Shown here: positions 1-64,000 of the stretch, in pieces
Position numbering within the stretch: position 1 is the stretch's first letter
How the letters are laid out: each line of letters starts with the position of its first letter
Origin: Longimicrobiales bacterium
Lineage (GTDB): Bacteria; Gemmatimonadota; Gemmatimonadetes; Longimicrobiales; Gaopeijiaceae
Direction: 5' to 3'
Assembly (NCBI GenBank): GCA_965197725.1
Contig: CBDANQ010000060.1
Coordinates: forward strand, 32,001-96,000
Length of the DNA: 64,000 bases
Position numbers and translations under genes: made by a program
The notes under the pieces: generated by a model
Database searches by the model: none
What the model saw: only the letters and a program-made list of their open reading frames with translations
What the model was told of the DNA's origin: nothing

Positions 1-2
1 AA

Positions 3-1607
3 GCGCTCATCCTCGAGGCCAACCTCATCAAGGAGCATCGGCCGCGCTTCAACATCCTCATGAGGGACGACAAGAAGTACCCGTACATCAAGGTCACCGT
101 GAAGGAGCCGTTCCCGCGCGTGTACGTGACTCGGGCTCTGGTGAGCGACGGTTCGCGGTACTTCGGTCCGTACACGTCGGTGGGCCCCATGCGACAGGCG
201 CTCGAGGTCGTGAATCGACTGCATACCGTGCGCTCTTGCCGCTACAACTTGCCGAAGGATAGACCCGACCGACCGTGTCTCGACTACCACATCGGACGGT
301 GCATGGCGCCCTGCGTCGGCCTGCAGAGCGAAGCCGACTATCGCAGAATGACGGACGACATCCTGCGCATCCTCGAGGGCGACACCGAGCAGCTCAGGGG
401 TGACGTGGAGATGCGAATGCGTGAGGCGTCGGCGGCGCTCGACTTCGAGCGTGCCGCGCGCATGCGTGACGTGCTAACCGGTCTGGATACGCTCGCCAAG
501 GAACAGCGGGTGCACCGCGCCCAAGGGGGGGACCTGGACATCGTCGGCCTGGCGCGAGACGGCGACCTCGGCGCTGGCGTCGTGCTCAAGGTGCGCTCTG
601 GGCTTCTGCTCGGTCGCGACGCGCAGCGATTCGCCAAGATTGGGGACGAGTCCGAAGCGGACTTGTTGAGCTCGCTCGTTTCCAGGCACTACCTGGGCGC
701 GGGAGACGCGGGGTTGGTCGATCTGCCGAGACACGTGCTGCTGCCTCATGAGCTCGAAGATCGTGCGTTGCTCGCGGAGATCCTCACGGAGGGCGCGGGC
801 CGTCAGGTCGCAGTCACCGTGCCTCGGAGGGGCGAGAAGCTGCGCCTGATCGAGTTGGCGGAGGAGAATGCGCGCCAGGTGCTCGAGGACCGCGTCGCGT
901 CGCTCACGTACGGCGCGGATCGGGCTGAGGACGCGCTCTTCAGCCTCCAGGACGAGCTCGACCTCAAAGTGGTGCCCCGGCTCATGGTGTGTTTCGATAT
1001 TTCACACATCCAGGGCTCGGAGACCGTAGGCAGTGCGGTGGTCTTCGAGAACGGGGAGCCGCGCCGCGCCGCGTATCGCCACATGCGCATCAAGGGGAAT
1101 CGGGGGAACGACGACTTCGCGTCCATGGAAGAGGCGGTCCGCCGGTACTTCCGGCGCCGTCGGGACGAGGACAAGCCGTTGCCCGATCTGGCCGTCATCG
1201 ATGGCGGAAAGGGTCAGTTGAGCGCGGCGGTGAGCGCCCTGGCTTCGCTCGAGCTGGAGGATGTGGCGGTCATCGCGCTCGCGAAGAGGGAGGAGGAGGT
1301 CTTTGTGCCCGGGAGCTCGAGGCCCGTCTTGCTGGACCGGAGAAACCGCGCGCTCCACTTGCTTCAGCGCATCCGGGACGAAGCTCACCGATTCGCGGTG
1401 CGCTACAACCGAAAGCTCCGCCGCAAGCGCACTATTCGCAGCGAGCTCGGCGACATTCCGGGCATTGGGCCCCAGCGCCAGAGGGTTCTGCTGCGCCGCT
1501 TTGGATCCGTAAAGAGCCTGCGTCAAGCGACCCGGGACGAAATCGCTCGCATCCCGGGCTTCTCCGAAGCGCTCGCGAGCCGCGTCTTGACCTATCTTGG
1601 ACGGTAA
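3..1607 (+). CDS. uvrC: Excinuclease ABC subunit C (5' end outside window)
   Basis: Frame open from base 3 (ALILEANLIKEHRPRFNILMRDDKKYPY); RYFGPY, Cys cluster CLDYHIGRCMAPC, UVR domain, RNase H-like CFDISH / IDGGKGQ / RDEAHRFA, C-terminal HhH IPGIGP. Confidence 0.97.
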   Translation, partial: ALILEANLIKEHRPRFNILMRDDKKYPYIKVTVKEPFPRVYVTRALVSDGSRYFGPYTSVGPMRQALEVVNRLHTVRSCRYNLPKDRPDRPCLDYHIGRCMAPCVGLQSEADYRRMTDDILRILEGDTEQLRGDVEMRMREASAALDFERAARMRDVLTGLDTLAKEQRVHRAQGGDLDIVGLARDGDLGAGVVLKVRSGLLLGRDAQRFAKIGDESEADLLSSLVSRHYLGAGDAGLVDLPRHVLLPHELEDRALLAEILTEGAGRQVAVTVPRRGEKLRLIELAEENARQVLEDRVASLTYGADRAEDALFSLQDELDLKVVPRLMVCFDISHIQGSETVGSAVVFENGEPRRAAYRHMRIKGNRGNDDFASMEEAVRRYFRRRRDEDKPLPDLAVIDGGKGQLSAAVSALASLELEDVAVIALAKREEEVFVPGSSRPVLLDRRNRALHLLQRIRDEAHRFAVRYNRKLRRKRTIRSELGDIPGIGPQRQRVLLRRFGSVKSLRQATRDEIARIPGFSEALASRVLTYLGR

Positions 1608-1608
1608 C

Positions 1609-3054
1609 GTGACCGTACGCACCCGCTTCGCCCCGAGCCCGACCGGCCGTTTGCACCTCGGCAACGTTCGAGCCGCGGCCTTCAACTGGCTGTTCGCGCG
1701 TCGCCACGGCGGGGTCTTCATCCTGCGCATCGAAGACACGGACACCGAGCGCAACGTCGTTGAAAGCGAGCTGGGCATCCTGGACGATCTGCGCTGGCTG
1801 GGCCTCGACTGGGACGAGGGGCCGGCTGTCGGCGGACCTCACGGGCCGTACCGTCAGAGTGGACGGGCCGAGCCGCATGCCGCGGCGGTCGAGAGGCTGA
1901 TCGCCTCGGCACGCGCCTACCCATGCTTTTGCGCGGAGCAGGCGCACGACGCCGCCGCAGGCGCGGACCGGCTCGCGCGTCGCTACGCGGGCACGTGTCG
2001 GCGTCTGTCGGCTCAAGAGCGGGCTTTCCGACTGGAGTCGGGCGAGGATTACGTGATCCGTTTCGCGGTTCCGGAAGACCTCGATCATGTCGAGATCGTG
2101 GACGAGATCTTCGGTCCTATCTCGTTTCCCACCAGTGACATAGACGATTTTGTGCTCAGGCGGACGGACGGACGGGTCACGTACAATTTCGGCGTAGTGG
2201 TGGATGACATCGACATGGAGATCACACACGTGATTCGAGGCGTCGGTCACCTGTCGAACACGCCGAAGCAGTTCCTGCTCTTCCAGGCGTTCGGAGGATC
2301 GGCGCCGAAGTTCGCGCACCTTCCCACCGTGCTTGGGTCCGACGGTCGCAAGCTGTCCAAACGGGAGGGCGCGACCGCAGTCGCCGAGCTGCGGAGCCGG
2401 GGTTTTCCTCCGGACGCCGTGCTCAACTACTTGTCGCTGCTCGGCTGGTCGCATCCGGAGGAAAAGGAGGTGCTGACCCGTTCTGAGCTCGTGCAGGCGA
2501 TGTCTCTCGATCGCGTCGGGAAGAGCGATACGCAGATGGATGCCGAGAAGCTACTGTGGGTTTCCCAGCAGCACTTGGCGCTCGAGAGCCTGGAGGAGCT
2601 GACGGCCCACGTCGGGCAGTTCATTGACCGAGACCGCTTCCCGGGCCTAGGCGCCGATGCGTCGCCGGCAGTCGACGCCCTGCGCACGCGACTTTCCACC
2701 TACGGTGACATCAACGACCACCTCGGGCTGCTCTTCGCCGGGGACGAGGCCGCCGCCGCGTCCATTCGGGCTGAGGTGGGGGCCGACCCGCAGGCGCGCG
2801 CGGTGCTCTCCGCCGTGCGCGGGCGGCTCGAAGCCGTAGAGAGCTGGGAGGCCGAAGCGCTCGGCGATGCGATCAGGGCCGGAGGGGGCGATGCGGGGGC
2901 GGGTGGAGCCAGTCTCTACCATCCTTTGAGGCTCGTGCTCATCGGCTCGGAGAAGGGCCCGGACCTCGGCAAGATCCTTGCAGGGGTTGGAATGACCGAA
3001 GCGTTTCGTCGTATAGATGAGGCGTTGAGAAAGGGCAACGCGCACGCTAGCTGA
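1609..3054 (+). CDS. gltX: Glutamate--tRNA ligase
   Basis: VRTRFAPSPTG, HIGH-type HLGN, LRIEDTD, KMSKS-type KLSKR, C-terminal anticodon-binding domain; GTG start at 1609 right after the uvrC stop. Confidence 0.93.
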   Translation: MTVRTRFAPSPTGRLHLGNVRAAAFNWLFARRHGGVFILRIEDTDTERNVVESELGILDDLRWLGLDWDEGPAVGGPHGPYRQSGRAEPHAAAVERLIASARAYPCFCAEQAHDAAAGADRLARRYAGTCRRLSAQERAFRLESGEDYVIRFAVPEDLDHVEIVDEIFGPISFPTSDIDDFVLRRTDGRVTYNFGVVVDDIDMEITHVIRGVGHLSNTPKQFLLFQAFGGSAPKFAHLPTVLGSDGRKLSKREGATAVAELRSRGFPPDAVLNYLSLLGWSHPEEKEVLTRSELVQAMSLDRVGKSDTQMDAEKLLWVSQQHLALESLEELTAHVGQFIDRDRFPGLGADASPAVDALRTRLSTYGDINDHLGLLFAGDEAAAASIRAEVGADPQARAVLSAVRGRLEAVESWEAEALGDAIRAGGGDAGAGGASLYHPLRLVLIGSEKGPDLGKILAGVGMTEAFRRIDEALRKGNAHAS

Positions 3055-3163
3055 GGAGCGGGAGAATTCGCGTTTCGGCGGGGCCTTGGCGGGCTTTTTG
3101 TGGTCCTCTACTTTATTCGGTCAGTATATCGTTACGTGTTTGACCCCAATGGAGGATCCCCGG

Positions 3164-4603
3164 ATGAAGATCCGTCTCGGACTCGTCCTGACGCTGGCCT
3201 TTGGTCTCGGACTAACTGGTTGTGCTTCTGGTGGCGGAGGTGGCGGAGGTGGCGGTGCCGCGCCGTCCGGCCCGTCAACGCCCGGTGGCGCGGCTCTCGC
3301 CCAGGGCGAGAGTCCTCGTGAGACTGAGAACACACGCGCAGCGCAGCGTCATTTGGATGCCGGCAACGACGCGGACGACCCGGGCGAGGCCCGACTGCAC
3401 TTCGAGCAGGGGCTCACGGCCGCCATGGCGGCGATCGCCGAGGACGGCGGCAACCCTCTGGCTCACCGTCAGGCTGCGCTGGCGAGTCTCGCCCTCGAGA
3501 ACTACCAGGACGCGGGCACTCACTTCGACCACGCCGCCGAGCTGCGTCCGCTATACGAGTTCGAGGATGAGAGCATCCGTGAGCGTGCTTGGATCGGTCT
3601 ATACCAGGAAGGGATTCCTCTCGTGAACTCGGGTGACTACGAAGGTGCGGCCTCCATCTTCGAGGACGCCAACGGGATCTATTCTGCGCGGCCCGAGATC
3701 ATGTTCACTCTGGCCCAGCTCCATGCGCAGCTGGGCAACCACGACGCGGCTCTAGAGAACATCGCGTCCGCTCTCGCGATCATGAATTCGGAGAAAATCG
3801 CGGAGATGGACTCCACGACCGCCGCCAGTTGGCGGGGGCAGGCGGCCGGCCTGCCGATGCTGCGGGCTCAGATCTTCTATGATGCAGACCGTTTTGAAGA
3901 AGCCGCAGAGGCGTACCGGGGGCTCGTCGCGAGGAATCCCGATGATGTGCTCGCCGCACGCGGCCTCGCCGACGTCCTCATGGAAATGGGAGACGAGGCG
4001 GGGGCGTTCGCCGAGTACGAGAAGCTCCTGGCGCGTCCGAATCTGAGCGCCACCGACTTTTACAGTATCGGCGTCGGCTTGTATAACGGTAGCAACTACG
4101 CGCGCGCGGCCCAGGCCTTCGAGGGTGCGGCGACGCGCAACGTCAAGGACCGCGACGCGCTCGAGATGTGGGTGAGGTCGCTCCAGCTGGACTCGGCCTA
4201 CGTGGAGATCCCGGCTGTGGGTGACCGCTGGGTCGAGCTCGACCCGTACAGCCAGACCGGCTACCTGCTTATGGCCCAGGCGGTGAACCAGAACGGTGAC
4301 GGGGACCGGGCTCGGGAGCTCATCGCCGCGATCGACGCGCTCGAGGTCGAATTGTCCGACCTGCAGATCACGCGCTTCGCCACCGGTGGCGCACAAGTAA
4401 CCGGATCGGTGGCCAACAAGACGCTCGATCAGGGTGCGACGGTGACGTTGACCTTCACGTTCTATACCGCCGCCGGTGACGCGATGGGTACGCTAACCCA
4501 CGAGGTCACGGTGGGCGGAGAGGGCATGAGGGAGGTCTTCCAGCTGGAGTACAGCACCGGGGACGAGGTGGGCGGATACGGCTACACGCTGTCGATCGGC
4601 TGA
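3164..4603 (+). CDS. TPR-repeat lipoprotein
   Basis: GGAGG RBS, signal peptide with lipobox LTGC, Gly linker, multiple helical TPR-like repeats, small C-terminal beta domain. Confidence 0.8.
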   Translation: MKIRLGLVLTLAFGLGLTGCASGGGGGGGGGAAPSGPSTPGGAALAQGESPRETENTRAAQRHLDAGNDADDPGEARLHFEQGLTAAMAAIAEDGGNPLAHRQAALASLALENYQDAGTHFDHAAELRPLYEFEDESIRERAWIGLYQEGIPLVNSGDYEGAASIFEDANGIYSARPEIMFTLAQLHAQLGNHDAALENIASALAIMNSEKIAEMDSTTAASWRGQAAGLPMLRAQIFYDADRFEEAAEAYRGLVARNPDDVLAARGLADVLMEMGDEAGAFAEYEKLLARPNLSATDFYSIGVGLYNGSNYARAAQAFEGAATRNVKDRDALEMWVRSLQLDSAYVEIPAVGDRWVELDPYSQTGYLLMAQAVNQNGDGDRARELIAAIDALEVELSDLQITRFATGGAQVTGSVANKTLDQGATVTLTFTFYTAAGDAMGTLTHEVTVGGEGMREVFQLEYSTGDEVGGYGYTLSIG

Positions 4604-4659
4604 TCGCTGGCTGGCGCAAAGACGCCGAGCGGGCGGTCCGGTGATCCGGGCCGCCCCAA

Positions 4660-4732
4660 GCGGGAGTAGCTCAGTTGGTAGAGCATCAGCTTCCCAAGCT
4701 GAGGGTCGCCGGTTCGAACCCGGTCTCCCGCT
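4660..4732 (+). tRNA. tRNA-Gly(CCC), copy 1
   Basis: Acceptor GCGGGAG/CTCCCGC, D arm AGCTCAGTTGGTAGAGC, anticodon stem TCAGC-TTCCCAA-GCTGA, T loop GGTTCGAACCC; CCA not encoded. Confidence 0.97.
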
Positions 4733-4744
4733 CTGTGGTAAAGC

Positions 4745-4781
4745 AAGGCCCTCCAAGGACTTAGAGCCTTGGGGGGCTTTC
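4745..4781 (+). terminator. Putative intrinsic terminator after tRNA-Gly
   Basis: Hairpin GCCCTCCAAGG...CCTTGGGGGGC followed by TTT; a related hairpin follows copy 2 (~8966-8999). Confidence 0.6.
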
Positions 4782-4822
4782 GTGGTAACAGATTAGGCTG
4801 AAGGTCGGTGTCAATGGTGGTG

Positions 4823-4875
4823 TCACAAAAGGGCTAGTCGGTCGGCCACTTTGTCGCGATGGGCCTCGATCACTT
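4823..4875 (-). pseudogene. Extreme C-terminal remnant of a tyrosine integrase
   Basis: Translates IEAHRDKVADRLALL*, similar to the VEDHMERVGDRLAAM tail of the integrase remnant at 9067; same position and orientation relative to the tRNA. Confidence 0.45.
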
Positions 4876-5074
4876 CAACGAGCTCGCGGATCAAACGGAT
4901 CTCGATGAGCAGGAGGGCATGATGCATCTGTTCGAGGGAGCGGCCCTTGGCATCAGGAATCCCGGTGGCCACTCCTTTCCCGAAGGTCCCGAGCAGCGTG
5001 CGCTCGCGTACCTCGAACTGCTGAGCCTTCTGGCATACCGGACCGAGGAAGCGAAGCGCGTACGATCCAATTAG
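4876..5074 (+). pseudogene. C-terminal fragment of TIGR02391-like protein
   Basis: DEQEGMMHLFEGAALGIRNPGGH...ALAYLELLSLL motif; stop followed by GCCTAACAAGCG, an attC R''-like start. Confidence 0.6.
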
Positions 5075-5109
5075 CATCGGCAGCGGCCTAACAAGCGTAT
5101 CTGGACATC

Positions 5110-5282
5110 TCCCCCTTCGGGCAGGGATGGATGTCGTCGATCAGCTCTTTTCGGGCTACGGAGACACTCCGGTTCAGCAGAACATCGCGACCCAGGGCAA
5201 CGCGTACCTGACGAAGGACTTCCCTAACCTCGACCACGTGGAACGAGCCAGCATCGTCTTGCCCGCCATGGGGGGCCTATAA
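5110..5282 (+). pseudogene. C-terminal fragment of cyclophilin-type peptidyl-prolyl isomerase
   Basis: PFGQ / GMDVVDQLFSGYG...QGNAYLTKDFPNLD typical of the C-terminus of bacterial cyclophilins; no N-terminal part. Confidence 0.65.
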
Positions 5283-5505
5283 CGAGCCATCCCTGAGAGG
5301 CCTCATCCCCGTACTCAACCTATCGGATGACCGCTAAACTCCGCTCCCCCGCCCCCAAGGAGACGGCATTTCCATCGCCATCCACGACCGAGTGGTGCGT
5401 GGTCTCGGGGCTCTCGATCGGGGGTGGCTCGCCCGTACCGGGAGTGATCTCACTTGTGGCAGCCGCCTGATCCAACAAGGCGGGACCGCTACGGGTCAAT
5501 TGGGC

Positions 5506-7852
5506 ATGATGAACCCCCGCGAGTCGTCTGTGCCCTGGACCGCGGTCGTTGCCCTGTTCGCGGCAACGGTGATACCCACGTGCACCCGCGGGCTGGTTGC
5601 CCAGACGCTGACCGGCACGGGGAGCGAACAGCTCCAGGTCGAAGGCCCCACCCCACCCCGGGCGCCCGAGGTCATCAACCGCGACAGCCTGGGCAACGCC
5701 ACGGTCCGGGCGATTCGGCTGACTCAGCCATTCCACCTCGATGGCGAACTGGACGAACCTTTCTACGAGGCGACCCCCTCGTTCTCGGATTTCATCCAGA
5801 GCGTACCGGATGAGGGAGCGCCCGCGACCGAGCGCACGGAGGCATGGATTTGGTTCGACGACGAAAACGTGTATGTGTCCGCGCGCGTGTGGGACTCCGC
5901 GCCCGAGAGCGAGTGGGTGGCGAACGAATTGCGGCGCGACGGCGCTCAGGTCCGGTCGAACGACCACTTCGGCGTGATCTTCGACACCTTTTACGATCGT
6001 CGCAACGGGGTGTTTTTCTACACCAATCCCCTCGGTGCGCTGACCGACCTCGCGATCGCGAACGAGCGAGATGCGAACCGCGACTGGAACCCGGTCTGGG
6101 ACGTGAGAACAGGTCGCTTCGAGGGCGGATGGACAGTGGAGATGCGGATCCCCTTCAAGTCGCTCCGGTACCGACCCGGCCTTCAGCAGGTATGGGGCGT
6201 GCAAATGAGACGGAACGTCGCTCGCAAGAACGAGACGAGCCATCTCACGTTCATCCCCAGGTCGGTGGCCAGCGGAGCTATGCGGATCTCGATGGGGGGC
6301 ACGCTGGTCGGGCTAAGAGGCGCCGCGCACGAGCCGGGTGTTCGAAGTCAAGCCGTATGGCATTTCCGGTCTCGACACCAACCTCACGGCCGATCCCCCA
6401 GTCCGGAACCATCTCGACGCTGACGCGGGGGTGGACCTCAAGATCGGCATCACCAACAATCTGACGGCAGATTTCACGCTCAACACCGAGTTCGCACAGG
6501 TCGAGGCGGACGAGCAGCAGGTCAACCTCACGCGGTTCAGCCTCTTCTTCCCCGAGAAGAGGGAGTTCTTTCTCGAAGGGCGAGGAATCTTCGGCTTCGC
6601 GGAACCCGCCACCGGCGGTGGCCGTCGCCGAGGCCGAGGCCGAGGCACCCCAGCCGCCGGAGTGAGCGCGCCCACGCTTTTCTTCAGCCGGCAAATCGGC
6701 TTCCAGGCAGGAGAGCCGGTGCCGATCCTCGGCGGCGGTCGAGTGACCGGGAAGGTGGGGTCCTTCGATGTCGGCGCGATGAGCATCCAAACGGACGACC
6801 TCCCAAGCACAGGCGCCGAATCCACGAATTTCTCGGTGCTACGGCTCCGTCGGGACATCCTCCGGAGGAGCAGCATCGGGGTCGTGTTGGAGAACCGATC
6901 GGAATCCACGCTCGCGCCGGGATCCAATCAGGTGTACGGAGTGGACGCCACGTTCTCGTTCTTCGACAACGTGAACTTGCTCACGTACTACGCCAAGACG
7001 GAAACCGAGGGGCTGACGGGCCCGGACCAGAGCTACCGGGGCCGCTTCAGCTACGGCGGGGACGTATGGGGGCTTCAGGTCGATCATCTTCTGGTAGGAG
7101 AGGACTTCAACCCGGAGCTCGGCTTCGTGCCGCGGAAGGGATTCCGACAGAGCTTCCTCTCCGGTCGGTACAGCCCGCGGCCGGCATCCATTGAGTGGAT
7201 CCGACAGGTGACCCTCCAGGCGCACATCAACTACGTGGAGAACGCCGAGGCGGGGTTCGTCGAGACCCGGGAGCGACAGGGAAGTTTCCGAACCGAATTC
7301 GAGAACAGCGACTTGTTCAACGCGGATTTCACCGACAGCTACGAGAACCTGACCGAGCCCTTCTCGATCGCGTCCGGCGTGACGATCCCCGTGGGCCGAT
7401 ACACCTTCCGTGACGTGCACCTGAGGTACGACTTCGGTGTCCAGCGCCCGTACTCGGGGAATCTCTCGGTGCGAAGAGGCAGCTTCTTCGGGGGCAACCG
7501 AACCTCGGTTGGGTTTCAGCAGGCCAGGATCGAAATCCTGCCTCAACTCTCCGTCGAGCCGAACGTCTCGTTCAACTGGGTCAACCTGCCCCAGGGCGAC
7601 TTTACTCAGCATGTCGTCGCGACGCGCGTCAGCTACAGCTTCTCGCCCCGCGTGTTTCTGAGCGGACTTATCCAGTACAGTACCAGTAGCGACAGCTTCA
7701 GCTCGAATCTGCGCCTGCGCTGGGAGTACGCCCCCGGCAGCGAGATCTTCGTCGTGTACACGGAAGAGCGCGATACGGACGTGTTCGACCGGTTCTCCGA
7801 GCTGTCCAACCGGGGGCTCGTGATCAAGGTGAACCGATTATTCCGCCTCTGA
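5506..7852 (+). pseudogene. CBM9-like/DUF5916 outer-membrane protein, frameshifted at ~6316
   Basis: ORFs 5392-6423 and 6338-7852 join into one protein (GLEAPRTSRVFEVKPY) if one A is removed from CTAAGAG; motifs WTVEMRIPFKSLRY, NTEFAQVEAD, FFPEKREFFLEG; barrel-like end KVNRLFRL. Confidence 0.8.
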
Positions 7853-8878
7853 CGAAGAGCGCGCGGGAGACACGGTGATCCGCTGCCACGCAGGCGGGGG
7901 CGACGCAAGACGTTTCTGAGCGCCCAAGCTGCGGTGGTGCGAACCATTTCCCGAAGCACCCCGAACGAGCGGTTTATCGAGCGTGTGACCCCGATCGGTG
8001 CGCTGCGACCAGCTCGACCGCCTCGTCGCGGGCTGGGCGGGGACGACGGTCGCGTCGTGAGGAGCCTGGAGTCAGGCCTGCCGGTGCTGGTCCTCGGGTG
8101 CGCTAGCGCTGGCCGCCGCGAAACGTCAGGTACTCCGGCTTCGTCTCCTCGAGGATCTCCCGGATCGCACTGCGATCGGCATCGCTCAGGTGCTCGAACT
8201 CCTCGCTGCGATCGTCGCCGTCGAGCACCGCACGAGAGCGCTCGTAGAGCGGGACCTTCACGACCTCCGGTAGGGCGGCGAACGCCTCCGAGTAGATCAG
8301 AAAGCTCAGCGGATAACGGAAGAGCCGGCTGTCCAGGTCGAAGTCCCTGAGTGAGCGCCCCCGTGAATCGACGGGTCCCCGTGCCGTGAAGTCGGCGGCG
8401 AAGCCCGACGTGCCCGCGATCGGTCCGCCCTACTCGAATGTAACCGCCGGAGTCCCGGCCCCCTCCGGGGGGTTGGCGGTCGGCTGTGCGAGCCTGTGGG
8501 TGGGCGTTCAGGCCCGCCACCCCGCGCGGCTTTCGCATGAATAGGCGTGTATGCTGCGAGATTATCTCAGGATTCTCCAGAAAATTGTGCGTGATATATG
8601 TGTTGCCCCCCTCAAAACTGCCCTACCGCCCGGCCCCTCGCCCACCTCCAGGTACCTGCGGTGCCCTTAAAGGGGGGGGGCTGGGGGGTGATGGTCGCGC
8701 TCGGGCCGGGGCTGATCGAGAGGGGGGACGGCCCACAGCTATCTCGCGGATCGCTCTTCGTGACCCGGCGGCGATTGAAGTATCTCGTTGTCACGGACGG
8801 TCGGACCACTGACGAGGGCGCGCGTCTGAGCCAAGACCACATACGGGTGCTCACCAGCCTTGATACGGGCCGCCCCAA

Positions 8879-8951
8879 GCGGGAGTAGCTCAGTTGGTAG
8901 AGCATCAGCTTCCCAAGCTGAGGGTCGCCGGTTCGAACCCGGTCTCCCGCT
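8879..8951 (+). tRNA. tRNA-Gly(CCC), copy 2 (identical to copy 1)
   Basis: Part of a 90-bp perfect direct repeat 4647-4736 / 8866-8955. Confidence 0.96.
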
Positions 8952-9066
8952 CTGTAGGAATAGAAGGTCCCCCAAGGACTTAGAGCCTTGAGGGGCCTTG
9001 GGGCTCCTGGGCCCTTCCTGGCCTAACTGTGCCGGTTTCTGTGCCAGACCAGCCGAAAAAAAGGGG

Positions 9067-9400
9067 CTAGTTGGTCTCCGCGTCCGCCACCGCCATTGCC
9101 GCCAGCCGATCTCCGACCCGCTCCATGTGGTCCTCCACGCGAAACTCCACGACCTCGGTGGCGCCCTCTTCCACTCGGTCGTGCAGGTGTGCGTAGCGGT
9201 CCTCGAGCATGTCCGTCGAAGCGTGTCCCAGCTCCCGCGCGACGGTGTATAGCGCCACGGGGCGCCCGCGGTCGCAAGTCTGCACGCGGGCCGCGGCGTA
9301 CGTGTGTCGGAGCATGTGCAGCCGGACATGGCCGCTGGGGAAGCCTGGGATATCGTTGTACCCGCTCCCGGAACGGGTCGTGATACTGTTTGGGCTGAGG
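9067..9400 (-). pseudogene. C-terminal catalytic fragment of a tyrosine integrase
   Basis: RLHMLRHTYA (HxxR), ARELGH, RYAHL (catalytic Tyr); converges on tRNA-Gly; CTGTGCC direct repeats (possible arm sites) at ~9028-9046. Confidence 0.8.
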
Positions 9401-9571
9401 GTGTGTGGCCTATACTGCTGCAACCCCCCACGGATGTGGAATCGCCTGGGAGGTCGCAAGCCCCCCCTTGCCTCTCTGCCGGGAAGCGAGTATTCCGGAT
9501 CTCGGTGTGCCGGTCTTCCTCCGAGGACGAGGACGGCGGCCACCGTTCAGCCCGCAGCCGAAGGAGGCTCC

Positions 9572-11080
9572 ATGCACGTGCCCACGACGATCGTCGCGCT
9601 CCTCGCCCTCGGGCCCGCGGCGGCCGCATCCGCCCAAATCACGAACCCCGTCCTCGAACCCATCGAGAAGCGCGGCCTGATGATCGAGATCCGCGACGTC
9701 GCCCGTCTGCCGCAAACACGTGGGATGCGTCCGCCCGAGGAGGACGTGAATCCGGCGGGCTGGGCGCGCGTGAGCTTCGTGCGCGAGCGCCCCAACGGCC
9801 TGCTGTTCGCGAACGACTCGCGCGGATTCCTCTACATCCTGGACGGGAGCGATCCGCCCACGCTCTACCTGAACCTCGCCGAGCTCTTCCCCTTCGCCGC
9901 GTACAACCGGCTCGAGAGCGGGTTCATCGGCTTCGACTTCCACCCCGAGTTCGCGCGCAACGGGCTGTTCTACACGGTGCACGGGGAGCGCGCGCAGGGC
10001 AATCCGGCCACTCCCGACTTCATTCCACCCGGTTACGGTCCGGCCGACGTGACGTACCACAACGTGATCACGGAGTGGCGGGCGACTAACCCGGCGGCGA
10101 ACGCCTTTGAGGGCACCCGGCGAGAGTTGCTCCGTGTCGCTCACGTGGTGAACAGCCTCACGCACCCCATGGGGAACGTGGAGTTCAATCCGACGTCGCG
10201 GCCGGGCGATCCCGACTACGGTCTGCTCTACACGAGCGGCAGCGACTTGGGCTTCAGCAACGGCCGCGGGCCGAACGCAAACAACCCCGGCCAAACGGGG
10301 CGGCTCGATTCAGTGATCGGCGCCATCCTGCGCTTCGATCCGCGCAGCCCCTCGGAGACTGGCGGGACCAAGGGGCTCGGCGACTACACTGTCCCGGCCA
10401 TCAACAGGTTCGCGGCCGACGGCGATCCCAACACGCTCGGCGAGATCTACGCGTATGGCTTCCGGAACGCGCATCGGCTTTCCTGGGACCTGACCGACGG
10501 GACCATGTTCGCGTCCGACATCGGCATGACCCACGTGGAGGAGATCAACATCGTCAATGAGGGCGAGAACTACGGCTGGATGCGCCGCGAGGGCTTCTTC
10601 GAGAACGGAATCGTTCGACCGGGGGGAGCGCTGAATCAGCTGCATCCGCTTCCGGAAGCGGTGCTCACCGGACGCGAGAAGGACAGCTTCGCGTATCCGG
10701 TGGTGATCTACGACCACGACGAGGGCCAGGCGGTCACGAACGGATTCGCGTATCACGGCCGCATCGAGGCGCTGGGTGGGAAGTTCATCTTCGGAGACCT
10801 CGTACGGGGTCGACTCTTCGCGGCCGACCTCGACGCGGTTAAGGCGGCGGACGACGGCATCCCTCGGACCGTCGCGCCGGTCGAGGAGATCCAGCTCTAC
10901 ACGCGCAACTCGCACGGCGAGCGAGTCTATGTCACCTTCCGGGAGCTCGTCGAGCGGGCGAACGGGGCTACGGCCACCCGCGCGGACCTGCACCTGAGCC
11001 GGAGCCGCGACGGCGAAATCTTCCTGACGTCTCGCCAGGACGGGATGATACGCATGCTCGTGCCGGACGCGGCGCGGTAG
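9572..11080 (+). CDS. PQQ-dependent sugar dehydrogenase (glucose/sorbosone DH family)
   Basis: AGGAGG RBS, signal peptide, FHPEFARNGLFYT, EIYAYGFRNAHRLSWD, GENYGW motifs. Confidence 0.85.
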   Translation: MHVPTTIVALLALGPAAAASAQITNPVLEPIEKRGLMIEIRDVARLPQTRGMRPPEEDVNPAGWARVSFVRERPNGLLFANDSRGFLYILDGSDPPTLYLNLAELFPFAAYNRLESGFIGFDFHPEFARNGLFYTVHGERAQGNPATPDFIPPGYGPADVTYHNVITEWRATNPAANAFEGTRRELLRVAHVVNSLTHPMGNVEFNPTSRPGDPDYGLLYTSGSDLGFSNGRGPNANNPGQTGRLDSVIGAILRFDPRSPSETGGTKGLGDYTVPAINRFAADGDPNTLGEIYAYGFRNAHRLSWDLTDGTMFASDIGMTHVEEINIVNEGENYGWMRREGFFENGIVRPGGALNQLHPLPEAVLTGREKDSFAYPVVIYDHDEGQAVTNGFAYHGRIEALGGKFIFGDLVRGRLFAADLDAVKAADDGIPRTVAPVEEIQLYTRNSHGERVYVTFRELVERANGATATRADLHLSRSRDGEIFLTSRQDGMIRMLVPDAAR

Positions 11081-11186
11081 CTCGGCCGGGGGCGGTCGAC
11101 CTCGGCGAGGCGCGCCGCGCATCAGCTGCCTCACCGATCACGCGGATCATCGGGGCTCCGCGACCCGCCTTCTGCGATTCGGGTGC

Positions 11187-11498
11187 TCAGCTCTTCGAAC
11201 CACCGCGTGACGAGGGTGAGCGTGCCGTCGCCGAGCTCTGGCGCCCCGGTTGAATCGTTCGAAGGTCAATATCGCGGCTTGGCGCAGGGTCGGTTAGGAG
11301 CGTCTGGCTCGTGAATCCCGCGAAGGTCGGCTCGTTCTCCTCCGTACCGTAGAAATTCACCGCGCTGAGTTCCTCCCAAAACGCCATGGAAAGCCGTTTC
11401 CCCGTCAGCGCTCTGGTCCACCTCCCGGTGATCCACTGGAGAGCCAGTGCGATCAAGGCCCCCATGAGCGCCGAAACCACCTGCGGAAGTTCGAGCAT
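11187..11498 (-). CDS. Hypothetical membrane-anchored protein (probably truncated)
   Basis: N-terminal TM helix; ATG overlaps the TGA of the kinase-fragment mini-ORF. Confidence 0.35.
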   Translation of the reverse strand: MLELPQVVSALMGALIALALQWITGRWTRALTGKRLSMAFWEELSAVNFYGTEENEPTFAGFTSQTLLTDPAPSRDIDLRTIQPGRQSSATARSPSSRGGSKS

Positions 11499-11593
11499 CA
11501 GTTGTGTCGTCTGGCCATCCCGCCTTCACCGAGTTCTCGCTCAATGCGGTAGCGGCCTTCTAGGGCTGCGTTCCGGCGGGTGATGGCGGACAT
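11498..11593 (-). pseudogene. 5' fragment of Ser/Thr protein kinase gene
   Basis: MSAITRRNAALEGRYRIERELGEGGMA, nearly the same as the N-terminus of the kinase at 42990. Confidence 0.75.
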
Positions 11594-11714
11594 GCGAGCA
11601 AGATGGGAGTGCAGCCCTAACCCAGCGAGGCTACTTTTCTCCCGGGTGAGGGGACACGCACCCGGGGTGCGTGGGGAAGGGATTTCTCTAACTGCCGACG
11701 GCAGCGAGACGCTC

Positions 11715-13580
11715 ATGAATTGGCACCGGTTCCGACCAGTCGTCCTCATCGCTTTCCAGATCGTTTTTTTGGGACGACACCCGCTCTCTGCGCAGGCGCT
11801 CGAGTCGATTATCGCAAATGACAATAGAGTGCCGGCCGGGGAGTTGCGAGACGGTGTCCTGAGCTTGCAGCTCGAGTTACGCAGGGGCATTTGGCACCCG
11901 GAAGGTGAGGACGGTGAGGCCATTCCAGTCTACGCGTTCGGCGAAGTGGGAAAGCCGCTTCAGATTCCGGGTCCGCTCGTCCGCGTGCCGCAGGGAACCG
12001 TCATCGAAATCTCGGTGCACAACACACTCGGAGTCGAGGCGGTTTTATTCGGATTGCACCAGCGCCCTGGCGATGCCGAGGAGGTAGTGACCATCGAGGA
12101 TGACGCGCAGCACGTAGCGAGTTTCTTGTCGGGCACCCCGGGCACCTATCTGTATTGGGGCCGGACGCCCGACGGAGGACGTGGTGACCGTCGGGTCAAG
12201 GACTCCCTACTCGGGGGGGCGCTTGTGGTCGATGCGCCAGGTGCCCCCACGGACGATCGAATCTTCGTGGTAGAGCGCTGGAACGGACCGACGCGCACGG
12301 CCATCAATGGGAAGTCGTGGCCGTTCACGGAGCGGCTTACGTACGAGGCCGGCGAACCCGTCCACTGGCGCGTGGTCAACGCGTCGGACCTCAGCCACCC
12401 GATGCATCTACACGGATTGCACTTCAACGTCGATGGGGTAGGGGACGGGGAGAGTTACCGCAGGTACGCCGATGAAGAGCGCCCACTGGTGTTCACTCAG
12501 AATGTGGAGATCGGCGAGACATTCGACATGACCTGGGTGCCCCACGAGCCGGGCGGATGGTTGTTCCATTGCCACCGACTGCCCCACATGAGACTTCCGA
12601 TCGATCTGGACCCCGCTGACGTGATGGTCGCGGACGACCACGAAGAAGCGGAGGGTGACCCGTTGTACGCGGGGATGGGCGGGATGATTTTACACATCAC
12701 GGTGACCGGGCCTCATCTCGAGACACCTGAAGAGGTATGGCGGTCGGCGCGCAAGCTGGAACTCGAGGTGGCGACACGAGACGGGGACTCGCGTTTCTAT
12801 AAGCTCACGTTGCGGGAGCCGGCTCTCGCCTCCTCGATACCGGAGGGGGTGGCGGGGCCAGCGCTGTCTGGCCCGCTGATCGTACTCGAGCAAGGCGAGC
12901 CCGTTGAGATAGCGGTGGTCAACCACCTCGATGCCGCGACCGCTATCCACTGGCACGGCATGGAGCTAGAGAGCTACTACGACGGAGTCCCCATCCTATC
13001 GGGGATCGGCAATAAACGGGCGCCGCCGGTGGAGCCGGGGCAGACGTTCGTAGCCCGGATGACACCACCCCGCGCGGGAACGTTCATGTACCACACGCAT
13101 TGGCACGACGCCCGGCAGCTCACGGGCGGAGTCCATGGCCGGTTGATCGTGATGCCACAGGGAGCGACGTACGATCCCGCCACAGACAAGACGTTCCTGT
13201 TCACCCAGAGTCCTGGCGATCCGTTCGGAGCCGCGATGCTGCTAGTGAACGGTGTCCCCCAGCCACCGGTGATGCAGCTCACGATCGGGACGAAGTACCG
13301 CTTCCGGTTCATGAACGTAACGCCTTCCGTGGCGAACCTCCGTGTGTCCCTGAGGCAGGCCGGCGTTCCGGTAGAGTGGCGTGCGGTAGCCAAGGACGCA
13401 GTCGACCTCCCTGCATCTCAAGCCACGATGAGGCGAGCGGATCTGCAGATTTCCGTCGGTGAGACGTATGACTTTGAGTTCGAGGCAACGGCACCAGGGG
13501 AGCTAACGCTTGAGGGTGTGCAGCCCAACGATAAACGGCGCGTGGTGCAGACGTTGGTGTTCACGGGCTCACCTGGGTAG
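11715..13580 (+). CDS. Multicopper oxidase, four cupredoxin-like domains
   Basis: Signal peptide; HPMHLHG, WLFHCHRLPHM, AIHWHG and YHTHWH copper motifs. Confidence 0.85.
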   Translation: MNWHRFRPVVLIAFQIVFLGRHPLSAQALESIIANDNRVPAGELRDGVLSLQLELRRGIWHPEGEDGEAIPVYAFGEVGKPLQIPGPLVRVPQGTVIEISVHNTLGVEAVLFGLHQRPGDAEEVVTIEDDAQHVASFLSGTPGTYLYWGRTPDGGRGDRRVKDSLLGGALVVDAPGAPTDDRIFVVERWNGPTRTAINGKSWPFTERLTYEAGEPVHWRVVNASDLSHPMHLHGLHFNVDGVGDGESYRRYADEERPLVFTQNVEIGETFDMTWVPHEPGGWLFHCHRLPHMRLPIDLDPADVMVADDHEEAEGDPLYAGMGGMILHITVTGPHLETPEEVWRSARKLELEVATRDGDSRFYKLTLREPALASSIPEGVAGPALSGPLIVLEQGEPVEIAVVNHLDAATAIHWHGMELESYYDGVPILSGIGNKRAPPVEPGQTFVARMTPPRAGTFMYHTHWHDARQLTGGVHGRLIVMPQGATYDPATDKTFLFTQSPGDPFGAAMLLVNGVPQPPVMQLTIGTKYRFRFMNVTPSVANLRVSLRQAGVPVEWRAVAKDAVDLPASQATMRRADLQISVGETYDFEFEATAPGELTLEGVQPNDKRRVVQTLVFTGSPG

Positions 13581-13648
13581 AGACCGACCCCACGGCGCCA
13601 CGAGCGTAGGGGTGCGTAACCCGAGGACCCAGTTAGCTTCACGACCCA

Positions 13649-13727
13649 CGCCGATGCCGCGGCTGTCGCCGCCGACGCTGCCGGTATTGCCGCCGATGCC
13701 GTGGCTGTCGCCGCCGACGCTGCTGGT
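13649..13727. repeat. Tandem repeat, 2 x 37 bp with 42-bp period
   Basis: CGCCGATGCCGYGGCTGTCGCCGCCGACGCTGCYGGT at 13649 and 13691, between convergent genes. Confidence 0.85.
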
Positions 13728-13752
13728 TGTCCCTGCTGCCGGCGCCTACTAC

Positions 13753-15107
13753 TTATTGCTGCTGGTCGGTGTCCATCCAACCGGTGTGACCGCTCGGCGC
13801 CCGAACGTACAGATAGCCCTCGTAGCGACCGAGCACTGGGACCTGCTCGCCGGGGTCGAGCCGGACGATCACGAGCGCATCGTCGTTGGGCTCGAGCAAC
13901 ACCGCTTCTCCCGCCGCCGAGACCTGCGAGCTGAGCGGCGGGTCGACCGGTTCTGTGAGTCGCGCCGCTACGTAGCCATAGATTCCATCCGGGGATCGCA
14001 CGCGGAAGTACTCACCGGAGCCGCCGAGTATACGCAGGGGCGTGTATTGGCCGAGCTCTCGGATTATGGCGCCGTGACGTCCGGGCGTCGCACGCAGTCG
14101 AATCCCGTCGTTGACCAGGCGCACCCATTCGCCGAGCTGATCGAGGGCCGCGGTCTGCTCCGCGAGCGTGCCGCGCGGCGGATTCAGGAAGGGGAAGGGA
14201 TCCACGGCGCCTCGGCGGTCAAGGCCGAAGTGAAGGTGGGGTGGCGTGGTGCGCGCGTTGCCGGTATTGCCGACGAACCCCACCGTGTCGCCGATCTGGA
14301 CTTCGTCTCCGGTACGCACGTGCTGACTGTCGAGGTGCGCGTAGTAGATGTTCGCGTTGCGAACGGGGTCCCTCACCCACACGACCTTGCCGCCCAGATT
14401 CGTGATCCCGACTCGGTTGACCCGGCCGGCGGATGCCGCCAGCACCGGCGTTCCGCGACGCGCGAAGATGTCCACGCCGGCGTGGCTGCGACGGCCACCG
14501 TCCCGCTTGACGCCGAAGATGCTCTGCACGCCCCGCATGCCGTACCCTTCCACAGGGAACGCCAGCTGCGCTTCCACCGTGAGCGTCACACCGTACGTGC
14601 CGCCCCGCAGCAGTTCGGGTTGCAGCCGGAGCACGTACTCGCCACCTCTCCACGGCTCGACGACGAAACTGCCCGGCACCGAATCGCTCGAGAGCACGGG
14701 CCTAAGGGGGTCGTCCTCGTCCGCGGGCACTCGGAAGAGATCGATGAAGACGCGCGTTTGCTCGCTGGAGTTGAGCGTCACTTCGGCCGTGAGCCGCTGA
14801 CCACGTGCGATCGAGACGCGATACGCCATCGCACCGGGATCCTCCGCACTGATGAGATGAATCCCTCTTCGTGGAACGGAAGCGACACCGAAGCTGGAGA
14901 CTCGACGGCCTCGCGACCCGCCGTGATCCAATCGCGCCCCAGAGCGGTCTCGACGAGGCCGGCGTCCGCCAACGACGCCTCGTAGGCTTCGTACGGCGTC
15001 ATGTCCCGGAAGCGGTCCTGAACCCGCTCGACCTCCTCGCACGCCGTCAGGGCAGCCAACGCCACCACGGCGATGGCCCATTCCCACCGTTTTGCACCCC
15101 TCGTCAT
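13753..15107 (-). pseudogene. M23 peptidase lipoprotein with SH3-like domains, frameshifted by a 5-bp duplication
   Basis: Lipobox LTAC; HAGVDIFA, YYAHL, PHLHFG M23 motifs; GATGAGATGA at 14851-14860 shifts the frame (EGFI|SAEDPG). Confidence 0.82.
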
Positions 15108-15307
15108 GTCCCTCGTACCGCCCGTGTCCTGTGAGAATCCATCCACATGCAATCCTTGTGTAGGCGTATTCACTCCTTCGAGTCCCTCCTCGAAGCTGAC
15201 CTTCTCCTGCTGCATCGGTCAAGCGGATAAATTGTAGCGGACACGGCTCCCGGTTAGTATTTCGGCCCACTCCCGGGCACTTCTTCAACAGCCTTCTAGT
15301 ATCGACC

Positions 15308-16579
15308 ATGGTACGAATCGCCGAAATCGAAGCTGGCAGCATCGCCGACGAGCTCAGTCTCGAGATCGGCACACGGATCGTGCGTATCAACGGCGAACCG
15401 GTCCGCGACGGCATCGATCTGACGTTCCTGCTCGCGGACACTGACCTCGAGCTCGAGACCGTCTGTCCGGACGGGGAGGTGGTGCAGTACGAGATCGAGC
15501 GCGAGCCGGGCACGCCGATGGGGATCGTGCCGGCTCCGGACACGATCCGGGAGTGCGCGAACGAGTGCGTGTTCTGCTTCATCGACGGGAACCCGGAGGA
15601 CGCCCGTCCGACGCTCTGGCTGCGTGACGACGACTTCCGGCTCTCGTTCACCTACGGCAGCTACGTCACGCTGACCAACCTCGGGCCGAAGGGCCTGCAG
15701 CGACTCATCGATCAGCGTATCTCGCCGCTCTACGTGAGCGTGCACGCGACGGAGCCGGAGGTGCGAGAGCGGCTGCTGGTCAACCACAGAGCCGGCCTGA
15801 TCATGAGCCAGCTGCGTGAATTGATCGGGGGAGGGCTCGAAGTCCACACGCAGATCGTGCTTTGTCCCGAGTGGAACGACGGACCCCATCTCGACCGCAC
15901 GATCGAGGATCTGTGGAGCCTGGGGCCGTCCGTCCGTTCGCTCTCCGTCGTACCGGTCGGGCTCACGCGGTACAACGTCAACCGACCCGTGCGCCCACTC
16001 ATGCCGTCAGAGGCAGGGGCGGCGATCGACCGAGTCGATCACGCGCGCGAGCTCGGTCTCGCGGAACGGGACCTCGGATGGTGCTACGCGGCCGACGAGA
16101 TGTACCTCATCGCGGGCCGGCCCGTGCCGGACGCAGCGTACTATGACGATGGTGCGCTGTACGAGAACGGGGTCGGAGCGATCCGCCGCTTCGTCGATGG
16201 CTTCGACGCGGGGCTCGCGACCGTGCCGCGCTTCGAAGGGCGGCGCGTCCGTCTCGTGACGGGGCTCTCGATGTCGCCGTATTTGCGGGAACGTAGCGAC
16301 CGCCTCGCGGCTGCTACGGGTGCCGACGTCGAGGTCGTCGAGGTCCGGAACAAGTACTTTGGCGAGTCGGTTACCATCGCCGGACTGCTCGGCGGGCGGG
16401 ATATCTTGGAAGCCCTCGGCGACTCACGGGACGGAGACGTCATCGTGCTGCCGGCAGAGGCGCTCAGCGCGGAAGATGCCTTCATCGACGATCTTGCGCA
16501 GTCCGAGCTCGTGGCGGCGCTCGCTCCTGCCCAGATCCGCACCGGGTACGAGATCACTGAAGCGCTGAGGGTCGCTTGA
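15308..16579 (+). CDS. PDZ + DUF512 Fe-S oxidoreductase (radical-SAM-like)
   Basis: CANECVFCF (CxxxCxxC), DDDFRLSF, VVPVGLT, ENGVG; commonly found upstream of der. Confidence 0.88.
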   Translation: MVRIAEIEAGSIADELSLEIGTRIVRINGEPVRDGIDLTFLLADTDLELETVCPDGEVVQYEIEREPGTPMGIVPAPDTIRECANECVFCFIDGNPEDARPTLWLRDDDFRLSFTYGSYVTLTNLGPKGLQRLIDQRISPLYVSVHATEPEVRERLLVNHRAGLIMSQLRELIGGGLEVHTQIVLCPEWNDGPHLDRTIEDLWSLGPSVRSLSVVPVGLTRYNVNRPVRPLMPSEAGAAIDRVDHARELGLAERDLGWCYAADEMYLIAGRPVPDAAYYDDGALYENGVGAIRRFVDGFDAGLATVPRFEGRRVRLVTGLSMSPYLRERSDRLAAATGADVEVVEVRNKYFGESVTIAGLLGGRDILEALGDSRDGDVIVLPAEALSAEDAFIDDLAQSELVAALAPAQIRTGYEITEALRVA

Positions 16580-17904
16580 ACCGGCGGCTTCCCGTCATCG
16601 CGATCGTCGGGCGGCCGAACGTCGGGAAGTCGACGTTCTTCAACCGAGTGATCGGCTCCCGCGTCGCGATCGTCGATGACCGTCCGGGAGTCACTCGGGA
16701 CCGCAACTTCGCCGCGACGGACTGGGCCGGGCATCACTTCTTCATCGTCGATACCGGCGGCGTCATCGAGGGTAGCCACGAGCCACTCGACCGGGCGATC
16801 CGGCATCAGGCGTTCGCGGCGGTCCAAGAGGCCGACCTGATCCTGTTCCTCGTCGATGGCAAGGAGGGTGTGCACCCGCTCGACGAGGCCCTCGCCGAAG
16901 TGCTGAGGAAGACGGCGAAGCCGGTCCTCCTGGTAGCGAACAAGATCGACAACCTGCCGCACGATCAGAGTCACCTCGACTTTTGGTCGCTCGGCATCGG
17001 AGAGCCGATCGCGGTGAGCGCACTTTCCGGCAAGGGTTCGGGTGATCTGCTCGATCAGGTGCTCGAGGCTCTACCCGAGGCGCTCGAAGCCGAAGACGGA
17101 GACGACACCGTCCGCGTTGCGGTTGTCGGAAAACCCAACGTCGGCAAGTCGAGCTTCGTGAACCGGCTCATCGGTGAGGACCGAGTCGTCGTGTCGGAGG
17201 TTGCCGGCACGACCCGGGACCCGATCGATACCCCCTTCCGCTACCACGGAAAGACGCTGGTCTTCATCGATACGGCCGGGCTGCGCAGGCACACGAAGGT
17301 CAAGGACAGCCTCGAGTACTACAGCGCTCTCCGGACCGAACGGGCCGTATACGAGGCCGACGTATGCGTGGTGCTGATCGACTGCAGTGAGGAGGAGTTG
17401 CACGCCCAGGACGTGAAGATTCTCCAGACCGCTTGGGAGGCCGGCAAGGCGGTGATCTTGCTCGCGAACAAGTGGGATCTTGTCGAGAAGGACACGATGA
17501 CCGCGCCGGACTTCCAGAAGACCATGCGGCAACACATTCCGTTCCTGCAGTGGGTACCGATGGTCTTCACGTCCGCGCTCACCGGCCAACGCGTTCGGAA
17601 ATGCCTCAATCTGATCCTGGAGGTGTTCGAAGAGCGCCGTCGCCGGATCGAGACGCACGAGGTCAACGCCATCATGGAGGCGTTGCTCCGTCGTCAGCCA
17701 CCGCCGCTCCATAGAGGTCGCCGCGTGCAGGTGAAGTACGCGACCCAGATCACCGTGGCTCCCCCGACGTTCGCCATCTTCTCGAATTTCCCGAAGGCGC
17801 TGCCCGCGAGCTACGTTCGCTTCCTCCACAACGGCTTTCGGGATGCCTGGACCTTCATGGGCACCCCGATCCGCCTTCGTTTCCGGAGCGGCAAAGACAA
17901 GTGA
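16576..17904 (+). CDS. der: Ribosome biogenesis GTPase Der
   Basis: Two tandem G domains (GRPNVGKS, DTGG, NKID; GKPNVGKS, DTAG, NKWD) plus KH-like C-terminus. Confidence 0.97.
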   Translation: MNRRLPVIAIVGRPNVGKSTFFNRVIGSRVAIVDDRPGVTRDRNFAATDWAGHHFFIVDTGGVIEGSHEPLDRAIRHQAFAAVQEADLILFLVDGKEGVHPLDEALAEVLRKTAKPVLLVANKIDNLPHDQSHLDFWSLGIGEPIAVSALSGKGSGDLLDQVLEALPEALEAEDGDDTVRVAVVGKPNVGKSSFVNRLIGEDRVVVSEVAGTTRDPIDTPFRYHGKTLVFIDTAGLRRHTKVKDSLEYYSALRTERAVYEADVCVVLIDCSEEELHAQDVKILQTAWEAGKAVILLANKWDLVEKDTMTAPDFQKTMRQHIPFLQWVPMVFTSALTGQRVRKCLNLILEVFEERRRRIETHEVNAIMEALLRRQPPPLHRGRRVQVKYATQITVAPPTFAIFSNFPKALPASYVRFLHNGFRDAWTFMGTPIRLRFRSGKDK

Positions 17905-18548
17905 CCTACGCTCTGCTCGCACTTTCCTACCTGCTCGGCGCGACGCCGACGAGCTACTGGATGGGAAGAGCGTTCCACGGGCTTGATCTCCGCGGGCACG
18001 GATCCGGCAACCTGGGCGCGACCAACGTTTTCAGGATCTTAGGTCCGAAGTGGGCTTTGCCGGTCGTTGCTCTCGATGTCACGAAAGGTTTCGTCCCAGT
18101 CTGGTTCTTCCCGAGCATGGTGGATGGGGGCCTGGGATGGACGCTCGCGTTCGGGGGCGCGGCGATCGTTGGGCACATCTACTCCCTGTGGGTCGGTTTC
18201 AAGGGCGGGAAGGGGATTGCCACCAGCGCCGGAGTCTTCCTCGCCCTGGCGCCTTGGGCGGTGCTCGGCGCTTTCGTCGTTTGGCTCGTCCTGACGTTGT
18301 CTACCGGGTATGTCTCGCTCGGCTCCATGGGTGCCGCGGCCACGCTGCCGGTGTTCGTGGCGCTGACGCCTCACCGGGGCGACACCGCGCTGATCTGGTT
18401 CGCCGTGATGCTCGCGTTCTTCGTCTTATGGGCCCACCGCGCGAACGTGCTACGGCTGCTACGGGGGACCGAGAGCCGATTCGGGAAGTCCCAGGTGGAC
18501 GACGCCAACAAGACCGACGGCGCTGATCCTGCCGAGGCGGCGCCATGA
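17901..18548 (+). CDS. plsY: Glycerol-3-phosphate acyltransferase
   Basis: GSGNLGATN, FKGGKGIAT, HRANVLRL motifs; multi-TM. Confidence 0.95.
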   Translation: MTYALLALSYLLGATPTSYWMGRAFHGLDLRGHGSGNLGATNVFRILGPKWALPVVALDVTKGFVPVWFFPSMVDGGLGWTLAFGGAAIVGHIYSLWVGFKGGKGIATSAGVFLALAPWAVLGAFVVWLVLTLSTGYVSLGSMGAAATLPVFVALTPHRGDTALIWFAVMLAFFVLWAHRANVLRLLRGTESRFGKSQVDDANKTDGADPAEAAP

Positions 18549-19558
18549 GCGATTCGCTCCCGATCACCGTGGTGGGTGCCGGTGCCTGGGGCACGGCGCT
18601 CTCGGCGCTGCTCGCCAGGAAGGGGCACGCAGTCACGATTTGGTCCTACGAGCCCGAGATCGCCGAGTCGATCAACCAGCGTCGCCTCAACCCGTATCTG
18701 TCCGATGTCTCGCTGCCCGAGGGACTGTGCGCCGAAACGGAGCTGGCCCGCGCGGTCCGAGGCGCGGACGTGGTGCTCTCGGCGAGCCCGTCCCAATTCG
18801 TGCGAGCGGTCATGGCCGAGGCGGCGGGGAGCCTAGCTCCCGGCGCATTGATCGTGAGCGCCTCCAAGGGCATCGAGCTCGGCTCACTTCTGTGTATGGA
18901 CAAGGTGCTCGATGGTGTGCTCTCACGGGCGCACATGCAGCGGTTTTGCGCGCTCTCCGGCCCCAGCTTCGCGCGCGAGGTCGCCGCCGGATCGCCGACA
19001 GCGGTCGTCGTCGCGGGCCGCACGGAGGAAGCCGCGGAGCAGGCGCAGGACATTTTCCAGACCCCGTACTTCCGCGTGTACACGAACACCGACGTCGTGG
19101 GGGTCGAACTCGGCGGCGCGCTCAAGAACGTCATGGCGCTTGCGGCCGGGATATCCGTCGGTCTCGGATACGGCCACAACACGATGGCCGGGCTCATCAC
19201 GCGGGGGCTCGCGGAAATGACGCGGCTCGGGGTCGCGATGGGCGCTGAGACAGCTACTTTCTCGGGGCTGGCCGGTATGGGCGACCTCGTGCTCACATGT
19301 ACGGGATCGCTGAGCCGGAACCGGACGGTCGGCTATCAGTTGGGGCAGGGAGAGTCTCTCGATGAGATCCTGGCGGAGATGACCGCGGTGGCCGAGGGCG
19401 TGAAGACCGCAGCAGCGGTGCACGAGCTCGCTGCCCGGCTCGGCGTCGAGATGCCGATCGTGGAGCAGGTGTATCACATCGTGCAGGAAAAGCAACGTCC
19501 CGCGGACGCCCTGAAGGAACTCATGCTGCGCGATCCGAAGCCGGAAGACTGGAAATGA
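18545..19558 (+). CDS. gpsA: NAD(P)H-dependent glycerol-3-phosphate dehydrogenase
   Basis: GAGAWGTAL, SGPSFA, ELGGALKN, GLAGMGDLVLTC, SRN. Confidence 0.96.
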   Translation: MSDSLPITVVGAGAWGTALSALLARKGHAVTIWSYEPEIAESINQRRLNPYLSDVSLPEGLCAETELARAVRGADVVLSASPSQFVRAVMAEAAGSLAPGALIVSASKGIELGSLLCMDKVLDGVLSRAHMQRFCALSGPSFAREVAAGSPTAVVVAGRTEEAAEQAQDIFQTPYFRVYTNTDVVGVELGGALKNVMALAAGISVGLGYGHNTMAGLITRGLAEMTRLGVAMGAETATFSGLAGMGDLVLTCTGSLSRNRTVGYQLGQGESLDEILAEMTAVAEGVKTAAAVHELAARLGVEMPIVEQVYHIVQEKQRPADALKELMLRDPKPEDWK

Positions 19559-19571
19559 GCGAACGGGAGCG

Positions 19572-19946
19572 GTGATGAACGAGCCGATCGCGAAGAAGGT
19601 CTACTACTCCATCGGGGAGGTGTGTGACCTCACGGGCCTCAAGCCGCACGTGCTCCGGTATTGGGAGACCCAGTTCGACGTCCTCAACCCGACCAAGAAC
19701 CGCGCCGGCAATCGCGTGTATCGATCGAAGGAGATCGAGATCATCCTGCTCGTGAAGCATCTTCTCTATGAGAAGAAGTACACGATCGAGGGCGCCAACA
19801 ATCGACTCGTAGAGATGCGCAGGGCGGATGAGTTGGAGCAGGAACGCCAGGACGTGCTCGAGCCGGAATTCCTCGCCGCCATCAAGACCGAGCTCGAAGA
19901 GCTCCGCGAGGTGCTCACGCCAGGCACGGCTTCGGAGCACGGCTGA
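19572..19946 (+). CDS. MerR-family HTH regulator
   Basis: YYSIGEV...HVLRYWE...RVY...YTIEGA. Confidence 0.9.
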   Translation: MMNEPIAKKVYYSIGEVCDLTGLKPHVLRYWETQFDVLNPTKNRAGNRVYRSKEIEIILLVKHLLYEKKYTIEGANNRLVEMRRADELEQERQDVLEPEFLAAIKTELEELREVLTPGTASEHG

Positions 19947-19962
19947 GGGGTAGCCCGCGGCC

Positions 19963-20712
19963 ATGAAGATCCTGTGCACGAACGACGATGGGTATATGGC
20001 GATCGGGATTCGCGTGCTCGCTTCGGCCGCCAGCGCGCTAGGCAGTGTCAGCACCGTGGCGCCCGATCGGCAACAGAGCGCGACGAGTCACTCCCTCACG
20101 CTACACCATCCGCTGCGGGCGCGCCACACGGTGGACGGGATGTTCGCAGTGGACGGTACTCCGACGGACTGCGTGATCCTGGGTGTGAACGAGCTTCTTT
20201 CCGAGCGGCCTGACATCTGCCTCTCAGGGGTGAACCACGGTCCGAACATGGGCGAAGACGTGCTCTATTCGGGAACCGTCGCCGCGGCCATGGAGGCTAC
20301 CGTGATGGGCATTCCCTCCATCGCCCTCTCCTACGTAGGAGACCGCTTCGAAGAGCTGGAGGGATGGGAAGCGGTGGTGCAGGCGATCCTCGAGGGACTC
20401 CTCGAGCGCAACGGTTTTCCCGAGGACACGTTGTTCAACGTGAACCTGCCGGCGGTAGCGCCTGACGAAGTGCGCGGCATCAAGGTCACCTCGCTGGGTC
20501 GGCGCCGGTATGCGGACTCGATCCTGCGCGCCAAGGATCCGATGGGCGAGGAGTACTTCTGGATCGGGGGTGGGTCGGTGAGCTGGCGGGGTCCCGAGGA
20601 CTCGGACTTCCAAGCTGTCGAGGACAGCTATGTTTCCGTGACTCCGCTGCACCTGGACCTCACCAACTACAAGCTGCTCGAGGAGATCCGCGCGTGGGAT
20701 CTGGGCCTTTAG
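19963..20712 (+). CDS. surE: 5'/3'-nucleotidase SurE
   Basis: ILCTNDDG, GTPTDCV, SGVNHGPNMG, YSGTVAAAMEA, SVTPL. Confidence 0.96.
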   Translation: MKILCTNDDGYMAIGIRVLASAASALGSVSTVAPDRQQSATSHSLTLHHPLRARHTVDGMFAVDGTPTDCVILGVNELLSERPDICLSGVNHGPNMGEDVLYSGTVAAAMEATVMGIPSIALSYVGDRFEELEGWEAVVQAILEGLLERNGFPEDTLFNVNLPAVAPDEVRGIKVTSLGRRRYADSILRAKDPMGEEYFWIGGGSVSWRGPEDSDFQAVEDSYVSVTPLHLDLTNYKLLEEIRAWDLGL

Positions 20713-21368
20713 ACGACACCCGCTTCGTCGGATACCGGCGTAAGCTCATCGAGGTCATTCGGGCACGAGGGATCGACGACTTCGAGACGCTCCAGTACTT
20801 CGACATGGTGCCGCGTCATACCTTCCTGCCCGAGGGCGTTTGGCCGCGGGCGTACGAGGACGTGCCGATCCCAATCGGGTTCGGGCAGACCGCTTCGCAG
20901 CCGTCCCTGCAGGCGTATTACCTGTCCTTCCTCTCGCCCAAGCGCGACGAGAAAGTGCTCGAGATCGGCACCGGCAGCGGCTTCCTGACCGCGTTGCTCG
21001 CGCTCACGGCGGACCGAGTCTACTCGGTCGAGCGTGTACGGGAGCTGTCCGTACGCGCTCGCAAGGCGCTCGACGGAATGGGTGTAAAGAACGTCGCGCT
21101 GCTCGTAGGCGACGGCACGATCGGTTGGCGCAAGTACGAACCCTTCGACGTGATCGTCGTGTCGGCGGCCTCTCCCTCGATCCCGTCTGCCCTGGTCGAC
21201 CAGCTCGCGGATGGCGGCCGAATGTTGATCCCCGTCGGGTCCAAGGATTCGCAAGAACTCGTGCACGTGCAAAAAACCGGATTCCTCGTCACGGAGGACG
21301 TCGTGAAGGGGGAGGTCAGCTTCGTACCTCTGCTCGGTCGTTTCGCGTGGGCCGAGGGCGGAGGGTGA
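20694..21368 (+). CDS. pcm: Protein-L-isoaspartate O-methyltransferase
   Basis: VPRHTF, IGFGQTASQP, VLEIGTGSGF, FVPLLG; follows surE. Confidence 0.93.
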   Translation: MGSGPLDDTRFVGYRRKLIEVIRARGIDDFETLQYFDMVPRHTFLPEGVWPRAYEDVPIPIGFGQTASQPSLQAYYLSFLSPKRDEKVLEIGTGSGFLTALLALTADRVYSVERVRELSVRARKALDGMGVKNVALLVGDGTIGWRKYEPFDVIVVSAASPSIPSALVDQLADGGRMLIPVGSKDSQELVHVQKTGFLVTEDVVKGEVSFVPLLGRFAWAEGGG

Positions 21369-21979
21369 GCGAGACCCCATCGCGCCCCGGTCCTGTGCGG
21401 CGCCTCTACGACTGGGTGCTGCACTGGGCGGACACGCCGTACGGGGCACCCGCGCTTTTCCTGCTCGCGCTCGCGGAGTCCTCGTTTTTCCCGATTCCGC
21501 CCGACCCCTTGCTGATCGCGCTTTGCCTTGGTGCGGCGACTCGCTCTCTGCGGTTCGCCGCGATCGCAACAGCCGCATCGGTCATCGGCGGTATCATTGG
21601 CTACGGCATCGGGGCAGGGGCGTGGCACGTGGCCGAGCCCTGGTTCTTTGAGTACGTGCCGGGCGTCAGCCAAGAGGCGTTCGACGGGGTTCAGGGTCTC
21701 TACGACCGTTGGGACTTCTGGGCGATCTTCTTCGCCGGGCTCACACCAATCCCCTACAAGGTCTTCACGCTCTCGGCCGGCGTCTTCGCGATCAACTTCG
21801 GAGTCTTCCTCTTCGCGTCGGTGTTGAGCCGAGGGCTGCGGTTCTTCGTGCTCGCCGCACTGATCTTCAAGTTCGGCAAGCCGATCGAGGCATTCATCGA
21901 CCGCTATTTCAACGCGCTCCTCACGGTCTTCGGCATTCTGCTCCTCGGGGGTTTTCTCCTGATCGAGTTCGTACTCTAG
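21365..21979 (+). CDS. YqaA/DedA-family membrane protein
   Basis: AESSFFPIPPD, LTPIPYKVFT, SRGLRFF. Confidence 0.9.
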   Translation: MSETPSRPGPVRRLYDWVLHWADTPYGAPALFLLALAESSFFPIPPDPLLIALCLGAATRSLRFAAIATAASVIGGIIGYGIGAGAWHVAEPWFFEYVPGVSQEAFDGVQGLYDRWDFWAIFFAGLTPIPYKVFTLSAGVFAINFGVFLFASVLSRGLRFFVLAALIFKFGKPIEAFIDRYFNALLTVFGILLLGGFLLIEFVL

Positions 21980-22083
21980 CGCGGTGCCGATCACGCCATT
22001 TGTTGATGGGTGTCGCTCCGGCCTATATTCGGGACGGACGGGTGGGTATTCCCGTCGCCCTCTTTCGGATGGAGTCGCGAAGC

Positions 22084-22668
22084 ATGAGCGACGATAGCAG
22101 CGGGAGTCGGCTTCCACCTCCGGCGTTCCCGCCGGGCGCGCGCAAGCGCCTGGGCAGCAACAATTCGGGGCGTGCCTCCCCCGTGGATCTGGGCGGCGCT
22201 CTCATCTCGCCTGATGAACCGATTCCCGAGCGAGATCACTCGGTCGAGGACGCGTTCATCTCCCCTGACGACCCCATGCCCGATCGGAAGGATGCGATGG
22301 TCGAAGCGTCCATCCCGTCGGACGACTCGAGCGGAGCGTTCATTCCGCCGCATGATCCGTTTCCTCCCGGCGACGTCGTCACCGCGGACTCGGGCGGACT
22401 GCCGCAATTCGAGACCGAGGGTGGTGTAGTCACCGGCATGGGCATGGACGACCACATGGACGCTGAGGATCTCGCGTCCGGCGGCGATCCGTACGTGATC
22501 GACCTGGTGCAGAAGGTCGGCAAGCTGGCCGAAGCACTCAGGGCGAAGGGTGAGGCTGGCCTCCGCTTCTCGCCCGACATGGACCAGTTCGAGTCGACGC
22601 TGCGCGGATACTGCGTCGGCTACCTCGCTGGCCGGCGCGCCGAGGACGACCCGAGTTCGGACTACTAA
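22084..22668 (+). CDS. Hypothetical acidic Pro/Asp-rich protein
   Basis: GGAG RBS; repeated (A)xISPDxPxP units; helical C-terminus. Confidence 0.6.
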   Translation: MSDDSSGSRLPPPAFPPGARKRLGSNNSGRASPVDLGGALISPDEPIPERDHSVEDAFISPDDPMPDRKDAMVEASIPSDDSSGAFIPPHDPFPPGDVVTADSGGLPQFETEGGVVTGMGMDDHMDAEDLASGGDPYVIDLVQKVGKLAEALRAKGEAGLRFSPDMDQFESTLRGYCVGYLAGRRAEDDPSSDY

Positions 22669-22769
22669 CCGGCACTGGCTCCGACGCAGGTGGGCGGCGT
22701 TCCGCGGTGGACGCCGCCCCTTCTGATGTCCCTAGGCGAGTGCTAGTGTTCTGCGCTTTCACATGTCGG

Positions 22770-22810
<41 letters not shown>

Positions 22811-23097
22811 CCCGTCAGGCTTGGGGGGCTTTCGCATATCTGGCGTACTTCTGCGGATTTCTTCACTAGCCTTGCGAACCGCTCAAGCAGGTTTCACCGT
22901 GTTTCCGCCTCCCAACATGCACACCAACATGCACACACCTCACTCGGTTCTGATCTGAGCCACCATCGCCCGAGAGCAGGGGAGGCTGAAAAGCCTCATC
23001 GGCGGTGAGGGCAGCATCTCCACCTTCACCCTTTCCTTCTCACCTCTCAAGTCGCCCGTCAGCCCCCCCAAGGGGGGGCTTGGGTCCCATTTTATAC

Positions 23098-24582
23098 TTA
23101 TTCGCGAGCGCCGTCCCGCCAGCGTCGCACCTGTTCAGCGGCGATGTCCCGGCTGCCGAGCCCGAAAGCCAGTGCGACCGAGACTGCGACGGCGCCGATC
23201 GAGAGACCGAACGCGAGCTCGATGATCCGCTCGCCAAGCCCCATCTGCCTGAGCGCCATTGCGCCGGCAAGCACCAGGATCGAGACCCGCGACGCGATCG
23301 CGAGCGTCTCGGCCTGTCCGACGCCGCTGTCCCGTACAGTCGTGGCCGCCAGGCCGGCGAGCCAAAGGCCGATCCCGAAGATCAGGAGGCCAAGCAGCAC
23401 CTGGGCGCCGAACTCGATTAAACCCCTCAGAACCTCGCTCAAAGACGTGAAGCCGATCATGCTGGCCGCTTCGACGGTGGCGAAGACCATGATGGCCACC
23501 AGCGTCAGCGAGCCGGCGATCTCCGACAGCGAACGTCCGCCCGGCCGGTCCGCGCCCTTGAAACCGAGCTTTGCCAAGACGCCGTCGAATCCAGCACTGG
23601 CCAGCACATTCGTGATGAGCCCGCTCACGAACTTGCCTGCTACGTAAGCGATGAGGAGCAACAGAGCCGCCGCAAACAGGCCTGGAACCGTGTTCAAGAT
23701 GCTTGCCAGCATGGCGCTCGCCGGGTTCGTGATCGCGTCGAGCTGAAGCGCGTTGAGAGACGAGATCACGACCGGGACCAGAATCAGGACGTAGAGCACC
23801 AGTCCGACGAGGTTCGAGACCTTCGAGTTCCCCATGCCCTCGATACCGAGTCGCTCGGGCAGCGAGTCCGCCCCTGCGGCCGCGAGCAGGTTCGTGACGA
23901 TGCGCTGAACCAGACGGGCGACGAGCCAACCGACGGCGAAGATCAGGCCAGCGGCCAGGAGATTGGGCAGGAAAGACAGAACTCGATCTGTGAGCCCCTG
24001 TACGGGCGCGAGGAGCCCCTCGATGGCCAGCGCGCCCAGAACCGCCGGAAGGAAGAGGAGAAAAACCAGCCAATACACGGCGTCCGCGAGAGTACGGCTG
24101 AGGGATAGGCTGCCGCCTTCCTCGAGCGTTCTCTCGCCCAACCTCTCGTCGAGGTTCGCGGCCGACATGGCTCCGGACACGATGCGACGGAGTGCGGTGG
24201 CGACCACCCATGCCAGGATCAGGAGACCTGCCGCGCCGAGGACCCGCGGCGCGAACTCGGAGAGCTGCGTCAGCAGCGCGTTCAGCGGCTCGGTGATGAG
24301 GTCCAGGTTCAGCGCCTGAAAGAACGCGACCAGGACGAAGAGCATGACGAGATAGAAGACTGCCTTCCCGAACATGTTCTCGATCGGGAGTGCGTCTCCA
24401 CGTTCTCCCCCGATCCAGGTCGCCAGGCGGTTGTCCAGCTCGGTACGATTCAGGACCCTGCGCACGACCGCAGCCAAAATGCGGGCGGCCAGCCAGCCGC
24501 CGACGAGAATGGCCGTCGCGGCTGCCAGGTTCGGCACATAGGTCCAAGCGATTTCGAGCATCTGATTGAGACTGTCTCGCAT
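23098..24582 (-). CDS. Conserved-TM-helix repeat membrane protein (mechanosensitive channel/CmpX-like)
   Basis: Five repeats of PxLxAAxLIL..GWLVA; C-terminal ALAFGLGSRD; GGAG RBS. Confidence 0.8.
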   Translation of the reverse strand: MRDSLNQMLEIAWTYVPNLAAATAILVGGWLAARILAAVVRRVLNRTELDNRLATWIGGERGDALPIENMFGKAVFYLVMLFVLVAFFQALNLDLITEPLNALLTQLSEFAPRVLGAAGLLILAWVVATALRRIVSGAMSAANLDERLGERTLEEGGSLSLSRTLADAVYWLVFLLFLPAVLGALAIEGLLAPVQGLTDRVLSFLPNLLAAGLIFAVGWLVARLVQRIVTNLLAAAGADSLPERLGIEGMGNSKVSNLVGLVLYVLILVPVVISSLNALQLDAITNPASAMLASILNTVPGLFAAALLLLIAYVAGKFVSGLITNVLASAGFDGVLAKLGFKGADRPGGRSLSEIAGSLTLVAIMVFATVEAASMIGFTSLSEVLRGLIEFGAQVLLGLLIFGIGLWLAGLAATTVRDSGVGQAETLAIASRVSILVLAGAMALRQMGLGERIIELAFGLSIGAVAVSVALAFGLGSRDIAAEQVRRWRDGARE

Positions 24583-24844
24583 CGGTCCGGCTCCTTTCTA
24601 GCTAATGGCCCGATTGACGGGTCTCCCGACGCGTCAGACAGGAGCCCGGCCCAAAAGTCACATGGCGAGGGCTCCCGACCACCGGAGCATCCCGTACTGG
24701 GCCGATGTGACTTCAGTCCTCGAGCCCAGTCTATCGTGTGAGTCACCCCCGCGCGAACCGTTGCGCTCACACCGACAGGAGACCTCGAGACGGGAAGCCA
24801 TTCAGTCGCCTTTGACCCTAGAAACAGGCCTTGGGGGTATCCAT

Positions 24845-27730
24845 TGGAGTTGGCCCCGCACGGTGGACGGTTTTGGACTAGAGATTCACGCGGCGGGGGC
24901 GTGTTCCTTTTCGTAGTTAAGAGGAGACAATTGGCCGAGGGCAGAGTGCCGTCGGTGGGGATTGTACCAGGCTTCGATGAAGTCGAACACGGCCATCCTG
25001 GCCTCGGCCTGATTGCGGAAGCTCTTTCGTTCGATGAGTTCGGTCTCGAGCGTGGCGAAGAAGCTCTCGCACATCGCGTTATCGTACGCGTCGCCGACCG
25101 AGCCCATCGAGGGTCGGACGCTGGCCTCTTTGCAGCGTAGGCCGAAGGCGATCGAGGTGTACTGGGTGAATTCAAGCGGTCGTCGCAACACCTCGAGGAG
25201 GAGTTGCGATGGAGGCAAGCAAGCGCCGACGAGCGGATCGAGCTCTACGTCCACAGATGCGTTCACCAGGCCGTCCGCCGGTGGGACGCCGCGAGCATCG
25301 GCAGAGGTTCTGGGAAGAGGTCGCTCGAGGTCTGTCGAGCGAGGAGGCCGCCGTGGCAGCGGGTGTGTCCCCCGCTGTCGGGGTGCGCTGGTTTCGCGAA
25401 TGTGGTGGCATGGCACCCCTCAATCTTCGTCCCCAGTCACGGCGCTATCTTTCGTTCGTTGAGCGAGAAGAGATCGCCGTTCTTCGAGCCCGTGGTCGTG
25501 GCGTGCGCGAGATCGCCCGGCAGTTGGGCCGCTCACCCTCGACGATCTCGCGAGAACTGGGGCGAAACGCAGCTACACGGGGAGGCAATCTCGAGTATCG
25601 GGCCACGACCGCTCAATGGCACGCCGATCGGCGAGCGAAACGTCCCAAGCTTGCGAAGCTCGCTACGAACGGTGAACTGAGGCAGTATGTACAGGATCGC
25701 CTCGGAGGCCTGATCGCGGCTTCAGATGGTACGGCCGTGGCGGGCCCCGATGAGCGCTGGATCGGACGGCGTCGCGGTCGCCGACAAGACCGGCGGTGGG
25801 CGGTCTCGTGGAGTCCCGAGCAGATCGCCAACAGGCTACGGGTCGACTTCCCCGACGATGAGTCCATGCGTATATCGCACGAAGCCATCTACCAGGCGCT
25901 CTACGTTCAGGGCCGTGGTGCGCTGCGACGGGAGCTGACAGCGTGCCTTCGGACGGGACGCGCGCTACGGGTGCCTCGAGCTCGCACCCGCGGACGGGGC
26001 AAGACGTTCGTTCACCCCGAGATCATGCTCAGTGAGCGACCGGCCGAGGCAGACGACCGCGCCGTTCCCGGGCACTGGGAAGGCGACCTGATCCTGGGAC
26101 TGGGCAGTTCGGCGATCGGAACGCTGGTCGAGCGGGCCTCCCGGTTTACGATGCTGCTCCACCTCCCCCGCCTTGACAAACACGGCGAGCCCAGGACCAA
26201 GAACGGTCCAGCGTTGGCTGGACACGGTGCCGAAGCCGTCCGGGACGCGATTGCTTCGTCGATCACGACCCTGCCCGAGCAACTCCGCCGGTCTCTGACA
26301 TGGGACCAGGGAACAGAGATGGCTCAGCACGAACGGCTTCGCATCGATACTGGCCTGGCCGTCTACTTCTGCGACCCGCAGAGCCCGTGGCAGCGCGGCA
26401 CGAACGAAAACACGAACGGCCTGTTGAGACAGTACTTCCCGAAGGGCACCGACCTCAGCAGACATACCGCTGACGATCTCGCCGCCGTCGCAGCCGCTCT
26501 CAACAGCCGCCCCCGCAAGACCCTCGGTTGGAGAACTCCGGCGGAAACCTTGGAAAATCTGTTGTCATCAAAGGACCAGACCTCAACCTTGCGTTGAAAT
26601 GCTCTACCGCTCCCGTATCTCCAGCCTTCAACGACCTTCGGTCGCTTCTGACTCCCTCGGGTTGGGAGACATCAAGAACTGACTTCTTTCTGTCTGGACC
26701 CCATCGCCCTCGCCAGCCTAGTGTCCAGCAACATCGGGGCGCATGAAAACCCTTCAACACGGTACTGTTGCGACGACCGCTTGAACCTAGGCTGGGTACC
26801 CTGATCGCTATGATGGATGACACCGTTCGGTCGTCGTTGCTGCAGCGCCATGTTCAGCGCGTCGAGCACGAGATCGGTCTTGAGATGCGTCTTCATCGAC
26901 CATCCGACCACATGGCGGCTCCACGCATCGACGACGACTGACAGGTACAAGAAGCCGCTCCCGGGTCGGCACGTAGGTGATGTCGGCAACCCAGAGCTGG
27001 TCCGGGCCGTGCACACTGAAGTCGCGCGCGACGAGATCGGGGGCAGGTCGAGCATCTCTGTTTCGCTTCGTCGTGCGCCACTTCCTTCGCCGCGTAGCGC
27101 CTTGTAGTCCTGCCAGCCTCATCAGACGACGCACCCGCTTGTGGTTGACCTGCCAGCCGTCGTCCCTGAGCTCGGCGTACATCCGTGGCTGGCCATACGT
27201 CTCACGGCTGAACGTGTGGATCTCACGCATCCGACCTAGCAGTCGCTCGTTCTCGACCGCGCGATGCGATGGAGGACGCTTTCTCCATGCGTAGTACCCG
27301 CTGGGCGAGACGCTCAGGACTTCGCACATCATCTGCACGCTGAACTCGGCCTGGTTGGCCCTCACGAACTCGAACGCTTCGGGGGCACCGAGTCGGACTC
27401 CTGAGCGAACCAGGCCGCGGCTTTTTTTAGGATCTCCCGCTCGACACGAAGCCGCTTGTTCTCACGCCGAAGCTCGCGGAGCTCCTCGCGCTCTGACGAC
27501 GTCAGGCCGTCGCTTCTGACTCCCGTGTCGAGGTCCGTCTGCTTCACCCAATTGTGGATCGTCTGCGCTGTGGGCTCAAACTCCCGACTCAGCTCCTCAG
27601 GCGTGCGACCTGCTTTGACCAGCTCCACCATCTGCTGGCGGAACTCCAACGAATACGGCGGTCTCGTTCTTGGCATCGTGGACTCCTCTCTCTAAAGAGA
27701 ATAGGTGTCCACCGTCAGGGGCTAACTCCA
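24845..27730 (-). mobile_element. IS3-family element, interrupted by IS30
   Basis: Ends TGGAGTTGGCCCC..CGGTGGAC / GTCCACCG..GGGGCTAACTCCA, 3-bp TSD CAT; orfA 27362-27676; A-run/AAG slip site at ~27421; orfB with WVADITY, HHSDQG, DNAMCESFF; extra frameshift at ~26961. Confidence 0.92.
25165..26791 (+). mobile_element. IS30-family element; transposase 25209-26597
   Basis: 20-bp IR TTCAAGCGGTCGTCGCAACA (25171 / 26785), apparent TSD CTG; GHWEGDLI, SLTWDQGTEM, WQRGTNENTNGLLRQY. Confidence 0.92.
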
Positions 27731-27884
27731 CATTTAGGCTACTGACGCTCCTTCTCACCGCCCAAGTCGCCCATCGCCATCACCCTCGCCTCCCACACCT
27801 CGAACCCACCGTCGCCCCCCCAGAGGCCCGGCGACCACCCTTTAGTATCTTTCATCGGTGAGACCACTCACCACAGGAGTCCCG

Positions 27885-29039
27885 ATGAGCAACATGCAGA
27901 GGTCCTGTCTTCCGATCCGTCATCTCGTCCATCTCGTCGCACTGGTTGCCGTCGGCGCTCTGTCGACGGAGGTCGAGCTACTGGCAGCCCAGGCAGCCCA
28001 AATGCCTGATGCCAGCGAAATCGACGCCATCTTCGCCGAGTACGATGAGCCTGGATCGGTCGGATGCGCCTTGGGCGTCTCCCTGGACGGTGAGCTCGTC
28101 TACAAGAACGGGTACGGTTTCGCGAACCTGGATTGGGACATCCCCATCACGTCCACCACGGTCTTCTACACGGGCTCGATCTCGAAGCAGTTCACCGCCG
28201 CGGCCATCGCTCTCTTGTCCGATGAAGGAAAACTCGATCTCGACGATGACATTCGGCAGTACCTGCCGGAGAGGCCGGTCCGCGACCCGGCCATTACCGT
28301 ACGCCAACTGGTGCATCACATGAGTGGCATACCGAACATATGGCGTGTAATGCGGCAGAACGGGCACCCGACCTGGGACCGGTTCACTCGGGAGCAAGCC
28401 CTCGAGCTGCTCGCTCAGGCTGAACTCGATTTTCCACCTGGAGACCGGTACTCGTACTCGAACGGAGGATACTTCTCACTGGCGATAATCGTTGAACGGG
28501 CGAGCGGAAAATCATTACGGGAGTATGCCGCCGAGCAAATTTTCGGACCCTTGGGCATGATGGATACTCACTTTCAGGACGATCCGGTGCACATCGTGCA
28601 AAGCCGCGCCATGAGTTACCAGACCAGGCAGGACGGAGGTCAGGGCGTCGAGGGAAAATACTTCCAGAGCTACGAGGGAAATTTCGCGCTACCCGGACCC
28701 GGCGGCCTCTACACGACCGTCGAGGACATGCGCGAGTGGGAATGCAATTTCTTGAACAATCAACTGGGTGGACCCGACTTCATGGAAGTGATGCACACCA
28801 ACGGGATCCTCAACAGTGGCGAGGTCTTGAATTACGCTTTCGGCCTCCAGGTGGGTGAACGCGGCGGACTCAGGACCGTCGGCCACGGCGGTTCGTACAT
28901 GGGCTTCCGGGCCGACTACGTCCGTTTCCCAGAACAACGGTTCGCGGCGTGGGTGTTTTGCAACATGGGTAGCATCAACCCGGGTCCTCTCGGGCTCGCG
29001 GTGGCGGATCTGTTTCTGGCGGAGCAGATGGCGCGGTAG
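27885..29039 (+). CDS. Serine hydrolase, beta-lactamase class C-like family
   Basis: SxxK (GSISKQF), YSYSN, HGGS; signal peptide; AGGAG RBS. Confidence 0.88.
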   Translation: MSNMQRSCLPIRHLVHLVALVAVGALSTEVELLAAQAAQMPDASEIDAIFAEYDEPGSVGCALGVSLDGELVYKNGYGFANLDWDIPITSTTVFYTGSISKQFTAAAIALLSDEGKLDLDDDIRQYLPERPVRDPAITVRQLVHHMSGIPNIWRVMRQNGHPTWDRFTREQALELLAQAELDFPPGDRYSYSNGGYFSLAIIVERASGKSLREYAAEQIFGPLGMMDTHFQDDPVHIVQSRAMSYQTRQDGGQGVEGKYFQSYEGNFALPGPGGLYTTVEDMREWECNFLNNQLGGPDFMEVMHTNGILNSGEVLNYAFGLQVGERGGLRTVGHGGSYMGFRADYVRFPEQRFAAWVFCNMGSINPGPLGLAVADLFLAEQMAR

Positions 29040-29075
29040 GGGGCCGATCCCCTGACCCGTGAGAACGGCGCGGCC

Positions 29076-29300
29076 GTGAATAGGATCTATCGAGTCACTT
29101 CCATCGGCCGACCGGTCGAGCCGAAGTACGCGACCAACAAGGCAATCCTGCTCCTGATGCCGGTCGCGGCGCTGATCGTGGGCGTCGTCAATTTGATCCA
29201 GGAAGCAGGTGGGGGGCCTGATGCGACCGGCCCCGTGGTAGCGTTTCTCGTGGTGTTCGGTTGTTGGGCGCTGGGCCGGGAATTGGCGCCCAGCACGGGA
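29076..29300 (+). pseudogene. Truncated membrane protein
   Basis: Hydrophobic N-terminus ending WALGRELAP, then runs into the 29-bp repeat. Confidence 0.45.
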
Positions 29301-29594
29301 CTGACGGCCCGTCCCAGCCCTCCCTATGCCCCCCAGAGGCCCGGCGACCACCCTTTATGGATGTTATACCCCCACGCGGCAATTTTTTGGGTTGGATTTT
29401 ACACTCAGTGAGTATAAAACAGCGGTGCTCATCCCATACTGAATAGCCGGCCCATCCGTCCACGCCTGAACGCCTCGCCGTGTGCCCACGTCCTAAGGTT
29501 TGGCGCTGACCCGACTATCCGACGCAATCCTGTTCGCTGTGAACACTGCCCGATGCGTGGATGCTGAAGCGGGTCCCGGAGTGTTCATTAAAAG

Positions 29595-32500
29595 TGTTAG
29601 CGGCCTTCCAATATTGCACACATGTGGCCATCGAAAATTGCACACTTGGCGCTTTGACCTAGCGGGCGGGAGAGTGGGGATGTAGGCACCACCCCGAGCG
29701 ATCTTCCGGCCGATCCACTCACTTGGCGCCTCCACCGAGAACGTGGAGGTGCAATGATCGGAAGGGAGAAGCGCGTGCTGCTCCGTCATTACCTCGAGCA
29801 GGGGATGAACAAGGCGGTGATCGCCCGGGATCTGGGGGTCAGTCGCCGTACCGTGTACCACTGGATAGAGACCGGTCAACTGGACCGGGAGTTGGACGAA
29901 GAGCGTGTCGGGTACGGTCCGAGATGTCTGATGCCGTCGAAGCTGGATCCGTACAAGCCGTTGATCGACACGCGTCTCAAGGAGTACCCGAAGCTCACGG
30001 CTGTACGGCTCTTCAAGGAGGTCCGGGCCGCTGGCTACCCGGGCAGTTACAACCAAGTGAAGCGCTATGTACGCAAGGTCCGGCCTCGACCCCCAGAGGA
30101 GCCGGTCGTGCGCTTCGAGACGGCGCCTGGGCGTCAGGGCCAGGTGGACTTCGCCCACTTCCGGCTACCGTGGGGCAAGCGTTACGCACTAATCGTCGTG
30201 CTGGGCTACTCGAGGCTGCTGTGGGTTCAGTTCTACACCCGGCAGACCATGAAGGCCCTGATGCATGGCCTGGAGTCTTCGTTTTCCTACTTCGGCGGCG
30301 TGCCCTCAGAGCTTCTGTTCGACCAAATGAAGGCGGTCGTCATCGAGGACGGTCGATACGACGATGGTGCCCTCGTCGAGAACCCGGAGTTCATGCGCTA
30401 CGCCTACCACTGGAACTTCAGGATCCGAGCGTGCCGACCCTATCGGGCTCAGACCAAGGGCAAGGTGGAGCGGCCGATCCGCTACCTCAGGGAGAGCTTC
30501 TTCTACGGGCGCACCTTCACGTCGGACGACGATCTCAACGCGCAGGCCCTTCATTGGCTTGAGACGGAAGCCAATGTGCGCAGCCACGGAACGCTGAAGG
30601 AGCGGCCCCTCGATCGCTTCGAGCGTGAACGACTGCTCCTCGAGCCCTTGGCGACTCGCCCGTATCACCCCCTCGTCCTGCCTCCGGATCGCTCCTCACC
30701 CGGCACGACGTCCTTGCCGGCCATCCACGTCGAGCGACGTCCCCTCACGGCCTATGCCCAGATCGCGGGAGGGGACCGATGAAGGCTGCCGCTCGCTCTC
30801 GCCGTGACCGGATCCGAGCCCAGCTCGCCGATCTCAAGATGCCCGGTGCGCTGGAGGCCATCGACGACGTCCTCACTGGGGTCGATGGCGGAGGCGTGAC
30901 GGCCTCGGAGGCCATCGAGCAACTCCTCGGTGCCCAGATCACGCTGCGCAACAACCGCCGCCTTCAGGCTGCGATGCGCTCGAGCCGGCTACCGGGCATC
31001 AAGACCCTCGACGACTTCGACTTCAGCTTCCAGCCCTCGATCAAGCGCGAGCAGATCGACTCGCTTCACGAGCTCGGCTTCTTGGAGCGTAAGGAGAACG
31101 TGATCTTCCTCGGCCCTCCGGGCGTCGGCAAGACGCATCTCGCGATCAGCCTCGCCATTGCCGCGGCTCAGAGGAAGCTGTCCCAACCGTAGTTGAAGGT
31201 TCCTGATAGGGGAGAAAGAAAAGTGGTGGCTCCGGGGGTCCCGGGCCGATAGGCTCGGGTAGGCAAAAACCCCAACACGGAGCCACCACGATGAAGAGAA
31301 CGTACGAGGTAAGGGATCGGGCGGACAAGCGAGCGATCAGGGAGTTCCTGAAGCGGGAGGGGCAGTTTCTGCTTCCGATGCTTGAGCTCGTGGAGCAGAC
31401 GGAGGTCGCGATCGACGAAGTCATCCAGGTGATGGGACGAGCGACGATCGAAGCGGTGCTGGAGATGAGCGCCGAGGGTGTGGCAGGCGTGAAGCAGGCA
31501 GGTCGGTCACGAGCGGAAGACGACACGGTGTGGTATGGCCGGCAGGGTGGTGTGGTTTACCTGTCGGACCGGAAGGTGCGTGTGGAGCGGCCACGGCTCA
31601 GGCGCCGGGGCGCCGGGGAGGGTGGCGAGGTCGAGGTGCCGGCGTACGCAGCGATGCGGAGACCGGGCGCCGTGGCGGATCGGATGCTCGAGGTCCTGAT
31701 GGCGGGGGTGAGCACGCGAAAGTACGGCCGTGTGATCGGTGAGATGGCCGACCCGGTCGGGGTGAGCAAGTCGGCGGTGAGCCGTGAGACGGTCGAGGCC
31801 TCGGAGCGCGTGCTGAAGGAGCTGATGGAGCGCCGGCTGGATGCGTGGGACCTCCTGGTGATCTACCTGGACGGGATCCAGATGGGCTCGCACCACGTGC
31901 TTGCTGCGGTAGGCGTGGACTCAGACGGAAAGAAGCACGTGCTGGGCGTGAGGGAAGGAGCGAGTGAGAACGCCGAGGTGACCAGCGCGCTCCTAGAGGA
32001 TCTGGTCGAGCGCGGCCTGGACCCGGGCAGGCGGCGGCTGTTCGTGATCGATGGCTCGAAAGCGCTCAGGAAGGCGATCGAGAAGGTGTTCGGCCAACGT
32101 CACCCCATCCAGCGCTGCCGCAACCACAAGCTCCGCAACGTGCTGGGTCATCTGCCGAAGGATCAGCATCCTCAGGTGAAGGCGGCGTTCCGGGCGGCGA
32201 TGAAGCTGGACGCGAAGCAGGGCGAGCAGAAGCTCGAGCAGCTCGCCCGATGGCTCGAGCGCGACCACCCCTCGGCCGCAGCCAGCCTGCGCGAAGGCCT
32301 CAGCGAGATGTTCACCATAAACCGGCTCGGCCTCCCACCGCGGCTGAGGAAGTGCCTGGGCTCGACCAACCTGATCGACAGCACCCACTCGGGCGTAAGA
32401 CGGAAGACCCGCAGGGTGACTAACTGGAAGAACGGAGCGATGGCCTTGCGCTGGGCTGCGGCCTCGTTCGTGGAAACCGAGAAGAGCTACCGGAGGATCA

Positions 32501-33157
32501 TCGGCTACGACCAGCTCTGGATGCTCAGGGCCCACCTCGACGACCATGAACCGGTTGCCGAAATGAGAAAGACAGGCTAACCAAGAGACTCTCCGGCGCC
32601 ACCACCTTCAACTGTCAGCGGGACACCATCGCTCAGAGCGGGCGCAGAGTCTACTACGGCGCTCTGGCCGACCTCATCACCTCGCTCGAAGAAGCCAAGA
32701 CCACCGGCCAGCTGGGACGCCGCCTCAAGATCCTCACCTATCCTTCGCTCCTGGTCATCGACGAGATCGGCTACCTGCCGGTCAGCCAGACCGGCGCAAT
32801 GCTCTTCTTCCAACTCATCAACCGGCGCTATGAGCGCGCATCCACTGTGCTGACCTCCAATAAAGGCTTCGAGGAGTGGGGCCAGATCTTGGGCGACGAG
32901 GTCATGGCCGCTGCGCTCATCGATCGCCTGCTGCATCACTGCCATATCGTCAACATCCGCGGCAGCAGCTACCGGATGCGCAAGCACACCGACCTCTCCA
33001 AGATCCTCCACTCGCCTCCTGCGGAGTCGAGCCCTTCACCCCCGAAGAGAAAGAGAGCAAGAGCAAAGGAGAAAACGACGAACTAGAGGCTCGTCACCTC
33101 CGCCAAGTGTGCAATTTTCGATGGCCAGACCTGTGCAGCTTTCGATGGCCGTTGACA
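29595..33157 (+). mobile_element. IS21-family element (istA 29754-30782 intact; istB split by IS256)
   Basis: TGTTAGCGGCC...GGCCGTTGACA ends with internal TGCAATTTTCGATGGCC repeats, 4-bp TSD AAAG; RFETAPG.Q.QVDF, TKGKVER; istB GPPGVGKT. Confidence 0.95.
31174..32630 (+). mobile_element. IS256-family element; transposase 31291-32580
   Basis: 8-bp TSD GCTCAGAG (31166 / 32631) inside istB; imperfect IRs; LDG, IDG, QRCRNHK motifs. Confidence 0.93.
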
Positions 33158-33210
33158 AAAGACGTTAGACAGCAGGTGAGGTCCATGTCAGACGCTCAAC
33201 CGAGTTTCAC

Positions 33211-33756
33211 ATGATTGAGTACTGGCGGCGGCTGGTGCGCAGGTTTGCGAAGCAGCCTGTTGGTGTCCGCGCCGCCTTGATCACGGCAGCAGCGGCATTG
33301 CCGACCTTGACCGCCGTGAAGTGGTACCGGGGCTATCGAGAAGTGCGAGCTGAGGAGCGGCGAATTGTCGCCCGGAATGATCTTGCAGCAGAGCTACTAC
33401 CTCATCTTCGCAGCCTGCAAGATTTGACCGAGTCTGTCCTTACGTCTCTCCGAACTAGCGGGGGACCTGACGAAACCACGATGGACTCCCTGCAGATCGT
33501 CGCAGAGGGATTGTGGGTTTCAGAGCGAGGGATTCGTACCCGGCTCAGCGAGGCTTACGGTGACTCGGTGGGCGTGCATTACTCAGAGACAATCCAGCGC
33601 GCGGATAGCCTGTTTCATGCGCTGTTGAGGTTAGCCGACCGCGAGCGTACGACCCCAGATGCTCTCAGTGCGCTGCGTGCCGAGATCTTTGGTCGGGCCC
33701 TGGAAGTGGGACGACGATCCATCGCTCTTCTGAACACCTTGATCGCGGCACACTGA
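33211..33756 (+). CDS. Hypothetical protein, putative gene cassette
   Basis: Begins ~40 bp after GTTAGAC (33164) and is followed by an attC-like site; N-terminal TM helix. Confidence 0.55.
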   Translation: MIEYWRRLVRRFAKQPVGVRAALITAAAALPTLTAVKWYRGYREVRAEERRIVARNDLAAELLPHLRSLQDLTESVLTSLRTSGGPDETTMDSLQIVAEGLWVSERGIRTRLSEAYGDSVGVHYSETIQRADSLFHALLRLADRERTTPDALSALRAEIFGRALEVGRRSIALLNTLIAAH

Positions 33757-33810
33757 CGGAAGTCCTCAAGAGTCCATGCTCTCGCTGTGTTTGTGCAGTT
33801 GGTTCCTGCT

Positions 33811-33956
33811 TCCCAACACGTATCAGGCCCCCGGAATCAAGAGCGCGCAGCTGGCCCTACCCGCTGCGGCGTGGCGGGCGAGAGTAGGCGAGAGATTCTC
33901 GCGCTACGCTTGCGGTCACCACTGTTGTTGTGCAGCAGAATCGCGAAACGTTAGGC
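33811..33956 (+). other. attC-like site containing an IS1111 end remnant
   Basis: CCCAAC ... GCAGCAGAATCGCGAAACGTTAGGC; 33815-33849 matches the IS end at 34543-34577 (33/35 bp). Confidence 0.6.
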
Positions 33957-34120
33957 GGCTCCGCGAGCCATGTGCTGCATCGACCGCCATTCCCAGACTT
34001 TGCCGGCCCGAGAGTCGACGACCCTGACTTGCGGTGGTGTTGTCTCTGCCTCTGCCGCCTCGCCTCAAATCGAGCGGTCCCACATCGCGTCGTCAGGTAG
34101 GATAGTCGTTACCTTCCAAC

Positions 34121-34327
34121 ATGGATTTGACAACAGCTGAGCGACCCGTCGTTATCCGTGCCGTGGCGGCCTACCGCGAAGCCAAGGCGAAGCATCACGT
34201 CGGTCAGTTTCGTGGCCTGACGGCGGACGCGATTCTCGAAGAACTGGCTCCATCTCCCGTCCGTTGGACGGAACTGGCTGCGCTCGTGATCGCATCAGCT
34301 GAAGAGTCCAGTCGAAGGAAGCACTAG
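34121..34327 (+). CDS. Small hypothetical protein, putative cassette ORF
   Basis: 68-aa ORF between attC-like sites, same orientation as the other cassette ORF. Confidence 0.35.
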   Translation: MDLTTAERPVVIRAVAAYREAKAKHHVGQFRGLTADAILEELAPSPVRWTELAALVIASAEESSRRKH

Positions 34328-34659
34328 TGTCCTGTGCGCGTCCTTACTCGGTGATCTCCGGGCCCAACTCGCCGAACCGTAGTAGGCCGAGGGAGGCTCT
34401 CTCGGCACTCGCACGCGGGATAGCCTAATGAGCCAGGTCGGCGGCGGTGCCCTCCGACGCATCGGTATCGGCGTCACGACAGCCTCTTAGGGCGCTCAGG
34501 ACTCCCGGCCTGCGTCGTGTTCTCCGTGGACCTGAGCTATCTAACACTTATCAGGCCCCCGGAGTCAAGAGCGCGCATGTCCCCCGGCGCGTCGCGGAGC
34601 GGCGCGTAATGAAGTGAGCGTCGGTCGTCGAGTCCTCTGACTTGGTTTCCGTCAACAGG

Positions 34660-35005
34660 TGCGAGCACTTCCGAGCTCTGCACCAAACACTTATCGAGGT
34701 TCAACCGCCGGGTGCCCTTCGAGGCGAGCTCGAAGGAGCGGCGGAGCAGGAGCCTGCTGTGGGCTCCTACGACCTAGAGAAATTCATCTGTGCCCTCGTG
34801 CCGTCCGACTCCATTCAAGGTGAGCAGGCTCGGGCCGAGAGGCGCCGGACCAGTTAGCTCCGGGCTCGGGTGAGGGGCAGAGTCCTGAGTTAGACCGACT
34901 TCGATGTGTGGGGAGCGGGAGGAGGCGTCCAATCAAGCGAGGCGGCTGTCAGGCATCCGGTGCCCGCTCGAGTTAGAAATCGGGGCTCGCGACCTCCCCT
35001 CCCCG
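34660..35005 (-). ncRNA. Putative bridge/seek RNA of the IS1111 element
   Basis: Non-coding region with segments matching both the target (CTAAC, revcomp of CAAGCG/CAAGG) and the donor junction (ATGAATTTC, GATAAGTG); boundaries approximate. Confidence 0.65.
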
Positions 35006-36052
35006 TCAGGTGCGTGTATAGAAGCGTTCGGTGTCGAATGCCTCCCCGTTCTTGAGCATGAAGTAGGTGGCGCGACCGATGCGAGCCGCGAGGATGCTGA
35101 GCGCCTTGCCCTTGCCGTGGCGGCGCGCGAGCCTCTTGAGATGGCCCTGGCCGCGGACGTTGTCGCGTAGGAAGAGGACGGCAGCCTCGCTGAACGCCCA
35201 CTTGAGGTGTGCGTTACCGATCTTGGCTCCTCCGCTGCCGACCCGCTTGCCTGCACTGCGGTGCTCGGGCTTGGCGAGTCGACAGTAGGAGCTGAAGCGC
35301 TGCACTGTGCTGAAGCGAGCGATGTCGTGGATCTCATAGAGCAGCGTGAGCGCCAGGATCCGACCGATGCCGGGGATGGTTCGGAGCCGCTCCAGCGTGT
35401 CGGAGTCGTGGACACGGGCTTCTTCTTCGACCGTACGCTCGAGTTCTCGGATCACGGGGTCGTAGCGATCGGCCAGGGCGAGGTCCGCCTCAATGGTCCT
35501 CTGGATCATGGGATCGTCGAACGCCTGGGCCAGTCCCTCTCGGTTCTTCTTGTAGAGGAGCTGACCCGGGGGCCGAGGCAGGTTGTACTGATGAAAGGTG
35601 TTGCGGACGTGGGCGAGGAGCTCGCCGCGCTTGCGCACGAAGTAGAGTCGGCGCCGGAGCACATCGCGCGTGGCTCGCATCTGGGGAGGATAGACGTAGG
35701 CCACCGGGAACGCACCACCACGCAGCAAGACCGCCGTCTTGTGCGAGTCGATGTGGTCGTTCTTGGCCTTGGCCCCGTGGATCGCCTTCATGTAGAGCGC
35801 ATGGCCGAGCACGAAGTGGATCTGCTCACGAGCACATAGATCGGCGAGCCAGTACCAGCAGAAGATGCACTCGCTGCCCACCACGAGGTCCAAACGGTAG
35901 GGCTCGAGGGCGCGAAGCAGTGCCTCGCGCTCACAGCGTAGCCTCTTGTGCAGTCGTATCTTGCCCTGGCCGTCCAGAACGCAGAGGTAGAGCGTGCGAG
36001 CGTGAAGGTCGATGCCACAGTAGTATCGATGCTGGCCGGTGTAGAAGCGCAT
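35006..36052 (-). CDS. IS110 DEDD recombinase/transposase
   Basis: CGIDLH, GSEC, KNDHID, TIPGIG, FSSYCRL, HRSAG (catalytic Ser); AGGAGG RBS; intact. Confidence 0.93.
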   Translation of the reverse strand: MRFYTGQHRYYCGIDLHARTLYLCVLDGQGKIRLHKRLRCEREALLRALEPYRLDLVVGSECIFCWYWLADLCAREQIHFVLGHALYMKAIHGAKAKNDHIDSHKTAVLLRGGAFPVAYVYPPQMRATRDVLRRRLYFVRKRGELLAHVRNTFHQYNLPRPPGQLLYKKNREGLAQAFDDPMIQRTIEADLALADRYDPVIRELERTVEEEARVHDSDTLERLRTIPGIGRILALTLLYEIHDIARFSTVQRFSSYCRLAKPEHRSAGKRVGSGGAKIGNAHLKWAFSEAAVLFLRDNVRGQGHLKRLARRHGKGKALSILAARIGRATYFMLKNGEAFDTERFYTRT

Positions 36053-36145
36053 GGTTCCCCTCCTGGGTTGGATGGATCGAGCGTCGCGCTCTGATCATTC
36101 CGTCCTCTCTGTGAGAGGTCCAGGAGGGGGCCTGCATGAGTATCA

Positions 36146-36329
36146 AGCCTGGGGACCAGTCCTGCGGGCAGGGAGATGTCGGAAGAAAATGACCTAGGTC
36201 GGCGGCACTTTCTCAGAGGCGCCAAGTAGCAGCGGGTCTTGCTGAAATGACCTTGAGGCCGCGACCCTCGCCTTGCGAGTAGCGCCTTAGGCACGCAATC
36301 TCCCGCAGCAGAATCGCGAGACGTTATCT
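36146..36329 (+). other. Remainder of the interrupted, degenerate attC-like site
   Basis: Ends GCAGCAGAATCGCGAGACGTTATCT, 21/22 identical to 33932-33953. Confidence 0.5.
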
Positions 36330-36867
36330 GGAGTCGATTGCCATGACAGAGACCTCCCAGGAGGGCCTCGTCAGGTGATCCTCCCGCTCGTGTCTCCCTG
36401 TTGACCTCACCGTGAGCCCCCAGATCCTCTGGCTTCGCGTCTTCGTGGAAGGCGTGGTGATCGTCGGCCTTTCCGTCGGCATCATCGGAGAGTTGCTCTG
36501 TCATCCCTCAGGATGAGCGAGAACGCAGGTTAGGAGCGGGCACACCCGTGGATGCGACCCGAAGAGCGGGCCATTCTTTCAGCCCCTAACGCGTTACATA
36601 GCTCCGCGTAGGGTTGGGGCGCGTCGAGCGTGAACTCGGTGAGGGCGGCATGGCGACCCGGTGGCGGGCTGCCCGGACCCGACAGCAATCGCCTGCAGGA
36701 CGGGTCACCAATGGGCACGTGCTTCGGGTGTTTGCGAGGTCTTGCACCTGTCACAACCTTGGACCGGTCGAAACTCCCGACATGCGCAGAACGTGGGCTG
36801 ACGCGTATCATACCCAATCCCGACGCGCGCAGGTTGCTTGTGACGCGACCCGGAAGAGGATTACAGC

Positions 36868-37688
36868 ATGGCATCTTCGGTAGCGATCGTCACGGGCGCC
36901 GCCAGCGGCATCGGAAGACATTGGGCAGACGCGCTTCGGCGTAAGGGCTTCATGCTCGCTCTTGCGGATATCAACGGGGATGGGCTGCACACCGCGTTCG
37001 CGCAGGACGATCATGTCCGGCTACACAGGCTCGACGTGCGATCCGTGGAAGGCTGGCGGCGCATGGCCGAGGACACGGTCACTCGCTGCGGCGCTATCGA
37101 CTACCTCTTCAATATCGCAGGCGGCGGCAGTCCCGGGTTTCTGCTGGACGTTCCCATGGAACTGGTTGATACGACGATCGACGTGAACCTGAAGGGCCAG
37201 ATCTACGGGGTGAAGGTCGTGGGCGACATCATGGTGAAGCAGAGCTCAGGACACATCGTCAACATGTCGTCCTTGGCAGGGATCTCGCCCACTCCCGGCA
37301 ATGAACTCTACTCGGCCGCGAAGTGTGGACTCCGCTCCGTCTCCATCTCCACCGCGGTCCGCCTCCGAACCAAGGGCGTCTTCATGACCGTCATCTGCCC
37401 GGATCTAGTGAATACGCCCACGCTTGAGCGGCATCTGGATGCGGACCCCCTCGACGTGGCCCTCATCCACTCTGGTCCTGGGGCGCTCTCGGTCCAGCAG
37501 TGGAAGCCGCGCTTTGGCAGGCGGTCCGCATGCGTGCCCTCGAGATAGCGGTCCCACGCTCGCGTGGCTGGCTGGTGAAACTCAACAATCTGTTTCCACC
37601 CATCATGCTTCGACTCTACCGCCCCTTGGTGAAGAAGGGACTCAAACGACTTGAGCAGCTCAAACGGGAGCGGACGAAGCGGAGCTGA
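36868..37688 (+). pseudogene. Short-chain dehydrogenase/reductase, frameshift at ~37500
   Basis: TGAASGIG, NIAG, YSAAK; adding one G (CAG GTG GAA) joins it to the 37500-37688 frame. Confidence 0.82.
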
Positions 37689-37792
37689 GCATGGTGTCCA
37701 CCGGGATCACGCTGCCGTCACTGGAGCGAATCGAACTCAGACAGTGCCCGCGCCAAACGCTCAAGGTCGGTTTGGCGCACGACCGGGTAGAC

Positions 37793-38459
37793 GAAGCTGT
37801 CCCAACCGTAGTTGAAGGTCCCTGATAGGGGAGAAAGAAAAGTGGTGGCTCCGGGGGTCCCGGGCCGATAGGCTCGGGTAGGCAAAAACCCCAACACGGA
37901 GCCACCACGATGAAGAGAACGTACGAGGTAAGGGATCGGGCGGACAAGCGCGCGATCAGGGAGTTCCTGAAGCGGGAGGGGCAGTTTCTGCTTCCGATGC
38001 TTGAGCTCGTGGAGCAGACGGAGGTCGCGATCGACGAAGTCATCCAGGTGATGGGACGAGCGACGATCGAAGCGGTGCTGGAGATGAGCGCCGAGGGTGT
38101 GGCAGGCGTGAAGCAGGCAGGTCGGTCACGAGCGGAAGACGACACGGTGTGGTATGGCCGGCAGGGTGGTGTGGTTTACCTGTTGGACCGGAAGGTGCGT
38201 GTGGAGCGGCCACGGCTCAGGCGCCGGGGCGCCGGGGAGGGTGGCGAGGTCGAGGTGCCGGCGTACGCAGCGATGCGGAGACCGGGCGCCGTGGCGGATC
38301 GGATGCTCGAGGTCCTGATGGCGGGGGTGAGCACGCGGAAGTACGGCCGTGTGATCGGTGAGATGGCCGACACGGTCGGGGTGAGCAAGTCGGCGGTGAG
38401 CCGTGAGACGGTCGAGGCCTCGGAGCGCGTGCTGAAGGAGCTGATGGAGGGACACCATC
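37793..38459 (+). mobile_element. Internally deleted copy of the IS256 element
   Basis: Near-identical to 31174-31830, then jumps straight to the right-end GGACACCATC. Confidence 0.88.
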
Positions 38460-38460
38460 C

Positions 38461-38874
38461 TGGATACGGACCTTTCGGTCCGACAGGTAGACCTGACCGC
38501 CCTGGCGGCCGTACCAGACCGTCGCCCCCTCCTCGCGTGCCTTGCCCGATTGCTTCGGGCCCGCCACACCTTCGGCGCTCATCTCGAGTACCGCCTCGAT
38601 CGTCGCTCGGCCCATCATCTGGACGACTTCGTCGATCGCGAGCTCCGTGTGCTCTACGAGCTCGACCATCGGCAGCAGGAACTGGCCTTCTCGCTTCACG
38701 AACTCAGCCATCGCACGCCTGTCCGTGTCCCTCGCTACTTCGTACGTTCTCTTCATCGTGGTGGCTCCGTTTTTGGGTTTTTAGCGCACCCGATCCTATC
38801 GGATCGGGCACCCTCGGAGCCACCACTTTTCTTTTCCCTCTTCAGGGACCTTCAACTACGGCTGGGTCAGCTTC
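38461..38874 (-). mobile_element. 5' fragment of a second, diverged IS256 isoform
   Basis: End GAAGCTGACCCAGCCGTAGTTGAAGGT; MKRTYEVARDTDRRAMAEFVKREGQFLLP. Confidence 0.85.
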
Positions 38875-39184
38875 TTTCGTGGGGTCTCTCAGTCAGTGCG
38901 GCCGTGAGCCTGCAGGGAAAGGGTCAGACGATCGTGAGTGGGCGGACCCCGGACGTCATCATCCAGTCGTTGGAAGGGCCTCCGTCGGAATACACATGCC
39001 TACGGATCCCCTGATCTTGAGGGCATACGACAGATCGAAGATGATCCGACAATTCGCCTTGTCCTTGGGCACCTCCTTACCGAGGTGATTGACGAGGACG
39101 TCCTGGCGTAGGGCGACAGGTATCGACGTGTTCACGGTCGCGAGCTCTATACAAGAGCATCGTGACAAGAGCATCGTGCGGAAC

Positions 39185-39621
39185 ACTTCTGTGACGTCCC
39201 GTCCTTTGCGAGGTCCACGCTCCAGGCACGCACCTCGCTTGGCTCGATGGTACGCGGGTCACGGTCTCGACCAAAGAACTTCAAGGCAGTGCCAAGCCGG
39301 GTCTCGAGTTCTCTCATGTGCTGGTCCGAGGTCCTACCAGCTCGGGCCCTCATGATGAGATGATGGCTTACCAACTCGACGAGCGTCGTGCTCTCTTGCG
39401 GCGAGAGGCCAGCCTGACCCTCGCGCTTGGCACGCAGCGCTGCCAGCCGAGCCTCGAAGAGCATGAGCGCGATCTCCGGGTCCTTAGTGCCCCATGTTGC
39501 CCCGCGTTGTGAGTGCCTCCTTCTTACCGCCGACGTCTGCATAGGTCCGGAGGTCGGCGTAGGCCCTGCCGTTTCTCCAGAAGATGTGCGGTCCGTCGCT
39601 CTTCGGTTTCTTTTGCGCCAC
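39185..39621 (-). pseudogene. N-terminal remnant of a putative tyrosine integrase
   Basis: GTG start MAQKKPKSDGPHIFWRNGRAYADLRTYADVGGKKEAL, frameshift, then a core-binding-like helical region; divergent from tRNA-Arg; no catalytic part visible. Confidence 0.55.
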
Positions 39622-39866
39622 GATGTGCCCCTGCAGCGTTGACCGTCCGGGAGGCCGAACAGTAGTTTTGGTCCCGGCTGGCCCGCGGGCTGGTCAGGGC
39701 AGGGCGGCCTTCCGAATCGTTTCCGAGCGTGACGGGGTCGCCCTGCTGTCGTCCGTTACGATGGCTGTGACGATAGTGCTTCGCAACAGTTTTGGTGCAG
39801 TTCTTGGCTCAGTTTGGGTGTTTACGGTTTTAGTCAAATCGCTAAAGGATTGTAACATAATAACTT

Positions 39867-39940
<74 letters not shown>

Positions 39941-39946
39941 TTTTGT

Positions 39947-39992
39947 AAGACGATATCCCACAGGGCTTTACGGCTTTGTGGGATATCGTCTT
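39947..39992 (+). terminator. Hairpin terminator after tRNA-Arg
   Basis: 16-bp perfect stem AAGACGATATCCCACA / TGTGGGATATCGTCTT. Confidence 0.75.
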
Positions 39993-40053
39993 GCAGTCCG
40001 CGAGTCAGTCTGCGTGCACGATGCGTGCGCTGGCGAGAGTGATCCGGAGTGAT

Positions 40054-42704
40054 TTAGGGTGACGGTCTAGGAGGCGCCAGTCCCGAGGGCCTCCCGTTCT
40101 CAAACGGGATGCGCACGAGCGAGTACCCGACGAGATACGGGCGGTTGACAGACCCGCGCAGCGCAACGAACGCGCTGTTCCGGTACGCTTCGGGAAACAG
40201 CTCGCCGGTGTAGAAGGCCAATCCCATCGGGACGGCGTGGGCGGGGAGGAGCACATCAGGAACGATCGTCCTCTCGACAAGATCCGGTCGCGCTCCGTTG
40301 AGGAGTGGCTCGGGGTTAGCAGTCCGTGGAAGAAATAGGTTCCCAGCGGATGATGGGTGGGAGAGAAGGCAGACACGCGGGGGCTGTGTTGTTGTGCAAG
40401 AAGCGGGTTTTGGGGTCTGACGAGGCGATATTCGGCCCAAGGAAGGCGAAATAGCGCCGAATACGGCGGAAAAAGCGCGAGACGCGGGTTGTAACCTGAG
40501 TTGCGAGCGCAGCTTGTACGGTAGCGAGGCCCTGTAACGCACGGGGGGTTCCAACCCCGAACCGCTTGCGCATGAGAAGGCCGAGGTTGAAGGCCGCCGC
40601 GTGGATCAACATCCGTTTTCGAATCTCCTCCTGGCCCCGTATGTGGACGCGACGCAGCCCTCCGGTCACAAGCAAGTGCGCAAACCCCCGCTCCACCTTC
40701 TCGCCGCGCTGGCGCAGCAGCCGCATCCCCCGGTTGCCGCGGATCCGGCGGCGGTTGTCGTAGGTCGGCTTCTGCGCGTCCCGGTTGTTCTTCCATTTCC
40801 GGCGCCCGCGGTTGGGCTCGCTCACATAGCTGCGCAGCTCCCGCTCCTTCACGCCCGTCATGGTCTTGTTCGAGTGGTAGCCTTTGTCGGCCACCACTTC
40901 CTCGGGCTCTACCTGCACTACTTCCAGCTGCCGCTCTGCCTCGTCCAGCGTGTTGGGCAGCGACGCCACATCTCCCCCGTCCATCGTCTGCACCGTCACC
41001 GCCACAAGCGCACCGGTCTCCATGTCGACCGCCTGCTCCAACTTGTGCGCCAGGCGCGTCCTGCCGTCCTTCATCTTCGTGATCCGCGCCTCCGGGTCGT
41101 GCGGATGCACCCAGTCCTTGTTCGAGCCCTTCTTCGGACGCTTCCGGTCCAGCGTCGTCAGATCCTTGCGCGTCGGCGTCTCGATCCCCGACGCCCGGGC
41201 CACCTGCTCCAGCCATTCATCGTAGCCCAACCCGTCGTCGCGCCGCACGATCGTGCGCATCGCCGCATTCGCCTCCAGCGTCGTCGAGTCGACGCCCAGC
41301 GTCTTGCCGCTCAGCAACCCCGACCCCTTCAGCAGCTCCAGCACCCGCCCGAACACCGCCGCGTGCGCTTCCACGCTCAGGCGCTTGCGCGTCTTCGACA
41401 GGGTCGAATGCTCCGGCGGGTTCTTCGCCCACCCGTATCCCAGAAACTCACGCAACGACAACGAGTCCCCACACCGCCAGGCAATGCCCCGCTCCGAGCC
41501 GATCCCTTCGAGGTAGCCCACCATCATCATTCGGAAATACACCCCGGGAGCAATCCCCGGCCGACCCCGATTGTCCGCGTAGAACTCACGGCATGCCTCT
41601 TCCGCGAACTCGTCAAACCCGCTTTTCGCCAGAAGCTCGTTCAAGGCCCAGTAGAACGGGTTGTCCAAGGCCCGAATCTCGCTCGCCACCACGAACATCT
41701 CGCCCTGCCGAGCCTCGGGCCGCTTGCCTACCGCCATCGCCGTCCTCGCTGCAAAAACCCTCGTGTCCTCCTGATTTAACACAACAGCGATGACCGGACT
41801 TTATCCACGGTCTGTTAGGACCGATATAGGCATACGGCCAGCCGTAGAAGCCGCCGTCCACCACCGATGTCACGTAGTCGGGAGCAAGCTCATCCCCCAA
41901 GTGGTCTCGCTCGTGCACCGCGGTCCACAGAGTGCTCGATTCCGGGTAGAACGCGAGGGGCACCGGGTTTCGTAGGCCCCCGGCGAGTACCCGATGTCCT
42001 GAGCCATCCGCGTCGTATTCGTTGATCGCGGCCCTCCGGGGATCGGTCCCGGGCTTGGCATTCGTCGCGGAGCCCACCGCGACATACATCTTTCCCCCGT
42101 CCGGTGCGAAGATCAGGTTCCGCGTCCAGTGGCGGAAACCACCCGTTGGGTCATCGGACTCCTCGATCATCTCCACCCGGCTGACGTCGATGCCGAGGCG
42201 CTCCGCCCGCGTCCGGCTGACGTCGATGCCGAGGCGCTCCGCCGTGTCGTGATCGAGCGCGTCACTGCCGACCGGGAGGTCCACGACGTGCTCTGGTACT
42301 CCTTGTGCCCGAAGCTGTCCCGGGGCGTATGGGAAGCGCACGACGGCATCGTTGTTCCCGACGTACAGGAACCCATCGAGGAACGCCATGCCGAACGGTC
42401 TGTCCAGCGCCGTGGCGAACGTCTCGCGGCGTTCTGCAACGCCGTCGCCGTCCCCGTCTCGGAGGAGCAGTATCTCACCGGAGCGGCTCTCGGCGACGAA
42501 GATGTCTCCGTTCGGAGCGAGGGCCATTCGGCGCGGGTTTGAGAGCCCGTCGGCGAATACGCTCACTTCGAATCCCGTCGGAACGGACAGCCTAGCGTCG
42601 GCTGGCCGCTCCACGATCGTTGGACGGGCCCGGTTCCACTCGGTTTCGAAGGGCTCGGGAAGCTGCTGGACCGACAGGACCAGCAGCACAGCGATGACAG
42701 ACAT
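40054..42704 (-). pseudogene. PQQ-dependent sorbosone dehydrogenase-like gene, IS-interrupted and 3'-truncated
   Basis: HWTRNL, GLRNPV, ERDHLGD, GFYGWPYAYIGPN|PEPLL...AFVALRGSVNR; split by the IS at CCTAAC. Confidence 0.85.
40320..41814 (-). mobile_element. IS1182/IS5-like element; transposase ~41737-40316
   Basis: IRs CAGTCCGTGGAAGAA / TTTATCCACGGTCTG, 4-bp TSD TTAG; GRPGI, SERGIAW, VDSTTLEANA, VADKGY, VERGFAH. Confidence 0.88.
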
Positions 42705-42989
42705 ACGGGGCGACTCCTTCGAGCTCGGGTGTCATGCGATCATACGAGCGAGGGCGCGGATGGGCCAGGTGGTCAGGCCGCCGAGGGCGTGTCCCGCGTC
42801 GGTACGACGACCCGCGGGCGGCCGTCGCCGGAGGGTTCCAATTGAGCACCGTCACGGCGGTCGCGCACCGCACGGGTGGGCTTCGTGAGCGTGATCATGG
42901 CCGTCGGCGCTCTTCGCGCTGGGGCTGCCGTTGGTGTTGCTGTAGGGGATCTGCTCGCGCTCTGCTGACCTGCGCCGCATCTTGAGCGC

Positions 42990-44508
42990 ATGCCCGACCC
43001 CGTCACCCGCCTGAACGCAGCCCTGGAAGGCCGCTACCGCATCGAGCGTGAGCTTGGCGAGGGCGGGATGGCGACCCGTCTACCTGGCCGACGACCTACG
43101 ACACGAGCGCAAGGTCGCGCTCAAGGTCCTGAAGCCCGAACTAGCAGCCGTCGTCGGGGCCGAGCGGTTCCTGGCCGAGATCAAGACGACCGCGAACCTC
43201 CAGCATCCGCACATCCTGCCGCTCTTCGATTCAGGCGAGGCCGACGGGTTCTTGTTCTACGTCATGCCGCATGTAGAGGGAGAGAGCCTTCGGCAGAGGC
43301 TCGACCGCGAACATCAGCTTCCCGTGGACGAAGCGGTGCGTATCGCCGCGAACGTCGCTGAGGCCCTCGACTATGCCCACCGCCAGGGCGTCGTCCATCG
43401 CGACATCAAGCCTGCGAACCTTCTTCTGCAAGAGGGAAAGCCTGTCATCTCCGACTTTGGCATCGCGTTGGCGGTCGGCGTTGCTGGTGGAGGTCGCCTT
43501 ACCGAAACCGGACTCAGCCTCGGCACGCCCCACTACATGAGCCCCGAGCAGGCGACGGGCGACCAGACAGTGGGTCCAGCCACGGACACTTACGCTCTCG
43601 GTTGCGTGCTGTACGAGATGCTGGTCGGTGAGCCGCCGTACACCGGAAGCACGGCACAGGCGATCTTGGGAAAGATCATCGCGGGTGAACTCGCGTCGGC
43701 TACGAAGGAACGGACATCGGTCCCGGCGAACGTGGACGCGGCGCTCAGGAAGGCGTTGGAGAAGTTGCCTGCGGATCGGTTCACAGGGGCTCAGGACTTT
43801 GCCAGGGCGCTGGCGGACCCGCAGTTCCGGCATGGCGAGCAGGTCGAAGCGGTAGCAGCGGCAAGTCCAGGCCCCTGGAAGCGGGTGTCGATCGCCTTAG
43901 CTGCACTCTTCGTTCTTGCCACCGGAGTCGCTGGCTGGGCGCTTCTACGTTCGGAGGTACCGCTTTCCGTCGAACGCTTCTCGCTCGGCCTCGAAGTGGC
44001 TGGTCCTGTGATGCCGCGTGTCTCTCCCGACGGCTCGGCGGTCGTGTTTGCGGCGCCCGGAGCAAACGGAGTGCAGCTATGGCTGCGCCGTCTGGAGAAC
44101 CTGACCCCGACACCCGTTCCGGGTACCGAGGGGAACTCCTACCAACCAGCTATCTCTCCAAACGGCGAGGACGTGGCGTTCTTTGTGGGCGGGCAGCTCA
44201 AGGTGGCTCCGCTCGGCGGCGGCGTGGTGCGTACGCTGGCTGATTCGGCGCTCTGCTGCTCTCGTTGGGGGCCGGACGGTTTCATCTACTACTCGCCGGT
44301 GGGGGTGCGTAACATAAACCGCGTGCCAGCTACGGGTGGTGCGGTGGAGGTGGTGACGACGCGGGACCAGGAGGGCGACGGTCAGCACGGCGACTTCCAG
44401 GTGCTGCCAGGTGGCGAGGTCGGGGTGTTCACCGTCGGGTTCATTCCCGAGCCCCGAATTGAGGCCATGCGGCTGTCCACCGGAGAACGGAAGGTGCTGA
44501 CGCTATAG
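42990..44508 (+). pseudogene. Ser/Thr protein kinase with TM and PD40-like propeller, frameshifted at ~43077 and 3'-truncated
   Basis: GEGGMAT|VYLA, VALKVLK, HRDIKPAN, DFG, GTPHYMSPEQ; extra C in GCGACCCGTC. Confidence 0.9.
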
Positions 44509-44744
44509 GGGCTGCGCATGATTCCATGCGCGCGCATAGTCCTTGGCTGGCTATCATCCGGGGTCACAAAGTACCGCCGAAAGGCTGCCAGCGGGACCGT
44601 GTGGCCCTCCGTGCGGCGGGCGCTCAGCGCACTCACGCTTGCCTCCCCTCGCTCAGCGACACCGTGCAACGAAAGAGCCGCCGCATCTGATTCTTGAGCC
44701 GCGTCCGCTCGCCGTGTGCGCCGCCGCTACGATCCTCTAGCCCG

Positions 44745-44775
44745 AGGTTTCGCATGAACTATAAGTGCGCTTTCC
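44745..44775 (+). other. Putative MOBQ-type oriT
   Basis: TATAAGTGCGC (44760-44770) resembles the IncQ/MobA-MobL nic consensus TAAGTGCGCCC; small inverted repeat just upstream. Confidence 0.5.
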
Positions 44776-44820
44776 TCGTTCTGGTGAACTCGTCAAGAGG
44801 GCTCGTGCTACGCTCTGATT

Positions 44821-44985
44821 ATGGCTAAACCAGCGGATGAGCGGATCGCCGAGCTCGAAAAACAAAAGCAGCAAATCGCCAACCGGATCGCGCGGCTGCG
44901 TACCATTGAATCAACCAGGGAACGGAAGCGCGACACCAGGCGTAAACTCCTCGCTGGCTCCTGGGTGCTCGCCCGCGCCGACTAG
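44821..44985 (+). pseudogene. Mobilization accessory protein (MobS/IncQ MobC-like), premature stop
   Basis: MAKPADERIAELEKQKQQIANRIARLRTIESTRERKRDTRRKLLAG. Confidence 0.6.
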
Positions 44986-45921
44986 GACCCGGACGCCGCC
45001 TCCAACAGGGCCTCGATGCCTTCCTGACCAAGCCCCAGGACCGGCGTGCGTGCTCGCGGGTACAACACCGACATGGGACTGATGCCATCCGGCGGCGGGG
45101 CACGATCGGCGGCGCGCGCGGGCCTCTCTGCGGCGCTGGGCCCAATTCGGCCATATCACCGACGAGGCGACCTGGGATCTTATCCGCAGCCATGCACCCG
45201 TGCAGGCGGACGGCGTCACCCCATTCGACACCACGCAGCGATTCGAGGGCATCAGCTACCTGGCGGTGACGGTCGGCCTGAAGTACCACTTTTGACGGAT
45301 CCCGGGCCGTCGGATCGAGCGGCTGCCGTCTGCTCGCTCACGTGGGCCTGCGGTGGTCGTCTCCGCGCGTTTCCGGGTCGTGTGTGGCGAGCCGGAAGGG
45401 CACCTTTCAGCCTGACGCGCTGGGTGCGGGGTCCGAGTAGAATCGGTAGTGGTCCAAGGATTCAGGGCAAATGGGAGGGCGAGAGAACGACTCCACCCCT
45501 CACCGTGTCGTAGTCGAAGCCGTAAGGGTATTCTCGACCCCTAGCGAAGGCGCCAGATGCTCGTGTCGTTTCTGTTCCACGTCGCTTCGGGTCAGCGACG
45601 GCCCCTTGGGGCGTGGGGCGACCCTGATTGGGTCCTTGGGATCCTTATAACGTTTCTTGTCTTTCTGTTCGGCAACAACGTGACTAGCCGGTTTGGTCAG
45701 GCAGAGGCACCTTCCGATGGTCGAGACAACGACCCTAGTGTACCGCCGCTAAAGTGGCATTAGCACGAGTGACCTTTGCCAGGATATCTTGGCCATGCAC
45801 GAAAGATAACGCCCGCTTCACGTCATGCCCATCACACTTAAGCGCCGATACACTAGCTCGGTCTCGGGCGGATTTGATCTTCGAAAATCGTCGCATCACC
45901 GACAAAAGGGGGAGGCATCGC

Positions 45922-48864
45922 ATGAATCCTGCCGGAAACTGGACTCGTTTCGGGTGCATAGCGACTATTTTGTTGCTATTTGCGACATTTCCCATCACGG
46001 GCCACGCCCAGGGGTACCTCGAAGGCACGGTTCGGGATGGTGCCACCAACCAGGGGGTGCGCGGCGCACAGGTGTTCATCTCGGCCCTCTCCATCGGCCG
46101 ACTGAGCGACGCCGACGGCTCCTTCCAGATTGGAGGCATTCCCGCCGGCACCCATGTGGTCGAGATCAGGCTGATCGGCTACGCCACGGAGCGCCAGGAG
46201 GTCAGCATCGCGGACGGCCAGGTGACGCAGCTCGACGTGACCATCAGCGAGGAAGCCATCGCGCTCGCCGGCATCGTCGCCATCGGGACGCGGGCCCGGC
46301 CACGCACCGTGACCGAATCAGCCGTCCCCGTCGACGTCATCACGAACGCGGAAATCATCAACCAGGGCGACACCGACTTCGCCAACCTGCTCCGCAACGT
46401 GGTGCCGTCGTTCAACGTGAACATCCAGCCCATCAGTGACGCGGCCACCTTCGCGCGCCCGGCCAACCTGCGCGGGCTCGCCCCCGACCACACGCTGATT
46501 CTGGTGAACGGGAAGCGCCGCCACCGCACGGCGGTCATCACCTGGTACGGCAACGGCCTGGCCGACGGGTCGCAGGGCCCTGACATCGCACTGATTCCGG
46601 GCATGGCGCTGGAGCAGGCCGAGGTGCTGCGCGACGGTGCGTCGGCGCAGTACGGCTCCGACGCCATCGCGGGGGTGATGAACTTCGTGCTCAACAACAA
46701 CCGCTCCGGCGGAGCCCTCGAGATCAAGACAGGCGGACATCTGTTCGCGACGACCAGCGAACCCTTCCAGGATGATCCGATCCCGGGCGACGGGGAGATG
46801 TACAGCATTGCGGGCAACATCGGTCTGCCTCTCGGGGAGACCGGGTTCCTCAACCTGACCGGCGAATACGGCAACACCAATCCCACCGACCGCAGCGTGC
46901 AACGGAACGACGCGCTCGCGCTGGTCGGGGCCGGCAACCAGCACGTGCGCTCTCCCGCGCAGATCTGGGGTTCCCCGCAGGTATCCGACGAAATCAAGCT
47001 GTGGGCGAACACGGGCTACCTGTTCAGCGACGCGCTTTTCTTCTACGGACACGGCAACTACGTAAGCAAGCAGGTTGAGGGCGGCTTCTACTTCCGGAAT
47101 CCGAACACCCGTAGCGGCGTGTTCGGGACCAGCAGGGACAGTACACTAGTTGACGGGACACCGGTTACCGGCCCGGAAGGTGATACATTGCAGGTTCCGC
47201 TATTGTTGGTCGGCGACATGATCGACGCGCGCGACGGAGTGCTGGACGGTTCGGCCGGCTGCCCGGAGGTACGGGTGAACGGCGGCGTCGTGACCGATCG
47301 CGCGGCGTTGAACCAGGTTCTAAACGACCCCAACTGCTTCACCTTCCAGAAAATCTTCCCGGGAGGCTTCACGCCGCAGTTCGGCGCATACGTGCTCGAC
47401 GCCTCCGCAGTGGCCGGCCTCAGGGGCACCCGGGGCCAGCTGGACTGGGACGCCAGCGCCAGCTGGGGCAAATCCAACATGGACTTCTACATGTACAACA
47501 CGGTGAACGCCTCGCTTGGGCCGAACCAGCCATGCAGCGACCAGGGCACCTCGATCGCCGTCCCGGACCAGCCGTGCACGCCGTACTTCCATCCGGGAAT
47601 CTACGATCAGCAGGAGGTCAACTTTAACGCCGACGTCTCCTACGCCGTGAACGAAAGGGTGAATGTCGCCGGCGGCGCTGAATGGAGGAACGAGCGCTTC
47701 CAGATCGTCCCGGGCGACGAGGCTTCGTGGACCGAGGGTCCGCTCGCGATCCAGGGCTTCACCCCCGGCTCCAACGGCTTCACCGGCTTCGGCCCCCTCA
47801 CCGAGGGCACCTGGAACCGCAGCAACTTCGCCGGCTACGGTGACGTCGAGTTGCGGGATCCGGCAGGCGCGTGGACGTTCGGCGTCGCCGGGCGCGTCGA
47901 GAGATTCTCGGACTTCGGCACCACGGTGAACGGAAAGGTCGCGGCCCGGACGACCGTCTCGAAGGGCTTCGCTCTGCGGGGCAGCGCCAGCACCGGCTTC
48001 CGCGCCCCCACGCCCGGCCAGCAGAACGCCTTCAACATCTCGACGATCTACGATCCCGAGATCATGGACCTCACCAACAACGGCACGATTCCGTCGACAT
48101 CCCTCTTGGCCCGAGAGTTTGGCGGCGAAGCGCTCACACCGGAGAAGTCGGTGAACATGGCGTTGGGTGCCGTGCTCGAGCGCGGCCGGTTCAGCCTCTC
48201 CACCGACTTCTTCCAGATCAACGTAAACGACCGTCTTACGACGAGCGCCGACCGAAAGCTCACCCCGGCGGAGATCGACCAGCTCGTGGCCGACAGCATC
48301 ATCCGGCCGGGCGGGGTGCTGGCGCGGTTCCGCTTCTTCATCAACGACTTCGCGACCCGCACCCGGGGAATCGATCTCGTGGCCGCCTACCAGATGGAAG
48401 GAGCGAACGGTTCCACCACCAACATCACCGCCGCCTGGAACTGGACCTCGACCCAGGTGACGGACTTCAACCCCGGCACCCTCACGGGCACGCGCATCCG
48501 CATCCTGGAGGAGGGGCTCCCGAACGTGCGCGGCAACGTCGCCGTCAACCACACATTCCCCAACGGCGTGCGTGCGCTCGTACGCGGCAGCTACTGGGGC
48601 GGCTACTACGACGGCGAGACTCCCTACTACACGGGCAGCTCGGACAATACCATCGACTATCCGGCGCGCGTCCTCTTCGACATGGAGGCAGCCCGCTCCT
48701 TCAACGATCGCTGGACGCTGACGCTTGGGGCCCAGAACGTCCTGAACACCAAGCCGCAGGAGTACCCGGGCGCGGCCGACGGCGTCGGCAACCGGTACGG
48801 CCAGTTCACGCCCTTCGGCTTCAACGGGGCCTTCCTGTACGGCAAGCTGGGGTACAGGTGGTAG
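45922..48864 (+). CDS. TonB-dependent receptor
   Basis: Signal peptide, carboxypeptidase-regulatory-like N domain, plug (LRGLAPDHTLILVNGKRRH; VLRDGASAQYGSDAIAGVMN), barrel ending YRW. Confidence 0.94.
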   Translation: MNPAGNWTRFGCIATILLLFATFPITGHAQGYLEGTVRDGATNQGVRGAQVFISALSIGRLSDADGSFQIGGIPAGTHVVEIRLIGYATERQEVSIADGQVTQLDVTISEEAIALAGIVAIGTRARPRTVTESAVPVDVITNAEIINQGDTDFANLLRNVVPSFNVNIQPISDAATFARPANLRGLAPDHTLILVNGKRRHRTAVITWYGNGLADGSQGPDIALIPGMALEQAEVLRDGASAQYGSDAIAGVMNFVLNNNRSGGALEIKTGGHLFATTSEPFQDDPIPGDGEMYSIAGNIGLPLGETGFLNLTGEYGNTNPTDRSVQRNDALALVGAGNQHVRSPAQIWGSPQVSDEIKLWANTGYLFSDALFFYGHGNYVSKQVEGGFYFRNPNTRSGVFGTSRDSTLVDGTPVTGPEGDTLQVPLLLVGDMIDARDGVLDGSAGCPEVRVNGGVVTDRAALNQVLNDPNCFTFQKIFPGGFTPQFGAYVLDASAVAGLRGTRGQLDWDASASWGKSNMDFYMYNTVNASLGPNQPCSDQGTSIAVPDQPCTPYFHPGIYDQQEVNFNADVSYAVNERVNVAGGAEWRNERFQIVPGDEASWTEGPLAIQGFTPGSNGFTGFGPLTEGTWNRSNFAGYGDVELRDPAGAWTFGVAGRVERFSDFGTTVNGKVAARTTVSKGFALRGSASTGFRAPTPGQQNAFNISTIYDPEIMDLTNNGTIPSTSLLAREFGGEALTPEKSVNMALGAVLERGRFSLSTDFFQINVNDRLTTSADRKLTPAEIDQLVADSIIRPGGVLARFRFFINDFATRTRGIDLVAAYQMEGANGSTTNITAAWNWTSTQVTDFNPGTLTGTRIRILEEGLPNVRGNVAVNHTFPNGVRALVRGSYWGGYYDGETPYYTGSSDNTIDYPARVLFDMEAARSFNDRWTLTLGAQNVLNTKPQEYPGAADGVGNRYGQFTPFGFNGAFLYGKLGYRW

Positions 48865-48999
48865 CCTAAACCGATCCGCCAGCGGACGGATCAGCCGGCT
48901 CCGGAGAGTTGCTGGACGACCCTTCGGGGCCGGTCTTCTGATGGCCACGAACCGATTGCGAGGCTTCTCCCGTCGCTGACCGAAGTTGGGTCTGTAGCA

Positions 49000-49050
49000 C
49001 ACTTCCAAGCATACTTCACTTCCAAGCATACTTCACTTCCAAGCATACTT
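49000..49050. repeat. Perfect tandem repeat 3 x 17 bp
   Basis: CACTTCCAAGCATACTT at 49000, 49017 and 49034. Confidence 0.95.
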
Positions 49051-49086
49051 CGCCCACACCCGACTCAAGAGACCCTGACTCGATCG

Positions 49087-50030
49087 ATGTCCGCGGCTAG
49101 ACGTGTTCCCTGGCTCCTGACGGGCGCCCTGCTCGCCGTCGCCAGCTGTGTGTCGTCCTCGGCACTGGAGTTGTATGAGACCAGCGATGCCCCCTGCTAC
49201 GACCGCGCCCTCGAGCCCCAGACCGCGGTCGTCGACGCGCATCTCCACTTTCGTCCCTTCGGAGGTCCCGAGATCCCGTTCGAGGAACTGGTCTCCTATC
49301 TCGAGGAGACGGGCGTGCTCTTCGCGAACGTCTACGGCATCGGCCAGACGCTCCCGGACTCATCGTCCTGCACCTACTACCTGGACTGTCCCGGCACGCC
49401 GCTGACTCCATCGCTCGACAATGACCTCGCCAACGCTGCCGAGTACGTGACGAACCCACCTTCCCGCGTTCATCTGACGATGTCGATGACCTTCCCGGAT
49501 CTGGCGCGCCCCGCCACCATTCTCCCCGCGATGCAGCGCCTGGAGGAGGAATATCCGGGTGTCTTCTCCTGGATGGGCGAGGTCAACCCGGTCAAGCAGG
49601 CCGTGTTCGACAACGGCCGCGGGCCGATTCCCGAGGAGGTCCTGGACGGGTGGGCACCGTTCATGGAGGTTCTTCGGGAACGGAACATGCCCCTCTCCAT
49701 CCACGGCGATCTGGGCAACGATGAAGACCCGACCCTGTACCTTCCGCTGATGGACGGGGTGCTTGGTCTGTATCCCGACAACAACATCGTCTGGATGCAC
49801 ATGGGATTGTTGCGGGAACTCACCGAAATGGACCCGGCCCGGCACGTCACGATCATGAAGTCGATGCTGGACCGCCATCCGAATCTGATGCTGGACATAT
49901 CCTGGCGCGTGATTGACGACACCTATTTCTCGGATCCCGACGCACGAGCTGTCTACATTCCTTTTCTGAATGAGTACTCGGAACGGATTCTGCCCGGAAC
50001 CGACTTCCTGGCATCCCGGGACAAGGAGGT
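49087..50030 (+). pseudogene. Amidohydrolase-fold lipoprotein, probably 3'-truncated
   Basis: Lipobox VASC, DAHLH, GEVN, IHGD, WMHMG, PGTDF; frame drifts into unrelated lower-GC sequence after ~50030. Confidence 0.7.
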
Positions 50031-50343
50031 GATATCGATACAGCTTATATACTCCAGGTGCGTGACTCCAGGTGACTCTTTACCATCCGGGCAATCTCGC
50101 GGGAGGCCACTGCCATCGGACTGGACGGGCAGAGCTACTTGCGAAGGTTGGACAGCCGACTTCGCATCGGCGTTGGTGGGCTCAAGCACGCCTCAACAGC
50201 AACGTTACCTCCATGGCCAGGCCATCGCTACTCTGCCACCCTTCGACCCGTTGAGCTCGCAATCTCGACCAGTGCTTCTCCCTGGGCTCTTGGGGCTATG
50301 ACCCCATACTCCCAACTGATGGAGTCTCCGGCAAACCCCACGC

Positions 50344-52477
50344 TGTCAACGGCCATCGAAAGCTGCACAGGTCTGGCCATCGAAAATTGCACACTTGGCG
50401 GAGGTGACGAGCCTCTAGTTCGTCGTTTTCTCCTTTGCTCTTGCTCTCTTTCTCTTCGGGGGTGAAGGGCTCGACTCCGCAGGAGGCGAGTGGAGGATCT
50501 TGGAGAGGTCGGTGTGCTTGCGCATCCGGTAGCTGCTGCCGCGGATGTTGACGATATGGCAGTGATGCAGCAGGCGATCGATGAGCGCAGCGGCCATGAC
50601 CTCGTCGCCCAAGATCTGGCCCCACTCCTCGAAGCCTTTATTGGAGGTCAGCACAGTGGATGCGCGCTCATAGCGCCGGTTGATGAGTTGGAAGAAGAGC
50701 ATTGCGCCGGTCTGGCTGACCGGCAGGTAGCCGATCTCGTCGATGACCAGGAGCGAAGGATAGGTGAGGATCTTGAGGCGGCGTCCCAGCTGGCCGGTGG
50801 TCTTGGCTTCTTCGAGCGAGGTGATGAGGTCGGCCAGAGCGCCGTAGTAGACTCTGCGCCCGCTCTGAGCCGCGGCAATGGCGAGGCTGATCGCGAGATG
50901 CGTCTTGCCGACGCCCGGAGGGCCGAGGAAGATCACGTTCTCCTTACGCTCCAAGAAGCCGAGCTCGTGGAGCGAGTCGATCTGCTCGCGCTTGATCGAG
51001 GGCTGGAAGCTGAAGTCGAAGTCGTCGAGGGTCTTGATGCCCGGTAGCCGGCTCGAGCGCATCGCAGCCTGAAGGCGGCGGTTGTTGCGCAGCGTGATCT
51101 GGGCACCGAGGAGTTGCTCGATGGCCTCCGAGGCCGTCACGCCTCCGCCATCGACCCCGGTGAGGACGTCGTCGATGGCCTCCAGCGCACCGGGCATCTT
51201 GAGATCGGCGAGCTGGGCTCGGATCCGGTCACGGCGAGAGCGAGCGGCAGCCTTCATCGGTCCCCTCCCGCGATCTGGGCATAGGCCGTGAGGGGACGTC
51301 GCTCGACGTGGATGGCCGGCAAGGACGTCGTGCCGGGTGAGGAGCGATCCGGAGGCAGGACGAGGGGGTGATACGGGCGAGTCGCCAAGGGCTCGAGGAG
51401 CAGTCGTTCACGCTCGAAGCGATCGAGGGGCCGCTCCTTCAGCGTTCCGTGGCTGCGCACCTTGGCTTCCGTCTCAAGCCAATGAAGGGCCTGCGCGTTG
51501 AGATCGTCGTCCGACGTGAAGGTGCGCCCGTAGAAGAAGCTCTCCCTGAGGTAGCGGATCGGCCGCTCCACCTTGCCCTTGGTCTGAGCCCGATAGGGTC
51601 GGCACGCTCGGATCCTGAAGTTCCAGTGGTAGGCGTAGCGCATGAACTCCGGGTTCTCGACGAGGGCACCATCGTCGTATCGACCGTCCTCGATGACGAC
51701 CGCCTTCATTTGGTCGAACAGAAGCTCTGAGGGCACGCCGCCGAAGTAGGAAAACGAAGACTCCAGGGCCAGGTGGACTTCAGCCCACTTCATGGTCTAC
51801 CGTGGTGTAGCAAGCGTGAACGCACTAGCATCGTCGTGCTGGGCTAGCTCGAGGCTGCTAGTGGGTTCACGCTTGCTACACCACGGCAGACCATGAAGTG
51901 CCCTGAAGTGCACCTGGCCCTGGAGTCTTCGTTTTCCTACTTCGGCGGCCGTCTCGAAGCGCACGACCGGCTCCTCTGGGGGTCGAGGCCGGACCTTGCG
52001 TACATAGCGCTTCACTTGGTTGTAACTGCCCGGGTAGCCAGCGGCCCGGACCTCCTTGAAGAGCCGTACAGCCGTGAGCTTCGGGTACTCCTTGAGACGC
52101 GTGTCGATCAACGGCTTGTACGGATCCAGCTTCGACGGCATCAGACATCTCGGACCGTACCCGACACGCTCTTCGTCCAACTCCCGGTCCAGTTGACCGG
52201 TCTCTATCCAGTGGTACACGGTACGGCGACTGACCCCCAGATCCCGGGCGATCACCGCCTTGTTCATCCCCTGCTCGAGGTAATGACGGAGCAGCACGCG
52301 CTTCTCCCTTCCGATCATTGCACCTCCACGTTCTCGGTGGAGGCGCCAAGTGAGTGGATCGGCCGGAAGATCGCTCGGGGTGGTGCCTACATCCCCACTC
52401 TCCCGCCCGCTAGGTCAAAGCGCCAAGTGTGCAATTTTCGATGGCCACATGTGTGCAATATTGGAAGGCCGCTAACA
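50344..52477 (-). mobile_element. Second copy of the IS21 element (istB 50415-51257 intact; istA scrambled)
   Basis: Near-identical to 29595-33157 without the IS256; 4-bp TSD ACGC. Confidence 0.94.
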
Positions 52478-52481
52478 ACGC

Positions 52482-52585
52482 CGTTCAGCCCGCTTACTTT
52501 CTGTTCCTAGTTTGGGGCTGGGACGTCACTACGTGGGTAGCCTCGGCTGGAATCATCGGTATCGCCATCGGTTTCGGCGCCAATG
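52482..52585 (+). pseudogene. MscS-family fragment
   Basis: WGWDVTTWVASAGIIGIAIGFGA (MscS TM3 motif). Confidence 0.6.
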
Positions 52586-52661
52586 CGCACGCGGACTCAT
52601 TGGGCACTAGATCCCGACGACCTTCGGTGGGTCTACTTCCGCTCCCAAATTTCGCCTCCGC

Positions 52662-53444
52662 TCAGCAGAGCCTGAAGCGCCTCGGGGTTGGGTAACCGAC
52701 CCGTATGGAGAATCCGAATCCGGCGTCGTTCGCCTCGATGCCCGGGGGCGGCCGCGAGTCTCGACGCCAACTCCCAGAAACGACAAAATGGACCTGACCG
52801 GAAGCCGGAATCTCAACCTCCGTGTCGACGGACACGCGATAGTCGCCGAGGTCCAACATCACCGGCTGATAGAAACCCGTGGTCAAGAGCCGGACGGCAC
52901 CGGCTCCGCCGCATGCAGAAAGCAGATTCGCGCCCCTCAAGTCTGTCCGAGCCTCTCCAGACACCAAGAGCTCGTCTTCCAGCATGAGACCGACGCCGAC
53001 GTCCAGACCACCATCTTCCAGCCGCACGACTTGCCGACGAAGCCCGCCCCCGACCAGCAACCTGCGGTCGAGGTCGATCGACTGATCCGCCTGGATCTGA
53101 ACGAACGCGTAGGTTCGCATCGCGTCTGAGAATACATATGAGTGCCTGACGTGCGCCGACCGCTCATGCACGACGTTCTTTTCCTCTGAGCGCTTGATCC
53201 GATAAGAGGGATAGAACCGGAGCCAGTGGCCCGGTGCAGGCACGCGGTATGACAAGCCTCCGGTTAAACGTAAATCCAGATAATCCGCATTGCCGGCTCC
53301 ACCGTCCAACCAGAGCTCCGCCTGGATGAACAAACTATCCACAGCGTTGCGGTCAAGACCTTCGTGGCTGCGAATCACTTGGGCACGAACTGATGATGTG
53401 AAAACAAGCGAGAGCACCACGAGGCACAACGGGACTTTGCTCAT
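52662..53444 (-). CDS. DUF481-like outer-membrane beta-barrel protein
   Basis: GGAGG RBS, signal peptide, amphipathic beta strands, RRLLVGGGLR, DSRPP; C-terminus may be altered. Confidence 0.65.
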   Translation of the reverse strand: MSKVPLCLVVLSLVFTSSVRAQVIRSHEGLDRNAVDSLFIQAELWLDGGAGNADYLDLRLTGGLSYRVPAPGHWLRFYPSYRIKRSEEKNVVHERSAHVRHSYVFSDAMRTYAFVQIQADQSIDLDRRLLVGGGLRRQVVRLEDGGLDVGVGLMLEDELLVSGEARTDLRGANLLSACGGAGAVRLLTTGFYQPVMLDLGDYRVSVDTEVEIPASGQVHFVVSGSWRRDSRPPPGIEANDAGFGFSIRVGYPTPRRFRLC

Positions 53445-53474
53445 AGGCCCTCCATCGGGGTGTTGATGAGGTTG

Positions 53475-53665
53475 GGTCAATAGGTGTGTAAACGTATCAG
53501 GCGGCATTCTTCCGCTGTTGGGTTGAGACGGGCTTTCCGTCTTCGAACTTTCTTCCTTCAAACACGTCCTTGAGGAGGTGAGGAGCGTCGAGCCTTCGGA
53601 ACCGCTTCTCGGCCACCAAGAGCAACTTCCAGATCAGCGCCGTAGCGCTCTCGACCCGCTCCGAC
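53475..53665 (-). mobile_element. 3' remnant of another IS256-family element
   Basis: SATALIWKLLLVAEKRFRRLDAPHLL...AA* followed by TTTACACACCTATTGAC end sequence. Confidence 0.7.
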
Positions 53666-54414
53666 GACCTCTCGTTCATCGGCCGGGTTCGCGAGACGTG
53701 GAGTGCGGGAGCCTAGCAAGGCGGAGCTAGAATCCCCATCGTCTCTTCTTTGGCAACTGTCCACGGCACGACCGAACGCTTACTGGCGCTTAGCGAGGTC
53801 AGCGAGGAATTCGTCCGCGAACCTCCACTCCGGTCCACTGGATTCCCGTTTCGAAAGAGGGGTGTAATGAGGGGATTATAGGAAGATATTCAGTCTTATA
53901 TCTATGATAATCAATAAGTTATGGCAACTATGGAACAGCTGATGCAGGCGTGGGCCGACTCCCTGGACCAGCTTCGGGTCGGGAAAGGAGTCGAGCCGGG
54001 GACTCTCGGATTGGGGATTGCTGGCATCCCGGGGATCCCGAACGCTAACTCAACGCTTGACATTTCGCGGTAGCTGGAGGCGCGCCAGCGAAGCGGCAAT
54101 CCGCCGCCCGCAGAGGCGCTCGATGGCCTTCCCGCGAGGGATTGCTGGAGGGGAGCGACCCCCGGCGGAGGGTGGCATGGGTGTGCACATGCCAACCCTC
54201 CGCGATGCCGAACGAGGCATCGAAACCGGGGGGTCGCTCCCCTCCACGTCCGTGCTGCCCAGTGCGGCACCGGCGACCGGGTGGCAGTGACCGCAACTCC
54301 AAGCGACCGCGCGGGATAGCCGAATCCGGCGTCTGCGCATCTTCACGGGTGCCATGCGTGCATCGACCCCCAACGTCTCATGCACGCTCCAGTACGGCAC
54401 AAGGCGTGGGCTTC

Positions 54415-55389
54415 TCATCGGAAGCGCGCCCCCACAAGCCGAACCGTCCGCCAGGTGTCGGTGCGTTGCATCAGCCCCCGCCCTGCCTGCCTGCGCGCCC
54501 GCTTCGTCAGCGCGACGCTGCGCTTCATCGCGGCCTGCAAGCCTCCGTACTCCATCAGGACCGGGACATCCCCCTTGATGATGGCCCGGTCGATCCGGTC
54601 GATCTCGCGGCCGATTTCGTGGTCGAATTCGGAGGGGTGGGGATCTCGCGCCCAGTTGGCGAGCACCGTCTCCGCCTGGCCCCGCTCGTCCGTTGTCCGG
54701 ACGACGACCACGACTTCGATCCCGCGGCCGCGATCCCAAAGCGCCTTCCAGAGTTCGCGGTGCGCCGCGCCCCAGGAGCGGAGTGCCGTCGCTGTCTCGT
54801 GGCCCGGATCGAGGTAGACGAAAACGGCGCGCCGGGCGTCCAGCGCGACCGGCAGCCGGAGCGGGAAGTAGCGCCGGAGGTTCCCGGCCGCTCCCCGGTA
54901 GACCCGTTGGGGCAGGAGCGGGCGCTCGATGCCGAGCGCCTCGAAGGCGGCCACCTTCTCCGGCTCGGTCGCGAGCCAAGGCAGGCGGGAATGATCAAGC
55001 ACATAGTCGAGCGAGAGCAGGCGCCGCATCAGCACTTCCGTGGAGGTGATCCGGCGGCGGCGGCGGTTCCCGGCGCCGAGCGCCCGGTAGATCCGGCGCG
55101 CGTGGATGCGGCACACTCGACCGATGCCGTCGATGCCGGGCGGATCCTCTTCGACGGCCACGCCCTGCGCGACGAGGGCGCGGACGGCGCGGCGCACCTT
55201 TTCGTGGTGGCAACCCAGAAAGCTCGTCCACTGAGCCCGAGTGAACACGCCGCCATGGAGACAGGCCAAGGCGATCCACTCGGCCTGACGGCCCGCCCAG
55301 CCAAATCCCTCGAGTGCCCGTTCGCGTCCCCGCAGGTGGACGATGGCTCCGCTCGCCGCCGAGTTGAACTGCTGCTTCAGCGTCTTCAT
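54415..55389 (-). CDS. Hypothetical protein of an integrative/mobilizable element
   Basis: Intact 324-aa ORF between integrase and mobC remnants; function not assignable from sequence alone. Confidence 0.6.
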   Translation of the reverse strand: MKTLKQQFNSAASGAIVHLRGRERALEGFGWAGRQAEWIALACLHGGVFTRAQWTSFLGCHHEKVRRAVRALVAQGVAVEEDPPGIDGIGRVCRIHARRIYRALGAGNRRRRRITSTEVLMRRLLSLDYVLDHSRLPWLATEPEKVAAFEALGIERPLLPQRVYRGAAGNLRRYFPLRLPVALDARRAVFVYLDPGHETATALRSWGAAHRELWKALWDRGRGIEVVVVVRTTDERGQAETVLANWARDPHPSEFDHEIGREIDRIDRAIIKGDVPVLMEYGGLQAAMKRSVALTKRARRQAGRGLMQRTDTWRTVRLVGARFR

Positions 55390-55779
55390 GCCCCTAACGG
55401 TGAGGAGCCGTTTGCAAGGAAGTCAACCCGTAGGAAACCTCCGAAATGCCTGTGGCGTTCAGAGACGTTCAGTACGGTACAGGGGCTGTTGGACACCGCC
55501 GCCAGCGGCTTGCCAAACGCCCCGTCGCCCTTCGCTGAAGGCTCCGTCAATGGGTGCGGATCTCGACCGGACGTCGGCCTGCGCACGAACGATGCTGGGA
55601 ATCTTCGAACCGGAGTGCCGTGTTCCGGGTCTGCGGCAGTCCGCAGCCGCGTTACTGCGGCAGATAGCTTGGGCGGGCCTATCTGGACGGGTCACAGCCG
55701 AAGCCCTCCCCCGCTGCTTCGGCGGCGTCCGCCGGGCTGGCGAGGGACTCCGCCCCTTCGATCCCCCCTTGAGGCCCGC

Positions 55780-55925
55780 ACTCGGGCGGAGGTCACGGGC
55801 GGCTGGCTCGCCCGTTCTTGTGTCCTGGCGGCGCGCCAAGGCCGCGGCAGCCGAGGTCGAGCACGAGCGCACCCGGCAGGTCGCGCGCATCGGCAACAAC
55901 CTCAACCAGATCGCCCGCTGGGCCA
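55780..55925 (+). pseudogene. MobC relaxosome accessory fragment
   Basis: RQVARIGNNLNQIARWA (GNNLNQ signature). Confidence 0.7.
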
Positions 55926-56040
55926 GCTGGTGCTCGATGAAGTCGGGCCGGAAGCCCAGCACCTCGTCCAGAATGGTGCGCGCCATCGCTCGGAAGCCAT
56001 GCGGCGTCATCCGTTCCGGAGGGATGTCCAAGGCCCGGAA
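55922..56040 (-). pseudogene. Internal fragment of a P4-type integrase
   Basis: MTPHGFRAMARTILDEVLGFRPDFIEHQLA. Confidence 0.75.
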
Positions 56041-56269
56041 CGTACTGTCCTCTCAGACTTGTCGCCTGATTATAGGAGATTCGGGCGAGCTTGTCTCGAT
56101 GGGCCAAGCAAGCGGCCTTCCAGCAGGATCATTGGACCGGGCGCGGACCCGCTCATCAGCTTCAATCTTGCTCGGCGATACCGGCAACTCGACCGACGGC
56201 CGTTCGGGGTCGGAGTCCCATGAACACGTCGTCTACGTTGAGCGCCACCCTGGTCCATCCTTCCGCGTA

Positions 56270-57424
56270 CTATGCGACATAGTCGCTCCATGCCTGCATG
56301 ACTTCGCACCGGCGCGCCAGCAGGTCCGATCTCATGTACGCGCCCTCGGTGCCGCGCACGACGTGAGCCAACACGGCTTCCGCCGTCTCGCGGTCCACGC
56401 CGGTTTCGGCCATCCAGACACGAATCGACGTTCGGAAACCGTGCAGCGTCGTCCCGGTGACACCGGCCAGCTGGAGCACCCGGTAAGTGGATTTCGAGGA
56501 CAGCGCGCGGCCGGCCCGCGTCGGGAAGACGAACGGCGAATCGTCGGCAAGCTCGCTGGCGCGCAGCAGCACGTCGAGCGCGCCGCTGGACAGCGGCACG
56601 CGATGCTCCCGGCCGGCTTTCATTCTCGCCGGCGGGATCGTCCAAACCTTCGCCGCCGTGTCGATTTCGTCCCACGTCGCGGCGCGCGCTTCGCCGGAGC
56701 GCGCCGCCGTCAAGACGATCAGCTCGACGGCGAGCCGCGCGGATTCCGGAGTGTTGGCCGACCGAATGCGCCGGAGCGCGTCCGGAACCTCGCCGTGCGG
56801 GAGCGCGCGATGGTGCGTCGTGCCGTTGCCGTTGACCTTCGGGAGCGCGGCCACTGCGCGGTCCACGGGATTCGTCGAGATGTAGCCTTGTCCGACGCAC
56901 CAGCGAAATGCCGCGCGGAGCCGGTTCCGGGCTTTCCGCGCGGCGGCTGGCTTCACGTTCCATACCGGCCGGAGACACGCCAGCACGTCGCCCGACGTGA
57001 TCCGGTCCACCGGCTTGTCCCGGATCGGCGTGGCGTACAGCCTGAACGTCGAGTGCCATTCCCCGGGGAGCGGCGAGCCGGCTTTCCACGATTCGGCGTG
57101 TAGCCGGATCGTCTCTTCGGCGGCTTCGCGAAACGTTGGGACGCGGCCGCCGCGCGGGTCCACACCCTGGCCGATGGCCCGCACGTTCTCAATGGCCTTG
57201 TGCCGGGCTTCCGCCAACGAGACTTCGGGATACCGGCCGAGCCCGGTCGTCGTCAGCCGCCCCGCGACGCGCAACCGTTGCCTCCATGTGCGCGAGAGCC
57301 GGCCGCTCTTCATCCGGTGAACGCGCAAGCTCAGGCCGCGCGAGCCGCGTCCGTCGCCGTAAACGCCGGGCTTGCTCACCGTCCGAACGAAGGCGGCAGT
57401 AAGGGTTGCCGGTCGCCGTGCCAT
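56270..57424 (-). CDS. P4-type tyrosine integrase (intact)
   Basis: Arm-binding N domain (GLGRYPEVSLAEAR), TAARSGE, RMKAGREHRVPLS, HGFR, LAH, AY; GGGAG RBS. Confidence 0.92.
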   Translation of the reverse strand: MARRPATLTAAFVRTVSKPGVYGDGRGSRGLSLRVHRMKSGRLSRTWRQRLRVAGRLTTTGLGRYPEVSLAEARHKAIENVRAIGQGVDPRGGRVPTFREAAEETIRLHAESWKAGSPLPGEWHSTFRLYATPIRDKPVDRITSGDVLACLRPVWNVKPAAARKARNRLRAAFRWCVGQGYISTNPVDRAVAALPKVNGNGTTHHRALPHGEVPDALRRIRSANTPESARLAVELIVLTAARSGEARAATWDEIDTAAKVWTIPPARMKAGREHRVPLSSGALDVLLRASELADDSPFVFPTRAGRALSSKSTYRVLQLAGVTGTTLHGFRTSIRVWMAETGVDRETAEAVLAHVVRGTEGAYMRSDLLARRCEVMQAWSDYVA

Positions 57425-57600
57425 CGTATTCTCCCGTGCTGTGGATCAGTTTATAGTACACTAATCAAGAGCGAATACAATAGGTGTCCCGGCACGGCAA
57501 TAGACGAATCGACTCAGCCGACGTAACGCAAAACGCTGTGATGTCATATGTTATGAGGTCACTACGGGTCGTTACGGGCCATCTTGGAACGTCATCGGCA

Positions 57601-57903
57601 AAGTTCTTCCTGAACATGGTCGAGTTCGACATGAACGTGCAGCAGGCCGTCGAGGCCGCGAACATGAATTCGTCGCAGATGCGTGGGTCGTTCGGAGAGC
57701 ACGCTTCCAGCCCGGGCCGGCTCTTGTTGCAGTCCGCTACACCCCCGGGGATCCGGTCGGAGCTCGAAGCGATGGGCTACACGCTCGTCTTTTCCGAACG
57801 AACGTCCGGGCCCATCAACGCGATCTTCTTCGACTGGGAGAACGGATCGATGTGGGGCGGATCGAGCCACCATGGGGACGACTACGGTGTGGTGTGGCAA
57901 TAG
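57601..57903 (+). pseudogene. C-terminal fragment of gamma-glutamyltransferase-family protein
   Basis: FFLNMVEFDMNVQQAVEA...ELEAMGY...GPINAI...WGG. Confidence 0.7.
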
Positions 57904-57938
57904 GGCGAAGGCACCGGGGGAGCAGGGCATCTAAGGTA

Positions 57939-58742
57939 ATGTTGCTGATCCGTACTCTCGCCGTGGGCGTAGCCGCCCTAACGTTCGCCGCTACCGCGTG
58001 GGCCGTCTCGATTCGGGGCGGCCACGCCCGCCCCCCGTTGTCCGCGCCCGCATCTGATCCCGCTGCACGGGGGTGCTGCGCCTACTATCCCTACGGGGGG
58101 GAGCTGACTTTCGTGCGGATCCAAACCAACTCCCGCTGGGGCGGATTCGGCCGATTCGGCGGCTGGTCACACGACTATCCGGCTGCCGACATCAACATGT
58201 CGGCGATTCTGCGGGAGCTGACACTGATTCGCACGCGAGAGTTGGCGATGGGTGGCAACGTGCTCACGTTCGACGACCCGCGACTGATGCAGTTCCCCGT
58301 CGCGTACGTGTCCGAGCCGGACGAGTGGCAAGTGACCCAGAGTGAAGCCGAGGGGTTGCGCACGTACCTCCTCAAGGGCGGCATGGTCATGTTCGACGAC
58401 TTCTTCGACTACGAGATGGCCAACCTCGTTGCGCAGATGAGCCGGGTGTTTCCCGAGCTGCACTTCCTCCCGCTCGACGGTACCGAGCCGATCTGGGACT
58501 CCTTCTACAGGCTCGAGCCGTTGACGATGTACCTGGAGGGCCCACGCAAGCACGGCATCCCCCAGTTTTGGGGGCTCTATGAGGACAACGACAAGAGCAA
58601 CCGGTTGCTCACAATCGCCAATGCGGGGGCGGACATCGGTGATCTGTGGGAGTGGGCCGCCGAGGGGTGGTATCCGGTCGACCCGACCAGCGTAGCGTTC
58701 AGGATTGGCGTGAACTACTTCATCTACGGGGTGACTCACTAG
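57939..58742 (+). CDS. DUF4159-family protein
   Basis: WSHDYPAAD, LRTYLLKGG...DDF, AFRIGVNYFIYGVTH. Confidence 0.82.
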   Translation: MLLIRTLAVGVAALTFAATAWAVSIRGGHARPPLSAPASDPAARGCCAYYPYGGELTFVRIQTNSRWGGFGRFGGWSHDYPAADINMSAILRELTLIRTRELAMGGNVLTFDDPRLMQFPVAYVSEPDEWQVTQSEAEGLRTYLLKGGMVMFDDFFDYEMANLVAQMSRVFPELHFLPLDGTEPIWDSFYRLEPLTMYLEGPRKHGIPQFWGLYEDNDKSNRLLTIANAGADIGDLWEWAAEGWYPVDPTSVAFRIGVNYFIYGVTH

Positions 58743-58764
58743 AGGGGAGGCGGCGACGAACGCC

Positions 58765-59235
58765 ATGCTCGACCGTCCGTATGTCCTTGCTTTCGTCGCT
58801 TTGCTCCTACTTTCGGTATCGGCGGTGGCGCCTGCGAGAGTCGCTGCCCAGGCACCCGAGTACGACGTCATCCTGCGTGGCGGGCCGGTGTTCGACGGGA
58901 CGGGCAACCCCTGGGTACGAGCCGACGTCGCCGTCAGCGACGGCCGCATCGCAGCGGTAGGACCTCTCGGCGAGGCCGCCGCTCGGCGGGAGATCGATGT
59001 CGACGGCTTGTTCGTCATGCCGGGCATCATCGACATACACTCGCACGCCAACGCTGGCTTCGACGACGAGGATCCCCGCGCCCGAGCCACGATCAACAAC
59101 CTGCTCGCCGTCGGGGACACGTATCGCGGCCTGAACCAGTTGAACATCGGCCTGCAACTCGAGCCGGATGAGCGACCCTGGTGCGGCTGCGCGGGCAAGG
59201 TGACTGAGGAACCCCAACAGCTCCGGCGGGGTTAG
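58765..59235 (+). pseudogene. N-acyl-D-amino acid deacylase N-terminal fragment
   Basis: YDVILRGG.VFDGTG, ADVAV.DGRI, PGIIDIHSH; ends after about 115 homologous codons. Confidence 0.78.
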
Positions 59236-59242
59236 CCGGGAC

Positions 59243-59653
59243 ATGAGCTACTCTCGGGCCCGCGTTCGCCGCGTAGTGGCCTTGCCTCAGGTCACGGCGC
59301 TGCTCCTGTCCCTCGGGTGGGGGTTTGAGGTCTCGGTGTGTCCGCCGGGAATGGACATGGGTATGGAGATGCCCATGCCCATGGACGCTGCGTCCAGAAC
59401 GGCGCTGGAGCAGGGTCCGGGAGAGGACCAAGGAATGGATTGCCCATTCAGCGGTTCGCTCGACGGCGAGGGGCGTGCGAGCTGTCCGCTCGCGGTCGGT
59501 GGTATCGGACCCTGCGGCACGAGCGCACCGGTCCCGAGTGCGCTGGTGACTGCCGGTCGCCCGCTCCCGCTTAGCGTGTTCACATACGTGTCCGCCACTT
59601 CCGGACACGCGGATTTCTCCGAAGCGATTCAGCTCCCCCCTCCCCGCGCCTGA
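59243..59653 (+). CDS. Small exported Met/Cys-rich protein ending PPPRA
   Basis: Hydrophobic N-terminus, GMDMGMEMPMPM, four Cys, Pro-rich C-terminus; directly upstream of a metal efflux operon. Confidence 0.65.
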   Translation: MSYSRARVRRVVALPQVTALLLSLGWGFEVSVCPPGMDMGMEMPMPMDAASRTALEQGPGEDQGMDCPFSGSLDGEGRASCPLAVGGIGPCGTSAPVPSALVTAGRPLPLSVFTYVSATSGHADFSEAIQLPPPRA

Positions 59654-59847
59654 CGCGCCGTTGAGCCCCCGTTCGGGGTGCTCGACCCCCTAGTAGAACA
59701 AGCGCAGCGCTTACTCGGCGGCGCGGGCATACGACGTGTGCCCGAGCACCTGTTTGAGCAGCCGAAAACCACAGACACGATCACATGTCGACTCCACGGA
59801 GCGTCGGGAACTCCCGTCGTCCGGGGGCCGAGAGGCAGAGAGCATCC

Positions 59848-61161
59848 ATGAACACGCTTGGAATCCTCGCGTCCTTCGCCGTTGTCACGATAGGCGCACC
59901 GCAAGACCGGGGTCCAGATCCCTTGGACTCGTTGGTTCAGAGGGCCCTCCGGCAGAACCCCAGCATCGTCGCCGCCCAGGAACGCGTCCACGCCGCCGAA
60001 GCACGCGTGGCTCCCTCAGGCGCGCGACCGGACCCCGTCCTTTCGCTCACGATCCGGAACTTTCCGGTGTCCGATCCTGGCTTTCAGGACTTCATGACCA
60101 TGAAAACGGTCGGGCTCTCCCAGCGGTTTCCCTACCCGGGAAAGCTCTCGCTCGCGCGCGAGAGTGCTCGAAGCGAGGTGGCGGCGGCCGATGCAGCCCT
60201 GGACGATCTCCGCCTGGACGTCGTAAGCGAGGTGCGACAGGCGTACTACGAGCTGGCTTTCATCGATCGTGCGATGGAGGTGGTCGCTCGCCACAGCGAA
60301 GTGCTCTCAGCCCTCGTGTCGACCGCGGACGTCCGGTACGCCGTGGGGACCGCTGGCCAGGAGGATGTGCTCCAGGCCCAGGTGGAGACCGCGGCCCTCG
60401 CGGACGAGGCAGCGCGATTGGCGGAGGCCAGGCGGGGAGCGCTGGCCGCGCTCAATCGCAGGGTCGACCGACCACCCCTCACGCCGATCGATCGCGCGTT
60501 CATTCCCCAACAGATGGCTTCGGCGGCGGCGCGTGCTTCTCCCCGCGTCGGCTTCGTGTCGCTCGATCTAGGGGCGCGAGTGGTGGACTCTCCAGTACGT
60601 CCCCTGGAGGAGTTGCTGGACGTCGTAGTAGAGAACAACCCCGCGATCCACTTGCACATCGCAAGGATCGAGGCTCAGCGGGCGCAGCTCGACCTGGCGC
60701 GTAAGGCACACCTCCCCGACTTCGACGTAGCCCTGAGCTACGGGCAGCGGGCCGACCGGACCGACATGGTGACCCTCAGCGTTGCCTTGCCGTTGCCTGT
60801 GAACCGAGGTAATCGGCAAGGCGCGTGGAGCGCCGAGGCGCAGGCGGAGTTAGCCGCCCTCGAGGCCGAGCACCGGGATCACGTGAACACTTTGCGCTCG
60901 AGGGTGGCCGCAACACATGCCAACCTGGAGAAAGATCGGACGAGTCTGGCTCTTCTTACCGCTGGCATGCTTCCCCAGGGATCGGCGGCGCTCCAGGCCG
61001 CGACGGCGGGGTTCGGTGTCGGCCGCACCGACTTCCAGGCCGTGCTGGCCACCCAAGCCACCCTATTCCAATACGAAATCAGCTTCCTGCGTGCGCTCAC
61101 AGACTTCGCGAAGAACGTCGCGGAGCTCGAGAGGCTCGCGGGAGAGGGAGTCCTACGATGA
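59848..61161 (+). CDS. TolC-family outer-membrane efflux protein (CusC-like)
   Basis: Two OEP repeats, SQRFPYPGKL, first gene of RND operon. Confidence 0.9.
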   Translation: MNTLGILASFAVVTIGAPQDRGPDPLDSLVQRALRQNPSIVAAQERVHAAEARVAPSGARPDPVLSLTIRNFPVSDPGFQDFMTMKTVGLSQRFPYPGKLSLARESARSEVAAADAALDDLRLDVVSEVRQAYYELAFIDRAMEVVARHSEVLSALVSTADVRYAVGTAGQEDVLQAQVETAALADEAARLAEARRGALAALNRRVDRPPLTPIDRAFIPQQMASAAARASPRVGFVSLDLGARVVDSPVRPLEELLDVVVENNPAIHLHIARIEAQRAQLDLARKAHLPDFDVALSYGQRADRTDMVTLSVALPLPVNRGNRQGAWSAEAQAELAALEAEHRDHVNTLRSRVAATHANLEKDRTSLALLTAGMLPQGSAALQAATAGFGVGRTDFQAVLATQATLFQYEISFLRALTDFAKNVAELERLAGEGVLR

Positions 61162-62462
61162 GCACGACGAGCTCGATCACTGGCGTTCGTGTCCGGTGGC
61201 TGGTTACTGGCGCTCTGATGGGGGCCATCAGCCTTGCCGCGGTGTTGTCGTTTCGGGGCGCGCTGACGGACGCTTCAGGGGAGTCGACCATGAGCGAGTC
61301 CGCGTCGATGGAGATGAGCGCCATGGACATGGCCCAGTCCGTCGTACGCGTCACACCGGCCCAAATCCGTCAATTCGGGATCACCTTTGCCTCGGTGGAG
61401 GAGCGTTCCCTGGCGGCCCGGGTCCGAACCGTGGGCGTGGTCGAGGCCGATGAGACGCGCCTGGCCGAGGTTACCACGAAGTTCTCTGGATACGTGGAGC
61501 ACCTCTACGCTGACTTCGCCGGGAAGTTCGGCGAGGAGGGCTCCGCCCTACTCGACGTATACGCGCCCGAGCTGGTCGCCGCGCAGGAGGAGGTCCTCGT
61601 GGCCCGTGACCTTCAGGCCACCATAGGCGCGGTGGCGATTCCCGGAGTGACGGCTGTGCCCATAGATCTGGAAGCAACCGCTCGGCGGCGCCTCAGCTTG
61701 TGGGATATCACGGACGACCAGATCATCGCGCTGTTGGCGGAAGGGCAACCCCGTAGAACGCTGAGTCTGACTGCACCGATATCTGGGGTCGTCCTCGAGA
61801 AGAGCGTCGTCGTCGGCAGCGCGTTCCAGGCCGGGCAGACACTCTTCCGTCTCGCCGATCTGTCGAGCGTGTGGATCGACGTGGAGATCCGTGAGAGCGA
61901 CGCGGCTATCGTCGCGCGCGGGTCAGCGGCTGTCGCGTCATTGACGGCCTATCCCGGGGAGGAGTTCTCCGGTGTGGTTGACTTCGTCTACCCTACGGTA
62001 GACGAGCGTACGCGTTCCGTCCGGGCGCGTGTGGTACTCCCGAATCCGGCGGGACGCTTACGCCCCGGAATGTTCGCGACTGTCCGCGTCACCACGCCCA
62101 GGCGGAGCGCGCTGTCGATACCTACGGATGCCATAGTGTGGACGGGCGAGCGGACCCTCCTCTTCGTCGAAGAGGAAGGTGGAGGGTTCCGACCGGTCGA
62201 TGTCGAAGTGGGAGCGACGATCGGGGACTACGTCGTGGTGTTATCCGGCGTGGCGCCCGGACAACGAGTGGTCACGTCGGCCCAGTACCTGATCGATGCC
62301 GAGGCCAATATCGGGGCGATCATGCGCAGCATGATGAGCATGTTGGGTGCGGGCGACATGGCCGGCATGGACATGAGCGACTCGGACTCGGAAGCCCCGA
62401 TGGAGGGCATGGACATGCCTGGCGATTCCGGCTCCGCTCCCCCGACCCCCCCGGGGAGGTGA
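61158..62462 (+). CDS. RND periplasmic adaptor (CusB-like)
   Basis: YAPELVAAQEE, ADLSSVW, LRPGMFA; Met-rich termini; ATGA overlap with tolC. Confidence 0.9.
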   Translation: MSTTSSITGVRVRWLVTGALMGAISLAAVLSFRGALTDASGESTMSESASMEMSAMDMAQSVVRVTPAQIRQFGITFASVEERSLAARVRTVGVVEADETRLAEVTTKFSGYVEHLYADFAGKFGEEGSALLDVYAPELVAAQEEVLVARDLQATIGAVAIPGVTAVPIDLEATARRRLSLWDITDDQIIALLAEGQPRRTLSLTAPISGVVLEKSVVVGSAFQAGQTLFRLADLSSVWIDVEIRESDAAIVARGSAAVASLTAYPGEEFSGVVDFVYPTVDERTRSVRARVVLPNPAGRLRPGMFATVRVTTPRRSALSIPTDAIVWTGERTLLFVEEEGGGFRPVDVEVGATIGDYVVVLSGVAPGQRVVTSAQYLIDAEANIGAIMRSMMSMLGAGDMAGMDMSDSDSEAPMEGMDMPGDSGSAPPTPPGR

Positions 62463-62468
62463 TCGGCT

Positions 62469-64000
62469 ATGCAAGCCAAGCTCATCGAGTGGGCCGTGAA
62501 CAACCGGTTCCTGGTTCTTCTGGCGACCGTGGTCGTTACGCTCGGAGGCCTCTGGGCGCTGGCCAGGACGCCCGTGGATGCGATCCCCGATCTGTCCGAC
62601 ATCCAGGTCATCGTCATGACCGAGTGGCCTGGGCAGGCGCCCGAACTCATGGAGGACCAGGTCACGTATCCCATGTCCACCGAGATGCTCAAGGTGCCCG
62701 GCGCTCGATGGGTCCGGGGCATGAGTCCATTCGGGCTCTCAGCCGTGTTCGTAGTGTTCGACGACGGAACGGACCTCTACTGGGCCCGCAGTCGGGTGCT
62801 CGAGTACCTGAACGGTGTGCGGGAGAGGCTCCCCGAGGGTGCGCGTCCTACGCTGGGGCCGGACGCGACCGGCGTCGGGTGGGTCATGCAGTACATCCTG
62901 ACGGACACGACCGGGACGCTGGATCTGGCGGAGCTCCGAAGCCTACAGGACTGGACGGTGAAGCCCGCCCTGACGTCCGTCCCGGGGGTGGCAGAGATCG
63001 CTACGCTCGGCGGTGTTCAACGGCAGTACCAAGTAGTCGTCGATCCGGCCCGCTTGCTGGCGTTCGGCATCTCGCTGGAGAGGGTCGTGGACGCCGTGAG
63101 GACCTCGAACCAGGACGTCGGAGGTCGTGTCCTGGAGCTGGGCGGAACCGAGTTCGTGGTTCGCGGGCGTGGGCGGTTCGAGGGGCTCGAAGATGTCCGG
63201 CTGGTACCAGTCGGTCTGGGCCCCGGCGGCACGCCGGTCCTGGTCGCTGATGTAGCGCGAGTGCAGTTCGGGCCCGAGATCCGGCGGGGCATCGCAGACC
63301 TCGATGGGCGAGGCGAGATCGTCACGGGCTTCGTCGTGATGCGCTACGGGGAGAACCCCCTCGACGTCATCGAGGGGGTCAAAGAGCGGATGACCGAACT
63401 GGAATCGACGCTTCCTACCGGCGTGCGGTTCGTCATGGGTTACGATCGCTCTGATCTGATTCGCACCGCCATCAGTACTCTCCGCGAGAAGCTCTTGGAA
63501 GAGTTTCTCATCGTGGCCGTAGTCACGCTCCTCTTTCTGTTTCACGCCCGCAGTGCGGTCGTGGTCATCGTCACTCTGCCCATCGGGATCCTGATGGCCT
63601 TCCTCGGCATGCGCTGGCTGGGGATCGGCGCCAACATCATGAGTCTGGGAGGGATCGCGATCGCGATCGGGGCGATGATCGACGCAGCGATCGTCATGGT
63701 CGAGAACCTTCACAAGCACATGGAGCGGAACGAGCGCGAGGGTTTGGGAATCGACCATTGGGATCTGGTGCTTCGCGCCTCGAAGGAGGTCGGACCGGCC
63801 CTCTTCACTTCGTTGCTCCTGATCACGCTCTCCTTCATACCCGTCTTTGCTCTCGAGGCCCAGGAGGGTCGTCTCTTCAAGCCGCTCGCGTGGACGAAGA
63901 CGCTTTCCATGGCTTCGGCGGCGCTGCTGTCGATCACTCTGGTGCCCGTCCTCATGGGTCTCTTCATCCGGGGTGGCGTCAGGGAGGAGGCGCGGAATCC
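62469..64000 (+). CDS. cusA: CusA/CzcA-family heavy-metal RND permease (runs off window)
   Basis: MQAKLIEWAVNNRFLV, PVDAIPDLSDIQVIV, EDQVTYP, NIMSLGGIAIAIGAMIDAAIVMVEN, EGRLFKPLAWTKT. Confidence 0.88.
   Translation, partial: MQAKLIEWAVNNRFLVLLATVVVTLGGLWALARTPVDAIPDLSDIQVIVMTEWPGQAPELMEDQVTYPMSTEMLKVPGARWVRGMSPFGLSAVFVVFDDGTDLYWARSRVLEYLNGVRERLPEGARPTLGPDATGVGWVMQYILTDTTGTLDLAELRSLQDWTVKPALTSVPGVAEIATLGGVQRQYQVVVDPARLLAFGISLERVVDAVRTSNQDVGGRVLELGGTEFVVRGRGRFEGLEDVRLVPVGLGPGGTPVLVADVARVQFGPEIRRGIADLDGRGEIVTGFVVMRYGENPLDVIEGVKERMTELESTLPTGVRFVMGYDRSDLIRTAISTLREKLLEEFLIVAVVTLLFLFHARSAVVVIVTLPIGILMAFLGMRWLGIGANIMSLGGIAIAIGAMIDAAIVMVENLHKHMERNEREGLGIDHWDLVLRASKEVGPALFTSLLLITLSFIPVFALEAQEGRLFKPLAWTKTLSMASAALLSITLVPVLMGLFIRGGVREEARN

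Follow-up and report, generated by a model that had tools for sequence, protein, structure and literature searches.

A predicted two-domain bridge RNA in an environmental IS1111-type element with one target-binding loop that tracks integron attC sites

The bridge RNA of IS621 is 177 nt long, compared with a non-coding tail of ~460 nt in the IS1111-type element described here. SeekRNAs have been described for the attC-targeting IS1111 elements ISKpn4, ISPst6 and ISPa25 (Siddiquee et al. 2024, PMC11187229), and the rule for IS1111 is that the match complementary to the top strand lies 5' of the bottom-strand match (PMC11187229). According to Table 1 of PMC13604230, these three elements insert at AA*CG or AG*CG, 10 nt upstream of GTTAG. 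For IS1111 bridge RNAs, the descriptive text of Durrant et al. 2024 (PMC11208160) places the nucleotides that bind the donor within a multi-loop.

The window, by which we mean the whole stretch of DNA analysed (64,000 nucleotides), carries an element that resembles ISKpn4, ISPst6 and ISPa25 in having a DEDD transposase, subterminal inverted repeats and a non-coding region downstream of the gene (Table 1). The transposase matched PF01548 (DEDD_Tnp_IS110, E 5.1e-09) and PF02371 (Transposase_20, E 2.5e-19) and scored 187.7 bits on NF033542, 'IS110 family RNA-guided transposase' (cut-off 140). It contains the motifs GIDLH, SECIF, NDHID and HRSAGK, recognized by eye and with a putative catalytic role; compared by eye alone, the ISKpn4 transposase looks very different from it. 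On the minus strand the left junction reads ...GGCT[TG]ATACTC (core 36145-36144) and the right junction ...GATAAG[TG]TTAGAT (core 34546-34545), with the layouts GGCT[TG]ATACTCATG-CAGGCCCCC and GGGGGCCTG-ATAAG[TG]TTAGAT, respectively. The TG core is present at both junctions in four copies with no target duplication, as is characteristic of IS110/IS1111 elements. The subterminal inverted repeat CAGGCCCCC / GGGGGCCTG comprises 9 bp, within the IS1111 range of 7-17 bp, and lies 9 and 5 nt inside the ends. The tail of ~460 nt extends from the stop codon (35008-35006) to the right end, compared with ~90 nt upstream of the start codon, and a long non-coding region downstream of the transposase gene is typical of the IS1111 group. 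By these sequence features the element is an IS110/IS1111-type RNA-guided transposase element.

Four full copies with 100% identity were found in the genome, on contigs C60 (the window), C29, C52 and C59, and fragments of the element on C32, C40 and C52. The flanks of the copies, AGGCT[TG]TTAGATAGC, GCGCT[TG]TTAGGCATC, GCCCT[TG]...TTAGATGG, ATCGCT[TG]TTTGGAATG and ATCGCT[TG], differ and diverge exactly at the element ends. Identical copies with flanks diverging at the ends are marks of an active IS1111-group element. Neighbouring genes in the window encode IS21, IS256-type and rve transposases, a beta-lactamase-fold protein and a short-chain dehydrogenase.

Table 1. Positions of the element and its predicted RNA features in the window
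Feature	Positions	Strand	Basis or remark
Whole IS1111-type element	34545..36145	-	both TG core copies counted; 1597 bp between cores
Transposase / bridge recombinase gene, 348 aa	35006..36052	-	Pfam and NCBIfam matches
Left end ATACTCATG, then subterminal inverted repeat CAGGCCCCC (36134-36126)	36126..36143	-	9-nt repeat shared with right end
Unit 1, candidate target-binding loop: 5' and 3' loop strands on either side of an inner hairpin, closed by an outer stem	34912..35002	-	consensus fold, 19 sequences
T1 candidate guide ATTTCTAAC, complementary to right flank G|TTAGAxx	34972..34980	-	co-variation with right flank
B1 candidate guide CCTCGCTTG plus AT, copies left flank, core and first two left-end bases	34932..34942	-	co-variation with left flank
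'Orphan' GTCTAAC, linker between the two domains	34889..34895	-	probably chance
Predicted multi-loop closing helix, 5' strand ACTCTGC	34877..34883	-	pairs with 34681-34675; columns 153-159/374-380
Unit 2, predicted arm A of donor-binding domain: stem, target-loop-like internal loop, hairpin	34793..34876	-	anchors in 132/160 loci; compensatory stems
T2, GAGCTAAC, arm A 5' loop strand	34853..34860	-	TAAC conserved, other bases variable
B2, CACCTTGAAT, arm A 3' loop strand	34813..34822	-	left-flank signal weak to absent
Td candidate donor guide ATGAATTTCT, complementary to left end TGATACTCAT with two fixed mismatches	34778..34787	-	co-variation with left end
Predicted arm B of multi-loop, two hairpins	34697..34775	-	compensatory pairs in consensus fold
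Bd candidate donor guide GATAAGTG plus TT, copies right end, core and first two right-flank bases	34686..34695	-	co-variation with right end
Predicted multi-loop closing helix, 3' strand GCAGAGC	34675..34681	-	consensus fold and family pair counts
Right end: TTGACT (34568-34563, -35-like), subterminal inverted repeat GGGGGCCTG (34560-34552), terminal ATAAG	34547..34568	-	

Relatives of the element were collected from two sources. A one-genome-per-species scan detected relatives encoded in 505 stretches, and the 80 best of these (56-96% identity) were used; a metagenome scan yielded 584, of which 80 were used, giving a homologue set of 160 loci. Judged by record titles, the 505 and 584 relatives span Gemmatimonadota to Desulfobacterota and Nitrospirota. 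Transposase matches were also detected by tblastn in 629 plasmid records, all with less than 60% identity, and distant-mode blastn of plasmid records with the tail gave no match. An Rfam scan of positions 33000-37500 with E up to 10 returned six matches, all far below gathering scores and none to a bridge RNA family. Left ends resembling TTGATACT recur among the homologues, in which the CTTGAC of the right end is conserved as well.

The motif order was identical in all 12 tails inspected, including that of the window. It starts with unit 1 (GAGCC-N-TAAC-T[CG]G, a hairpin, N-TTGATTGGA) and continues with unit 2 (CTCTGCCCCTCACCCGAGCC-N-TAAC-TGG, a hairpin, TTTGA-N-T-NGG-ACGGCACGAGGGCAC), followed by GATGAxTTTCTAGG, hairpins, ATA[A/G]GTGTTTGGTGCAG and the right end. 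Both units can be aligned and have the common layout GAGCC, 5-9 nt, TAAC, TGG, hairpin, TTGA-N-T-NGG. Unit-1 anchors were present in 105 and unit-2 anchors in 132 of the 160 loci, the loci without anchors being contigs that end early or diverged copies. Since the anchors recur across these loci, the two-unit layout is the family norm and not peculiar to the element in the window. Unit 1 measures ~90 nt in this element and 130-180 nt in most relatives, compared with 82-86 nt for the short seekRNA of ISKpn4, ISPst6 and ISPa25.

A consensus fold was computed from the tail of the window and 18 relatives, omitting L120 with its stretch of 228 nt. It comprises 78 predicted pairs, 16 of them with compensatory changes, and leaves the loop strands unpaired. 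Compared with shuffled sequences, the fold of the whole tail showed no extra stability (z -0.54), a comparison that is uninformative in G+C-rich DNA. Unit 1 is predicted to fold into an outer stem, a CCN/N'GG stem and an inner hairpin, with T1 and B1 forming the two unpaired strands of an internal loop; compensatory changes occur in the outer stem (columns 17-32/101-116).

Co-variation of these strands with the insertion sites was analysed by taking T1 and T2 as the nine bases 5' of the invariant AAC, and B1 and B2 as the nine bases 5' of the invariant TTG. T segments were set against the right flank in reverse complement, B segments against the left flank. The starting set comprised 164 sequences (the 160 loci, the window and three copies from its own genome). 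After removal of sequences missing an anchor or flank, 82 non-identical loci were usable for T1, T2 and the right flank, and 81 for B1, B2 and the left flank. As anchors failed in about half of the loci, these tests describe the anchor-keeping part of the family. T1 gave 358 matches to the right flank compared to a shuffle mean of 291.5 (z 6.8), and B1 gave 277 matches to the left flank compared to 187.8 (z 8.7), values reached in none of 2000 shuffles, which ignore relatedness. In sets thinned such that the guides of any two loci differ at at least 6 of 24 positions, leaving 22 loci for the T and 46 for the B guides, the z values were 4.5 for T1 and 5.9 for B1, with 0 of 3000 shuffles reaching either. 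Concordantly, a position-by-position scan revealed a diagonal of B1 with the left flank, where positions -4 to -1 gave z values of 3.8-6.5, and a diagonal of T1 with the right flank. The TCGCTTG of B1 matches exactly the flanks of the copies on C59 and C32. T1 usually matches just 3-4 of the 6 bases adjoining AAC, which implies that target reading is loose. These patterns in the sequences support unit 1 as the target-binding loop.

The flank consensus of the 80 sites with both flanks available was ..GTC.GcTGCA.ccgcTTG|TTAGGCggcgtc (right half TTAGGC), and the insertion point corresponds to the R' site of an integron attC, TTG|TTRRRY. Many sites, for example those of L015, L061, L062 and L066, are plain attC sites composed of an R'' box (..CTAAC), an imperfect palindrome and an R' box GTTRRRY. 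In the genome under study, an integron integrase gene (TIGR02249, 410.6 bits, cut-off 265) was found at C32:61015-61956, with a broken copy of the element ~0.6 kb away at C32:62591-63975. The left flank of this broken copy and the site of L013, whose transposase is 96% identical, have GACTGCAGCAATCGCTTG in common. The target occupied in the window itself forms no obvious attC hairpin, and the 64-kb window contains no integrase gene. A reverse complement of R' was found upstream of 24 of 64 sites versus 21.3 in the control, a test that does not discriminate, given how similar the R' boxes are from site to site. The identification of the target as attC is based on the flank consensus, the visible hairpins and the integrase, which together bear out the initial annotation on this point; insertion into attC is also a trait of the IS1111-attC group.

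The integron integrase itself recombines attC at G|TT; inserting at TTG|TTAG, the element therefore enters at, or within 2 nt of, this crossover. ISKpn4, ISPst6 and ISPa25 have in common with the present family, in the published descriptions that we compared, a top-strand match located 5' of the bottom-strand match and a target in the 3' part of attC, ending TTGTTAG. Unlike these elements, with AA*CG or AG*CG as given in Table 1 of PMC13604230, the family inserts at TTG|TTAG, in the R' box itself, and is thus a separate lineage that enters attC at another point.

The second domain of the tail is predicted to be a multi-loop. In its closing helix, 69 of 75 distinct sequences retain the pair adjoining CTGC/GCAG, as TA, TG, CG or GC (0.66 expected), and 53 of 75 retain the next pair (0.51 expected). 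Inside this helix the consensus fold places, in order, arm A, Td, arm B and Bd, with Td and Bd single-stranded and Td directly 3' of arm A. Compensatory changes in arm B include the column pairs 279/355 (UA 10, GC 7, CG 2), 283/304 (AU 11, GC 4, CG 3) and 311/346 (GC 9, CG 6). Arm A is unit 2, which according to this fold model is one arm of the donor-binding domain.

Both single-stranded segments track the element ends. The Td base opposite the sixth left-end base co-varied with it (0.72 observed versus 0.33 expected, z 7.9); the Td-left end pairing holds two fixed U-T mismatches, and just one position is variable enough to test. For Bd, the variable base of ATA[A/G/C/T]GTG tracked the same position of the right end (0.92 versus 0.44 expected, z 9.6). 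Thus, T1 and B1 co-vary with the flanks and Td and Bd with the ends, as is the case for guides of IS110/IS1111 elements, and T1 is located 5' of B1 and Td 5' of Bd, which is the IS1111 order of matches. Beyond the core, B1 (..TTG-AT) and Bd (..GTG-TT) both continue for 2 nt into the sequence present there once recombination has occurred.

The initial annotation had proposed, from the letters of this DNA, that the tail of an IS1111 element encodes a bridge RNA with two tandem target loops and one donor loop. The segments on which it relied, TCTAAC (34977-34972), CGCTTG (34939-34934), GTCTAAC (34895-34889), GCTAAC (34858-34853), CCTTG (34820-34816), ATGAATTTC (34787-34779) and GATAAGTG (34695-34688), were all located as described, and the junctions with their cores agree as well. 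The clustering of the motifs is not due to chance: counting both strands, the 64-kb window has 11 occurrences of CTAACT (7.25 expected from shuffles), and three of these fall on the same strand within a 125-nt stretch of the tail. The reading of the tail as the bridge or seekRNA region of an IS1111-type element is supported, and so is that of unit 1 as a target loop, with T1 tracking the right flank (z 6.8) and B1 the left flank (z 8.7). The proposed donor guides also held: the left end co-varies with ATGAATTTCT (ATGAATTTC) and the right end with GATAAGTGTT (GATAAGTG). Of the order and polarity assigned to the guides, the pairing logic stood, whereas the left and right labels are reversed with respect to the element: if the recombinase strand is taken as the top one, the right-flank complement comes first and the left-flank copy second. 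In homologues both units are predicted to fold with unpaired internal-loop strands, as had been anticipated, and the co-variation of guides with insertion sites that was expected along with this applied to unit 1 and not to unit 2.

The orphan GTCTAAC between the domains, which had also been listed, is absent in relatives with 94-96% identical transposases. The site reads TCTCAC in L013 (96%) and TCC-AC in L011 (94%), and judging from these sequences the motif probably arose by chance.

The idea that units 1 and 2 are both programmable target loops, served by one donor loop and thereby multiplexed against two attC variants, has the layout of unit 2 in its favour, which is that of unit 1, with unpaired loop strands flanked by conserved stems. 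A fold of 56 out of 90 non-redundant stretches (34 were left out, the two longest among them) revealed compensatory changes in the unit-2 stems CCCTC/GAGGG (one pair being CG 40, UA 11, UG 5) and CCN/N'GG (CG 18, UA 16, GC 5, broken 16). Nevertheless, the same loci that gave strong T1 and B1 signals showed no flank co-variation of T2 and B2. T2 matched the right flank (82 loci) at 244 positions compared to a shuffle mean of 243.6 (z 0.0, reached by 1025 of 2000 shuffles), and B2 matched the left flank (81 loci) at 206 compared to 189.2 (z 1.8, 74 of 2000 shuffles). The thinned sets gave z -1.1 for T2 and z 1.1 for B2 (444 of 3000 shuffles). No diagonal appeared when T2 and B2 were scanned by position against the flanks, the left end, the right end and the inverted repeats. 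The variable bases of T2 did not pair with other segments of the RNA either; the sole match, between T2 position 2 and B2 position 15, corresponds to the CCN/N'GG stem. The right end contains CTCCGGG, whose reverse complement matches the segment CCCGGAG in T2; we attribute this match to chance, as it is not kept in relatives.

A multiplexed guide would also be expected to leave its trace in individual sites, and a few of these do resemble unit 2. In two loci, L021 and L025, all nine T2 bases agree with the right flank, and the site on C52 matches B2 at CCTTG, one base more than B1. Yet the left flank of L021 fits B1 and not B2, and the two full-length T2 matches are what chance allows among mutually similar attC sites. 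Loci with at least 5 of 6 T2 matches numbered 3 versus 2.6 expected from shuffles (2461 of 5000 shuffles reached 3). Where T1 fits poorly (at most 2 of 6 matches, 16 loci), T2 did not fit better, with a mean of 1.69 versus 2.24 overall. T1 exceeded T2 in 55 loci, compared with 11 for the reverse and 16 ties. The four occupied sites of the own genome matched the ideal target of unit 1 at 8, 7, 5 and 8 of 12 positions, with at least 7 being reached by 15 of 1865 TTGTT sites. The same sites matched the ideal target of unit 2 at 5, 3, 5 and 2 of 12, with at least 5 being reached by 356 of 1865. Three of the four thus fit unit 1 better, one is a tie and none fits unit 2 better. Neither unit 2 as a second programmable target loop nor a guide for two attC variants withstood these comparisons, and we consider such multiplexing highly improbable; our literature search found no report of a bridge RNA with two target-binding loops. 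Unit 2 retains the layout of a target loop (GAGCC..TAAC-TGG...TTGA-N-T-NGG) without, in all likelihood, being programmed to the target. Its absent signal suggests that arm A most likely serves as a scaffold, structural or protein-binding, and originated by copying of the target loop.

A less probable role for arm A, in our view an outside chance, is that of a constant loop pairing with the invariant crossover bases (TAAC with G|TTA, TTTGA with TTTG|A), acting in core sensing or as a 'handshake'-like strand-exchange helper on target or recombinant junctions. The conserved loop bases of arm A exactly match the family-invariant TTG|TTA, and the extension of B1 and Bd 2 nt past the core (TTG-AT, GTG-TT) recalls the handshake guides of IS621 as outlined in PMC11208158. 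On the other hand, the sole variable position, C or A before TAAC, does not track the flank (0.55 versus 0.48), and an IS621-type synaptic complex fits two DNA duplexes, both already taken by unit 1 and Td/Bd; the invariant bases themselves are beyond the reach of co-variation. Formulated more broadly and held to be just as doubtful, arm A could be a fossil copy of the target loop in which just the crossover bases (TAAC and TTTGA) survive and which serves as a constant second DNA-reading loop, docking on the TTG|TTA of attC R' sites or on recombinant junctions, for instance to make a first, PAM-like check or to assist strand exchange or excision. If arm A did read DNA, this would be a three-loop bridge RNA.

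We regard it as scarcely credible that the conserved tail acts as DNA, with transposase-binding or regulatory sites, and not as RNA. This reading can draw on the Bd-encoding DNA having served as a pseudo right end on C52, but it conflicts with the compensatory base changes that maintain one-strand stems. The guide logic moreover reproduces that of proven seekRNAs and bridge RNAs of the same protein family, as presented in PMC11187229 and in the text of PMC11208160.

On C52, the right end of the element is followed by a second copy of its last 143 nt, which starts exactly after the internal GATAAGTG. In these sequences, the Bd-encoding DNA is a look-alike of the right end plus TT and was evidently used as a right end.

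The reading that we favour, and hold to be quite probable, is that the IS1111 element is guided by a two-domain bridge (seek) RNA encoded in its tail, with unit 1 as target loop, the second domain as donor multi-loop and unit 2 as one arm of it. T1 ATTTCTAAC would pair with the target's right half, on the top strand, and B1 CCTCGCTTG-AT with its left half, on the bottom strand, together directing insertion to ..CGCTTG|TTAGA.., where attC has its R' end (GTTRRRY). In the second domain, closed by CTCTGC/GCAGAG, ATGAATTTCT and GATAAGTG-TT would pair with the left and right ends. Excision is proposed to form a circle joining TTGACT (34568-34563), a 17-nt spacer and GATACT into a junction promoter, in which ATACT would constitute most of the -10 element. 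By analogy with ISEc11, ISKpn4 and IS621, a single transcript covering transposase gene and tail may start at this promoter; the tail would then be processed from it and bound by the transposase. By the same analogy, unit 1 would hold the attC site while the multi-loop holds the joined ends. The element or part of it was present in assembled contigs of 20 of 24 sequencing runs. Among these data, run X18, an RNA library, contains a 288-nt contig over 34850-35138 that, with 21 differences and 4 gaps in 289 nt, belongs to a relative; it may represent DNA.

This arrangement has in common with IS621, in the passages of PMC11208160 and PMC11208158 describing it, one RNA with target and donor modules and the reading of both strands around a shared 2-nt core. 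The guides extend into the sequence of the partner in a handshake logic as well, although on the other guide than in the IS621 account of PMC11208158. In contrast to IS621, where the RNA lies 5' of the gene, it lies 3' here and the order of the guides is reversed. The donor guides furthermore are placed in a multi-loop instead of a simple internal loop, and there is an extra arm shaped like a target loop. An RNA in the right end and multi-loop donor binding are also shared with the IS1111 bridge RNAs predicted by Durrant et al. 2024 (PMC11208160), as compared by text description and not by figures.

As only unit 1 tracks the insertion site, the element of the window is an ordinary member of this known class and not a double-aimed guide. 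With it, the RNA-guided IS110/IS1111 elements gain a large environmental lineage in which all four guide segments can be read from sequence and checked by co-variation. Unlike the clinical IS1111-attC elements, this lineage strikes attC at or close to the crossover of the integrase. For the engineering of bridge recombinases it offers many natural variants of the target loop, and it illustrates that a guide-like loop need not be a guide. Around the second domain, a long-range helix GTCGGTC/GACCGAC was considered as well, which RNAalifold did not predict and which was left uncounted; the two strands carry a compensatory change in L013 and L011 (ATCGGTC/GACCGAT).

In the genome that carries the IS1111-type element, contigs C52 and C32 also hold copies of it. 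On contig C52 (19504-21252, locus L003) a full element copy is followed by a repeat of its final 143 nt, the first base of which lies immediately after the internal donor-guide-encoding GATAAGTG. Guide-encoding DNA seems to have served as a pseudo right end in this contig. The copy on contig C32 (62591-63975) is broken into three rearranged pieces, and its 3’ portion with the guide-RNA tail is missing. About 0.6 kb from this copy lies the gene of an integron integrase (61015-61956; TIGR02249, 410.6 bits).

A solo right end was identified in the window itself (see table). It reads CTCTTGATTCC-GGGGGCCTG-ATACGTG and adjoins GTTGGGA at ~33815. An attC-like site that starts with GCCTAAC at ~33958 has this solo right end at its 3’ end. 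This site and the insertion site of L013, a relative whose transposase is 96% identical to that of the window, have GTGGTGACCGCAAGCGTAGCGCG in common. The solo right end was probably left behind by a related element.

The copies of this genome carry a 2 nt insertion between the Td donor guide and the two-hairpin arm B (window 34776-34777, minus strand TTTCT-CT-AGG), which is absent from the 55 other sequences of alignment A2 and also from the assembled contigs of sequencing runs X1 and X3. In seven distant homologues (L045, L051, L054, L060, L066, L068 and L083), the donor guide is directly followed on its 3’ side by a conserved TGTTTGGTG, the reverse complement of the CACCAAACA located at codons 5-7 of their transposase genes. 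TGTTTGGTG might pair with the start of the transposase mRNA in these homologues. The copy of the window lacks this complementarity.

An IS256-type transposase element of the Mutator family is present in two direct copies. Between them lie the attC-like sites, the gene of a short-chain dehydrogenase and the IS1111 element, and the whole could constitute a composite arrangement. The ORF of the second copy matches the family over its first part only. Furthermore, large inverted repeats carrying an rve-type transposase and an IstB (IS21) ATPase are situated in a region crowded by many insertion sequences.

Repeated and remnant mobile-element features in the window
Feature	Position	Orientation	Length, identity
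Solo right end	33808-33876	minus strand	69 nt, 77% to the element's final 69 nt
IS256-type pair	31170-31469 and 37789-38088	direct	300 nt, 99%
ORFs of the IS256-type copies	31291-32580 and 37910-39088		
Large perfect inverted repeat	29595-31173 and 50863-52477	inverted	100%
Large perfect inverted repeat	32631-33157 and 50344-50870		

Within the cassette adjoining the element, a weak match to Hammerhead_1 (34293-34337, plus strand) scored 22.7 bits versus a gathering score of 34 (E value 0.042) and probably arose by chance. An identical 41 nt pair (GCCCTCATAGCTCAGGTGGATAGAGCG...) occurs 17 kb apart at 22770-22810 and 39867-39907; by sequence appearance, each stretch resembles the 5’ portion of a tRNA gene.
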